DNA from: Lingula anatina
Taxonomy: Eukaryota > Animalia > Brachiopoda
Length of the DNA: 64,000 bases
Direction of reading: 5' to 3'
Assembly (NCBI GenBank): GCA_051362555.1
Contig: CM120646.1
Location: 16,430,001-16,494,000 of the forward strand
A model generated the notes under the pieces. The model saw nothing but the letters and a program-made list of their open reading frames with translations. It made no database searches and had not been told where the DNA came from. This document shows positions 1-64,000 of this stretch, piece by piece. The position numbers and the translations under genes are program-made. The first letter of the stretch is position 1, and every line of letters starts with the position of its first letter.

Positions 1-2429
1 TTTTCACAAGATATAGCTTTTGTTTTTCAGTCTCAGTTTATTATTAATAACAAAATACCTTGGCAATTTCAAGGGAAAAAAGATAAACATGTGCAATTCA
101 CAGGACAAATTTCGAGAAATGGCTTCATGTCCACTTCCAAAATTTCAAGACAATTTATTGTCTTGAAATTATGATTTTTTTTTTATCTTAACCACATAAT
201 GAACTTCCAACACATATCTGGATTAAAATCATACTTCAGGATTATTCCTTTCAACATGGTTTTGCAACCAGACACAAGTGTTTTAAAAGACTTGTTTCGT
301 CTCTATCTTGAATGCTTAAAAATCCCTAAAATGTACCTATTAAAATGATTTCTATAGGTAAAATAAAGCTGTAGATCCATTTTAACTCTACCACTTTCAA
401 TTAATTTTTTCTTAGAATTTCCCATGCATTGTTGTCATTTTTTTTTAAATAACATTATAATCAAAATTATTCCCAAATGTGGAAAAAATGTATTTGCAAA
501 TTATAATAAAAACATTCCAAATCAAAGGTATATAATATGTACATCAAATGAGTAGCACATTACAAAATTCACTTAATTCACATCAATCAAAGCAGATTAT
601 TATCACTTTTTCTATATAATAAAATATATTCCAAGTATTTTATTTCCTCATATGATATTCATCATGTAGCTTAGTTTGAGAATTTTATTCAAATTTTATA
701 TAAATAAGACATAAGACTAAACAGATAATTGCAAATGGAGAGCATTTCTGGAAGTGAAAGAGATCTATCTTACTCACTGATACAGCATCAAGTAACACAA
801 GATAAGCCTAGCCTAAATTTTAGTATAAAAGCTGTCTGGGTATTCAGAGAATGTTATGGCAAGATCCCACACCTGCTAAAGAAGGGAAATAACTTGGCAT
901 CAATCTCAGCACACACAGAGACATTGATTAGGTCTGAACAGAGTGCCAGACTGCAGACACACAGAACTTAAAGCTATGTTTAAGTAGAGACAGACCCAAG
1001 AGGTCTTCTCCGTGTCCCAATGGATGCTGGAAGTTTTCAAAGTCACCTCTTAGTCAGAAAGTACGACGATACTGTTAAGTTTCCACAGCAACAGTGCCTG
1101 CTACTTCATAAACCAGGAAACAAGTGGATTATCAAACAAAATGCAACTGAAGACTAGAGATACGGTCAAATCATTTTTCGTGATGGAAAAGAAGAAAAAA
1201 CCACAAATAAGGATAAAATCTTGACTCTATCATTCAAATACAGTAAATATGTATTTAAGCTGCTGATTTTCAAAGTATAATTACTTGAATTTCATAAATT
1301 ATTTGGACATATCCAAAAACAGCTACAAAGATTATTTATTAAACTGCTGTGGTGCAAACAGAAAAATCTGAGCAAATCATTTTCTTTCATATCATTAAAT
1401 AATAATAATAAGCTATTAAAATATTTTTCCATCTGATCTAAGGGTATAGCAATTCTATAAAACATTTTTAAAGATCATTTCACTTGCATTTGCATTTAAA
1501 AGTCAGGACAATTTTGGTTTGAAATATATGTAAAAATAAATATAGTTTCAGCTAAGCAATAACCATTGATACTAAACAAATCACATAGCCTTCTTTATTA
1601 TGACTAAAAACATATTCTTTTTTATTAGTTTAACATGAAATGAGTACAAAAAAAAAAAAATCTGGCAATATGATAACCAAGTTGGGGGCGCAAGACCTGT
1701 TTTTAAGATAAAACTTTCCATGACCAAATTCTCACTCATGGTTTCCATCCTAGTCTCTATCTTCTTGATGTTGAGAAGCAGTTTCCTAGATAAGGAAAAT
1801 CATTGTCTGGGAATTTTGGATTCTATCCCAGGAAAAAAAAAAAGATGTAGGAGTCTATCCAATCCATCAGTCTGGCATGCCTTGATGTATTCTCAGGAAC
1901 ATGCTCTCAGCTATGTCATCACATGCAACAAGGAAAAAGGTGCTTTTCTCAAATTAGTTTGGTCATTTTCCTTTCTTCAAATTTAATGTTTCTGAATAGC
2001 ACCAGTCTTAATATTGGTATGAAATTATTTCAACAAAATATTTGCCAAAAAATTATTATAATAATTATTATAATTGTTTGCTGCTGCATCTTGTTTTTAA
2101 CTTATTTAAGCAACTTTAAAATGTTTAAAAGAAATATTTAAGTTGTATTTATTTTCACTTTGCATCTTATTTTTTATTTTTCATTTCAATACATATACTC
2201 AAACACTTATTCTAAATTAATTTTATATTCAATTAAATCATGAAGTTTGTCAGCTTTTAAAGTAAAGCTTTTCTTATTAACAATGTTATTCCAACCAATT
2301 GTCAAAAATGTATGTTTTAAAACAGATAAAATTAAGAACAAAATAAATTAAATAAAAAGAAAAGAAAAACTGCATCAGACAGACAGAACTCCCAGACAAA
2401 ACTGTGGTGCTATCCTTTAGCCAAACTAA

Positions 2430-2680
2430 TAGGTTTACACTTAGTTACAGCATAATCACACAGGTATCTCACTGTTACATCATAATTACAGGCTTAGTTA
2501 TGTAACATGTGGTCACAGCAATTTACCCAAGCAGTTTACATACACAGTCTGTTAAGTGCATTAGATCTCCATAGTTCACCCACTGTTACACCATAATTGC
2601 AGTGACTTTAAGTGGATTACTCTGGTTTGTGTGATAATTACAGGGTAAGCTGTGTAATCTGTGGTCAGAGTAATTACTTT
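2430..2680. repeat. Degenerate local repeat of ctgttaca..cataattacagg / tgtggtca..g..aattac units
   Basis: gttacagcataatcac, ctgttacatcataattacagg, ctgttacaccataattgcag and gataattacaggg recur within 250 bp. Confidence 0.45.
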
Positions 2681-4138
2681 AAAGAGGTCTTCTCCTCCCA
2701 CCTGGTCCTTGAGCTCACAGACCCATAAAGCACAGAGTGGCTAGGGAGGAGGAGGAGAACCAGACACGGGGCTGGTCAGGAACAGAAGTAAACATTTAAA
2801 GATACTGGTTTTCTTTTTCATTCAATTGATTAATTTACTAAGTTATTTACTTATTTATCAAACATAGACATGTCAGAGAGATTATGGAAAAAATAGATAA
2901 ATAAATAAGTAAACAAGAATGCTAATGCATGCTCTATTTGGATCTGAAGCTCAGAGGTAAAAAAAAAACTATTATATCTATGCTCCCCAGTTTTCTGCTC
3001 TTTAAATTTGAATTTCTTTATTCTATCACCAAATCACAAAATAGGTACAAGAGTCAAATAGTTGCATTATTAAGTCTACCAAGTGAGATCTTCACAGGTC
3101 AAAACACAGCTATGCCCAAAGATTTCCGCTTTGTAAATAGTCAAAGGTCACAGGTAGTAGTGGACAGACATCTTGGTACAGTTTTATCATTAAAATCAGC
3201 TAAGCTGAAATAAAGTAACTCTGCTATTTAAAAACTGATTATTAACTGATCATATTCTTACATGTGATTCCCTTCTTTATAAATTAATCATATCCTTAAA
3301 GTTTTTGAAACATATTTCAGTCTGCTGTATCTATTAAAACTCTTTTAATCCACATCCAAATTTTTTCCTTATTTAACATGTTATTGCACCCACCTAGCAA
3401 AATCAAAATTTAAGTATTAAAGGTCTGTCATCATTTTAATAAAAAAAAAAAAATTGGTGCATGTGAGTATCTTATTTTAAGTATTTTTCTTGTTAGATTT
3501 CTCTTTTGACACAGTAGTCAACAAGAAATAGATATATAGGTCATTTGGTTAAGGTGTTTGTTATCTTCCTCTGCACTTGTGTAAGTCTTACGAAACAATG
3601 TTTTTCTCTTTGCCAAGATTGTGTCTGGATGTTATAAAGGAATCATCATAAAATGGATATAATTAAGGTAAATATTTTGCTAGTTGGAACAATTTGAATT
3701 TTTTTTCACTTTGTTTAAGCTTCATGGCATTTAGGTTTGATTCATAGTCATTTATTCATTCATCCAACTAATCATTTCATTAAATAATTATTTAATTATT
3801 AATGCATTAAGTAATTTATCATTTAATAATCTATTTACTCACTTCAATTTTTTTCCATTTTGAACCACTATTTTTAGGTTAACAAACTTGATCACACACA
3901 CACAAAATTAAAGAATATTATTTTTTAAATGTGTAATAGTGAAGCTTTGTCAAATAAGCTATTTTCTATAAGATGTGGTCCTTGGAGTTGGGGGTGTGAA
4001 TAGGTATCTGAACTAAACACAAATGTATTTTTGACAAATGCAGAGAAGATATTTGTTGTTATTGTGGTTGAGTAGTCCCCTGATTTAGTTAAGAAAATAA
4101 TGGCTAGAATTATTAGAATTATTATTCTAAATGGAGTC

Positions 4139-4270
4139 CAGAAATGATATTATCTGGAATAATTTCAATAATTATTTCATACAGTTTATTATCACTTAAT
4201 TTATTATCAGAAATGATATTATCTGGAATCATTTCAATAATTATTTCATACAGTTTATCACTTAATTTAT
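4139..4270. repeat. Tandem duplication, about 69-bp unit x2
   Basis: cagaaatgatattatctggaat(a/c)atttcaataattatttcatacagttta...cacttaatttat occurs twice head-to-tail. Confidence 0.95.
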
Positions 4271-5938
4271 GCTCTCTCTTTTTTTTATTTCAAGTTCAGA
4301 GTAAAATAAGATAAATCAGTTAATGTAGTAGTCCAAATATAAACTGCTGTGCCTGTTTTATTACAAGAAAGAGATAGCTAATACTTCAGACGCATATTAA
4401 CTTTTATTTTGTGGACTGCCATAGATTTATCTTATAGTACAGTAGACTAAATTTCATTAAAAGAATTAAACCCCTGGAAATAATTTGAAACAGAAGACAA
4501 TATTAGGAGACAACAATATCCACTAACAGATGTGTACCCACTAACTTTTCACCAGCATCAAGTTAACTTATAAATATTTAGGAATTTACTGCACTTCTAT
4601 CACATCAAGGGTATATATATTCAAGCACACATTTCAAAGGAGGTTTTGTTAATATATACAACTCTAACCTCCTTTTCCACTTTAATCATTATTTGATGAA
4701 AATTAAGCTAACAATAAACACACATTTCCCCTCTCTGCTGAATATTCTAGTAACCAAAAAGTATTAAAAGCTTTCTTTAAGACACTGACTAACAACAAAT
4801 CTTATATATCTACAAAACCTCACCTGTGTATATACAACAGACAGAGCTAGCCCAAATATTGCTGTGACCAAATAAATTCAAAAGTAGTAACCGGCATCAA
4901 ATTCCTCCCAACTTAAGTGAACCTCAGTAAACATCCCATCCCACTGCAGGACTATCTTATGAATCACGCACTGCAAACTACACACCCATTGGTTAGAATA
5001 TCAACAGACTTTCAAATATCAGCCAATGATATGAAGGTTTCCTACAGAGCAGGTGATGTAATAGAGCAGCTTGTGCGCCATGCTTGCTGTTACAAATACA
5101 AAATTTGGTGGAGAATTCAAATGTGTCTACAAAATACAAGTACAGTCAAATATTTTGCTGGAGACCTGTTTCATCTGCATAAATGCAAAAGTAAGTCCAG
5201 ACAAAGTGCCAAAAAGAAACAATGAAAATCAGATTCACGATTAAAAAAAAAAAAAAAAATTAAAAATCAATCAAAATCAAATATTTCACAAGAAGCAAAC
5301 CAATCAAAAATTAATATTTTATCAATATTAGGCAAATGAATGACAGAATTTGATTTGCAATTCATAAGTAAAAACATCCTCATCCACCTCATGTAAAAAA
5401 AAAATACACGTGCAGTTCTCCCCCTTCCTCCCCACCCCTCTTTCTGTGACTCATAGAAAAATACGAGAGGCAAATCAGAGATGAGAAAATATCATTAAGT
5501 GAACATGTTCCAAGCCCTGTGTACCTCCCCGTGGCTTCTCTGCAGGTGCTCTCTATTTGAACCCGATGTGTTCCCTGTGTGAACTCTGTAGAAACACATG
5601 CAGTAAAAGGAGAGTGGACAGACCTTCTCTGCCAAACTCCTACATGCAACTACTAAAAACAGAACACATGGGGGTACACTTCTGTATAACATGGTGCAAA
5701 TTGGAATTCTATGTCATTTACACAGACATACTCTTTTATGTTGCATGTTCTGATATGTTTTTTTTTCTTTACAAATCCTTTTGTTTTTGCATTTTTTAAT
5801 TCAAACAGTGTATCAGTAGTTCATCAAGCAAATGATGTCAGAAACAAAATACATTTAAAACTATAAATCTTCAAGAACCAAAATGCAGAAAAAAAGTTCA
5901 TGTTATGCACTGAATCATTCAAACAATATTTTAATTTC

Positions 5939-5941
<3 letters not shown>

Positions 5942-5984
<43 letters not shown>
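5942..5984. repeat. (AG)n microsatellite
   Basis: Direct reading. Confidence 0.98.
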
Positions 5985-5986
<2 letters not shown>

Positions 5987-7021
5987 ATTACTAGACATAA
6001 ATCAGGAGGAAGTATTAATGGGTACTTCAACACCCACAGGCATGCATGGTGAACCACAGTCCCACTTACTCTGGACATTTCTCTAACCAAAGTGCTTTAG
6101 ATGTTTCTCTCAGAAAGCTTCTCCAATTTGTCCCATTCCATGTCTTAAACTGCACTGGGACCCTTATGATTTCATGCAGCTTTGATTAAAATTGGTTAGA
6201 TATTCCATGATTTTAAATCATTATAGATGTGGTAATTGATAATAAATAAACTAATTAATTAATTAAGTAAATTAAATAAATAAAATAATTAAATAAAATG
6301 CAGCTGATAGGAAAATTATGCTTTCCGCAAGTGAAAACTTTAGTGATATATTGTCATTTTTTTTTCAAAGGGTGTAACAAGCCATTGGGTTTTAAACAAA
6401 GACTTTCTACATTGAAAAAGGATGATTTAAGGAAAGACAGATTTTGTATACAACCATTTCTTTAAAGTGCAATGCACATATCCCCACAGCATATAGGCCA
6501 ACTGTTTCCTCGTCAGGTATCTGCAAAATACCCACACCAGAATGGGTAAAATCAATTTGCTTTTTTGGAAAGAGGAGAGTGAAAGCCACATTTTTTAATC
6601 TTCTTATGCTAGTAATCCAACCCTGGGCATATTTGCTTACTAAAGAAAACTGATCAAATATTGAGATTAAATAAAGCGAATAGTCTGGGGAGAAGCAGTT
6701 CATTTTACCTGAAGACTTCTCGACTTCAGACTGTGCACTTCCCTATGCCAGGCAAGCTGACCTACAAACCCAGACATGTACAGTTATACAACAATTAAAT
6801 TAACATGCATTAATCAAACTCTATAGAGCTTATGGCGATGTGTCTGGGGGAATTCCCTGAGCACATGTACAGTCCAATTATACCATTAGTCTTACTGCCT
6901 TTTACAAGGGCGTGGTTCAACAAAACAATAATCAATCTTTCTTCATACTGAAACCACAAGAAAATACAACATACAGTGAGTATTAAAACTGCCAATCCTA
7001 GCTTATCATTGTGATTTTTAA

Positions 7022-7459
7022 CCCTGCTACATACACATGCCCAGCATTACAGCTACAGAAGTTTATCATCTGCAAATGCTTATTTTTTTTTCAAATTTAA
7101 TTCCTGTTTCAGCTACCTTTCTCCTAAAACAGGCCCAAATATTACATTTTCAATTTGAGTAAAATTTCAAAATCAACTAACATAATAAACCGAATATCAT
7201 TACATACTTAGCCTACCACCATCACACGTATGTACTATAAAAAATCTGATCTCTCCCCATACACAGGTAAGGCGGGTGATACACACAATGGCGGATGGTA
7301 AATCCCTCTGTGAATGTGGTGGCCGCAGACTGACCCTGGTCAATGGCTGCATGGCCAGTGTCTATCCACGTAAACACAATACACGCCACCTTGCCACAAT
7401 ATGTGCTGGCATCCACAACTCACTCAGGAAAGGGGAACCTAGGTTCACACAGGGCAGGG
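7022..7459. mobile_element. piggyBac-like non-autonomous element
   Basis: TTAA|CCCTGC...GCAGGG|TTAA: TTAA at 7018-7021 and 7460-7463 with short CCCTGC terminal inverted repeats; interior more GC/CpG-rich than flanks. Confidence 0.5.
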
Positions 7460-7980
7460 TTAAAATGTATATCATTCTTTGAAAGTCTCAAAAAGATGTT
7501 GGTTTTAATGATAAGGATTAAAAGGGGAAAAGAAACTCTTTGAAAATACTTCAATAAGTGCTTGCATCCACAATTTAGTAGGGAATTAACACCCTGAATT
7601 TATATTTGGCAAGATGGAAAAAATGATAGTAAATAATAAAAAGGCATTTAATATTTAAAAAAAAGGCAAAAACACTTATTACACTTTGTTATGTTTGTTG
7701 TTTGTGCTGGGATTTATGATTTATTGCGAAATAAAGCACACTGGGTTTACACATGTCCATGATAAAAGCATACTTTTTCATGGTTGAAACAAGAAGAACA
7801 TATATTGGGGGGGGGGAGATAATACTTTTCTGTATATCATCATTCATGTATGTAAAAATACAAAACTGAGTAATTTGTTCCATTGGGTGCTTGTATGAGT
7901 AACAGAAATAAGCCAGTGAAGGGCTACCCATTATGACAGAACTAGGGAGCTGAATTTTAATTATTAATGTAGTTAATTTA

Positions 7981-8117
7981 CATGGGTGAATGTTGTACAA
8001 ACTGAAAATCCTGAAACATTGCTTGCAATTTCTCATCTCTATAGTGAAAAGAAAAAAACCTCAAAATGAAGACTGAAAATCCTGAAATCAGTACTAATCC
8101 TGAAAACTTTCACCCAC
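7981..8117. mobile_element. Small MITE-like element with internal (tgaa)aatcctgaaa repeats
   Basis: Ends tgggtgaa / ttcaccca are inverted; aatcctgaaa occurs three times inside. Confidence 0.45.
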
Positions 8118-9044
8118 AAATTGATCATGTATTTTCCAGTTCAGAAAGCATGAAAACATCTAACAATAAAAAATATGAAGAAAATATTTAAACCATTTGC
8201 CAAAATATGTGAAGCAAAAAAAATTAACCTTATAATAAATGGAAATATATAGTTAGTAAGAAGATCAATTAAAATAATGAAAGGGATATTTTTCAAATTT
8301 TGGAGTGAGTTTTCTATTTTATTCCTAATTAGCAACAACACAGTTGACAATGCTTTCAGAGGTAGGCTATGAACACTGCCCACCCCCTACTCTTTCTATT
8401 CTGTCTGAGGCTGGTTTTACTAAATAACTACAGGCCTTAAGCTCCTAGATTCTGTAAAATATTTCTTTTTTAAACAAGTCTCATTTTAATCATCTTTCTT
8501 CTTTTTGCTTGGGAACCACACTTCATAGCATGTTCAGTTTAACATCAGAAATGGAATTAAAAATCAAAGAAACTGTCCGGCTAGCTGAAAGCATGTTCTA
8601 AATTTTTTTAATGCAACTTTTTTTTTCAAATTACAACTTTTAATCATCAGAACATACCTTTTCTCTAAAATTACACTTTTTTTTGAGTAATTGTAACTAG
8701 TGCTTAAAATTTCAAAACAATGCGCTGGCTATTACTGCCATTGCAAACCAGACACTAGCAAACAAGGTGGCTTAAAGAGCTTTTTTTTTTCATGATTCAC
8801 CTGACTGATACAGAAAGATTATGAGGTTGGAAATTTTACAAAGTAGAAAAATAAAATGCAGAAATGTGATGCATAAACCATACTTTTTACTGACTTGTCA
8901 GAATACTGATCAGATGAATTTTTCACCTTATGAACAATTAGAAAATATTACAAACGTACATTTTTTATCGTGTTCTGACTGTATTCATTAATGTTGTCAT
9001 ATTTATATTCTATTAGTCTTTATACAGAAAGTTTACTATCATTT

Positions 9045-9206
9045 TATCCAGAGATATTTTCTGATAGTCTTTCATATTATCTTTGTTAATCCATCTGACC
9101 TTTTTGACTGTCTTCTGACAAAAAAAAAAGTATATACCAGTCAGTGTAAACTTGAAAATCTGATTGTCTTTCGACAGACCAAGAAGACGGCCTCAATCCA
9201 CACCTG
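9045..9206 (+). mobile_element. MITE family B, copy 1 (5'-eroded)
   Basis: atccagagatatttt...tgtaaacttgaaaatctga...agaagacggcctcaatc..cctg matches copies at 56113 and 57668. Confidence 0.8.
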
Positions 9207-9976
9207 TTATCATGTATGTGGAATTAAACATTTCACCTTTATTGACTAACTTATTAAAAGTCTTTCCAAAAAAAAAAAAAAAATACTGGCAGACAAAATG
9301 TCCTGAAAATACAGCTGTCCTCACGCAAGCTATGCGTGGGAAGCTTGGCATACATCAACTTCTTGGAAATCATAAATATCAAAACTCATAATTAATTAAC
9401 TAGATATGCCTGTTTTTTATGAATAATTTCTAAAAGCATATATCACCAGCATAAACTTCTTCTTATGTCTCGTCAATGACCTTCATTGAATTGCTCTTCC
9501 ACAAAAAATTTAAGTTAACCAATTTAAGGAAGAAGAAAATATCTTCATTAACCATCTTCCCTCAAACCAGCCTTTTATTATTATTATTTTTTTTCATTAT
9601 TTTTTTTAGGGGAGGGGGACATTTGTACAAATTTTTTAACACATGACATAACTTTAACTGCGTCAACTCAATACCTTACTACATATATTCCAAAAAGAAC
9701 ATTTAATGCTTAAGATTATGAAGGGCGCAAGAAAGCAACGAAGAAAGACAATGGGGAAACATTAGAAAGTGGATAAGCTGTTGTTTCATCAGTGTTTAAA
9801 ATCCCAGCTTTCACCACATACAACACTTCTAAAAGTCCTTGAGATAAAAAGGGAGTTTGAAATATTGCTAAGAGTCTACATTTCTCACCCTCCCCCTCCA
9901 ATTTTTTACTCATCATCTCTTTCATTAAGTCTCCTATCATGATATTTCATATCACTAGGAAATGGTTGAACTCCCA

Positions 9977-9978
<2 letters not shown>

Positions 9979-10056
<78 letters not shown>
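9979..10056. repeat. (AT)n microsatellite
   Basis: Direct reading. Confidence 0.98.
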
Positions 10057-10059
<3 letters not shown>

Positions 10060-10901
10060 AAGTATCTTGTCAGTCTTAAATCTGGGTTATCTTTACATCT
10101 ATAAATAACCTGCTCCAACATGATGCAGCATCCATTTCATTTTCCACCTTATATCACACTGCAATGGTAAGAACATTTTTATCATTTAAGCATGGACAAA
10201 GTTCAGGATATGTATCTTCCTGCCTTGTTTTATTATTAAATTATTTCTCTAGAGATGCAGATTAATAATCTCTAACCACCAGTTTGATGCCTTGCCTACA
10301 CCAGTCTGTCTAATCTGCTAGCTCACATCTCCCCCAATGCTAATCTTAGCTGTGACCTAAATCAATAATGACGAACTTGTCTCGCCTAGTGCAGGTAACA
10401 TTATTAGAACAGATTCATAATTCAACCATCATTACAAGTTCAAGCCTCCAACTTCAGTCCACTTTTCCTCTAACTTATCATTTCAATATTAAGATTCGTC
10501 TGCAACAGATTGCAATAATTTGGCAAGCTATGAAGGCCTTGTTTAACTACTACTAAACAAAGTATCATTTTAATCATCCACAAAGTTTGTTTTATGTTTA
10601 CAGGGCTGGAAATATAAATCAGTATTCTTCATGTGGGGTTTTCCTATATAAATCTATATCTTCACAGACTTAATCATGCTTTAAATTTATCAAGACAACT
10701 CTCTGTAAAAATTAAACAAATTCAATTTATGAATAGGAATTAATAACTGAAAATGCACTTGTCTAGAGGCTTCTGTGCTCTTTTCAGTAATGAAATGTCT
10801 TTTCAAAATATCTATCACAAACCATGCAATGTCTGATCATGGTGGGAAGATGGTTATCTTCAAATCTTTTTTCTGGTTCAGCTCAGAGACTGAAAGAATC
10901 A

Positions 10902-10927
10902 GTGTGTGTGTGTGTGTGTGTGTGTGT
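10902..10927. repeat. (TG)n microsatellite
   Basis: Direct reading. Confidence 0.95.
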
Positions 10928-11219
10928 TCGTGTATATGAGCGCATGCGTGTTTAGGTGAACATTTTAAATACAAATGATACAACTGATCAAATTATGTCA
11001 TTTCTACCTCCTTATCACTGTACACCTATGATTTGTTCCATATAACTATGACAGCCAGCAATTAATGCTTGGTCACCCAGGGCACACTAATAATCTAGTA
11101 AGACTCACCAAGAAATAACAGTCAATACCGTCAAAGACAATAGGTGTCTTTTTCACAACAAATTTTAAATAAGCCTTACAGAAACAAGCCTAGGTAACAT
11201 GTTGTTTGAACACACGTAC

Positions 11220-11223
<4 letters not shown>

Positions 11224-11258
<35 letters not shown>

Positions 11259-11364
11259 GAGAGGCAGTCTAAGACTGAATAACTTCTACAAATCAAATAT
11301 CAAAGAGAGAGAGAGAGAGGTAGAGAGGCAGTCTAAGACTGAATAACTTCTACAAATCAAATAT
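11224..11364. repeat. (GA)n-anchored tandem duplication x2
   Basis: (ga)n-ggtagagaggcagtctaagactgaataacttctacaaatcaaatat is present twice. Confidence 0.95.
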
Positions 11365-14300
11365 ACAGCCCTAACTAAATGACCATCAACCAATGCAAAT
11401 ACACCTTGTGTCCTCTGCGTGCCAGCCTTCTAATTAACCACTGCATCAGTTGACGTTTATAGCAAGATGTGTCAAAACCCAACATAATTGACAGTGAGAA
11501 AAGACTCATGTCTTGTCATGTGCAGCAGTCACTGGTTACTACTTAGCTCAGGGTTTCAGATGATGAACTGGCAGAGGGGAAAGTTCTACATCTCCGCTTT
11601 GTAGATGCTTATGATTAACCCTGCTTTTGTTTCTCAGAATAAAACTTCTTAAATATGAAAGTGAAAGGAAGAAAAAAAAAGGGAGGGATCATTGTATATA
11701 TGTATTGTATGTTTTTATGTGTTCTCTCATAAATATGACTCCAATCTGACCACCTAGTGTTTTGCATCAACAGGTGAAAATAAAGGTTCCCTCAACATAA
11801 AATACAACAACTGACAAATTGTAAGCTATCTTTATAATCAACTCGCATGAAGATCCGACATATGTCTACCCAAGAATCTAAATTATGATGGCAGATAACT
11901 GCAGACAAATCTTAATTCTGGTCTGTCCTTTTAAAGCTAACATTGCAATTTGGACATTGCTTATGGGCTTGCATTTTGAATGCATATATATAATATCCAC
12001 ATCTAATAATGCATGTATATGAGTGTATATGTGCGTCTGGCAGAATTTTCCAGTTGTCATACTGAACTATGTTTGGCCTAGCTATCAAATTATCATGCCC
12101 AGTGCCCTTGTTGCACATGTTTTCCACAACCCAAATTAAATCTTCCCTTTTCCTATCAAATCACTATGTCTAGACAGCAATTCTGTACTCTTCTAAAACT
12201 ATACTCATTGAATAACTAACCAACTCGGGAGCAGAAATAAGGAAATTAAAAACAAGTCTCATCCAACATTCACAAAATTACATTTGGAAAAGCTTGATTG
12301 TTTTAATCTGATATTTTCTGGTTGAATAATTATTGCTTATAGGTAAAACAAATGTGTGCTCTTGAAGGTCTACACAGAGCCTAAATGAGATCTGTACTCT
12401 GCCACTGGCCTAGAATGTCATACAAATCTACACAACGTCAGAACAGACAGCCCTTCATGCCCATGGGGGGAAGTTAGCTCTAACAAATCCATGTTCAACA
12501 CAAGTGAACCTTGTGTCACAACATCAACATAGACCATTAACACACTGCAAGATAAACTCTGCTCATGCTTTCAGACTTGAAAGAAGAAGAAAAAAAAATC
12601 AATGTTTGTGGAGGTTAAGACAGGGCCTGAAGTCAGTCAAACATAACCCAGACAGTATATTAGACGAACCACAGATTGAAAAAAAAAAACTTTACAAAGT
12701 TCTAATTTCAGCTGTATTCTATACAGTCAGAGCCTTTGTTAGAGATTTATACCCTTCCTACCTGTGAATGGTTCAAATATTCCTAATCCTATATAGTGGA
12801 CATGTCCGACCTCCTGCGCGCGGCGTGGCCATCGTTCACGGTCGGCGTGTACAGCTATTTGTCCATGTATTTCCATTTCAAGACCAGCGTGCTATGTGGA
12901 TCATGTGACCCATAGATTCCCGGCATATGGAAATGAAGTACGTACAACTGCAAAAGTTCAGGATCTTCTTTTACTTTTAACTACCTTTCATCTTTAACCA
13001 ACACAAATATCCACATCTCTGCATGGCAGGCTTTCCTTTTTATGGATCACGTTTTCTTTTTTTATGTGTGTCTCAGTCTGGTAAGCTACAACCGACCTTT
13101 CTCGTCTTTACAATCCAGACATGTTCTTACAATACCACCAATATAAAGACCCAGGCCTAGAGGTCAGTGAACAAATACACTACCTCTTCGCAGCAAAATC
13201 CCTAAAAGAAAAGGCCCTGACATGTTCCCTGACGCTAAAGTGACGATAAAAACAGGTCCACTTAAATCCTCAGATGCAGGCTACGATGTGACGAGCCACA
13301 GTGACTATTTGAGGCACTGCTAACTCCATCTACCTGGCATGATAAAGCCTACTGCTAAATTAAAGCTCTCAAAAAGTACCATATCTTTGACCCAGACACT
13401 GTGAGCTATGCAAGTTACCAGACAGATAGGGGCTAGTGCATGTGCCAGGCAATAAGGATATGCTGGGCCATCAAGGCCATTGTATGCCTATGGACTAGAC
13501 ACAGTGGGGCACAATCACATCCCAACTTTTTTTTTCTTTTTGGCAGAACAAGAAAATCCATCTCTTGTTGTAGAATCCTATGTTAGATATCCATATCTTT
13601 TAAGCCATTTAGTCTGGTCTAGGCCCTGACCATGTATAGGTAAGCAGTGCCACCAGACTACTTAACATCTATCCAGACAGTTGGTCAATACCATGGATGT
13701 GATCCAAGCTTGTCCTCTGGGGAGAAACAGGGGGGAAAGTCTGAAGGACATTAACTGACCACATCTGGCTGTCACAAGGTCAATAATGAAAGCAGTGAGC
13801 CGAAATTTCACCCTACCAACTGTACACAATACTTTCAATATGCCGAAACTGGTCCATGTTTCTGACTTAAATTTTCTCATCTGTCCTTCCACAAAATAAC
13901 CTGAAGCTTGTACCATAAATATTGAATATGGTAGGAGGTGATAGTCACATGTGAACAGTTCTGTATTTTAAAAGCACATAGGCACTATACAGTTCCAAGG
14001 CTTTTATATGTAGAACAATATTGATTATGTCCAATATAAACTGGGCATGTAAATAATGAAGAATGTTGGGTTTTTCATTCAGGGGCTCTTTTTTTCTCCT
14101 ACCAGTATTCATAGTGAGAACAGCAATGAAACAGAATCATTGTACCTTTACATCAACACTGCTAAACTGATTGATGTAAAAATAACATTTAGACTGTCTT
14201 AACAAATGTGTTGTTTTCACAAAGCAAGGCTATTCATCGAGTTTCTTTCTGTCTTCAATATTCACAGATATATAAATTTTCTACAGCACCAGCAAATCGA

Positions 14301-14577
14301 TTCTGCATTCGAATGCATTTAAAAGTGACAAAGACTCATGGAATCTTCTCAAGACAGCAATTTGTAATCATTCACAAAATTGGGAAAATTAGCACCACAG
14401 ACTAACCATGGGAAGCAAAAACAGGTGTGTCAATATGATGCTGAAGTATACCAGTCATTTTACACAGGAAACCTGCCTTGATGGAGTGGTTTCTCTCACA
14501 GGTGTGTCGTTGTCTATGTACATGTATGCCAACAGCCAGTGTAGTCAAACACCTCACCACTAGGGTGGACACACTAA

Positions 14578-14792
14578 GACCCCATTCCCAGAGATTAGAT
14601 CTATCTACTTTAGATCGACCTAACTCCCTGAGGGTTCACGCTAAATAGCTGTCAGCCGAGCGGGCACGAAAGTTAATTACCCCCTTACAGCTTGTAGTAG
14701 GCTGGATGGACATTTAAGCCGGATTATCTGTCAGTAATCTAGTGAGACTCCTCGCAGGGATAGATCGATCTAAAAGCTCTGGGAATACGCCC
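14578..14792. mobile_element. PIF/Harbinger-like MITE family A, copy 1
   Basis: TAA flanks at 14575-77 and 14793-95; inverted ends attcccagag / ctctgggaat; internal tagatcgacctaactccctg and gagactc..cagggatagatcgatc shared with copies at 56281 and 59479. Confidence 0.8.
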
Positions 14793-14874
14793 TAATAAGT
14801 GGGACTACAGCTTATTTCAAAATGAAAGCTGGATGTGTACCTATTATGATTCTGCATTGATTACTTGACTTTAA

Positions 14875-14904
14875 TGTGTGTGTGTGTGTGTGTGCGCGCG
14901 CGCG
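14875..14904. repeat. (TG)n(CG)n compound microsatellite
   Basis: Direct reading. Confidence 0.9.
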
Positions 14905-17017
14905 CATGTACATCTGCTCATGCTTTCGTTTTTTTTTCCCTTTTTGTCAAATTCATCCATCCTTAATTGAATAAAAGTACAATCAACTTATTGCCCTGTT
15001 TGTCTAGTCCAAAAATGGTAATTGGTTATTATGAAAAGGAAACAACCTTTGGAATCTACTTTAGTCATTTCCTGCTTCTGTGGTATGTGCTCATACAAAA
15101 TGCTTGTTTTAGTACTGGAGGTTAGTTATTTCCTGATTCTTTTATTTTATTCTTTTGCATTTTTTTATTTCTTTGTTCTTTGGTACTTGCAAATTCAAAT
15201 GCACCACAGCACTTGAAGCATTATCAATATGGTACAGAAATACCCATCATTCAAGTTGAGGCCCAACATATTGCAGTTAGTCTGTTACATCATTGTATTA
15301 CGAAAAGAGACCCAGCGCACACAAATGCCCTGGCATGTGTATAGCAAGTACCTGCATATGCACATGGCAAACATATAGACAGTGTACAGTAAAAGGCATT
15401 TGGCCAGTCTGTTACAGATTTTATACTGTGTATAAAGTATGGCCCAGTCCAGTCAACTCAGACGGAATCCTCTAAAGGCAGTCCTATTCTGCTTGTTAGA
15501 GCTGTCTGCAAATCCATGTTATCATCAGCCAGAGCCCATAGTTTAGACTACCTTTCCTCTTCCTAACAGCCAGCTTTAGCTGCAGTGACCCAGACTTGCC
15601 CCCTTTCAAGATCAAACAGATAACAGCCAGCCAGTTGGTGTACAGGGCTCCCCATTACCTCTCTATACACAGCCTGGCTAAATATTCAATTATGCCAGCC
15701 CAAACAGACTGGTCAGCCCCCACACAATCCCAGCATTCACAATCCCAATGGTATGCCCCTCATTCTCCTCCCCATACATCTGCACTGCATGGAACCAGTG
15801 CATGTTATATAACTGCCCCCCTTTTCATGTCTGGCTGTGCACACTGGCTGTGAGGAAAGGAACTGCATTAAGCCAGTCTGACCTCCTAACCCAGACAATT
15901 GAATAGTTGAGAGGTCAGAGGTCACTCTGATGACCCCAGCTGACCTACTGGTGCTTTGACCCTTGGGATAGCATTACAGGGAGGCAGTGGAAAGGGGGCA
16001 CACTATGATCCGAGGGAGAGGGAGAAGAAATTTCTGAGGATTGCTGTTCTTGTATTCCTGGCCTACACATTGTTACTAAACATATCTTTTCAAAAGATAC
16101 AGGAAGGTAGAGATAGAATATCCTGTATAAACTGGTAAAGATATGAGTCACTACAGAATTACAGATAGTCAGTAGAAATTAGTTAAGAGAGGAAATGACA
16201 ACTATAAGAAAACCTGGGACTTTTTGGCAGGCATAATATGTTGTATGGAATGTAAAACATTTATGAAAAAAAAGGGGGGGGGGCATCTACAGTAGTGTGC
16301 AAATATAATCCAAGCCACCACAGGGAGGGAGAATTCTGTGAACTTGTGTCAAGAAAAAAGTAGAGGGTTTTTAGAACATTTAATTTCTCAAAGAAAGGTT
16401 TGATAAAATGTAACGAAAAAGCATTATAATTAATACCCAAGGCTGCTAAAGAGAGGGGATTCAGGGAGAGGGGAGGGAGGGGGGAGGGCAATGGTCTATT
16501 CAGAATCTTGACTTGTTAAGACTGAAAACAGCTTTACTTATTTTACCTGCTTAACAGATTGACCAACATGGGATTTAAGTTCACAAGTGCAGTAGGTTCC
16601 TCATGGGAGGTTTCATTTAATCAGGCTAAACCATATCTAGGCTGAATATTGATTTATATATGCATATAAAGAATTAAAAGTCTACACTTGATCACTAGTA
16701 TCTATGCTACCTGGTGTAAGTATCAGTGAAGATACAAACACCAGTCAAGGACTGACAGAAATATTTAGCCAAACTCTCCTAACTGGGTATCTGACAGCAT
16801 TTGAAAATCGAGACAAATCTTAGACAGAGAGCCCAACAAGGCTGCTAATAATCCCTGACAAACATTTCACAGACATTCAATTCAGTAATGAATATTCAGG
16901 AATTGCAGCAATAAATCACTCTGTACTGTAATGAGAAGACAGTGCCAACCCTAAGTGAACTTCGTGGACCAGAGGAAAACTGCTGTGAAATATGGTCAGT
17001 GCAGCCAGTCTAGACTA

Positions 17018-17301
17018 CCCGCATGAAAATGCAGTAGTATCGAAGTAGCAAAGAAGCATTAACGCAGTAGTGATGTGGAGCATATTTGCAGTAGAAATGC
17101 AGTATAGCCTACTGCAATTCTACTTCAAAAATTACATAGGGTTGTACAGAGGAGGAGCATTAATGCAGTAGATTAGCAGCATGATAGAAGCATGTTTCAA
17201 ATATGCTAATTAGCTCCCACATCGAAGCAGATTTGAAGCATGTTTGCAGTATGATTGCAGTAGTCTACTGCGCTGGAGCATCTACTTCGTTTTCGTGCGG
17301 G
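17018..17301. mobile_element. Non-autonomous TIR element, EnSpm/CACTA-like (CCC...GGG ends, TA TSD)
   Basis: TA|cccgcatgaaaa...ttttcgtgcggg|TA; interior built of many short tgcagta / gaagca repeats in both orientations. Confidence 0.75.
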
Positions 17302-18047
17302 TAGGCTAAGGGTGATTTATCACCTGCCTGCATTAATGTTTGGTGATGAGAAAATGGCGAGGGAGAGAGAACTGTAATTGGGAATGGTAGCAAATGAAGG
17401 AGAAGGGGGGGGGGGGGGGGGTGACTGACTTTACCAACAAATCATCAAATACTAAGTCAATAACAACAAACAAAACTCACAGCTGGTTTTCCCATTACAT
17501 TAAACAGACCTGACCAGAAGCATGTAAAACTGGTGAAATATCTCATCTCTACTTCTCCCAATAACCTTTGAAGTGAAGCAGGCAAAACTGCTATCGTTAC
17601 TTTAGCCAGTCCCAGCCAGAACTTACTGTAATGAAGTCAAAGATTTTGCCAAACCACAGTATTCAGATGCTCCACAAGTCTGATTTCTGATTCAGTTAAG
17701 TCAGTCCGTTGTCATCTGCTGCATTGCAGACTGCCTCTGGACATCTATGTAAAAATATTCCAGTAAACTGCTACCATTACTCAAGCCAGTAACAGACATC
17801 AAGCCAGCATCAGACAGTACACACTGTAATAAACTCAAGGTTTTTCATCAAACCTTGGTACCCATATACTCCAGTCTGATCTGAGTCAGTTCAAGTCAGG
17901 TCGTTGTCCATCTGCAGCACAAGTTAAAGTACTAGTACACTGAGGCAATTACTCATTACTCTCTACCATACAGGAATGGGGAGATAAAGTAAAAATCAAT
18001 TTCATAGTCATTATTATTATCATTGTGTGCAAAATAGTAGCGAGGAT

Positions 18048-18048
<1 letters not shown>

Positions 18049-18107
<59 letters not shown>

Positions 18108-18135
18108 AAATGATTTATTATTATTATTATTATTG
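18049..18135. repeat. (AAT)n run followed by inverted (ATT)n run
   Basis: Direct reading. Confidence 0.95.
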
Positions 18136-18549
18136 TGTACAGACTAATAGGGAAAGGAGGGATAAAATTTACAATGGGACGTAGGTCATAAACACATATC
18201 TTCTAATATTTGAGGTCTTGAAAATGTGTTGGAGAAGTGTGTTCATAATGCTGTGAAAAATGTAAAATACAAAAAAGCAAATCAAGCAGAAACATTGCAG
18301 AACAAAGAAAAAAAAACCTGAGCACTGTAAAAAAGCCCACCCCAATATATGAGATCTATTCCAATTGTGAAATTCAAATGCAAATGTGAGTGCAAAACAA
18401 ATAGAAGAGTAACAGTTTAAAAAAAACATTCTTTCACTCCTCTCTACCAGTCCCCATACCCTGTATTATAAAATTTACTGTGTAATGTGGTGCAAAGTCA
18501 TGACTTGTCCTAAACATTTACCCTCATTTTTCATCTTTTTATAGCTCAC

Positions 18550-18680
18550 CTGCCAGACGTTCAATGTTCTACCCCACTACACATCAGCTTTGTGGTTTGG
18601 AGGTCTAGACATAAGTTACAGGACCTAGAATGTCTCTTCTGGCTTAGGGGTCTGACTTGTCTGCATAACTTCCATCATCA
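18550..18680 (-). ncRNA. Candidate non-coding internal exon (131 bp)
   Basis: Minus strand ttttttttctttacag| acceptor and cag|gtgagc donor; stop codons in all three frames. Confidence 0.6.
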
Positions 18681-20929
18681 CTGTAAAGAAAAAAAAAATT
18701 CTCTGAAGATATTCAAAATTACTCACATTGCTATTCAAAATCAGCAGGGCTATTAGATTTTTTCCCTTTGAACATTATATTTCTAATCAAAAAGGTCCCA
18801 TGTTTACATAAACACATGCAAAAAATATTTATATAAAAAAACACACACATATACATACTAACACACATACACAGAGAATAATATTAATATCTTGCTAAAA
18901 TAAAGATATTGCTGTGTCATAAATCATATCCGTAATGTGAACGAGTCATGCACCTCCTACAAAAATTAGAAGTCAGGGGTTGCACACAAACATATCAGTA
19001 TCCCTTGGATCATGTCACGCACCATATACCAAACAACATGTGTATAGGTTCATATACAAAAATAACAGCATGACAAAGATGTATCACGGATCACGAACCA
19101 CATATCAATTATGACACATGCTGCTGTTCTTACACTGGGATTTATATGATGGCAAACAGTAGTACAAACACCAAAACAACATTAGACGGAATATATCGTA
19201 CTAATTGCTCAAATGTCAAATGACTTGGGTACAATTTCATTTCTAACATCTCAAGAATCGATAATGAGGTTAAAATGCCATAAATTTTCTTTCTCCACAT
19301 CTTATCATTAAAAATTAAGACAAATTCCCCAAAACTGACAAAATTATAGTTATCAAAATGTGTAAATTTGTTTTCATCCCCTTATCTAATAAAAGTCAAC
19401 ATAAAGAAATTAAAAAAAAAAAATAGTATATGTGTTGGGATATAACCCTACAACCTTCACACTATATGCTATAAGAAGCATTTCTGTTTTTTATCAATAT
19501 TACAATTTATCATAAAACACATCTAATCAATGAAACAAACTCATTACACAAAACCTAGATATTATTGCCTTCAAAGTACGTCTCACAGCACAGGGATACC
19601 CCTTCAGTGTGAATTAACCAATGTCTAATAAATCATCAATAATCCTTGTTTCACCATAGAAACCATGTGATCTTGTTTTGCTCCAGACAGATACAAAACC
19701 TCAAAAGGCCAGCAGGTCAGCCTTGAGCACAGCAGGCAGTGGGGAAGACTGGAGGGTGACCACAGACTACAGCTACATGGACTATATAAAAAGTATGGAC
19801 AGTATGCACACTGAAGTCAAGGCTTCTAAGGCCCTATTCCCATAGACACCATCAGTCTTCTCCGATCCACCCAAATCTGTGAGGACTCTAGCTGAGCACA
19901 ATCAGCTTAAATGAATGGCATGCCTCACTGCTGAGAGTTATAGACAACTAAGGAGAGTTTCACAGAGAACCAAAAAGAAATGTGGCCTTCATGCAAATAT
20001 CAAATGGAGACAGTTGCTGATTTAGGTGCATTGTGGGACTATAGTTTGTAAAACACCATCAGAGCAATATCACTCAAATTATATTTATGAGTTATGAATC
20101 TAGAAGTGCCAGTCATTAAGTAGTATAAAATTAATCAGCATGCAAATAAATGTGTACATTATAATCGTTACTCATAATCTTCAGTATATGATAGTTTTGT
20201 AAACTAGTTTAGAATTCATGTTCTCATTTAGTAGCAGATAACCAGGCAGGCTATGCAAGTAGGGTGAAGTGGCACAACCAGGGCATTAGTAAGAGTATAA
20301 CAGAACATATCTTCTCAATTTGAAATATCTATAATGTACATATTCTGCACAATTGTATCCACACTTTGTAACTGATATGCTGTCATTTCATCATTAACAA
20401 CTAATTTATCATACAAGATAGGATCTAAGAGGTGTCTAGGCCGTGAAATTGGTGTAACAGTAGCATTTGCAGACATGTATGTCTAGGAGATTAAATAGCC
20501 TGGACATCAATTATTTATAGAATAATGTCTGGCATGATATCATCAAGGCAGACACAATAAGTAATTTACTGCATGTTTTGAAAGAGCAATGCATGGACCC
20601 AATATCCATCAAGAAATTATAAAGAAAACAAAGAACATAGAGGATCTATTATCAATAGCATAAATGTGTAATATTTGCAATTCCAATATATATGGACAAA
20701 AAACTGTTTTGAAGTTTGAGATATAAAATAACGAGAGAATTCACAATTTTTAATATCTCCAGTGTTTGCTTTATTACAATTAATGCAAATTAATGTTTCT
20801 GTTAGAAAGTCACTTGGAAAACAAAATGTTTTAAGTTACAAATCAATCAATTAATCAATATATGAGATTAAAAAATGATACTCAGACATAAACATGCCTG
20901 TGAAAGTAGCTCAACATATCTGAGACAAT

Positions 20930-21050
20930 GAGACCCAAGGTCAATGGCCCAACATGAGGTTGAGGTCAAGGTCAATCATATTCCAGGAAAAAGATCTAAT
21001 GTGTTTTATGTGAACCTATCACACCAAAATCTTTATCGATCAAATTGAAG
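20930..21050. mobile_element. Fragment of an aaggtcaaggtca-type dispersed repeat (Helentron/HINE-like core)
   Basis: caaggtcaa...gaggtcaaggtcaa motifs resemble the core of the element at 51575-51977. Confidence 0.35.
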
Positions 21051-21123
21051 ATGTTCTAAATAAAAGGTATATAATGAGCAATATGTCCTTTCGACCAATC
21101 TTCAAATAAATTCTGAGAATTAT

Positions 21124-21147
21124 GAGAGAGAGAGAGAGAGAGAGAGA
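21124..21147. repeat. (GA)n microsatellite
   Basis: Direct reading. Confidence 0.95.
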
Positions 21148-21442
21148 AAGAGATTAGAGGAGGTAAATTTTCTTGACTCCAATTGATGACAATGAGGAAG
21201 TGTAAAAGATTTGTTAAATCCCCACCAAAATTATTTTCATATCAATTTTTTCACCAAAAGCCTGTGTATGGTTCGTTAATAACTAATATACTAATAGCAA
21301 TACCAATTTCAGAGTGCTCAGACAGGTTAGTTTATCTAAATACAATAAATATGTTTACTTATTATGAGTGTTCAATTTGGGACATGATTGTGATAGATGA
21401 GCCTCCTGATGATTGCACATGGAGAAGCTAACACCAATAATG

Positions 21443-21444
<2 letters not shown>

Positions 21445-21478
<34 letters not shown>
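21445..21478. repeat. (AC)n microsatellite
   Basis: Direct reading. Confidence 0.95.
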
Positions 21479-21479
<1 letters not shown>

Positions 21480-24221
21480 AAGAAATAAATTCAAACTGAA
21501 CTGGACTGTAGTTCAAAGCAATCCATCATATGTACCAAATGTAACCAGGTCTTCAGTCTGCACCAAGGCTAAGGTCAAGTGTTCCATCAAGCTGCAACTC
21601 CTCTTCACTTGCCTATATTGCTAGTACATGTACCTAGACTGAACCCTGGACTTAATTAGCCCACATCGCCCTGAGAGCTTCAGTGTCTGTATAAAGAATA
21701 GCCCATACATCATACAAACTGCCTGTGCCAGGTCATTACTAGGTTACTGCGGATATGCTGGTGCGTGCATGCACCCATCATGAGGTGAATCACTATGTTG
21801 CTGTTGCTTTTCAATACTCAGCAACCAGGCGCATGTGCATGTGTGCATGTGCCTAAAAACTTTGTCTGTCGTAAGGTACTTAGCAATAAACTACAGCAAA
21901 TAACAAATACAGTAATGTCCCATGGCAGATAAGATGTAGTAATCACGGATAATAACACTAAATTATTATATATAAAAACATATAAATAGATAACCTATTT
22001 CACAGAAAATATATAAAAACAACACATTTAAATACAGGGTATTTTCTTATATTATGCTGTCTTTTCATGCATAACATATACCTGATGTAACTGATGATGA
22101 GAAAATAACATATCCCAAGGGACAACAGTGGGTCCTAATATACCCGAGTTTAGGAACCTTTTAAAAAATGCGACCCTTCAGATCATTTTTACCAACAATA
22201 ATAATTAGAAAGCAATACAACATCAGATCAATGAACTGACATACATGTACTGAAATATAGTGACACAGCATAGATGTTCCATGATGGGAATGTCCAATAT
22301 TTAATGACTTGCACCCAGATACTCTATGAAATAGGTTATCTTTGAACCTTATTCCAGGGCATGTGATCAAAATGATAGTGCTCACAGCATGTAGGCAATA
22401 AGTCACATGTGTTCAGGTTTGTTTGTAAAATTTATCTAAAATTGGCATAACATCACAAAAAAAGGGATTTGACAAATAAAAATGTGCTGAATGTATTGCA
22501 TTCGCATAAAGAAGGCAACATTGAGCCATAGATTTTTAAGAAAGTTAACTCTGACAATGAACAGCCAGAGGATGAGCTTTTTATCAGCAATCATGGTTTA
22601 TTATTACATAGGCATAATCACAAGGAAAGCTGGGTTGTTAAAAAAAAATACGGGCACCTGCCACTATCAAAATCAATTCTGACATGTTTTGGTTTGGGTC
22701 CTCTCTAGCAGTGCCAGTTCCCATATCTTAGTCTATGCTAAATGTTTAGCACTTGACATAAGTGTGTTTAAACTGGGTAATAAATCATGGTTTCTCTCCT
22801 CCCCATTGCCAACCAGTCTAGACTACAAATGCACTGTCTGGACAATGCCAGCGGACCAAGGTATTGGAGTCCTGGTAGAAAGACTGGGCTTTAAAAATAA
22901 ATAGATAAAATAAAATAATAATAATACTCATAATCATTATCTCCTTCTTTCGAGAGTAGAATAAATGAATAAAATGTATAAAAAGATAAATAAGGTAATT
23001 AAAAACCTCTTAAAATCCTCTTGCTCTCCCTTTCACATTATATAAACTGCACTAAAATGTGGGATTGCACCCAGTTTCCTCCATTTTATACCTGTATCAC
23101 CTATCTTCATTTTGTAAAGATGAAAAAACCAAAGTAATTCACTACCTCTAGAAAAACATTCAGCAGACATGGGTACAGTGGCTCCCTCTGGATCCAGGGT
23201 CTGACCCCAGCTGACTCCATTACCACAACTATGTCAACTTCACATCTCTCCACTGCAGCTAAATACAGCAACAAGGGCATGGGTTATTTTAGCAGGATGC
23301 ATCAACTGTCTCTGAACTAACCATCTTAAAGCTCTAGATGGTTACTGCACCTTCTCACAAAACTGCCAATTTTAGGAATTTTTGAACTGAATCTCTTTAA
23401 ACTATAGAACCAATTTATCAACAAAACCAGTAACAAACTCAAAGCCATACTCTTAATTTCTAACATCACTAAAACAAGCACCTAAAGAACTTTTTCATCT
23501 TTCAGATGCAAGAGTTAATGAAGTGCACTCTCTAGAGTGGAACTGGATTTGATGTCTCCCTTCCCCATGATGCCTACAGCCCATCATCAGTGTTCACTTC
23601 AGCACAGAGGCTACTGGTACCTAAGACTAAAAGTTTTGCCTAGGATGTATTTCTGAGACTGCCCCTAGACCTAGTCAGTTGCTGGCGAACCCCATCCTCA
23701 CTGTTCACTGAAACTCAGACACACAGAGCCTGTTGGCATTTATTGACTGTATCTTGCAGAGTGGGGCAGCAATGTTGTGTCTACTCAGTTCTGGCAGGTT
23801 TGCGCTTTACTGGAACAGCTGCCTCAAGTCGCAAGAACAAACCTCTTGTAAATCTTTTTATGCCTTGACGTTTTCTGTTAATTTTCTTTTTTTCTCTTCA
23901 TTCCAGGACTTTTTTCTGAAGGACTTGGTGTGTTAAAGTAATCTAAACATGTGGAAGGAACTACAGAAAAACAGAAAATACAGCTATCAATTGTACAACA
24001 AAAAGAGCCAGGGCCTGTTAACAAAGTTTTCTTGAACATTTTTCATGTTATCATCTGGAAAACACTCCTATCAGGCTCCAGAAAGCACTGCTGGGGAACA
24101 TGTGTTGGATTAACTCTTAACCCCTTTTTTCTTCCACAGACATGCCAAAATAGTGGCAGTTCTATCTGGCTGTGCTCACACAGGGATTTGTTCTACCCTG
24201 ATCAACTGAAACCTGGGATAT

Positions 24222-24300
24222 ATTAACTAATGTCAATGGGACAAATTAACTAACATCACTGGAACACAAATTAACTAATGCCACTGGAATAGACCAACTT
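24222..24300. repeat. Degenerate minisatellite, about 24 bp x3
   Basis: attaactaatgtcaatggg / attaactaacatcactgga / attaactaatgccactgga. Confidence 0.8.
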
Positions 24301-27300
24301 ACGCTATTGAGACTGATAAAATGATGTAGCTGAATGGCCAGATTAAAAAGGTACCCCCAATAGGTACCAAAACAGGTGCATCAACAGGAGCATGTACCAC
24401 TATGTACCCTTTAAATTCAAATCCATGTTAGGCAATGAAAAATTGTATATTACATATATGCCTCTTCTAACAGCACCCTAATTGTGGACAGATAAGCATC
24501 TTGACTATAATTGTTCTGAATTAAATCATCTTGCACTTTTTATAATTTTACGTAAGATACAGATTTTAAGTCAATATTACTGTCAAGGTTGCTGTAATCT
24601 TAGACTGCAAAAGGGAAAAAAATTCAATGTTTAATGTATCAGTAATTAATATTGCTATGTAAAATCTGACCTCCAAAAAGTGTTAGTCAATCTTATTCAG
24701 GGTCTCATCTCATGTCGCAATTGTGGTTGCAAAAGATTCAAATGACATATCCTCAAATTTTCAGTAATAAATACAATGCACTTACAATGATGATAAACAA
24801 CTACGCAGAGATCTTGCATTTTAAGTAATGGGTTGTTTTCTGTATGACTGTCTCTATTTACCAATTGAAGTCCAATCATCATAATCTTTGTCACCATAAA
24901 AAGCACCCTTTTGTCTTCAATCCACAGATCAAAAACCCTGGCTAACTACAGTTATAAAAACCCCAGAAGCCTAATTAATATATACATTTTTTTTTCAACA
25001 AGTTCATATCCTCTTAATCACAAAAAGGTTCCAGTTACATAAAAGATGCAGCAACAATAAAGTCAGTTTATGATTTCATGGGCATACTTTGAAGATTCCT
25101 TTGTACAGTTCAGTGTTATTATGTCCTACAAGCAATCAATGTGTTCTCTATATACCAGATGTCAGGCTGACACATGCACTCCAGATTGTGATGTGTTAAA
25201 GCATCTCAACTACAGCATTCCACGGAAAAGATCACACTGGAATCACTGGTTCTTTGTATTACATGTGGCAAACATATGGCTTAGGTTAAATTTCAGCAGG
25301 TTTTATTTATTAGGCTGGGTAAAAATTGAGTAATGGCTTGCAGAGCATGGATGGACTAGATTTTTTATATAATATGGTTTCAAAGAAATAATATACACGA
25401 AACAAGAAGAGGCTAAAAAAACAATAAAAAGTAAATGTTACATATAAATAAACAGTATATCAACTGGTCTGTTGAATGAGAGATTAATCTCAATTTCTTT
25501 CTATAACATTTCAAACAGGCTCTACTTATAAATATTACTTCAATATTATTACAGACACAATCATAATTATTTTGGAAAATAAATGAGTCATTCTTACACT
25601 TACAATCATATAAAACTTTTTTTTACTTACAAGAAATTTGATTAATACCTTAAATTTTGCAAAACAAATGCTTTAGTCATTTTGGCTAAATAATAATCTT
25701 AATTGTGTAAGACAGTTGCAGGTTCTAATTCTCAGTTCTCAACTCTGACAATGTGTTAGTTATGCAAAGGTTTAAGACAGTACGGTATTATATAAAGAGT
25801 TCACTTTATCCACTCAACTAAGTCACCCAAAGTAAAAAGCATGACCTACAGGCTAGTTCTCTCTCCTAACTCCTCTAAAAATTGAATAAAAACTTTATCA
25901 CTAGATGTCTCCACAAAGTTTAAACTTGCAAAGTTCCTACTGCAAGCTTTATTCATGCAATTAACCTGTAAAGCATGCTACATATAAAAACATCCCCTAA
26001 TTTCATCAATTGTATTTGCCAGTTTAGTATTCCACATTTTTGTGAAAAAATTCTGTAAAATTTACTGATTAAAAAATCTTTAGAATTTCAACAAAAAAAC
26101 TTTTCTTTTTTAAAGTGTTGATTTCTTGTTCAACTCATCATGCATTTGAAAACAACTAACTTTATGTGAGCAAATGACAAAAGAACCTTTCTTTAGGTAT
26201 CCTATCCAGGTATTTTCTCCAAACAGAATTTACTTCCAGAATACTATTTTCTCCTACTCACAAATCATTCTCCGACCTGCCCCTGCACTTCGATTTGATG
26301 TTTGATACCATTTATAATTAAACAATTTTCTTCTTAATATCTAGCCACATGTTCATAGGACTGCAATGTCTTCCTGTACATTTCAGAAGAAAATATTGAC
26401 TGTATGTACCTTCATTTGAGTGCTTTAATCATTTTTAAGGTCTACATTGAGAAATATTAGTAGATTTGCAGATATGTAGACCTAGAATATATGACTTTGA
26501 GACATTTTTTAAATGTGTAGTATACCTTTAGAACTTGAGGGAATGACATAAACTAGGCAATCTATAACCTATCCATTGCAATCATTTCCAGCATCTGTCA
26601 ATCCTTTACAGATAACAGAACCCCTACAGCATGCCCTTTGCCTTAAATAACCACTCCTTCTAAAAGTGCTTCACCCCCAGACAAAATATCTCATAGCTGC
26701 ATCCCTTTTAAGACCAGCTCTAAATCTATCTGTACATAAATCAGACCCCAGCCAAGTGGATCTATCAATCCATGGTAATGTGGAATCCATAACCCCCTAA
26801 GGCCTTTCTCAGTCATAATTCATTCATTAGAAGTAGCTTTGCACACTTCTGATTCCAGCCTTGTGGTTTTTGTGGTTAGTTCATGCTAGGATCATTAAGA
26901 AATGTTAGATACACAAGCCGTGTTATTGGAGGGTTTAGTGGTAAAAAGCCATTGAACTCAATAAACACTACCTCATGGTACCACAGCTACCATTTTCATC
27001 AACTCTGCCCTACACCTTTATTTTCTATACTCTTTATAGCTGTTTACCTCATTAAGTATTTTTTAATAAATATTATAAATCAATGTATATAATTATATAT
27101 ACTTTTGGCACTTAGAATATGATCTTGTTAAAAGAGAAAAATTGTATCAGTCACCAAACATGCATTAGATTTCTTTTACAAATTTTCGTATAAGGTTTTC
27201 CACTTCAACATTATAAATTTTAAATGCCTTTGTAAATAATTCATAAAAATTTGATCACACCATAAGGGCAACAAGTGTCACTTTTTATTGATCAAACATT

Positions 27301-28419
27301 CAAACTCAAATTCAAATCAAATATTTTGTCTAGTGTCCTTGAATTAAGTTCAAATTCAAAAGCGTTCGATAACACACACATATATATATAGTGAAGGCAG
27401 CAGGATGTGTGTCGTAAAGAAAGGATGGAATGTGGGTGTGGGTGTGGGTGTGGGCAGGCACAGGCACTGGAGAGTAAAATAGTCCTAAAATTCAGTCAGG
27501 AAGTGATAACAAGTGCATAAAGAATACCATCTCACACATTTACCACTACTTGCTTTCCTTTATTCCCCTTGTTTCTATAACAAGTTTCTTTTCATTTATT
27601 TATTTCTTTTATATATTCAGTGATCATATCAATGTACCAACATTCTTTTTTAAAAATGTTCATCTCTAATTTGCATTATATCTTGATATGTGGAGCAATT
27701 CGCAGAAAAATTGAATTCAACTTTTATCTCCATCAATAAAAAATATTTGCTAATATATAGTTTAGACTGTAAAAATAAACAAACAAATATACCTGATTCT
27801 TTTAAGAAGCATTCTGTTGGTGAGCAATAAGGGTGGAAGACAAAAACAAAATATCTGGCATGTCTACATAATTGCCACAAGGACACCGAAAGAATCAATA
27901 TTAAGGTGATGAATGACAGTAGAGGTCAACCAATGAAAATGACACTAAAAGCAGCATGTTTGCCTGGAAGCCAATCACAATACAGCATACCCTGGTGTTT
28001 GAATAGTGTCAGCTCTTACAACACACACCAGAGCAAAGGTTTCGTACCCAGTTTTTTTTTTTTTTTTCTTAAAGAGCAAGGTGAAAAGAAAGAAGGAAAG
28101 ACAACTAGTTTGTTACTACAAATAAAGAATAGAAAAAAATTACTTAAGATCAACATTTTCATCAGCAATTTGTTTATCTTTTATAATAGCAATTGCTGTA
28201 TGTGATTTCATCTTTTTTATCCTTTTTCTTTTTGCAACTGAATCACCAAATCTCCAAAATATTCTTTTAATAATAGCAAAATCTTTAAATCACTTTTCTC
28301 TGTTTTTCAACATACTGCTCTTGAAAACTGTAGCAAAAGAAAATATAACTTTTCTAAAATAAGTTAATTTTCAATCGCAGCATTCAACATATTTTTTAAT
28401 CAAAAGCATTCAGTATGAC

Positions 28420-31400
28420 TATTACATATTAGATGATGCCGTGGGATAATGCAGTATCTATAATGCAGATCACTCCAAATCTAAACAGCTCACGTATGAC
28501 TGAGTTCAGACCTCATTCTTCCAGCTTTCTTGATGACATTCAGCATAAAGACCGCATAATGTGTCGCAATGCGTGTGCGCAGTCTCCGTCTGCGCAGAAT
28601 CACGGAGGCCAACACTCTCAAGCTCATTGCTACATTATGTATACTCCAACTAAATCTGATAAAAGTTTCATGAAGAATCTAAGAAATAATTTTTTTCCAC
28701 TTAATGTATCAATCCAAATCAATCGATTCAACTTCTTTGAAAAAAAAAATTAAACTGTGTACAGTCTCGGCCCACCATCACAATGTTAAGTCGCCTTCCG
28801 ATTTATTAAAATAGATAAACATCAAAAGATTAGTTACAAAAACAGTTTAACCTCTTAGTTTTCCTATCATTTGACATTGTTAAAAATAAGTAGAATCTCT
28901 ATAATATGATATACTCTGTTTCCAGATAATTTATTCTGCAAAACACTCTATTATTATTCAAGACTATTCAAATGGTTTCAATTCACCATAACCAAGATAT
29001 CGACAAAGCCTTCCAAAGCCTTGCAAAATAAATATATATATATATATTTTTTTTTTTTCTATAAAATATCTTTGGCATTAATGAATATTTTTTTCTAATC
29101 AAAATCAACTAAGAATTGAGTCAATGGAATTCTTTCTAAGATGCCAAATTTTCGAAGAAATGAAGAACATTTCTGACAACTTTACAATCTACCTATGCTT
29201 CTCAAGAATGAACAAATATTCTAATTTCGAAAATTGGAATATGATACTCTTTTCCTGGCAAAACATCTCTTCTTTAGCACCAATAAGTTCAATCAAAACT
29301 GGTCATTTTCAATCTTCTTTGGTCATGCTTTTTTGACCCTGCTAGACAAGTTTCTTTCCATTTTGTTTTGATTGAATATTGTGGCCAAAAACTGTTATTT
29401 CAGTAGATGCCCTTGTGAGAAGAACATAAAAAGCGCCTTTTACCAAAGGTTTTTCTCGACTCTGCGCATTCTACTTTAGACATGATGGGCACTCTTTGCA
29501 CACATTGTTATGTGCACATACCACCTTTTATCTGTTACTAGATATGGGCTATGAATGAACCTTCACTTCATTTATGTCTTCAGCCTTTCTTGTAAAATTT
29601 AAGCTGAGTTCATCTCTCCATTTTTGACTTTCCATTTTGACATTATAATGGCCACAGACGGACACTTGTTTGGCCATTTCTTACCATTAATCTGTTATAT
29701 TAGGACCAGCTCTGATTTATGCAATTCTCCACCTTAATCAGACTCATGCAAATGAAACTTGTTAAAAAAAAAAAAAAGAAGGCGGCAACACAAGATACAA
29801 TTCTTTTGTGAATCGTGAAATAAAATTTATGTGCGCATGGGCAGTGCATGCCGCATGTACGGGGGCTTCTCAAACGATTGCGACGAGAGAAAATCCAACC
29901 CTTTTTTATCTAGAAGAAGAGACAAAACTTTAAAACTAGGTAATATGCCTCCTGGATGCTTACCTGGTCTTAACAAGAGAGGATATTCAATCAGACTGGA
30001 CATTCAATCAAACTGCATAGCTAAATCCTGCTATTTCATGTCAAACCAGCCAACAACTGAGGAGCCATTTGTTCCATACGGCAACATTTCCCTTCATTTC
30101 CAGAGTTTTAAACAAAGTATATGTGCGCACGCGCAAAGGACTTGAAAATAACGGTTCTCGTCTGCATACTTATCATACATGAAGTTCACGAGCCAGGGAC
30201 TGGACTATCCCAGTCACTCTTTCTCTTCTTAAATGTTATGAACAATAAAGATAGAGAGAGGTTGACTCTAAGTCTTCCTTGCTTCTCTGTCTACTGTCAA
30301 ACTAAGAAATGGCCCATTTGAAACCCAACTCAAATATTCTTTAAATTTTCACTTCAACAAAAATTCATGCGTGCGCATGCGCAACATATGCGACACGTAA
30401 AAGTTCACGCCTACTAACTAATCATATATGAAACCTCTATAAGAGAAGCATACAAGTACTCAACCATATTATTCTGGTGCATGGCATGATGTCAGAAAAA
30501 AATGATCCACTAGACTTGATTTCCATCCACTTGAACCAGGCTGGACAATCTATTGCTCGTCTTTAGTGCTAAATCACCAAAGGATGGCCAGTTGGCAGCA
30601 CACCCCAAAACTTCTTTCAATTCTCATTTAAACAAAATCATGCGCGCATGCGCTGTATGCAAAACGCTAACATTGCCCTCTTGCACATTACATATTAATG
30701 CAACCCCTACGTGTGCAGACAGACCAGTGCGCAACCTGCTTTTAAACATCTTAACATAAGACAAGACAGTTTACCTATCTCTCATGCCAACTACCACTAT
30801 CTACTCATACAAAAATGCCACATCTTTGGCAATCGTCAGGACAATCAAATGTTTCTATTCTTTTTACATCACCCTTGAATAACATTCCCGAGTCACAATA
30901 TACCCTATAGCATGAGCCAAGCTGATGTAACGGTTACATTAGAACTGACTGCATTCCAGTTTAAATTTGACCTCGTTTCCTCCAACATGCCAGACAAAAC
31001 AGTCCTCCAGATAAAAAAGCACTATGATTACATTTGACTTCATAACCTTGCTATTCTTATAGTCATAACCGTGTTCAGAGCACAAGCCATAAACCACATT
31101 TCCCATCTATCATGTACACCATGGTGTACTTAAAACCATGTATATTTAATCCAAGAGTGACAACACCAAGGGCCACGGCTCACTGAGTAACAATTAAAAT
31201 TTAAAATAGCTTACACCTCCGAGTTTTCACCTCTACTCCTATCACAAAGATTTAAGAACAGTAAGTGCATGCTTTACCTTAGTATTTATATGCTTGTTGT
31301 CATGACAGCCGCAGACCCAGACATTTCTCTCCCTCTATGCACCAGGCCTGGCATTCAAATGCAACCGTTTGCAGGCAGCGACTGTATAAGGATAATTGTA

Positions 31401-31700
31401 TGCATGCGCGCATGCGCATCTTGGACTACTTTCTTCAACAGCTTGAGACCCAGTCACTGGGATTTCTATTCTCTTTTGTCCCCTGCTCATTGGTGGAAAA
31501 CTTTGCACTATTCATTTTAAAAGCCATTTTTTCTCACCCTCTTTCTTTATTTCTTATTTTATTATAATTATTTTTTTATTTTATTTTATTTTTTTTTGTT
31601 GAATAAATTATAATTTGCTGCAGTGGCGTGTTTTCCAAATATGGGCAGATGTACAAGGTTAATGTATGCATGTGCGTGCGCACACTAACGGTCGTAGGCT
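28420..31700. other. CpG-enriched segment with recurrent GCGCATGCGC-like motifs; probable decayed large mobile element or gene
   Basis: Motifs near 28570, 29832, 30123, 30370, 30642, 31405 and 31672; intervening sequence looks coding-like but is broken by stops. Confidence 0.45.
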
Positions 31701-34700
31701 AGTGAAGATGTCTTAAATCTCGAGCATTATGTTTTATTACATTTCCTCCTATATTCACTTTCAACAAATTTTCTATTTGTATTGTAGGGGAAAAAAAAAG
31801 AAACGTGACAGATATTCTAATAACCACTTTTAACTCTTTCTCTGTTAACTTAAATATTTCACCAAAATTTAAACCACTATAAAAAATAGCACTTTTCAAA
31901 TCACTGATACATAATACAGGGGAAAAATGAGGCCATTTGAGCCTCATTTTCTTAAATTCCACTGTGGTTCCGATTATATAAATAATTTTTAAAGTTTAAT
32001 AGGGGCACTGCTTCATTTTTATCATATCCTTTTTCATGAGCTATGTTTACCCAAGGAATTAATTCTATGATCATTTAAATCAGACCACTGAAAAAATATA
32101 TATAAATCAATGAAATAATAAGAACTTAGTCCATAGACGGCACACCATCTATCTTTTAACTAATAGGACTAGCATACAATTGTAGTAAAACTTAAAAAAA
32201 AAAAAAACTTAAAAACATTGCAAAATTGATTTTGTTAAAAAAAAAAATAAAATAACCTTTGCCTATAATTTTCACATCTGAAGCTGCTGACCTAAAATTA
32301 CGTTTCAAAACCTGAAAATGTGAAGCCACTGAAGGATATTTAAATCACAGATTTTTTATTAATATAATAACAAACTTCTTCCTTTTATTTTGTATACAAT
32401 ACTTTTCCAATTTTCATGCATTTTAGTTGATTTTTTTTTTCAGTCAAACACAAAGCCTATAAAACCATTAATGAACATCACAATTACCTCAAAATTGAAC
32501 ATAAAGAAATGAACAAATATTCACACCATAACAATTAAAAAACTGAAATGAATAGATCAGTTTTATGAGGCATTTATTAACATAATCTGTGTACATGAAT
32601 CTGCACCCAGAATTTTCTGAGGACTGCAGTCTAGACAGATCTAATGATTGTTTCACACCTACTTTTACTGATTATCCATTATTCATCCCAATAATTCCCC
32701 ACCAGATCAAGTTTTAGAGTTAGACCTGCCTTTCCACTGGCAAAAGCCCAGTTTCCAGGATTACAGGTTCTCTTTTTTTCTCCAGGAAACACAGAAGATG
32801 GATTCAGAAAAAAAAAAACATCAATAAATGAGACTGGCTGCACTGGGAAATTCCAGAAGTTTAATTCAGTGGCCTCAACAGGGCTCACCCTCAACTAGAC
32901 TGATAGCAAGTCAATGTGGTAAATGGTGATCTTCCAAATTACACTCAGCATATTTCTGTTCCCTGCACACCAATGATTTTTCAATTCATCTAGGTGTAAA
33001 AATTCAACCTATGATCACTACACCTTTGCACCAAGACCACTTCAGCTAGCCGTTCTAGACACTTTTTTACTTGATACCAAAGTTTAAATAAATAAATAAA
33101 TAAACATCAGAAAAATTAAAAACGCAATCTCTAACACTGGTGCCATCTGGACTAAATTATGTTCAAAAGTTGTTCTTCAGATATGCATTTCAATAAGCTA
33201 ATGATATTAAAAGAAAAAGGTGACTACAACCTGAATGAAATTAGTTTCTTGTGCCAAGAATAAGCAAAATGTCTTATTTTACAATAAAAATCTTGAATTA
33301 TGCCTTACTGATAGCAACAATAAAAGCAATCATTAAAATAAGATATAAACAACTCAATTTGATATCATACTTCATTCTTGTATTTTCTCTATCTTTTCAA
33401 AAGGCTCAAGCAAATGAGCAATCCCAAACAAAATGAATACTACTGTCTGATGAAAAGTTTATGTTAAAAAATATATTGTAAAGGTAAATAACTGAAAAAA
33501 AATTATAACCAGGTCAGAATAATAACCAAAAATGTTGCCACTGAAGTAAGTTTTGAAACTACTGTAAGGTGCTGCCCTCTACATTCATAAAATAACACTA
33601 GCAACCACAGAATACAACACAAAAGCATATTCTAAATTTGACAGTTAAAAAAAGTTCTCGTGATTTATTACAAAGTGAGTAGTGCAAAAAAAAAATGCCC
33701 TCAACACACAATGAAATTATCTTTAAAATCTCAATTGGTAATCTTCTGAACTTAAAGCTTTATTTTTCATCAGGCTAAAATAACTACTAACATGACTCTC
33801 TGAGACTCGGAATGTAAGAGAAAACATCATGTTTACTATTTTCTTCTCTGGAACAACAGAGGAAAACTCTAACCCCGCCCCCTCCCCCCACAATTCATAC
33901 TAACCCAACCCAATTCCCCTGACTGTCTCCCGTGAAAGGGCAAGGTCAAACTCAGCAAGAGTGAAAAGACCAGTCACAATCATTTCAGAAACAATCAAAA
34001 ATAGCACAATCATACCTATGGACTGTACCTCCATATGACAATTGATCCAATTCACCGCTATCAAATCAACCACTTTACTAATTGCTCCATGCAGGAAGCA
34101 ACTATCTCATCTCTGTTAGTCCATTAAATTGTCAAACTCCAATGGGCTTACTCATACACGATTTTTGACTTAGCAAAACAGGTCTAAACTTCTAAGCACA
34201 TGCGATGTCAATTGGCTATAATTCTTTACCATAAAGTCCTTGGCGATCTCAGAGTGCTTTTGTAGTTGATTAAGAGGTAATTTGATCAATGATTTTTATT
34301 CACTAAATAAAACCATAGGATTAGTATGTGTGTGAGGCTGCTTCACTACCTAGGTGAAAATCATATTATTGGTATAGCAAGTCTGATCTTTATGACAGTG
34401 GTGCAGAGTCCTACATTTAACCTTGTGGTCCTCTGACAATAATTGCACTGTCTGGCTTTAGAGTCATTAATGCCAAATTCACTGTCAGTTATGTACATAA
34501 GAAATCAATGGCACAGGAAAGGATACAGACTCAGGGGGAAAGTATCAGGGACAGGCTTTGAAATAAGGTGCTGACATTGGCAACATGGTTTTAGCTTGTT
34601 AACATCTATTTATTTCCCAGCTATGGATAACATATCCAAGTCTTTAATTTTCCATCAGAAATGAATAAGATGATAAAATTCTCAGTTGTTTTACAAAACA

Positions 34701-36279
34701 TAACATAAAGTTCAATTTTTACCATAGTCATCTGACAATCTGTAAGGGGCATAGAAAATGAATAATGAAAGGTACTAATTTTCACATTTGGAGAAGTGTA
34801 CATCAAAAGTCCTCTACTGATCAATGGAATAAGTTATTGAGAGATGAACACAGTGACCAGGGGTATTCAGGGGCTTATTTCAGCTCTAAAGATGCTTATC
34901 ACACTTTTTAGATATAATTTAGGCCTTGGCAGGCTACAAATTTTGACCAAGCACCCTATGTCTGACCACTGCCAGTGTATTGATTGCATAACCAAATACC
35001 ACAATCAAGATGACAGTTGGGTATCTTTTTAAGATATAATTAAACATAATTTTGAGCTTGACCTGGAAACAGTCATTATTATGTCTTTCTTTTGTTTTCC
35101 CATAAAATCAATAGAAAGGGTTTGAAATGAACTGTGTGAGTCCTCTCTTGTGTTTAGCAGACCACTTCAAGTGGCTTACACCATAGTTTGGACAGCCCAT
35201 GCTGCCATGATATAACACTGTCTGCTATCAAGGGTCAGATTACATCAGTTACACAATGTACTGTGGCTACTGGTTTGTAGATGGAAATGAAGAGAGAGAG
35301 AGAGGGTATTTTTTAATTATTATTATTATTTTTTTTTTTTTTGTTGCCATATGTGTTTATGGAAAAAAGTCAAAAAAGAAGCAGTGTGCCTCTAGGGGTT
35401 TGCATCAATCAAATTCAAAGCCCAGAACCTGAACAACTGTCACTCGCTCATTGCCTCCCACCAAGCATGACCACAAGCCTGGCTGTGGTCAATGTGAGAG
35501 GACACTTGTGGCTTAATGGCATATCATCAGTACTTACAAATGACTTGATTACAAGGCAGTTAAAAGGGGCAGGTGCTATTATGTCACAGGTGTGAAAGTG
35601 ACTGACAGCTGCAATATGGCCAGGCTGTGGCCAGTCTGGACTGTAAATGACAGCAGTGACTTTAACCTCAGCCCAGGTAAATGGCAATGTGTACTGGTTC
35701 ATGTCACAGACAAGGCATACACAAAACTACATCTCACTCCTTCTAGTGAACCCACCAGTATACTCATTATGGCATACACATACTGCAAATAAGCAAATAA
35801 TGAACTCACCAGGTTGCTAATCACCTTTGTATTCAGGTAACAAATTTATGGTTTCAAGTTGCAAAACTGACTACATCCACACAGCATTCTGTTTTAGCCA
35901 TACAACAAAATAAGCAAATTCATAACCATTGTCACAGCTCTCATCAGTGTTAATATAACTAATGTTTACAGATCATGCAAAATTTATAACTAATATACTC
36001 TTTATTCTTTGTCTGATTGTCAGGTTGAGTTGGTCTATCTGCCAGTCTGTTTGTCCATCTCTTTACCCATCTCCAATTGTCTCTCTCTTTTTGAGCAAAA
36101 TGTTCATTAGCTTGGTGGTTTGATCATACAATAACAAAGTTCTTGAACACAAGCATTTTTCTACCGATGTTAGTCACATTGGCCATAAGATAAGAACAGT
36201 AGGGAATTTTAGTAGCTTGTGTTCAGTAACCTTATTATAGTGTCCCTCTTTTTGTCTGTCTGTATGTCTGCCTGCTTAC

Positions 36280-36400
36280 CTGCCTGTCTTTCAAATTTAC
36301 TTGTCAGATATGTCTGTCTCAAATGTCACAGAAACAAATCTCAGCCATCTAGCTTACATCACACACATATATATCTGAGGTATTAGGTTGTATAGGAAAG
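36280..36400 (-). ncRNA. Candidate non-coding exon (121 bp) containing a let-7-complementary site
   Basis: Minus strand tactaatactacttctgcag| acceptor with branch-like TACTAAT, and ggcag|gtaagc donor. Confidence 0.45.
36376..36395 (-). promoter_or_regulatory. Near-perfect let-7 target site on a minus-strand RNA
   Basis: Plus strand TGAGGTATTAGGTTGTATAG equals let-7 nt 1-20 (UGAGGUAGUAGGUUGUAUAG) except nt 8; no precursor hairpin is present. Confidence 0.6.
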
Positions 36401-36966
36401 CTGCAGAAGTAGTATTAGTATTCAAGCACAGTTCTCTAAAGTTGCAAAGGGGTTCAAAATCTGTCATATCTATTCTTTTATGTACAATATGTTCTTTTCT
36501 TCAGAGTGAATAATTCAATTTACTTGGGCATTGATTCCTGGTTACTATCTATAACTTTACCCAAAGAATATTTTCATATAAGTTTGACTATCAATTTTCA
36601 ACAAAATATTTTCCCACCAATTTGACTGCAATAGTATGTAGCAGTTAATGAGATAGTGAACATGCCATATTTGAGTTCAGCCAAATGTAGGTTATTTCCT
36701 AGCAATTGACATATGAGGTGCATGCCAGTGGGAGCCCTGGTTGTCTCCAGGTTGTAGTCGCAGCACACATGCTCCTTATGCTATTGCACTTAATATCATG
36801 CAATATACTACCACAATGTCAGCCCTATTGCCAAGGCAACACAAACTAGCAGGTCAGGGGACTATTGCACCACTACTAGTAGTTTTAACTCGACTACAAC
36901 AGACATTAACAGAAGCTTAATGACTTTTTTTTTACATTTTTTTAACAGAAATACAAAATACTTTAA

Positions 36967-37115
36967 AGGTACACTATCCACATCTTGTATGTCTCTATAT
37001 CCTGCAAAGCTACCAATTTAGACATGAAAAACAATAAAACAAATAAAGGTACCTGTTGTTGTTATTTCCATACAATGTTTAGTAAGGTATGGCACTGGAA
37101 GTGGCTAGCCAGTCT
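36967..37115. mobile_element. Possible old Kolobok-like MITE
   Basis: TTAA|aggtacactatccac...gtggctagccagtct|TTAA; terminal repeats are degenerate. Confidence 0.3.
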
Positions 37116-37261
37116 TTAAGAAGTATTGTTTTTAAATTAAAAATGGTTATAAAATATTTAATCTAAGTATAGGGGTGGGTCAAGCAATTATTCATGGGTG
37201 GATTTTTTTTTTTCTGGAAATCTGATTTTGCATGAAAACCCCAGACAGGATACTGCTAACG

Positions 37262-37378
<117 letters not shown>

Positions 37379-38070
37379 TTCCCCTTGCAAATCAGCAATA
37401 CGCAAAAATAAAACTGGTTCTCTTAAAATGTTAATCATCTAGATAAAATGTTGAGGGGTATCCCATTTAAATGTTGTAATATATAAAATCACCAGTTTAT
37501 TTAAATTCTATCGAAGGCTATATTTTTGAAAGTGCTAAAAGAAGTCTTGCATCAAATAATGCAGATAATATTCTATTTAATTAGCATAAATTCAATAAAA
37601 GAAGAAAAGTGCTCTATATATTCAAGACATACATTCAAGAAATTGCAAAATTGTACAGATGCCTGAATGGGTACAAATATTTCATGTTTATATTCCGTTT
37701 AGATATTTTGTTACCTCAGTTAATGATTAAAAGCACCTTTCATTCAAACTTTTTAAGTATTTTATCACAATCCAAAGCTCACAAATTGTACTAAGAATAC
37801 ATTTGATTATATTTCTAACTATATTACAGACCAATGTTGTCACCAAAACTAAATTAGCCCGGTATTTATATTTTAATCTAAACTGCCTAGAGTATTTACA
37901 ATTTTTAATGAAGATTTACTTCTATGCAAAGGCGCATAGGCAATTAAACATAAATATTACAACCTAACTATACATATTTCAAATTAGTTTTTTTTTTTTT
38001 TTTTTTACTTAGATAATGAAATAAATAAACCAATCAGCTATATAAATGCTAATAATTACACTCAGCAATA

Positions 38071-38122
38071 ATATTAAAGTTTTGGCGATAGTTATAATAT
38101 TAACGTTTTGGCAACAGTTATA
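38071..38122. repeat. 26-bp tandem duplication x2
   Basis: atattaaagttttggcgatagttata / atattaacgttttggcaacagttata. Confidence 0.85.
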
Positions 38123-39139
38123 AATAAGAGCATAAACTCTAGAGTTTTAACAAAACTGAATTAGTAGAAAAGCCTATTTTTTAGAAAATCACGCATATTA
38201 TAAAATTTGCCCACCACCACCCTAAAAAGGCATGGTCTGGTCTTCACAAAATATGCAACTTAAAAAAAATACAGCATACTTCTCTTTTTTTTCTTTCTTG
38301 AGTGCAATTTTAAAGCTGTACATACATTGCATGATTTATTTTATGCTGAATAATATGTAACAGCATTTGTTTTATTTCAACAAAAGTTGATAATCATATC
38401 AAAAATAATGCAATTATTTTTTTATTGTGAGCAGCACAGGCCTTCTCATTTTAACTTGCATTTACCTCTCCATTTCCAATTTCATTCTTAGCATAATGAG
38501 CCTTTGCTCTTTTCTCATTCTTTGTTTCCATATAAATCATTTGCCAAAGCAGTCTTATTGATCTGCTCAATATTGAAATTATTAATAGCTTTCTTCAATA
38601 TGGATTTTGCTTTGAATCTATATTTTCTGCATAAACAGATATACTAACTTTATTAATTACAGAATGAAACCCAACAAAAATTACTGGGCAGAAGAGGTAA
38701 ATATTTTTTTATCTACTCCAGCACATAAGGCATTGATAAGGCATTAAAAAAAGAGATCCTTTTTCTTTTTTTTTTTTAATTTTTTTCCTCTCATTCCCAA
38801 TAAAAAATATAAAAAGGTACATTTATTATTTCCATATAAAGGTTGTTTTAATTCCAAGCAAGTTACAAATTAATAATTTCAGCTAAAAATCCAGTATCAG
38901 ATTGTGTACATTTTTCATGCTTATGTGTCACATTCACATACAGAAAACAATAACTGCGAAAGCACATTGGATCATTAACATACATTCCCTAAAAAGAATG
39001 AGGAATAAATCCTTCTCTTCAATAATAAAAAAAACCTTTTTATTAAAACTCCTAGTTTCCTATTTCTTTAAATCCCTTATGTAAAACCCATTATGACCTT
39101 GAAGAAAGTAGCATGTACTTAAACTTACAACGGTCAGGA

Positions 39140-40200
39140 TCATTTCATGTACATGTGAACACGTGAATGCGCAGACAGACGAGTGCGCATTCGCAAAGCT
39201 ACATTTAAAATGTTTGAATAGATTCGGTTATGCAGTGGTAAGAGTCTAACCTCCTTTTTCAGCTATCATGAAGATGTCTGGGTTACCGGACGACGCATGC
39301 GCACGCCGTAATGCATGTTGCACGCAGGCCATGTCTGGCATAAACACGTCGGAAAAAACAAGTGACTCACTTTTAAACCTCTGACATTTGAAATAATGCA
39401 AACCTTCGATAAGTTACTGTCAATGTAAGCCTGTATACATAATTGATAAAATAATAAATATACGTATTTCTGTTAATATATTCCTGCTTAAATATACATG
39501 ACACTGCATGTAGGCAGATTCCTACGCGACGGTACGTAGGCCTGGATCACGCCACCCTGATCAACTTGCCATTTCATAATGATCAACATCTTTTATACTT
39601 CTGTTCATCTATTCTCACCATTTACCACACAATTCAGTTCTATTTTCTGGATATGCACAAACAAACCACACTTTCGAATAAGAAAAAAAAAGCATGCATG
39701 CTCACCTCCCTTTTCCAAGGGGGCCAAAGGGTAGGGTTCTCATGACCTGCCTCTGCACAACTTTATGACCTAACTTGTTATGCGCGCAGCATGGTTCTAA
39801 GCTGACTCAAACTCTTAAAAAGTAGTCCCTTTTCCATGCATGTCTGTTAATTTATTCACAGAGAGTTCCATACCACTGCTACTTCAGTCTACACTCTTCC
39901 AACCATCCCGAAACATTTGTACAACATAATACTGGCTGAGAATTATCATATCAATTATAATTAGCTAAGATGTAATGGCCAAGAGCAAAGTGAATCAAAA
40001 ATAAACAAATGATAGCAAAGAAAAGGTAAAAAGACATAAGAAACATTTAAGATGCATGTGCTGGGCGCGTAACCTGTGCGCGCGGTTTAGAGATTCAGAC
40101 ACGACGCCATTTTGTTAAACAGAAAATGCAGACAACGCCCAAATCCATTTTCCCGCCTCACGCCAGTTCTTTCCCCCTATGAGCCCCCCAGTGTCTCCAC
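39140..40200 (-). promoter_or_regulatory. CpG-enriched motif cluster (NRF1-like, YY1, E2F); possible internal promoter
   Basis: gacgcatgcgcacg near 39292; CGCCATTTTG at 40105-40114; TTTCCCGCC at 40149-40157; inverted pair gaatgcgca/tgcgcattc at about 39165-39192. Confidence 0.35.
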
Positions 40201-40289
40201 TTACTATGCCAGACATAATAAATGGTTGACCTTCTAACTGCTTCATTTCATATCAACATTGCAGGATGTCAGATAAGCACAGTCACGTA

Positions 40290-40714
40290 CCTGATGTCTA
40301 CTTCAAGCTGCCAAATAAAAAGCTCTCCATTCTCTTCCACTTCATTCCTCAGGCGAGCAGCTCTATACAGCATGTCTGTGCTCTACTAGCCCTCAAGATC
40401 CTAGTCCAGGATATCATGGACTCCTTTTCCTTATACAGGATTTCTAGGAAGTACTGTTCAACAAAACACAAAGGCCAGTCGAGCTAGAAGTAAGACAGCA
40501 AGAACATGTCCAAGTTCCTCACAAAGAACCTCCTCTTCACAGGGTCGGTACTATCATCAGCGCTGTCCGCATGTCCGTCCATCATGGCAAGTGTTCCGTC
40601 TAGTGTGGAGGAAGAGGTTGGCTTGTAAGCAGTGCTGCCGCCACCACATGGAATATGAATGTGTCTGGAACCACGTGATTCCACCATGTCCGCTACCACT
40701 GGCCACATAATCAA
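40290..40714 (-). pseudogene. Decayed coding-like frame of unknown origin (possibly transposon or viral)
   Basis: The 76-aa ORF 40714-40484 continues in frame past a stop: DPVKRRFFVRNLDMFLLSYF*LDWPLCFVEQYFLEILYKEKESMISWTRILRASRAQTCCIELLA*GMKWKRMESFLFGSLK*; GC content higher than flanks. Confidence 0.4.
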
Positions 40715-43700
40715 CCTAACTTCACAGGGGGATCGCCAGGAAAGGAACCCACATAGACACTGCCTTTGGACTCATCTTCATGAAAGAGCTGGTTTTCATG
40801 CCTTTAAAAAACCTCCTAGAGATCTTTAATCCTTACACAAAAGATCCGCATGTTCTCTCCTCAGTCACCCTTGTGTGGAAAGAAGATATATTGACCCGGA
40901 GGTTAAACTCTTAGACGCATGTCCGTTAGAATTCAAATTACCGCGTATGCAACAGCCAGTCTCAGTACCAACGTCGGCCATTACTTTAATGCTTTAAAAT
41001 AACTAGGACAGAAAAAAAAACAATAAAATGAAAAATAATACAATGCTCCTGTATTGTGTAGATTAAGTTTGCAGCAGAGGTCAAGGCTTAAACTAAATAT
41101 TACAAGACAAAAAATCAGGAACTAAAAAAAAAAAAACAAAAATGATAAACATCCAATGTTGGCACTTTATACAAATCCAGCAGTGGCTAGACTTAACACC
41201 AATGACAAAGAATGACAAAGAAAAAAATTAATATTCAATATTCCTGCTAATAATAAATCTCAAATCCTTATGCATGACCCCATCTACCCTTTTCACAATT
41301 CAGTTTCCCTGTCGTATTCAAGCTCTCATATATCAGTGACTCTCCCATCCATTAGCATGTGCCAATTATTCCCACCCAGGGCTCCTATATCTATTTGAAT
41401 ACCCAGGTTCTAGGATTGAAAATGGTTGTTTTGTCCCCTCTCTCTTTACTCGTTGTTTGCATCCCCTACCTGCCAGTCAGCGCCCTGTTTGGTGAACAAA
41501 AGCGAGCCTGAGAGCCTCAGACTGCCGTGAATGACCTGAATACTAAGGAGCTGACCTCTCAGCCTGTAGAAATAGGTCACTGTCTGGATGGCTGAAGAGA
41601 TAGGACTGCAGGCAGGCAGACCAAAAATATGGGAAAACTTAACATGTTGAACGCCCTGAATGTGGACATCATGACTGGTTGATGGTTCTACACAATATAC
41701 TTATTTCTATTACCACTTCTAAAAACTTCAGTGATTTTAAACCACACAAATGAGGAAAATGTCGCAGGGACAAAATGTCACCAACCTCTTGGAATTTTTG
41801 GCCTGCACAGACTTGGACCTTTGGGGTAGTAAAATCATGCTGCACAGCAGACCTGGGCTCAAAGACCTACAATGTGTTCCTTTAGGACCAAATTTTGGTT
41901 TCGAATGCCCTGAACAGGAATAAGTCTAACCTTCACCTGAGGCATCCCCCAACTACATTATACCCATCTTTCAGTACGAAACATAACATTTCCATCATTC
42001 TGCAACTGTTTGCAGGATATTCTTTGCTCATGGTGGTATAAGCTAAAAAGACAGACAGCAGGGGCAAGTATAAGTTTAAAAGAGAGAAACAAAAGGAGAA
42101 CCTGAACCTGTAGTCTTTATAGTTTATGGTCAGGAGAAAGACCTTCCCATTGTAATATACCCAATCAGATAAAGATCAACATAATCAATGACAAACTTGT
42201 AAAAAGTATGAGATCATACATATAATATCATTTGAATTCATTTAATGACACCGATTTTTTTTTTAAAACAAACCCTACCACCTCCCCCCCCCCGACCCCC
42301 TTGCTTTTGTATCCTTGGTTTTCCTGCCAGATGTTACTTCCACATTTAAAAAATTAAGGTCTGTGTCACACTAAATCAATACAGTCAAGACAGGTTGTCA
42401 TGAGTGTGTGTGTATGTGTTTTGTGCAAGTTGCTCTGCTTCACTCTTCAACCTGGCTGTGTTATATACATCCTCCCTGCTAGACCCTGGCACACTACTAC
42501 CCAGGCAGACCCAGGTCACTGAACAAGGGAATAGGAAATCAATACACCATGCTAAACCATCCCTCTAAGATCTTCAGGGCCATGACCATGAGTATCTCTG
42601 GGCAGGGCATCCATGTCTTGGATCTAAAATAATGAACAGGTGCCCCTGAGGCTGGTTGGATAATGAGCTGTATATTGATCTGCGTCTGTCTGCTGACCTC
42701 GGCTCTGTAAACAGATTAGGTTTGACCTCACAAGGTCAGCCAGACTATTGAAGTCTGAGTGCCGACTTGGGGCCCTCTGACTATCAAATGGGGCACATAA
42801 AACTGGATTTTTGCAATCAACACAGTCTTAATTTAAAGCTTGCTTGGCTTCTTATGTATGTGGCGAAGGCATTTGTGACATCCCCCTCCTTTTTTTCTTT
42901 TCAAAAATGTCCCTGGCTTGTTTTAACAGGTCTGGTGGTTTACTTAGATGACAGAAGCCAGCTCTATTTTGTACTAGTCATACATACCAGAGTCTAAGAG
43001 GAAAGACTGTGAAGCCTTTTCATAAAGCCAACCAATGAACAAAAATACATACAAGCACCTGTCATCATATAAACACTATTCCAATAAGACTGATATGAAA
43101 TATCAAAAAGACAGCTACCAAACAACTGGTGGGAAATGTTCCTTTAAACTGATTTGATCAAATTTTCATTTATTTTTCATTCATTGTTCATCTTTTATGT
43201 CATGTGTATCTTTCTGCAGACCATCAAACTTTTAAGACACTTATCACAATGTAAATGCTTCAATGCCCAATAACTATAATAAGTCATCATAACTTATTTT
43301 AAGGAAATAGTCTAACCAATCATAATTCCAACTTTTTTTTTTTTGTAAAATCAGTCTTTTGTCTTTACATCCTGAACATCATACGCCAACTTCCTCATTG
43401 CACATTTCAAAATAATATATCCAATTATGTTGTTCAGGTCATATTGTTAACACCACACATTTCTAGCCGCCATAAACCTCCAGGCACACGGTGCACTTTC
43501 TGCAGCATGACCTGTTATCAAACTGGTATGGTGTCTGCACCGTTTCCACTTCAACACCCTCAGGGTATTTTTATACATTCTTAAAATTTATTCATATATT
43601 TTATCACTGATTGTCAATATTACTCCTGAAAGAGTACATAAACAACAAGTATAAAACAGATCAATTTTTATTTCTTATATTTTTATCTTATTCATTCAGT

Positions 43701-45063
43701 CATTTGTTTATTTATTTATTATTTTATTTCTTAATCTTGCATAATTATATGGCAAGGAAACGATATTTGTTATCCAAAGAATTATTCACGGAAACAGTTA
43801 ACATTTGGCATGGTCACGGTAAACACTGTTAATTTGTTCCAAGCATAGTGCAAATGGACACCTATCCACTTATCTGATTAGATTCAGACATCCTTACTGT
43901 TTCGTTCCAGCTGAAGGTAGTCATGTTTTCTTAGATAACTGTTACCTTCAGCCGATGCTGAACGTGTCATCTAACAGATAAAATCAAATTGCAAAAACAG
44001 GAATATATAATATTTGAGTGAGCTTCTTCCAAATGTGAAGAATGGTTTCCATAGAAATTCCCGTCTTCCCTTGCCCTGCATATAGTCACAAAATACCGCA
44101 CCAAGAAAATTTGAGCATGAAAATAGGCAAAAATAGGTATTCTTCTACTTATTTTCTTTGTTTGCAAATAACAACAGATACCATAGACTTTTAATTATTT
44201 TTTCAAAATTATTTCAAATACCACACACAGATGAAATTATTTTTTTCTGCCAACAATATTTTAGATATTATATATTTTCTGCAAGTATTCACCCCAGTTT
44301 GACTGACAGACCACAAAGTTTATCCCTGTGGAAGCCAGAGTCTAAAAAGGCTGCAGCTCAAGCAAGAAATGGATAATTTATAAAAGAATTTTTTTTAAAT
44401 TTATTTATTTATTTACTAAGGAACCCAGAGGGGTGGTTCTTGCTATCCATCCAAACTAACAAGAAAAATTAAGTTTCTGCAAGGTTAGTTAGCATAAAAA
44501 ACTTCTGTTGGCTTCACCCTCCAACAATACCCCAGGCTATACAGTTGGAATACAACAATGCATTTTCAACCATCCAAACCTCTCAGTATCTTCAGTGGCA
44601 TAAAACAGAAAAGTAAAAATACTAAAAAAAAATTAAATGCCTTCATTTGATACGCAATCTGTCTGATGTTTGCCTTAGGGTGAATTCATAATTTTTCAAA
44701 ATATAGGCATTTGACCATCTTTTCATATATCAAGACAGTGAAATAAGTGCAGGTACCTAGAAAACAATTGCATATCTCCAGGTGTGTGAACTTCAACTTA
44801 CTGGCAGCATTTCCGGGCAACTTAGAGAGTACACAAATGACGCATAGTCTAGACTGGATCAATAGGGAAAGCTTTATTTGTTACATTACCCTAGCAACTG
44901 TCCATCAAAACAGAGACTTATCTTTACACTTTAGGTCCAGAACCTTAAGAATTAAAATCATGTACCATATGGCACCTATGTGTTTCTTTTATTCAACTTA
45001 TGCAACCATTAACTTAATTTTTTACATAAACATTACAAAATAAATAAATAAAATGAACCATCA

Positions 45064-45065
<2 letters not shown>

Positions 45066-45127
<62 letters not shown>
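45066..45127. repeat. (TG)n microsatellite
   Basis: Direct reading. Confidence 0.98.
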
Positions 45128-45128
<1 letters not shown>

Positions 45129-47782
45129 GGCTGAAAATGGAGAGAGGAACTGTCAACAAAGTCATCTTGGCTAGTATTATAATCAGACGTGAGCCTAGGT
45201 TTAAAAAAAAAATCTCTGAGCATTTATCACTGGACAAAACACATAACTGCCCGAGGATCTGGGGCTTCCTTAGTCCCATTAGAATTGAATTGTATATCTA
45301 TGAAAGTCATGATTCTGGGGAAAAAAGTTCATGTGTATAATATACCATTTTGTCAATCACATTTTCACATATTACTTGGATTTATGGGGATGAATATTAG
45401 TAAACTGATGTCCATTATTAATTTTTCTTTAAATTAATTCACATTAAACTAATTGTATAAAAAAGTACAAAAAAGGCAAAACTTAGATATTTTGTACCTT
45501 TTCCATAAAAGACCTACCCCTGTTGAAATAGGTAAGACACAGTGTACCATGACTGGGGAGTTGGATTTTCATACTGAAAATCCGACTCCCCCACCCCCAC
45601 CCACCCACACATACAAACAAAATTTTGTGTTAAAATGATCATTAAATATCAAATAAATTGCTTTTTCACAGGGAGTCACTAGGTGGTAAAATACACATTT
45701 CTAATTTCTTATTTTCTCATGTAATTTTTCACCTGCAAACTAACAAAATGTGCCATAATATCCTCCATTTAGCATACTATAAGATATAAGTCATATACTC
45801 AAATAAAATAAAGATTATGAAATATTGTAGGGTGGAGTGTGATTTTCATTATGAAATTTTTACTCCGAGAGTCAGATTTTCATGTTACAACAGGCCCGAT
45901 TATTAACACAAGAAACAATATATCTCAACCTGACATTTTGGTTCATGTAATATTACCTGCCTGTGGCTTTGCTTTAAACTGGTATGGTCAGAATAAGCAT
46001 TCAGGCAAGCCACAATGTATCAAGCCAGTTCATGTGTCTGGCCCAGCTACCTCTTTAAACAGCCAATCATCCAATTAAGATAAGGGATGCCTACTAAGTG
46101 GTCCCATTTACAGTTAATTGACTGTGTAATGCAGGTTACCCATGTTTAATCCCATGACTCTGATGCCCAGTAACCTATCCAAACCAGACAGGTTTCACAA
46201 TAGAAGTTTAGACCATAGGTTAGGCTTAAAGAACAAACTTATTTCAAATTCAGGATAAATATATGGAAAACCAATGAAATAAAGTTACCATTGATCTAAA
46301 ACATCAACCATTTTTTCCACTTATAATAAAAGAGACACAAGACTTCATTAAAGTCGAATACTAATTATTTTTCTTAGGTCAAAGTGGACTCAAAATGTTG
46401 GTCTTAAAGTTAACACCAATTTTTACTAGCAAGTTGTTTGATAAAACTGCAAAAGATCAAGAGTTTTGTTCATGTTTAACTGTGTACACAAAAGTGGATT
46501 AAAAGACGTAACCAATTTTTTGGATGTGCCAAGTGCTTTACAGATGCATTTTATGGTTTATTTATAACAAAAAGTCAACAGAAAAAAGTATTTTGCTCCC
46601 CAAGTGAATAATTTTAAGAACTGACCTTTCAAAAAAAAAAAAAAAAAAAAAAAATTCACAACATTATTCAATTAAATATAAACTATAACAATCTATATCA
46701 TCTTGATATGACTTTTAGTGAAGCAATGAGAGCAATTTCTTTGTGTAAAAATAAATTTACTTTTAAGACCGTCTTCATAAAATAGACGTCATGTCTCAAA
46801 CATTTCAACTTATTTATTGATATGGTAATGCATCAATTCAGAGAGACAAAGATTTTACAATATGATCTTGAAATCGTGTCTGTATTTGGTTTTCATGAAG
46901 GAGGTGAAGTTTTCATTGTGCCTTAGGGGACAAGTTATAAAAATCATATCATGAAGTTCATTACCCCTTCTGCACTTGAACTTGATTTTGGTTTTAGTCA
47001 CAAATAAATAATGCATGTCAATTGCAGTATTGACTGCATAGCTAATGAAAGGAGAGCCAAAACTATGTCAGCATATGAAATTGTATTCTTTCAAAATATC
47101 TCAGATTAACTGTTCCAAATGATTTGTGCACTTATGCCAACTAAAATTATCTTTTCATTTTCTTAATCAGTCACAGTTGCAGAGCAAAATTAAAATCCAA
47201 ATCACGATGTCACTCATACATGATGATGTACCATCTTCCAACTTTGCATAGGAGAACATCAATTGTCCTCGTAAACCAACTGGGAGAGAAAGCTAAATAT
47301 GACGAGCTTAGGCTAGATAAACATGTTTATTCAACTTGACTGAATTATTGTCAAAATTGCTAATTTGGTGACAGATCTGCTGTAGAGCTCATTACCAGGA
47401 AGCACCTGCCACTATGTGATCTATTCTGGGATCACAATCATGGCAACAATCACGTCAAAACCTTGACCTCATATGTACAGAACGCAAACGAAAAACACAT
47501 AATTAAACCATGTAGTACAAAAATGTCTTCATGATGACCTGTCATTCACAAAATGAAAAATGAGGCACCTCAAAAAGAAATGCTACATATGTCACGGTTG
47601 TGAATTATTAAAGATTAAAATCTTTAAAAAAACCATCATTCAGTGGAAGCAATTCTATAAAATATTGCATGACTAGTTTCACAATGAAGAGAGTAAGAGG
47701 AGATAAATAGTTGAAATGCTATACCAGGATAAATGCAGTATAGCTTTCTTAAATTAAGGAACATTCCCATATCAGGCATCAA

Positions 47783-48064
47783 GGCTGTGTTTAGAACAGA
47801 AGTTATCGTACTAGCAGGATCAATCTATCTCAGCAGCGATTCATGCTAAAGCACAGTCAATATAATCAGCTTAATTGTCTGGCATGTCCCCTTGTAACTT
47901 AAAGTACTTGGGTAAAGTCAGGAAACTTTGTGATGTTGATCATGTTGCTCTGCTAGCCAGAGTACCAGACAATAAAGCCGATTACATTGACAGGGCTTTT
48001 GCGAGGAATCCTGCTGAGATAGAGCGATCCTGCTAGAATGATTACTTCTATTCTAAACATAGCA
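47783..48064. mobile_element. Long-palindromic MITE, PIF/Harbinger-like
   Basis: Imperfect inverted arms of about 100 bp: gctgtgtttagaacagaagttatc..ctagcaggatc..tctatctcagcag vs ctgctgagataga..gatcctgctag..attacttctattctaaacatagc; CAA/TAA flanks. Confidence 0.8.
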
Positions 48065-48094
48065 TAAGACAATTGCTTCTCTAAACTTTTTTGG

Positions 48095-48126
<32 letters not shown>

Positions 48127-49949
48127 TCTTCAGAACAGTCTCTGAAATGTGCAAATTAAACCAATAAAACATGTATTGACAAACATAAACATAAATTATC
48201 AAATAATATACGCAAAAACTGGGAAATGCTAACAAGAATACAAATACACATAATTTTTATTTAAATTGAAACATATTACGTTATTCTACATTTAATTAAA
48301 TAAACTTATACACAAGTCATTTCACACTGCTTTCCTCAGCTAAACTGACACAACACCTGTTATCTTTAAACTGATTGTCTGAAATGAAATTCTCCTCAAA
48401 AAACTATGCAACTGCCATGAGCAGAGATATCTCCTCCTGTTTTCCTCCTGTTTGGGGTCAAGATATCACGAACATATTTAACATCCACATGAACTGTACA
48501 TTAACAGGTCAGTGCCCCAATAAGCTTATTAAGATGTTCTCCCTAAATGTGCTCTCCACCACGCTTCATCCAAATCCACTCACCTCCAGGTGCAAAATCA
48601 TTTTACCAACCAAAGCACTAATATCATGATTTATTTTCTTACTCTTTGCAAACCAGGAAAGCATAATTTAGAAACAGAAAGGAGACTGCCATGTTGGTGC
48701 CTAATGTAAACAAGGGTAAGAACTTGTTCCTAGAATTGTTCAAGCAGCTGGTGGTAATGAATAACAGTTCCTCCTCCAGGTGGCAGGCTACATGCAGCTG
48801 ACACAAGACAGCGCCAACTGTAATCAGCACATTCATATGAAGAAGCTAAATATATGTACACAAAAACATGTTGTGTTTATCTGTCATCATTTCTTTAAAT
48901 ATTTTGATTTGCATAATCTTGAAATTACAATTATATACTTAATTTGCATATTTGTCACATCAGTCAATTAGACTGCTTTATTCTATATCATTTTTATCAT
49001 ATATACCTTTTTTTTTTTTTCATTCAACATCCCAAACATCAAAATGACACTACAAATAGTCTCATCTGCACCAGACCACAGTGAAACAGCATGGGGATAA
49101 TATAAGGCAAGGTACGCATTAGACATGTTTATAATTTGGTCATCACTAGATATAAATAAGACCATTAGTTCAAAGTTAGTTCTGATGTGAATGTTACCAA
49201 AAGGCCTCCTTGTACACATCAACCAGCCATTTGGGGCCCCTCTTTCTCCCAGCCTAGTGCAAAAGTGATCTCCACCCTGTACTTAAGTAAATTTACTACC
49301 CTCCCGCAGTGCACCATATGGCCATGGTTGTATGTTCAGGTATTATGACTATGCCTGGACATCAGGTTTCCATTAGACACTGTAAATACTACCAGTGATA
49401 GGAACCATATTGATAGTCTGGCCAACTAAAAACCAGAGCCATGTTTCACAAAGAGTTCTAACAAAGCACGAACAAATAATAAGACTGCTAAAAATTATAT
49501 AGCAGGTTATGTAAAACAACCGAATGGTGACAGTTTTACTTACGATGCATGTTGAAGATACTTGTCGACTTTGAGACACAAAGTATTTACTGCAACCAGT
49601 TATACCCTACACTGTATCACATTTCTAAATATATTACTGTTTTTGATATCAGTGAGGCACACTGACTGGATGAAGGATGACAGGCACTTTTACTTGTCAC
49701 GAGATAGTTAAGGGCCTTCCTACTTACATTAAGTGCAGTTTTTAATAGAAAATTGAAAACAAAATTTTAATTTCAGTTCAGAAGTATCACTTAAAATCAG
49801 GTCTTTATTCAATTCTCACTGAGACATGAGGAACAAAAATGTAGCCATAGACAAAAAAGTGCAACACAAATATGTCTGATTCACAGGACAAATGCTGTCT
49901 TGGCACCTGTCAATAGCCAATTATACTGAATCAGCAAGTGTCCTGTGAC

Positions 49950-49967
49950 AAATAAATAAATAAATAA

Positions 49968-50016
<49 letters not shown>
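49950..50016. repeat. (AAAT)n(AT)n microsatellite
   Basis: Direct reading. Confidence 0.95.
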
Positions 50017-50017
<1 letters not shown>

Positions 50018-50092
50018 CCAATTTGCTGTATACATATAATATGAAATGTATTTATGTATATATAAACATTGATGTTTCAGGTTAAAAAGGGC

Positions 50093-50706
50093 CACCCTGA
50101 GCTTCAGAGCTAACTTGACACTAACCTTTTCACTGTAGCCTATCTCCATCGTGTCAAGTAACCTCTGACGAAAATAGTTTGACCTATTTTATATAAGCCA
50201 ATCGAATCCATGTTTCAAAATTTTTCACCAAAGTTTGGTGAAAACGCTGATTGGTTGATCGTCAATCGGCAATCCTCGGCTGATTCCGCAAGCTCCATAC
50301 TAACAACATAGTTATTGTCGAGTGCGGAGACATCCGAGTAGTTCCGAGTGGTTCCGAGTGCATAACCGTACACAAAGAAAGCATGGAGTATATCGGAATT
50401 GAAACCAGAGCAGTGTGATGCCCTGCATCATTATCTACTGAGGGATGATGTATTTTGCGTGCTGCCCACAGGTTACGGCAAGTCCCTGATATTCAGCCTT
50501 ATCTTTGATTGGTCCGGATTTGAACAAAGCGCGCTTTGACTCGTTCGCGTTCATTGGCTAGATCGTTCAATGAGTCATTGAGTGCGGGCTTTAAATTTGA
50601 TTGGCGGGCGGCGGGGGCACTCGAATCTGGTCAGAGCTTACTTGACACGATGGAGATAGGCTACAGTGAAAAGGTTAGTGTCAAGTTAGCTCTGAAGCTC
50701 AGGGTG
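50093..50706 (+). mobile_element. Young non-autonomous DNA transposon, 614 bp, about 77-bp TIRs, 8-bp TSD AAAAGGGC (AcademH-like candidate)
   Basis: TIR caccctgagcttcagagctaacttgacactaaccttttcactgtagcctatctccatcgtgtcaagtaa is perfect for 69 bp; TSD at 50085-50092 and 50707-50714; CpG-rich interior. Confidence 0.93.
50390..50494 (+). pseudogene. RecQ-family (SF2) helicase N-terminal fragment, Q motif plus Walker A
   Basis: Translates ISELKPEQCDALHHYLLRDDVFCVLPTGYGKSLIF, matching the RecQ pattern L(K/R)PxQ...D(V)F(x)xLPTGxGKSL. Confidence 0.85.
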
Positions 50707-51574
50707 AAAAGGGCAGACTTTTTAGCCAAAATTCAAACCGCTTTGTGGGGGACATTTTATCATTCAAAAGTCATTTTTTTAAATCATCAGGATGGAAACT
50801 TTATAAAAACCACATTAAATCTTAACACAATGCACATTTAAGAGACCTTAATGAGTGAAAGATTCCATATAACTTGGGAAAGACCAAAATATAAAACTGA
50901 CCTGCAACTGAGAGTGAAATGGACTGAAAACAGGTCTTATTTGGGGAGGGGTGGGGGAAGCACCACAATAATCTGCCTGCTATACCTTTCAGTAAGCAAA
51001 ACAATTAAAAATTATACTAAGAAGTGAACAAAATAAGTTAATTATTAATATGAAATAAAGAGTAGGAAAAAGACCTTAATGCTGGTCTTGAAACAGCATG
51101 ACTTTTTTATACTGTATATCATAACAACTGAAGACCCACTCAACCGACCTAAAAAAAATGCTGATACCTGCTTCGTGCAAATGACAAAGATGGCATGCTT
51201 AGACTAAAGAAATTGAATATGCATTTGCTCACTAAACTACAGGATCACAGAGGAGATAGTGCCTCTGGGTATTGTACCACCAGCTGGAGTAAGCGGTTTT
51301 GTATAGAAAAAAAAAAGAGGGGGGGGGGGGGAACAACACCTCCAGTGATGTGCCACTACAGATAATTAATTATTTTATTATTTGATTTACAATTGTATAG
51401 TTATTCATTCTATTTTCTGCAATAAAACAAAAAAAAAAAAAAAAAAAAAAACACCTCCAGTGTTGTGCTTGACAAGCTCTACAAAATGCAGTAAGCAACA
51501 GATCTAAATATTTTTGTTGACAATTACCATTTAAAACAAAATCATGGGGAAAAGTAAGTTTAAATCCAATTTTG

Positions 51575-51977
51575 TGAGTGCGGTTCATGGTGAAAAGGAG
51601 ACCAAAGGTCAATTTCAAGACAACAGGTAGATTGCCAGTATGCGACTTCCTTTTCAAGTTCAATAGTGACTATGGGCCTATCTTTGCCAGTTTTGGAGAT
51701 ATAAGGGATGGAAACCTTGCAAAGTTCAGTTCATGGTGAAAAGAAGGTCAAAGGTCAATTTCATGAAATTCTGTCATACACCTGTCCACACTATTATAGG
51801 TAAGGTCCATGTTGTTTCTGAAAATCGGCACAAATAAAAATTTTTTGCAGGCTTTTATAATCTAGGAGAAGCGGTAACGGTGACATGGCGGCAGAGCCGG
51901 CAGATGCGGCATATGCGGACGAGACAGGTTGGGACTAAAACCATGTGTACCGCCAGCGCCTACACTGGTGGTACAAT
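51575..51977 (+). mobile_element. Helentron/HINE-like non-autonomous element
   Basis: Core repeat gttcatggtgaaaag.ag..caaaggtcaatttca twice about 146 bp apart; GC-rich simple tract (gcggca); 3' hairpin tgtaccgccag..ctggtggtaca at 51946-51975 followed by AT. Confidence 0.6.
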
Positions 51978-52090
51978 TAGAGAAAATTTATTGTCATTCA
52001 ATTTAAACAAAAATTAGTGCAATTTATTTCAGTGCAGTCAATTTATGCTAGTAGTGTGAATTCAAAATAGCCGTTTATCTGGTGACTTAC

Positions 52091-52194
52091 CTGTGATGCA
52101 TGATTGTCCCCATAGTACAGGTAAATCAGTACCCTGTCTGCACTTTGTGATACTTGTTTATCACTATGGCGATGATGCCCTGGTGTATGATACC
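52091..52194 (-). ncRNA. Candidate internal exon (104 bp)
   Basis: cctgcctttcag| acceptor and cag|gtaagt donor; one open frame but no recognisable protein. Confidence 0.55.
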
Positions 52195-52722
52195 CTGAAA
52201 GGCAGGTGTAATAAATTTCAACACAAATGGAAGGAGAATAGAAGGTGAAGGAAAGGGACAGACAGAGAAAAATGGTTCAAGGAAAAAAATATGAAAGGGA
52301 AACATTTGAAAATTGAATTTTACATATACCAGTACTGTATTTCAAGTCTTAAAATTAGAACATACCTATTGACTGGTAGCAGCAAAATTAAAGAGCAGGC
52401 TTCTCTATAGTTCTTTTTCATTCAAACCCTTCATATCATAATGGATATCTAACTTCTTTTCATCTATCATATCTGGTCCTCACCTTGTCCTTTCTTACTT
52501 CTGAGATATGTATCCATTACGGTCAAAATCTTCAAGTATCCTTTTCCTGCAAAATATCATTAATTGCATCTTCTGCCATAATTATCTATTATTAGGTTTC
52601 ATAAACATTTACTTAATGCTTAGCAACATTAGTGAACTAGCATTTCAGAAAACTTTTAATCAAATTACTAAAATCAGATTATTAGAAATGCTAAGACAAA
52701 TTTCATTATTTCGGAACCAAAA

Positions 52723-52918
52723 GACCTGTTGAGAACTTAGTTGATCCACGGACTAACTGATCTGCAGACCAAATATGGCTGGCCCACTTGAAAGCTTTCA
52801 ATATAATTCCCTAATGGATTCCCCTGTGAGAATTATGCGGCAAGCTTTCAAGTGGGATGGCCATATTTGATCTGTGGCTCAGTAAGTCCACGGACCAACT
52901 TGGTTGTGAACAGAGCCC
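52723..52918. mobile_element. Palindromic MITE, PIF/Harbinger-like
   Basis: Inverted arms caga.caaatatggc..cccacttgaaagctt / aagctttcaagtggg..gccatatttg.tctg; a related end remnant lies at about 56082-56110. Confidence 0.75.
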
Positions 52919-52967
52919 AATTCAAAATCTCCACACATTAAACATGCACATACAACTAATATCTTAC

Positions 52968-53062
52968 CTGCAATCAGACACCTCCCCTTACAAACTCTCT
53001 GCCTAGTTACCTGAGCTGTCTATGAAGTCATCAGCTGAGGGTCCTTCAAATGGGGAGTGAAC
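52968..53062 (-). ncRNA. Candidate internal exon (95 bp)
   Basis: gggtttcag| acceptor and cag|gtaaga donor; an alternative internal donor cag|gtaact is also present. Confidence 0.45.
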
Positions 53063-53462
53063 CTGAAACCCATTAACTTGCGTTACAAAACATTATCTAA
53101 CAGGTTACATTACGTGTCCAGCAATATACATTTTTTTTCTTTTCCATGAGATGCATAAGATATTAAAGCCAGTGTCCACATCTTTATTATCAGTGCAAGT
53201 AGAAAAATCTTTCTGATATTATCACTGAAAACTAAATTTATTTATAACAAACATTCCTAACTCTTTTACAGAAAACTTCATTGCAATTAACTTCAGTATA
53301 TTTGTCCCCATGCAAACCAATTTCAATGAAAAGTTGTCCAAGAAAGACCATTATTAAAATCATATGTCAATGCTGTTATGGCAATACATCCCTACAAACA
53401 ACTGACCAGCATAACTCAAAGCATGTCAGTTTCGGCAGAGAGTATCTGGGTCCTCCACTTAC

Positions 53463-53604
53463 CTATGATAGGTATGTTGACAGGACTATCAATTGCAGTT
53501 AGGACAGATGAATCCGAGGAGCAGGCAAATGTCAAAGGAGACCAACATGCTTCCCAGTTAACATCCTTGATGAACTCAGCATGAACTCCAATCAGATCTC
53601 ATCA
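53463..53604 (-). ncRNA. Candidate non-coding internal exon (142 bp)
   Basis: cttttgtttcccctcaattccag| acceptor and tag|gtaagt donor; early stops in all three frames. Confidence 0.55.
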
Positions 53605-54463
53605 CTGGAATTGAGGGGAAACAAAAGGTCGATAACTGCTGTAGACCTGCAGAGTGTATTAACTGTTGCCTAGCAACCAGAGTGTTCGCCAAGATTTGAA
53701 AATTGGGATTTTCTCTTGAAATATATGCATTCAGCAGCTAGAAACTCTTCTGGCTCTCCACTAGCTGGCTTGAAGGTGGAGGGTTTACAGGGAAGTAAAC
53801 AGTGCTTTCCAGTTTCAGAAAACTGGATGGTGACAAATGATTGAAGGCCTAAAATATACCCAATAGGCATATGAATGCAATACTCATGTACCTAATTTAA
53901 AATGCATTTGTTTTTACATCAAATATGAAATTACATTTGAGAGAAAGATGCATGATAAAATTCAAATAGTTCAAGTCTCCCAAGCCAGGATTTTCGTGCC
54001 AAAAAATTATGTTTAACGAATTTCCTGGGATAAACTGCAATTTCCCTTCAACTTACCAATTTCTAACACATAACACTGTTACAATTTTGGAAAAAGCATA
54101 AGGTCAAAGCCCATACTAAAGTACCAGTTTTCCAGATACATCATTCAACAACTGGACTTCGATATCGCAAGACTGGTGCTGTAACCTGCACCGTTTTCAT
54201 TCTATGAAGATGGGTACTACTGAGGTTGGACAAGGGACAGTGAATATCATTCTTTTTTTGCGATATTGATTAAAGCCATTTATCAGTCATTTAATGTTTT
54301 TAAAGCTTTAATTGTCCTCAGATAAGTTCCACAAGAAGAGATTCATGCACTTAAAATGAGTTCAAAATCCTGCTTTGGATTGCTTTAAATTGAAACATTA
54401 TTTCAAAGAAAGGTCCTGGAGAGTTTTTTTTTTTTTTTTTTTTTTTTCTTTTTCTTTTACTAA

Positions 54464-54825
54464 CAGCCATGCTGAAAACTTTTCAGAATGGCCAGTCATT
54501 TGGACTGGCAGTAATGAAAATTTTGCCGGACCGAATGGATTTTTGTCAGACCGAAAATCACCCTATTTGTTTGAGACAGATACTACCAGTACGATTAGGG
54601 TAGCTTACTTTGTTTGTGAATGTGATAGGTTTGAAACGGAAGGGAAAAAAACCTTGGGTTTCATATAATTTAATTAGTGAAGTATGTCGAATGATGACTG
54701 TAAATTCAAAATTGCGGTTCTTAAAACTCTTGTCGGTCCTTTGGACCGCCCAAGTCCAATTTTTTACCGGTCCAGACAAATTTTGCCAGTCATGACCGAT
54801 CAGACCGACAGTTTCAGCTGGTCTG
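54464..54825. mobile_element. hAT-like MITE
   Basis: CAG...CTG ends (cagccatgctgaaa / tttcagctggtctg); 8-bp flanks tttactaa / tatactaa (1 mismatch); subterminal gaccg repeats. Confidence 0.75.
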
Positions 54826-54883
54826 TATACTAAGATGTATGAAGCTGGCAACAATATCAACAAACTTTCTAGAACTGACTCAC

Positions 54884-54969
54884 CTGATAATCCTGAACTC
54901 TCTCAGACTAGTTGACCCCAAAGCTTTTATTACTTGCCAGCAAATAATCATTACCCAATCTTCCTGGAG
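54884..54969 (-). ncRNA. Candidate internal exon (86 bp)
   Basis: ctctcgtttcag| acceptor and cag|gtgagt donor. Confidence 0.55.
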
Positions 54970-56112
54970 CTGAAACGAGAGTAATACCAATGTAACATCA
55001 ACCGAGGAAGTGACTTTCATCTGCCTAACACTACAAATGTATTCTGAACAGTGCACTAGTACTAACACTGCCTTTCCATGAACACTTTGGTTAACATAAC
55101 AGATGATGTTATTTGTATACCTGTGTTATTCTAACAACTTTAAAAAGTGTTACGTTTCTAGGAGACTACAAATTCCACCAAAATTTACATAGTTCATGGG
55201 CAGCAAGGATCATCAGGTGGTAAATCTGATCTTTTTTTTTTTTCAATATCAATTTATTGCATTTATCTGATAAGATATGATCATACAAATTTTTCTGTCT
55301 TCAGACAAGTTTAATTAGAAGTGGTTAATATACCCAACATGTTTAAAATCCTACTCTTTGTCACTTAGCTATCCTTTACCTGGAATTAATGTGTGCCCCT
55401 TTTGCTTAATTGTTAATTTGTCAACCCTCAACAAACTTGTATTAAATTTCATATTGAGTTGTATGGCCTTTTAGGGAGTATCAGTCATTACTTCCTTGAC
55501 ATGATTTCAAAATTGCTGGCAATTCCCTCCCATGCTGCCTGTGCCAATAAGGTTAAAAATTGATGAAGCTTCCAGGAAAATTGCATAAGTGGTCATTTGT
55601 TGATCTACTGGTAACTTCTGTCTAGACTGCTGGTATGATTGCGTTAGAAATATCTGCACAAAGACGTATATTATGGATAGTGATCTATTCCCTACCTCCA
55701 ATCTCACTCTACTAGGGGAAATATAGAAAAGGGTTAAAAATGTTCAATTTTCCATGGCAACACCCTGATGTATATGCCCCGACTAGACACCTCCTGCAGT
55801 TATAACCTGCAGTTTTTGTTTTTTTTTTTCAAAATCATTTAGATCTGTGTGAAAAGCAGACCAAGATAAACTCTTTTTAAAACTCATTCATTCATGAGAA
55901 GCCACTACTTCAAACTGAGAGTTTCCATGCAAGCAAATGGTTTTGAGAAGTCTCAGTTTCTCTACTAGTACTAGTTTTTATGTATTACAATGAATTGTTC
56001 ACTTTTTACATGTTACCCTTGCCAAAGAGGATGGCTTTTGATGAAAATTTTTGAGGGTATGTCAGATATGGCCTAAGAACGCATTCAGAACAAGTTGATC
56101 TATGGACTAAGG

Positions 56113-56277
56113 CAGGGGCGCATCCAGAGATATTTTTTGAAAGTCTTCCAAATGATCTTTGTTGGGCCATCCTCCATTTTTGACCGTCGAAAGAAAAAAA
56201 TGAGATACTAGTCTATGTAAACTTGAAATTCTGACCATCTTCCTGAAGACCCAGAAGACGGCCTCAATCTGCCCCTG
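56113..56277 (+). mobile_element. MITE family B, copy 2 (full length, CAGGGGC...GCCCCTG ends)
   Basis: Inverted ends caggggcgcat / atctgcccctg; taagg on both flanks; homologous to copies at 9045 and 57668. Confidence 0.85.
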
Positions 56278-56280
56278 TAA

Positions 56281-56501
56281 GGGACCATTCCCACAGATAT
56301 TTGGATCGATCTATCTCCCTGGGAAGTCTCACAGAATTGTTTTTTATCAACTTAACCAGCTTAAATGTCTGTCACGCCTAGTTAAGCTGTTAGGGGGTAA
56401 TTATCTTTAGCCCCTAGCTGATTCGTTAGGCGTGACACACATTTAAGCAGGTTAGTTGATAGCAATTTGGTGAGACTCCCCAGGGAGTTAGACCGATCCA
56501 A
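56281..56501. mobile_element. PIF/Harbinger-like MITE family A, copy 2 (right end eroded)
   Basis: TAA|gggaccattcccacagatatttggatcgatctatctccctggg; internally palindromic; reverse complement of the copy ending at 59733. Confidence 0.85.
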
Positions 56502-57285
56502 GCAAATCCTATGTTATACTTGTCCACTCCAGCCCATACTGAGGGTCCAATTTGTCCACCAACTCTCAAGCATCCACTATCAATGCTGACAAATTTCTAT
56601 GAGACAATGTTTCATTTGCCCAAGGAGCATAGGAGTGCTTTCTTTGAATCAATATAACACAATATGTAAAAACAGGATCTTAAATTACCCTATTAATTTG
56701 TATTCAATTAACTACAAATATGAAGTGACAATAACTTATGTTAAAGGCTGGGGCTTTTCCAGAATAAGTCTCCAATCTCCTGTTTACTTCCTACTTTTTC
56801 ATCTTTCAGATATCACAACTTAATCAAAGTGACAGTTCATGGAAATTTTTGTCTCTTATTTTCCCATTTATAGGCCTTTTTCTTTTTTTTTTTTTTTTTT
56901 TCCAAAGGAAGTGCGACACATTTATGTCACTATTAAAGAAAGAGCTATAACACAGGTGGAATGGTGGACTGGGTTTAACAGTGAACTCTAATTTTGGTCA
57001 ATTTTTTTTTTTTTCAACTCATGTTATTTGAACTCAACTCAAGTTATTTGAAAACTGCTTCCTGCACAGTGACTGTGGACTGTTAAATAATAATGCTTCA
57101 ATATCCTCACAAAAGGAAGGAGGGGACAGTCTTAAGTAACAATAGGCACCAATTAGGCCTCATTATCCCCTATTAAGGAGCAGTTACCTATGCAATCTTC
57201 ACACAAGGCACAGTTTACATGTGCCAAATGTTCTCTAATTATATAATTTGATAGTCAGTGCTTACTGACCCAAGACTTCAGTCCA

Positions 57286-57474
57286 GGGCTTTTACACTGG
57301 ACAGCGTCCTTTCTGCATCCCGCAGTACAGTCTAATTTAAGAGTAAAACAAGATAATAATACTTTACATGCTGACAACTGGCCGATCATTGAGCATTCAT
57401 TCTGCAACCAAAGTGATGCCAGTTTCATGGTCACACAAAGGACGCAGAAAGGACATTGTCAAGTGTAAAGGGGT
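57286..57474. mobile_element. MITE with about 30-bp TIRs, PIF/Harbinger-like
   Basis: tttacactggacagcgtcctttctgcatcc vs ggacgcagaaaggacattgtcaagtgtaaa are inverted. Confidence 0.75.
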
Positions 57475-57667
57475 TTTAGCATTAGTTTATACACAGGACG
57501 TATCCAAGCCACCACCACCCTGCCTCATCCCTGCATATAAGTAGTAACTGAATACATGACTTTAGTGTCTGGGAAGAAAACACGGTAAAGAAATGCATGT
57601 ACTGCATATACTACTTCAATTTTTTTCCTTACAAGTTTGATTAAAAGTCCCTTAAACTACAAAATGG

Positions 57668-57793
57668 GGCGGGGTGGATCCAGAGCTATTTTCTGACAGT
57701 CTTTCCAAATTATCTTTGTTGATCCATAGATACCCATCAATGTAAACTTGAAAATCTGACCATCTTCCAGAAGACAGCCTAAATATGGCCCCT
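57668..57793 (+). mobile_element. MITE family B, copy 3 (internally deleted)
   Basis: ggatccagagctattttctgacagtctttccaaattatctttgttg...tgtaaacttgaaaatctgaccatcttcc..gcccctg. Confidence 0.8.
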
Positions 57794-59478
57794 GGGTCAT
57801 TGCATGCACTACTGTAAAGCAAAAGTTGTGGGGAAGGTGGGGGGGGGGGGGGGGAGAAGGGGTGACAGCAGAGAAAGTCTCATATAGGTTCACTTCCATA
57901 TGAAAAGATAAAGGGACCCTTCACAATGAAGCTTCTCAATTAACACGCCTCCTCTTGTTTCAAACATACTCATATCATCTCCAGCTTTCCTATATTGTAC
58001 TCAATGCCAGTAGAAGGTGTGTTAGTCTATTAATCTGATTGCAATCGACGAATCCCCTTGGAGTTAACATGCATTAGCTAGTTTGACAAAATTAACTGTG
58101 AACTATCCCTAAGGATCTACAGAAATGACAATGCTCCTCTAAAATGCCCCCCCCCCCAACCCCTCAAAAGGCAAAACAAAACAACTGCTAAGACTACCTT
58201 TAAGTGCTGTATGAAGCTACTGATTGGAGAAAAAAGAAACAGATTTCATACAAGCTGGTTTAAATGCTTTCCTATCCAATCATACAAATTAATAAAAACC
58301 ACCAACCAGATGAATGTGAGTTTAAGGTAAATAGCTTACGATACAGAATCGGAGCTCACTTCTGCTTGCTCTAATAAGTTGTGCAATTCTGCCAAATCAA
58401 AATTTTGTGTCAAAACTGACAAATTGGCAAAAGCCTCATAACATTAATCATTTTCTTCAGTCAGAGCTTGTAGCCCAAAGTGATATCAACATTTGGCAAA
58501 AAATTTCTTTACACTTGTGTGGAGCCTAGAGAAGGTATCTAATCAGTAATCTCCAGTCTTCCCATATTGAAAGTGTGCACTCTTTATACAACAAAAGACT
58601 GCAAATATGTATTTGTTGAACCTGCAATAGCATCTGTTATATATATATGCTGCCTAGTGTGGCTGGCTATATTTGCTTGGTCTAAAGCAGGGGTTATGTA
58701 ATCATTAAGAGCATTAAGAGCTTAGCAGTGTGTTCATATAGCAGCCATATATCACCAGTGTTGTTACTGTCTGTATACCACCTGCTGTAGCACCAAGTGC
58801 AGACACTTCTAGCTGTAGACTACTAGAAAACCATATACCTTTCGAGACAATATATAAGGATAGAGTAATTCTCACTCTATCTATACAACCTGTAATACCC
58901 CCTTCCCTCCACCTTTCAACAGTCTAAATCCACCATAATATATTCCTCTTCCCTATCCCAGAAATGAACACCATTACTTCAAGTTTGAAATACAGGGAGA
59001 TTCCATCAAGAAAGCTAGTATGCCAAAGAGATGGGTATCTCTCCCCCCCCCCCCCCCCCCTTTTCAGGACCTGCACCATTCCCTATAGACATAAGCTTCC
59101 TGATAACTATATGGAACAATGACCATCATGTCCCTTTGCCAGATCTTTGGGTGCATTCAGGTTCAGACATTGTACCAACTGGGGCAATCCAACTCTGTGG
59201 GGACTTTTTTTTTTTTTGATAAAGTGCAATCACTGTAATCACTTTTACTGTCTGACACACTTACTCGAACAGCTAAGGGATAATTCAGCCGAGCACACAA
59301 GACAATTTTAACCATTAAATTTAAAATAACTATTAATTAAAATTACCCCCTGGCTGCTGGAGAAGGCATGTTGTATAATTAACAGAATTAACCTGATAAC
59401 ACTGATTGCAGTTTAGCGAAACTCTCCAGAGTTGAATCGACCCAGCTAGTAGAATGTCTGACTCTGAATGCAGTCTTA

Positions 59479-59733
59479 GACTGAGTTCCCATACTTAGAT
59501 CGACCCATCTGGATTGACCTAACTCCCTGGGGGTTCATGCTAAATTGCTATCAGCTTAAGAGGCTGAAATGTCTGTCACGCCTACTGAATCAGCTAGGGG
59601 TGAAGATAATTACCTCCTTACAGTTTTACTAGCCGTGACAGATGTTTAAGCTGGTAACCAGGTTAGTTTAATAGTCATTTAATGAGACTCCCCAGGGAGA
59701 TAGATCGATCCAAATATCTGTGGGAATGGTCCC
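59479..59733. mobile_element. PIF/Harbinger-like MITE family A, copy 3
   Basis: TTA flanks at 59476-78 and 59734-36; right end cagggagatagatcgatccaaatatctgtgggaatggtccc. Confidence 0.85.
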
Positions 59734-61949
59734 TTAGTGTGGTATGTCTTCAAGGCATTACAGCCATCACAAAAGGCCTCCAGTATTGCTGTAATCAAGA
59801 ATCTATTGTCATTTATCCAATTTGGGGGCTTGTTTTAAGCTGTACTATTAGATTCCACAATTTGGTGAAAAATGACTGGTACAGAGTAGGCTAACCTTCA
59901 TGGCACACTTACAGCGTTATATGTCACAATGTGTGAACTCTTTTTTTTTTAATGATTATCATAGCCTCATTTCCCCTTCTATCTATTATATCCACAAAAG
60001 CATTTTGTTATAACTTCCTGCTGCAATGCATACTAGTATGTCTGTCCTTTTTTTCTGAAGAAAGTGAACTACTGGTTCTATTGTTTTAGTTTTTTAATGA
60101 TAATAAACACTTACTGTCTGTCCTATACCTTTTCTCGATTATGGTATCTTTTTTTGCGCTATGTCCTTCTTATGTTTTTTTTTTTTCCTTCGTTTCTTTT
60201 TCATAAATAATCGGGAATAATTGTATCCTATTTATTCATGTATTTCCACATCTAAGCATACAGATGAGCAGTCATTTATATGCTCAATAATGCAACAGTC
60301 AGTCCTATGCACTATAAACCAAAATAATCAATAGTAAGCCATGGACAGGGCCTGCTAACCAGGAAACAGTTGTTAACAAAAGTGTACATTTAACCTTTTC
60401 AAATGTCATATTTCCCTTGAACAATGTGTCCTCATTAGTTTCTTGTCATTTAGATTTCTAGGTAACAGGATGATAATGGGGATAGGCTAATTTCCCAAAA
60501 GGACAAAGAAAACCGAGAAAAAAATAGAAAAAAGCACATTTGGTACATGTTGGATAAGATTTCAAAACCTTTCTTCTTTCAATTGATCCAGGTATGTGAA
60601 TAACTATGAACGCTTCTCAACTTTTCACTTTTCATAAAAAATGTAGCTTTTACAGGGCACTGAGAGCACTTTATTATTAATCAATATGTTACAATCATAA
60701 ATTATTACAAAACTTGATATGCCATGCTGCAGCATTTAAAATTAACAAACTATAAAAAATGATATAACCAAATAGTTTTATAACGCCAAAAGGAATTTTG
60801 CTCTGAAAAAATGAAATTATAAAGAAAAGGTATAAAAGTATGTGGTGTTTTCAGTCACTGATAAAGGTGAAACCGAATTTGGCAGTTGAGAGAAAATGTC
60901 ACAAATCTAATTTAAATGTGTTTCACTGAGTATTTTATGAAGATAATTTGACTATACCTTCAAGCAGGGTATTTATTTCAATATTAAAAAAAGTAGAACA
61001 CTTTAAGTTATAAGCCTAGAATATTGAAAAAATTAAGTCTTTAATGCATCCTTCACACGTTTTTATCGCAGTAGCTGCAACCAATTATTTTTAAAATTCC
61101 TCTTAAGGTAACATCATAAATATATTACCTATAATGATATGTTTGATCTACAAAAACAATATATATATATATATGTTAAAAGTTTTCTTTTTTTTCTTCT
61201 TTCGATATATGATTGTCAGAATTTTACTTTAACTTCTAAAAAGCAATTATTTGCAATAATAAATAATAGCTTTTTTTTTTAAATGTAGGAGTTTAAGTAC
61301 AATTTTGGCATCCATAATAAAAAAAATTAATGAAACTTTTAACATTAATAAGCCCTAGACATATCTGTAGTCCATTAAAATGTTTCATGAAAAAAAATTT
61401 GATACTGATTCTTTTCATTAAGCAACAGTAACTGCTGAAATGTCAGTTCTACCAAGTCACTTGTCTGCAATGCTAAATAACTGATGTTAATGGTTTAATT
61501 TTTTTTAACTTAAAGGAAAAGAATACAGTGGCATCATTGCCGTATACTTTTTTACAGTGCATGCTTTTGTCCACTGTCATGTTACATCATTTTTATGTTG
61601 TAGTAAAACTTACTGAAAAGTAAAAGATATTAATGTGAAGTGAGAATGCATTTAGAAATGCAACAGAATGGGGTATCAATCCATTTGGTCAATTAACTAG
61701 GTAAGGAGAGAATGACAGATAAACACATAACAAACACTAAGGAACTAATGGGTGGAGTAGGAAAATTCAATAATTGTATTCTTGTGGCAATGAAATCCTC
61801 TGTGCGACCTCTTAAACTTACAACTGAATAAAGGAATTGTGAGTACAATTCATTCCAAAATTGGATATTTTCATAATACCCATATTACACAAAATCCGTT
61901 GGGTTACTGTATAGTACAGAACCACAAAAGCTCCACTCTGTCATAGAGC

Positions 61950-63010
61950 TGGTATTTTAACTGTCCGTGAAACTGAAATAGGTCCGCGGTTTACCAAAAG
62001 TATGAACACGCTGGACTGGAAAATTACTGTATATCCACGCACACTGCCGAGCTCAGCCACGTCGGAAAACTATCAAAATGTTGCAGATTTCAGTAACTGC
62101 TGGACTAGACGACCCAAATTTCATTTTATAGATGATCCATCAGAATAGAACTATATAATAATCCGGAAACATTTTGAATTTTATTATAAAACTGTTGTAC
62201 ACGGCAGTGTCATGTCGCGCGCTGATGCTGCCGCTTGGACCCAACCAAGCATGTCGGCAGACGATAAATAATGAACGCTCGATTCTGACCCGAGTTAAAC
62301 GCATGTCTGGCCTTCGCAGTCCACACCAGAGAAACATTTTTATCTCATACTTTTCTAGCTAGTCTATTCTGCATGTATACGTCTAAGGACAGTAATGCAT
62401 GACACTGACAGTGTGCGGAATTCTTTATAGAACGGCACATAAGAAATTACCCGGTTTAAATCTGGCATATTGACATCTTGGACAAAGCATGCAATTCCCG
62501 TAGAACATATCAAAATCACCTACTTTTCAGAATAAGAATTTTCCAAGTAATAACTGTGCATACTTACCAGCAAATGTCAGTCATTCCTACGCCATTTTCT
62601 TCCCGCTTCATTTTCAAAACAAACACTCCCTTGATGCTCCTTGGAAGCAATGTGCTGATCACCGGCCATATTGACTTTTAAAGAGAATCTCGTAGGTCTC
62701 TGCTGTAATATATAATAAAGAACAGTATTTTATGTAAATACACAATCCAATCACTGTAATCCATCACAAAGATTCGTGCTTAATTATTGTTCAATTACTG
62801 TATTAATCATGGAATGCATTATTGTAGTAAGCCTCGTAAAAGATCATAAAACATCATTACTGGTGGCAGACGATGAGTAAATTCTCCCAACATGCATGCC
62901 GTGTCACGGTGTCAGCTTGCGGTCACGCACGAGAATCATAGAAGTTGCGTTAATGCACACTGTTAAGTCAGACGCGGTGGGAAAGAAAATAAAAATAAAA
63001 TCGACCGATT
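61950..63010. promoter_or_regulatory. CpG-enriched promoter-like region
   Basis: Marked local rise in CpG outside any recognisable TE; YY1 motif CGCCATTTT at 62590-62598 and GGCCATATT near 62664, both reading ATGGC on the minus strand. Confidence 0.55.
62568..62690 (-). other. Candidate first exon of the minus-strand transcript (5' end approximate)
   Basis: Strong donor ctg|gtaagta at 62568/62567 inside the CpG region; frame MKREENGVGMTDIC is open to the donor. Confidence 0.5.
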
Positions 63011-63115
63011 AAAAAAAATAAACAAACATATGCATCTGAAAGAGAAAGTTATTTTGACATTTTTACATAAAAATTAATCAAAGCCAACTGTGTTTGATCC
63101 TTTCAAGACAACGCA

Positions 63116-63117
<2 letters not shown>

Positions 63118-63151
<34 letters not shown>
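63118..63151. repeat. (TG)n microsatellite
   Basis: Direct reading. Confidence 0.97.
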
Positions 63152-63152
<1 letters not shown>

Positions 63153-63154
<2 letters not shown>

Positions 63155-63835
63155 GGCCTAAGTGTTGGGGGGGAGGGGGGGGGGTAAAAAGGTTAACTTG
63201 AAAAAAGCCTTCCTGCGCCTGTGTAACATTTATGAAGCCTAGACTTGCAAGGCGGGTCTTTAAAACTGCAAAAACCAAGGCCCAACTATTGAGATTAATT
63301 ACTTAGGCCTAGACAAGTGCTTGCAGGGAAACATTTAAAATAGGGCCTTGGCCCTACTAGGCCGGTCAGCTATCATGTTGGACTTGTTATATAGCCCTAG
63401 CTAGTTGTTATTTCAAATTTTATATATAAGCTTATCATTTTACCAACGCAGATACTCTAAAGTTTTTATGATTGGTATTTTAATAACACATCAAATTTTT
63501 AATGGCCTTTACTTTTGATAAAACATAAAGGCCCCTTGAAGTGTGTTAGGCCTATGTTTATTTTTAATAGGCCTATTGACTTTTCTTCTTTATATGGGAA
63601 ATCATAAGTTTAAGATGTTGGCGTGTAAGTGAAAAAGTATCGGATAGGCGTTAAAGACTGGGGGTCTACTTGTACATAGGCCTACCCTCTACCAGGATGA
63701 CAGATATAAGGCCCTATAGGTAAGTTTTCAAAAGTCAGAGAATCAAATGACTATTTATCTAAAGACATAGGCCTATCTGTGAATATCTTGTGAAAAATCA
63801 CTGTGTCGTCCTGGTGGGGGATACTAGTAGGCCTA
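63153..63835. promoter_or_regulatory. Cluster of TAGGCCTA palindromes
   Basis: Exact copies at 63153, 63304, 63547, 63568, 63677, 63768 and 63828, plus variants. Confidence 0.7.
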
Positions 63836-64000
63836 CACAAATTTGACCTACAATGCATACGGGATAAGATTCTCTTTCAAATAGCCTACCTACGTAACCC
63901 TTCACGCTATTTAAAGTCATCAACAATCACGTTTTTCATTAAAAGAGCACCTAAGCGTTTCCAAATATATATTTCAACAAATAAATTTTAAAATGCCAGG

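What the first reader, a model, noticed from the sequence alone, without database searches (positions are those of the whole stretch)
36280..36400. Near-perfect let-7 complementary site inside a candidate non-coding exon (possible miRNA slicing, sponge or TDMD trigger)
Seen: plus strand 36376-36395 equals let-7 nt 1-20 with one change at nt 8. No star arm flanks it, so it is not a pre-let-7 hairpin. On the minus strand the site begins 5 nt after a plausible acceptor (TACTAAT...cttctgcag|) and a strong donor (cag|gtaagc) follows at 36280. A minus-strand RNA would pair let-7 nt 1-7 and 9-20, including slicing positions 10-11. Known: such extensive pairing is rare in animals and marks slicing or target-directed miRNA degradation, as for Cyrano/miR-7 and Drosophila Marge/miR-310. 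Inference: this could be an undescribed invertebrate let-7 regulatory RNA element.
Basis: partly seen in the sequence, partly recalled or inferred. Interest (0 to 1): 0.8.

Follow-up and report, generated by a model that had tools for sequence, protein, structure and literature searches.

The report
Lone let-7 match, probably coincidental
A 20-letter stretch of non-coding animal DNA matches the microRNA let-7 at 19 positions and sits between splice-like signals, but no RNA was seen over it and such matches arise by chance about once per 5 to 15 billion letters, so it is likely a coincidence, with a real minority chance of being a site that let-7 would cut.

Summary
Plus-strand 36376-36395 matches let-7 nt 1-20 except at nt 8, is single-copy in the window and forms no hairpin. 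On the minus strand it lies inside an exon-like stretch with a strong donor (rank 4 of 3795) and a middling acceptor (138 of 3851). Base skew also fits minus-strand transcription. Function is not shown. No read covered the exon in 4 of 4 RNA runs laid, a weak test because two runs had no read anywhere on the stretch. No homologous locus turned up. Chance gives 0.06-0.16 such matches per Gb for let-7 alone, and a bacterial genome carries the identical 20-mer. If the site works, its pairing (nt 1-7, 9-20) is the slicing type, as for miR-196/HOXB8. It is not the Cyrano type, where a 3-11 nt loop breaks pairing at nt 9-10. Odds: chance 0.5, slicing site in a rare exon 0.3, trigger or sponge 0.08, let-7 remnant 0.07. 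Conservation in related genomes would decide it and could not be run.

The parts
36376..36395 (-). 20-nt stretch complementary to let-7 nt 1-7 and 9-20 (G8 faces A); a cut, if any, is predicted between 36386 and 36385
   Evidence: let-7 sequence from locus L013
36280..36400 (-). 121-nt exon-like stretch, stops in all three frames, no supporting reads
   Evidence: splice scores; chance rate; zero depth and no joints in 4 of 4 runs
36401..36420 (-). acceptor-like region: TACTAAT (36420-36414, branch A 15 nt before the exon), short weak pyrimidine tract, CAG
   Evidence: acceptor rank 138 of 3851 AG sites, TACTAAY occurs 7 times on this strand
36274..36279 (-). strong donor-like site CAG|GTAAGC
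   Evidence: rank 4 of 3795 GT sites on the minus strand

Best explanation
The stretch matches let-7 at 19 of 20 positions, and it is likely a chance match in intron-like or intergenic DNA, next to a likely unused pseudo-exon, with no regulatory role. Shown: the match, its single copy in the window, the lack of a star arm, and the lack of reads in the runs laid. Inferred: the region is probably read on the minus strand as part of a long intron, which is removed in the nucleus, so let-7-loaded Argonaute would rarely meet the site.
For: Chance expectation is 0.06-0.16 per Gb for nt 1-20 and 0.19-0.59 for any offset, for this one microRNA (Markov orders 0-4); a reader knows dozens of microRNAs. 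Control without let-7: the pattern with nt 8 free hit 4 times in 596 Gb of prokaryote genomes, about 0.08-0.10 per Gb when scaled to any single mismatch, and locus L056 carries the identical 20-mer. In metagenomes 2 of 55 loci were hairpin-less nt-8 variants of the same look (L004, L028). Depth was zero over 36216-36900 and there were no joints in 4 of 4 runs. Exon-like pairs as good as this one: 7 on the minus strand against 6.6 in simulated sequence. No partner sites for miR-100 or miR-125 lie in the window (best 5 mismatches in 20). Functional sites of this kind are rare: 20 miRNAs slicing 24 transcripts in mammals (10.1101/2023.10.15.562437, passages).
Against: Only about 1.5% of the minus strand lies inside an exon-like pair this good, and the site does, on the strand that let-7 would pair. 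That strand is G/T-rich in 8 of 8 bins and has 6 strong donors against 1.2 expected, while the plus strand has 1 against 1.6 (threshold set after seeing the site's score). The one mismatch spares nt 2-7 and 9-13. Most of the site is predicted unpaired. The read test is weak: 4 of 9 runs, 6-25% of each read, tissues unknown, two runs with no read at all, and a sliced RNA would be scarce anyway. Conservation could not be tested.
Confidence: 0.5

Rival explanations
1. A functional slicing site. A rare or stage-restricted minus-strand RNA (a lncRNA, or a cassette exon of a large gene) would include the 121-nt exon, and let-7-loaded Argonaute would pair nt 2-7 and 9-20 and cut between 36386 and 36385, clearing the RNA once let-7 rises late in development. 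All steps after the pairing diagram are inferred.
For: The site lies in an exon-like pair covering about 1.5% of the strand. Skew and donor excess point to the same strand. AGO slicing needs unbroken pairing at g9-g13, which is met (PMC10338343, passages). Mismatches at positions 6-7 can leave slicing intact or speed it; position 8 was not covered in the passages seen. Precedent: let-7b-directed cleavage of mouse 2410001C21Rik (PMC3141239, passages).
Against: No read or joint over the exon. No homologous flank among 55 metagenome loci. The genome-wide chance rate is of the same order as, or above, my estimate of how often such real sites occur (the estimate is inference). Slicing ability of this animal's Argonaute is untested.
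Confidence: 0.3
2. A TDMD trigger or sponge that would lower let-7 levels.
For: Seed match (nt 2-7) plus 12 contiguous 3' pairs. Centrally paired RNAs can in some cases induce TDMD (PMC10899785, passages).
Against: No central loop. One site only: the neighbouring let-7-like stretch at about 36405-36423 gives -14.6 kcal/mol, outside the 14 best places on that strand. A sponge for an abundant microRNA must itself be abundant (established knowledge), and 0 reads bound the exon to roughly 2-3 FPKM in these samples if they are valid tests.
Confidence: 0.08
3. A decayed or intron-split let-7 gene copy on the plus strand.
For: The match starts exactly at let-7 nt 1. Real let-7 genes with the star arm 150-370 nt away exist (4 of 53 G8 loci). 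A gapped complement at 58881-58899 scores in the top 2-3% of controls (3 of 150 and 4 of 150).
Against: 53 of 55 metagenome matches have G8 and none has T8; nt 21-22 differ from all 53. No star arm within 400 nt (best -15.9 kcal/mol). No plus-strand place downstream comes within 5 mismatches of any of 23 real star arms, and by eye neither a donor after the arm nor an acceptor before 58881 looks usable. No miR-100 or miR-125 remnant.
Confidence: 0.07

Closest known systems
miR-196 site in HOXB8 and other AGO2-sliced mammalian targets (miR-151-5p/N4BP1, let-7b/2410001C21Rik; PMC3141239 passages; PMC4954961 abstract and section list)
   Same: Near-complete pairing through nt 9-13, so slicing-type geometry.
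   Different: Those sites are in expressed mRNAs, conserved, with mapped cuts. Here no transcript, conservation or cut is shown, and no protein-coding host was found.
TDMD triggers such as Cyrano/miR-7 and HSUR1/miR-27 (PMC10899785 passages); Marge/miR-310
   Same: Seed pairing plus long 3' pairing, in a non-coding setting.
   Different: Triggers usually have 3-11 unpaired nt that break pairing at nt 9-10; this site has one mismatch at nt 8 and full central pairing.
let-7 complementary site in C. elegans pri-let-7 and lin-41 3' UTR sites (recalled; one search gave search listings only)
   Same: let-7 site with strong 3' pairing.
   Different: Those are imperfect, bulged sites in known transcripts; no let-7, miR-100 or miR-125 gene lies in this window.
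let-7 precursor family (Rfam RF00027)
   Same: 19 of the first 20 nt of the 5p arm.
   Different: No star arm, seed-flanking G8 changed, nt 21-22 differ, no Rfam match even at E up to 10.

Membership tests
miRNA slicing target | Unbroken pairing to guide nt 9-13 with seed and 3' pairing | tested here: met
   Pairs nt 1-7 and 9-20, -28.6 kcal/mol; rule from PMC10338343 passages
miRNA slicing target | Site lies in an expressed, mature RNA of the right strand | tested here: inconclusive
   0 reads over the exon in 4 of 4 runs, 2 of them flagged as no test; skew favours minus-strand transcription
miRNA slicing target | Cut mapped opposite nt 10-11 | not testable with these tools
   No degradome or 5' RACE data
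miRNA slicing target | Site conserved above its flanks | not testable with these tools
   No genome held for the window or relatives; no homologous flanks in 55 metagenome loci
TDMD trigger | Seed pairing plus extensive 3' pairing | tested here: met
   6-mer seed nt 2-7 with A opposite nt 1; 12 pairs at nt 9-20
TDMD trigger | Central loop of 3-11 nt breaking pairing at nt 9-10 (typical, not absolute) | tested here: not met
   Single mismatch at nt 8; PMC10899785 passages
TDMD trigger | ZSWIM8-dependent loss of the miRNA | not testable with these tools
   Needs a knockout with small-RNA-seq
miRNA sponge | Many sites or high abundance | tested here: not met
   One strong site in 64 kb; no reads in the samples laid (weak)
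let-7 precursor (RF00027) | Hairpin with star arm | tested here: not met
let-7 precursor (RF00027) | Intact seed nt 2-8 | tested here: not met
   T at nt 8; 0 of 55 metagenome matches have it
Spliced internal exon | Donor and acceptor consensus | tested here: met
   Donor rank 4 of 3795, acceptor 138 of 3851, with approximate recalled weight matrices
Spliced internal exon | Junction reads | tested here: inconclusive
   No joints or loose ends at 36400 or 36280; depth too low to exclude a rare RNA

The most novel reading that the evidence does not exclude
A let-7-gated exon: a 121-nt cassette with stops in all frames that puts an almost perfect let-7 site into a long minus-strand transcript, so that let-7 slices every exon-containing copy once it switches on in development. 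That would explain why the exon is invisible in the RNA samples laid.
Probability: 0.25. Interest if true: 0.75.

Novelty: not a real feature. Interest (0 to 1): 0.33.

Why it matters
If it is chance, the lesson is practical: a 19-of-20 match to a famous microRNA looks overwhelming in one window but turns up at about 0.1 per Gb per microRNA, even in bacteria. If it is real, it would be a rare natural slicing target of let-7, carried in a non-coding exon. That would give a testable handle on why let-7 is conserved along its whole length, a point the acoel paper also raises (10.1101/2024.12.01.626237, passages). Seven literature searches listed no report of such a site in a non-coding exon; I saw listings only for most hits, and the library lacks most subscription journals.

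Tried and rejected
Sequencing-run search: no RNA holder listed; 9 raw-read runs were added by species label. Reads could be laid on 35400-36900 only, so exons elsewhere in the window and host-gene expression remain untested. No whole genome is held, so no genome-wide copy count or conservation test was possible. Host gene: 296 of the 404 stop-to-stop ORFs of 48 aa or more, plus 2 shorter ones, were scanned against Pfam and none reached a curated cut-off; 108 were not scanned, and short exons would be missed. The protein-looking ORF at 40487-40771 (minus) had no relative among 39 candidates, weak evidence; the Atlas gave no answer for it. Pattern scan of viral contigs: 0 matches. A C/D-box snoRNA reading of 36294-36373 (Rfam snoZ266, 19.1 bits against 43, E 1.4) was rejected: 7 such motif pairs occur in the window. 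A second let-7-like site at about 36405-36423 was rejected as weak. A distant star arm at 58881-58899 was rejected. Four look-ups of earlier scan findings gave nothing relevant: three were empty and one returned eight phage or archaeal-virus notes. No supplementary files were read.

Full report
Observation. Plus-strand 36376-36395 is TGAGGTATTAGGTTGTATAG. Mature let-7 taken from locus L013, an Rfam-confirmed let-7 hairpin, differs only at nt 8. The next best ungapped match in the window has 6 mismatches. The region does not fold into a hairpin (z +1.46), and Rfam finds nothing at gathering score in the window and no let-7 even at E up to 10 around the site. A minus-strand RNA would pair nt 1-7 and 9-20 at -28.6 kcal/mol; the next best place in 64 kb gives -21.8.

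Chance. Per window the match has probability 4e-6 to 1e-5. Per Gb the expectation is 0.06-0.16 for nt 1-20 and 0.19-0.59 over the three 20-nt offsets. An empirical control agrees: the pattern with nt 8 free occurs 4 times in 596 Gb of prokaryote genomes (two hits in one assembly), which scales to 0.08-0.10 per Gb for any single mismatch, and one hit, L056, is the identical 20-mer in a bacterium. These figures are for one microRNA; a reader can recognise many. The match alone therefore cannot carry the claim.

Setting. No protein-coding exon was found: 296 of 404 ORFs of 48 aa or more, plus 2 shorter ones, gave no Pfam hit above cut-off. No tested microRNA of the miR-100/let-7/miR-125 cluster lies in the window. 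The plus strand has C over G and A over T in 8 of 8 bins after masking repeats (z -1.9 to -8.0 and 0.7 to 6.8), the pattern expected from a long minus-strand transcription unit (established knowledge, inferred here). CpG is depleted, mostly 0.1-0.3 of expectation with peaks near 28-32, 38-42, 50-52 and 62-64 kb. The animal group was not determined, so 'invertebrate' is unverified.

The exon. With approximate recalled weight matrices the donor ranks 4 of 3795 and the acceptor 138 of 3851; the pair ranks 8th of 32 on the strand. Pairs this good occur 7 times against 6.6 in simulated sequence, so there is no excess, but they cover only about 1.5% of the strand. Strong donors alone are in excess on the minus strand (6 against 1.2; plus strand 1 against 1.6), with a threshold set after the fact. 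This is the best evidence for function: the site falls in a rare context on the right strand.

Expression. Four of the nine raw-read RNA runs were laid on 35400-36900: 12.4, 11.9, 9.5 and 11.1 million reads, 6% of X1, X3 and X4 and 25% of X7. Reads laid: 4, 0, 0 and 5. Depth was zero from 36216 to 36900 in all four, with no joints. X1's reads fit only in part near 36063-36164 and run on unlike the window, so they probably come from elsewhere. X7's reads lie at about 35400-35860 and 36114-36215 in both directions. X3 and X4 are flagged as no test. If the runs are valid, the exon is below roughly 2-3 FPKM in them. This speaks against an abundant sponge in these samples but not against a rare or sliced RNA.

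Relatives. The metagenome scan returned 55 loci: 53 with G at nt 8, one C, one A, none T. Of the 53, 49 pair 16-20 nt of the arm in a local hairpin and 4 have a star arm 150-370 nt downstream; 16 loci were checked with Rfam and 1 passed the let-7 cut-off. The two variants have no star arm and look like chance, as the bacterial ones do. No locus matched the window at E 0.01 or better. Conservation in related animals could not be tested.

Mechanism if real. AGO slicing needs unbroken pairing at g9-g13 (PMC10338343, passages), which holds. Mismatches at positions 6-7 can be neutral or helpful; the passages seen did not cover position 8 (10.1101/2023.10.15.562437). Validated TDMD triggers usually carry a 3-11 nt loop that breaks pairing at nt 9-10 and prevents cleavage, though centrally paired RNAs sometimes trigger decay (PMC10899785, passages). 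So the site would work like miR-196/HOXB8 rather than Cyrano. Slicing by let-7b has a mouse precedent (PMC3141239, passages), and cleavage of TUSC2 is reported (PMC4954961, abstract and section list).

Weighing (inference). Chance supplies about 0.1-0.3 such matches per Gb. Real near-perfect sites number a few dozen across all mammalian microRNAs, so perhaps 0.03 per microRNA per genome, and few are in small internal exons. The exon-like context, strand agreement and harmless mismatch position raise the odds several-fold; the after-the-fact choice of features and the empty read test lower them. I put chance at 0.5, a slicing site at 0.3, trigger or sponge at 0.08 and a let-7 remnant at 0.07. 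The label 'not a real feature' refers to function; the sequence match itself is real. One alignment to related genomes would settle most of this.

Noticed in passing
L003, L050, L052, L044 (let-7 match positions): Four let-7 genes in metagenome contigs whose star arm lies about 150-370 nt after the 5p arm. L003 and L050 share flanks and have complementary ends inside the long insert, suggesting extra-long precursors.
   Followed up: partly
window 50093-50706: Element with 92-nt inverted ends (91% complementary) enclosing a plus-strand helicase-like fragment at 50366-50536 with a TGYGKS motif (Pfam DEAD 21 bits, below cut-off 26); probably a non-autonomous transposon piece.
   Followed up: partly
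window 18680-18550, 52194-52091, 54963-54884, 53043-52968, 5041-4824 (minus): Other exon-like pairs with strong donors; with the site's stretch they could be exons of one long minus-strand non-coding transcript. No reads were laid on them.
   Followed up: partly
window 36294-36373 (minus): C-box-like and two CUGA motifs inside the exon-like stretch (Rfam snoZ266, E 1.4). A loose likeness of the stretch before the last CUGA to a guide for the 5' end of 18S rRNA is recalled, not tested.
   Followed up: partly
window 58881-58899 (plus): Gapped complement of the site, 17 of 19 columns, top 2-3% of controls, no splice or hairpin context.
   Followed up: yes
window 40270-40770 (minus): G+C-richer stretch with protein-looking frames broken by a stop and a frame change, ending at a good donor at 40291; no Pfam or database relative found.
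   Followed up: partly
window 28000-32000, 38000-42000: CpG-richer zones with several GCGCATGCG-type palindromic motifs (30373, 30644, 31408, 39294), resembling NRF1-type sites (name recalled); possible regulatory elements.
   Followed up: no
window 14613-14773, 47784-48063, 56278-56501, 59512-59736; 9046-9207, 56122-56278, 57728-57775: Two small dispersed repeat families, one palindromic and MITE-like.
   Followed up: no
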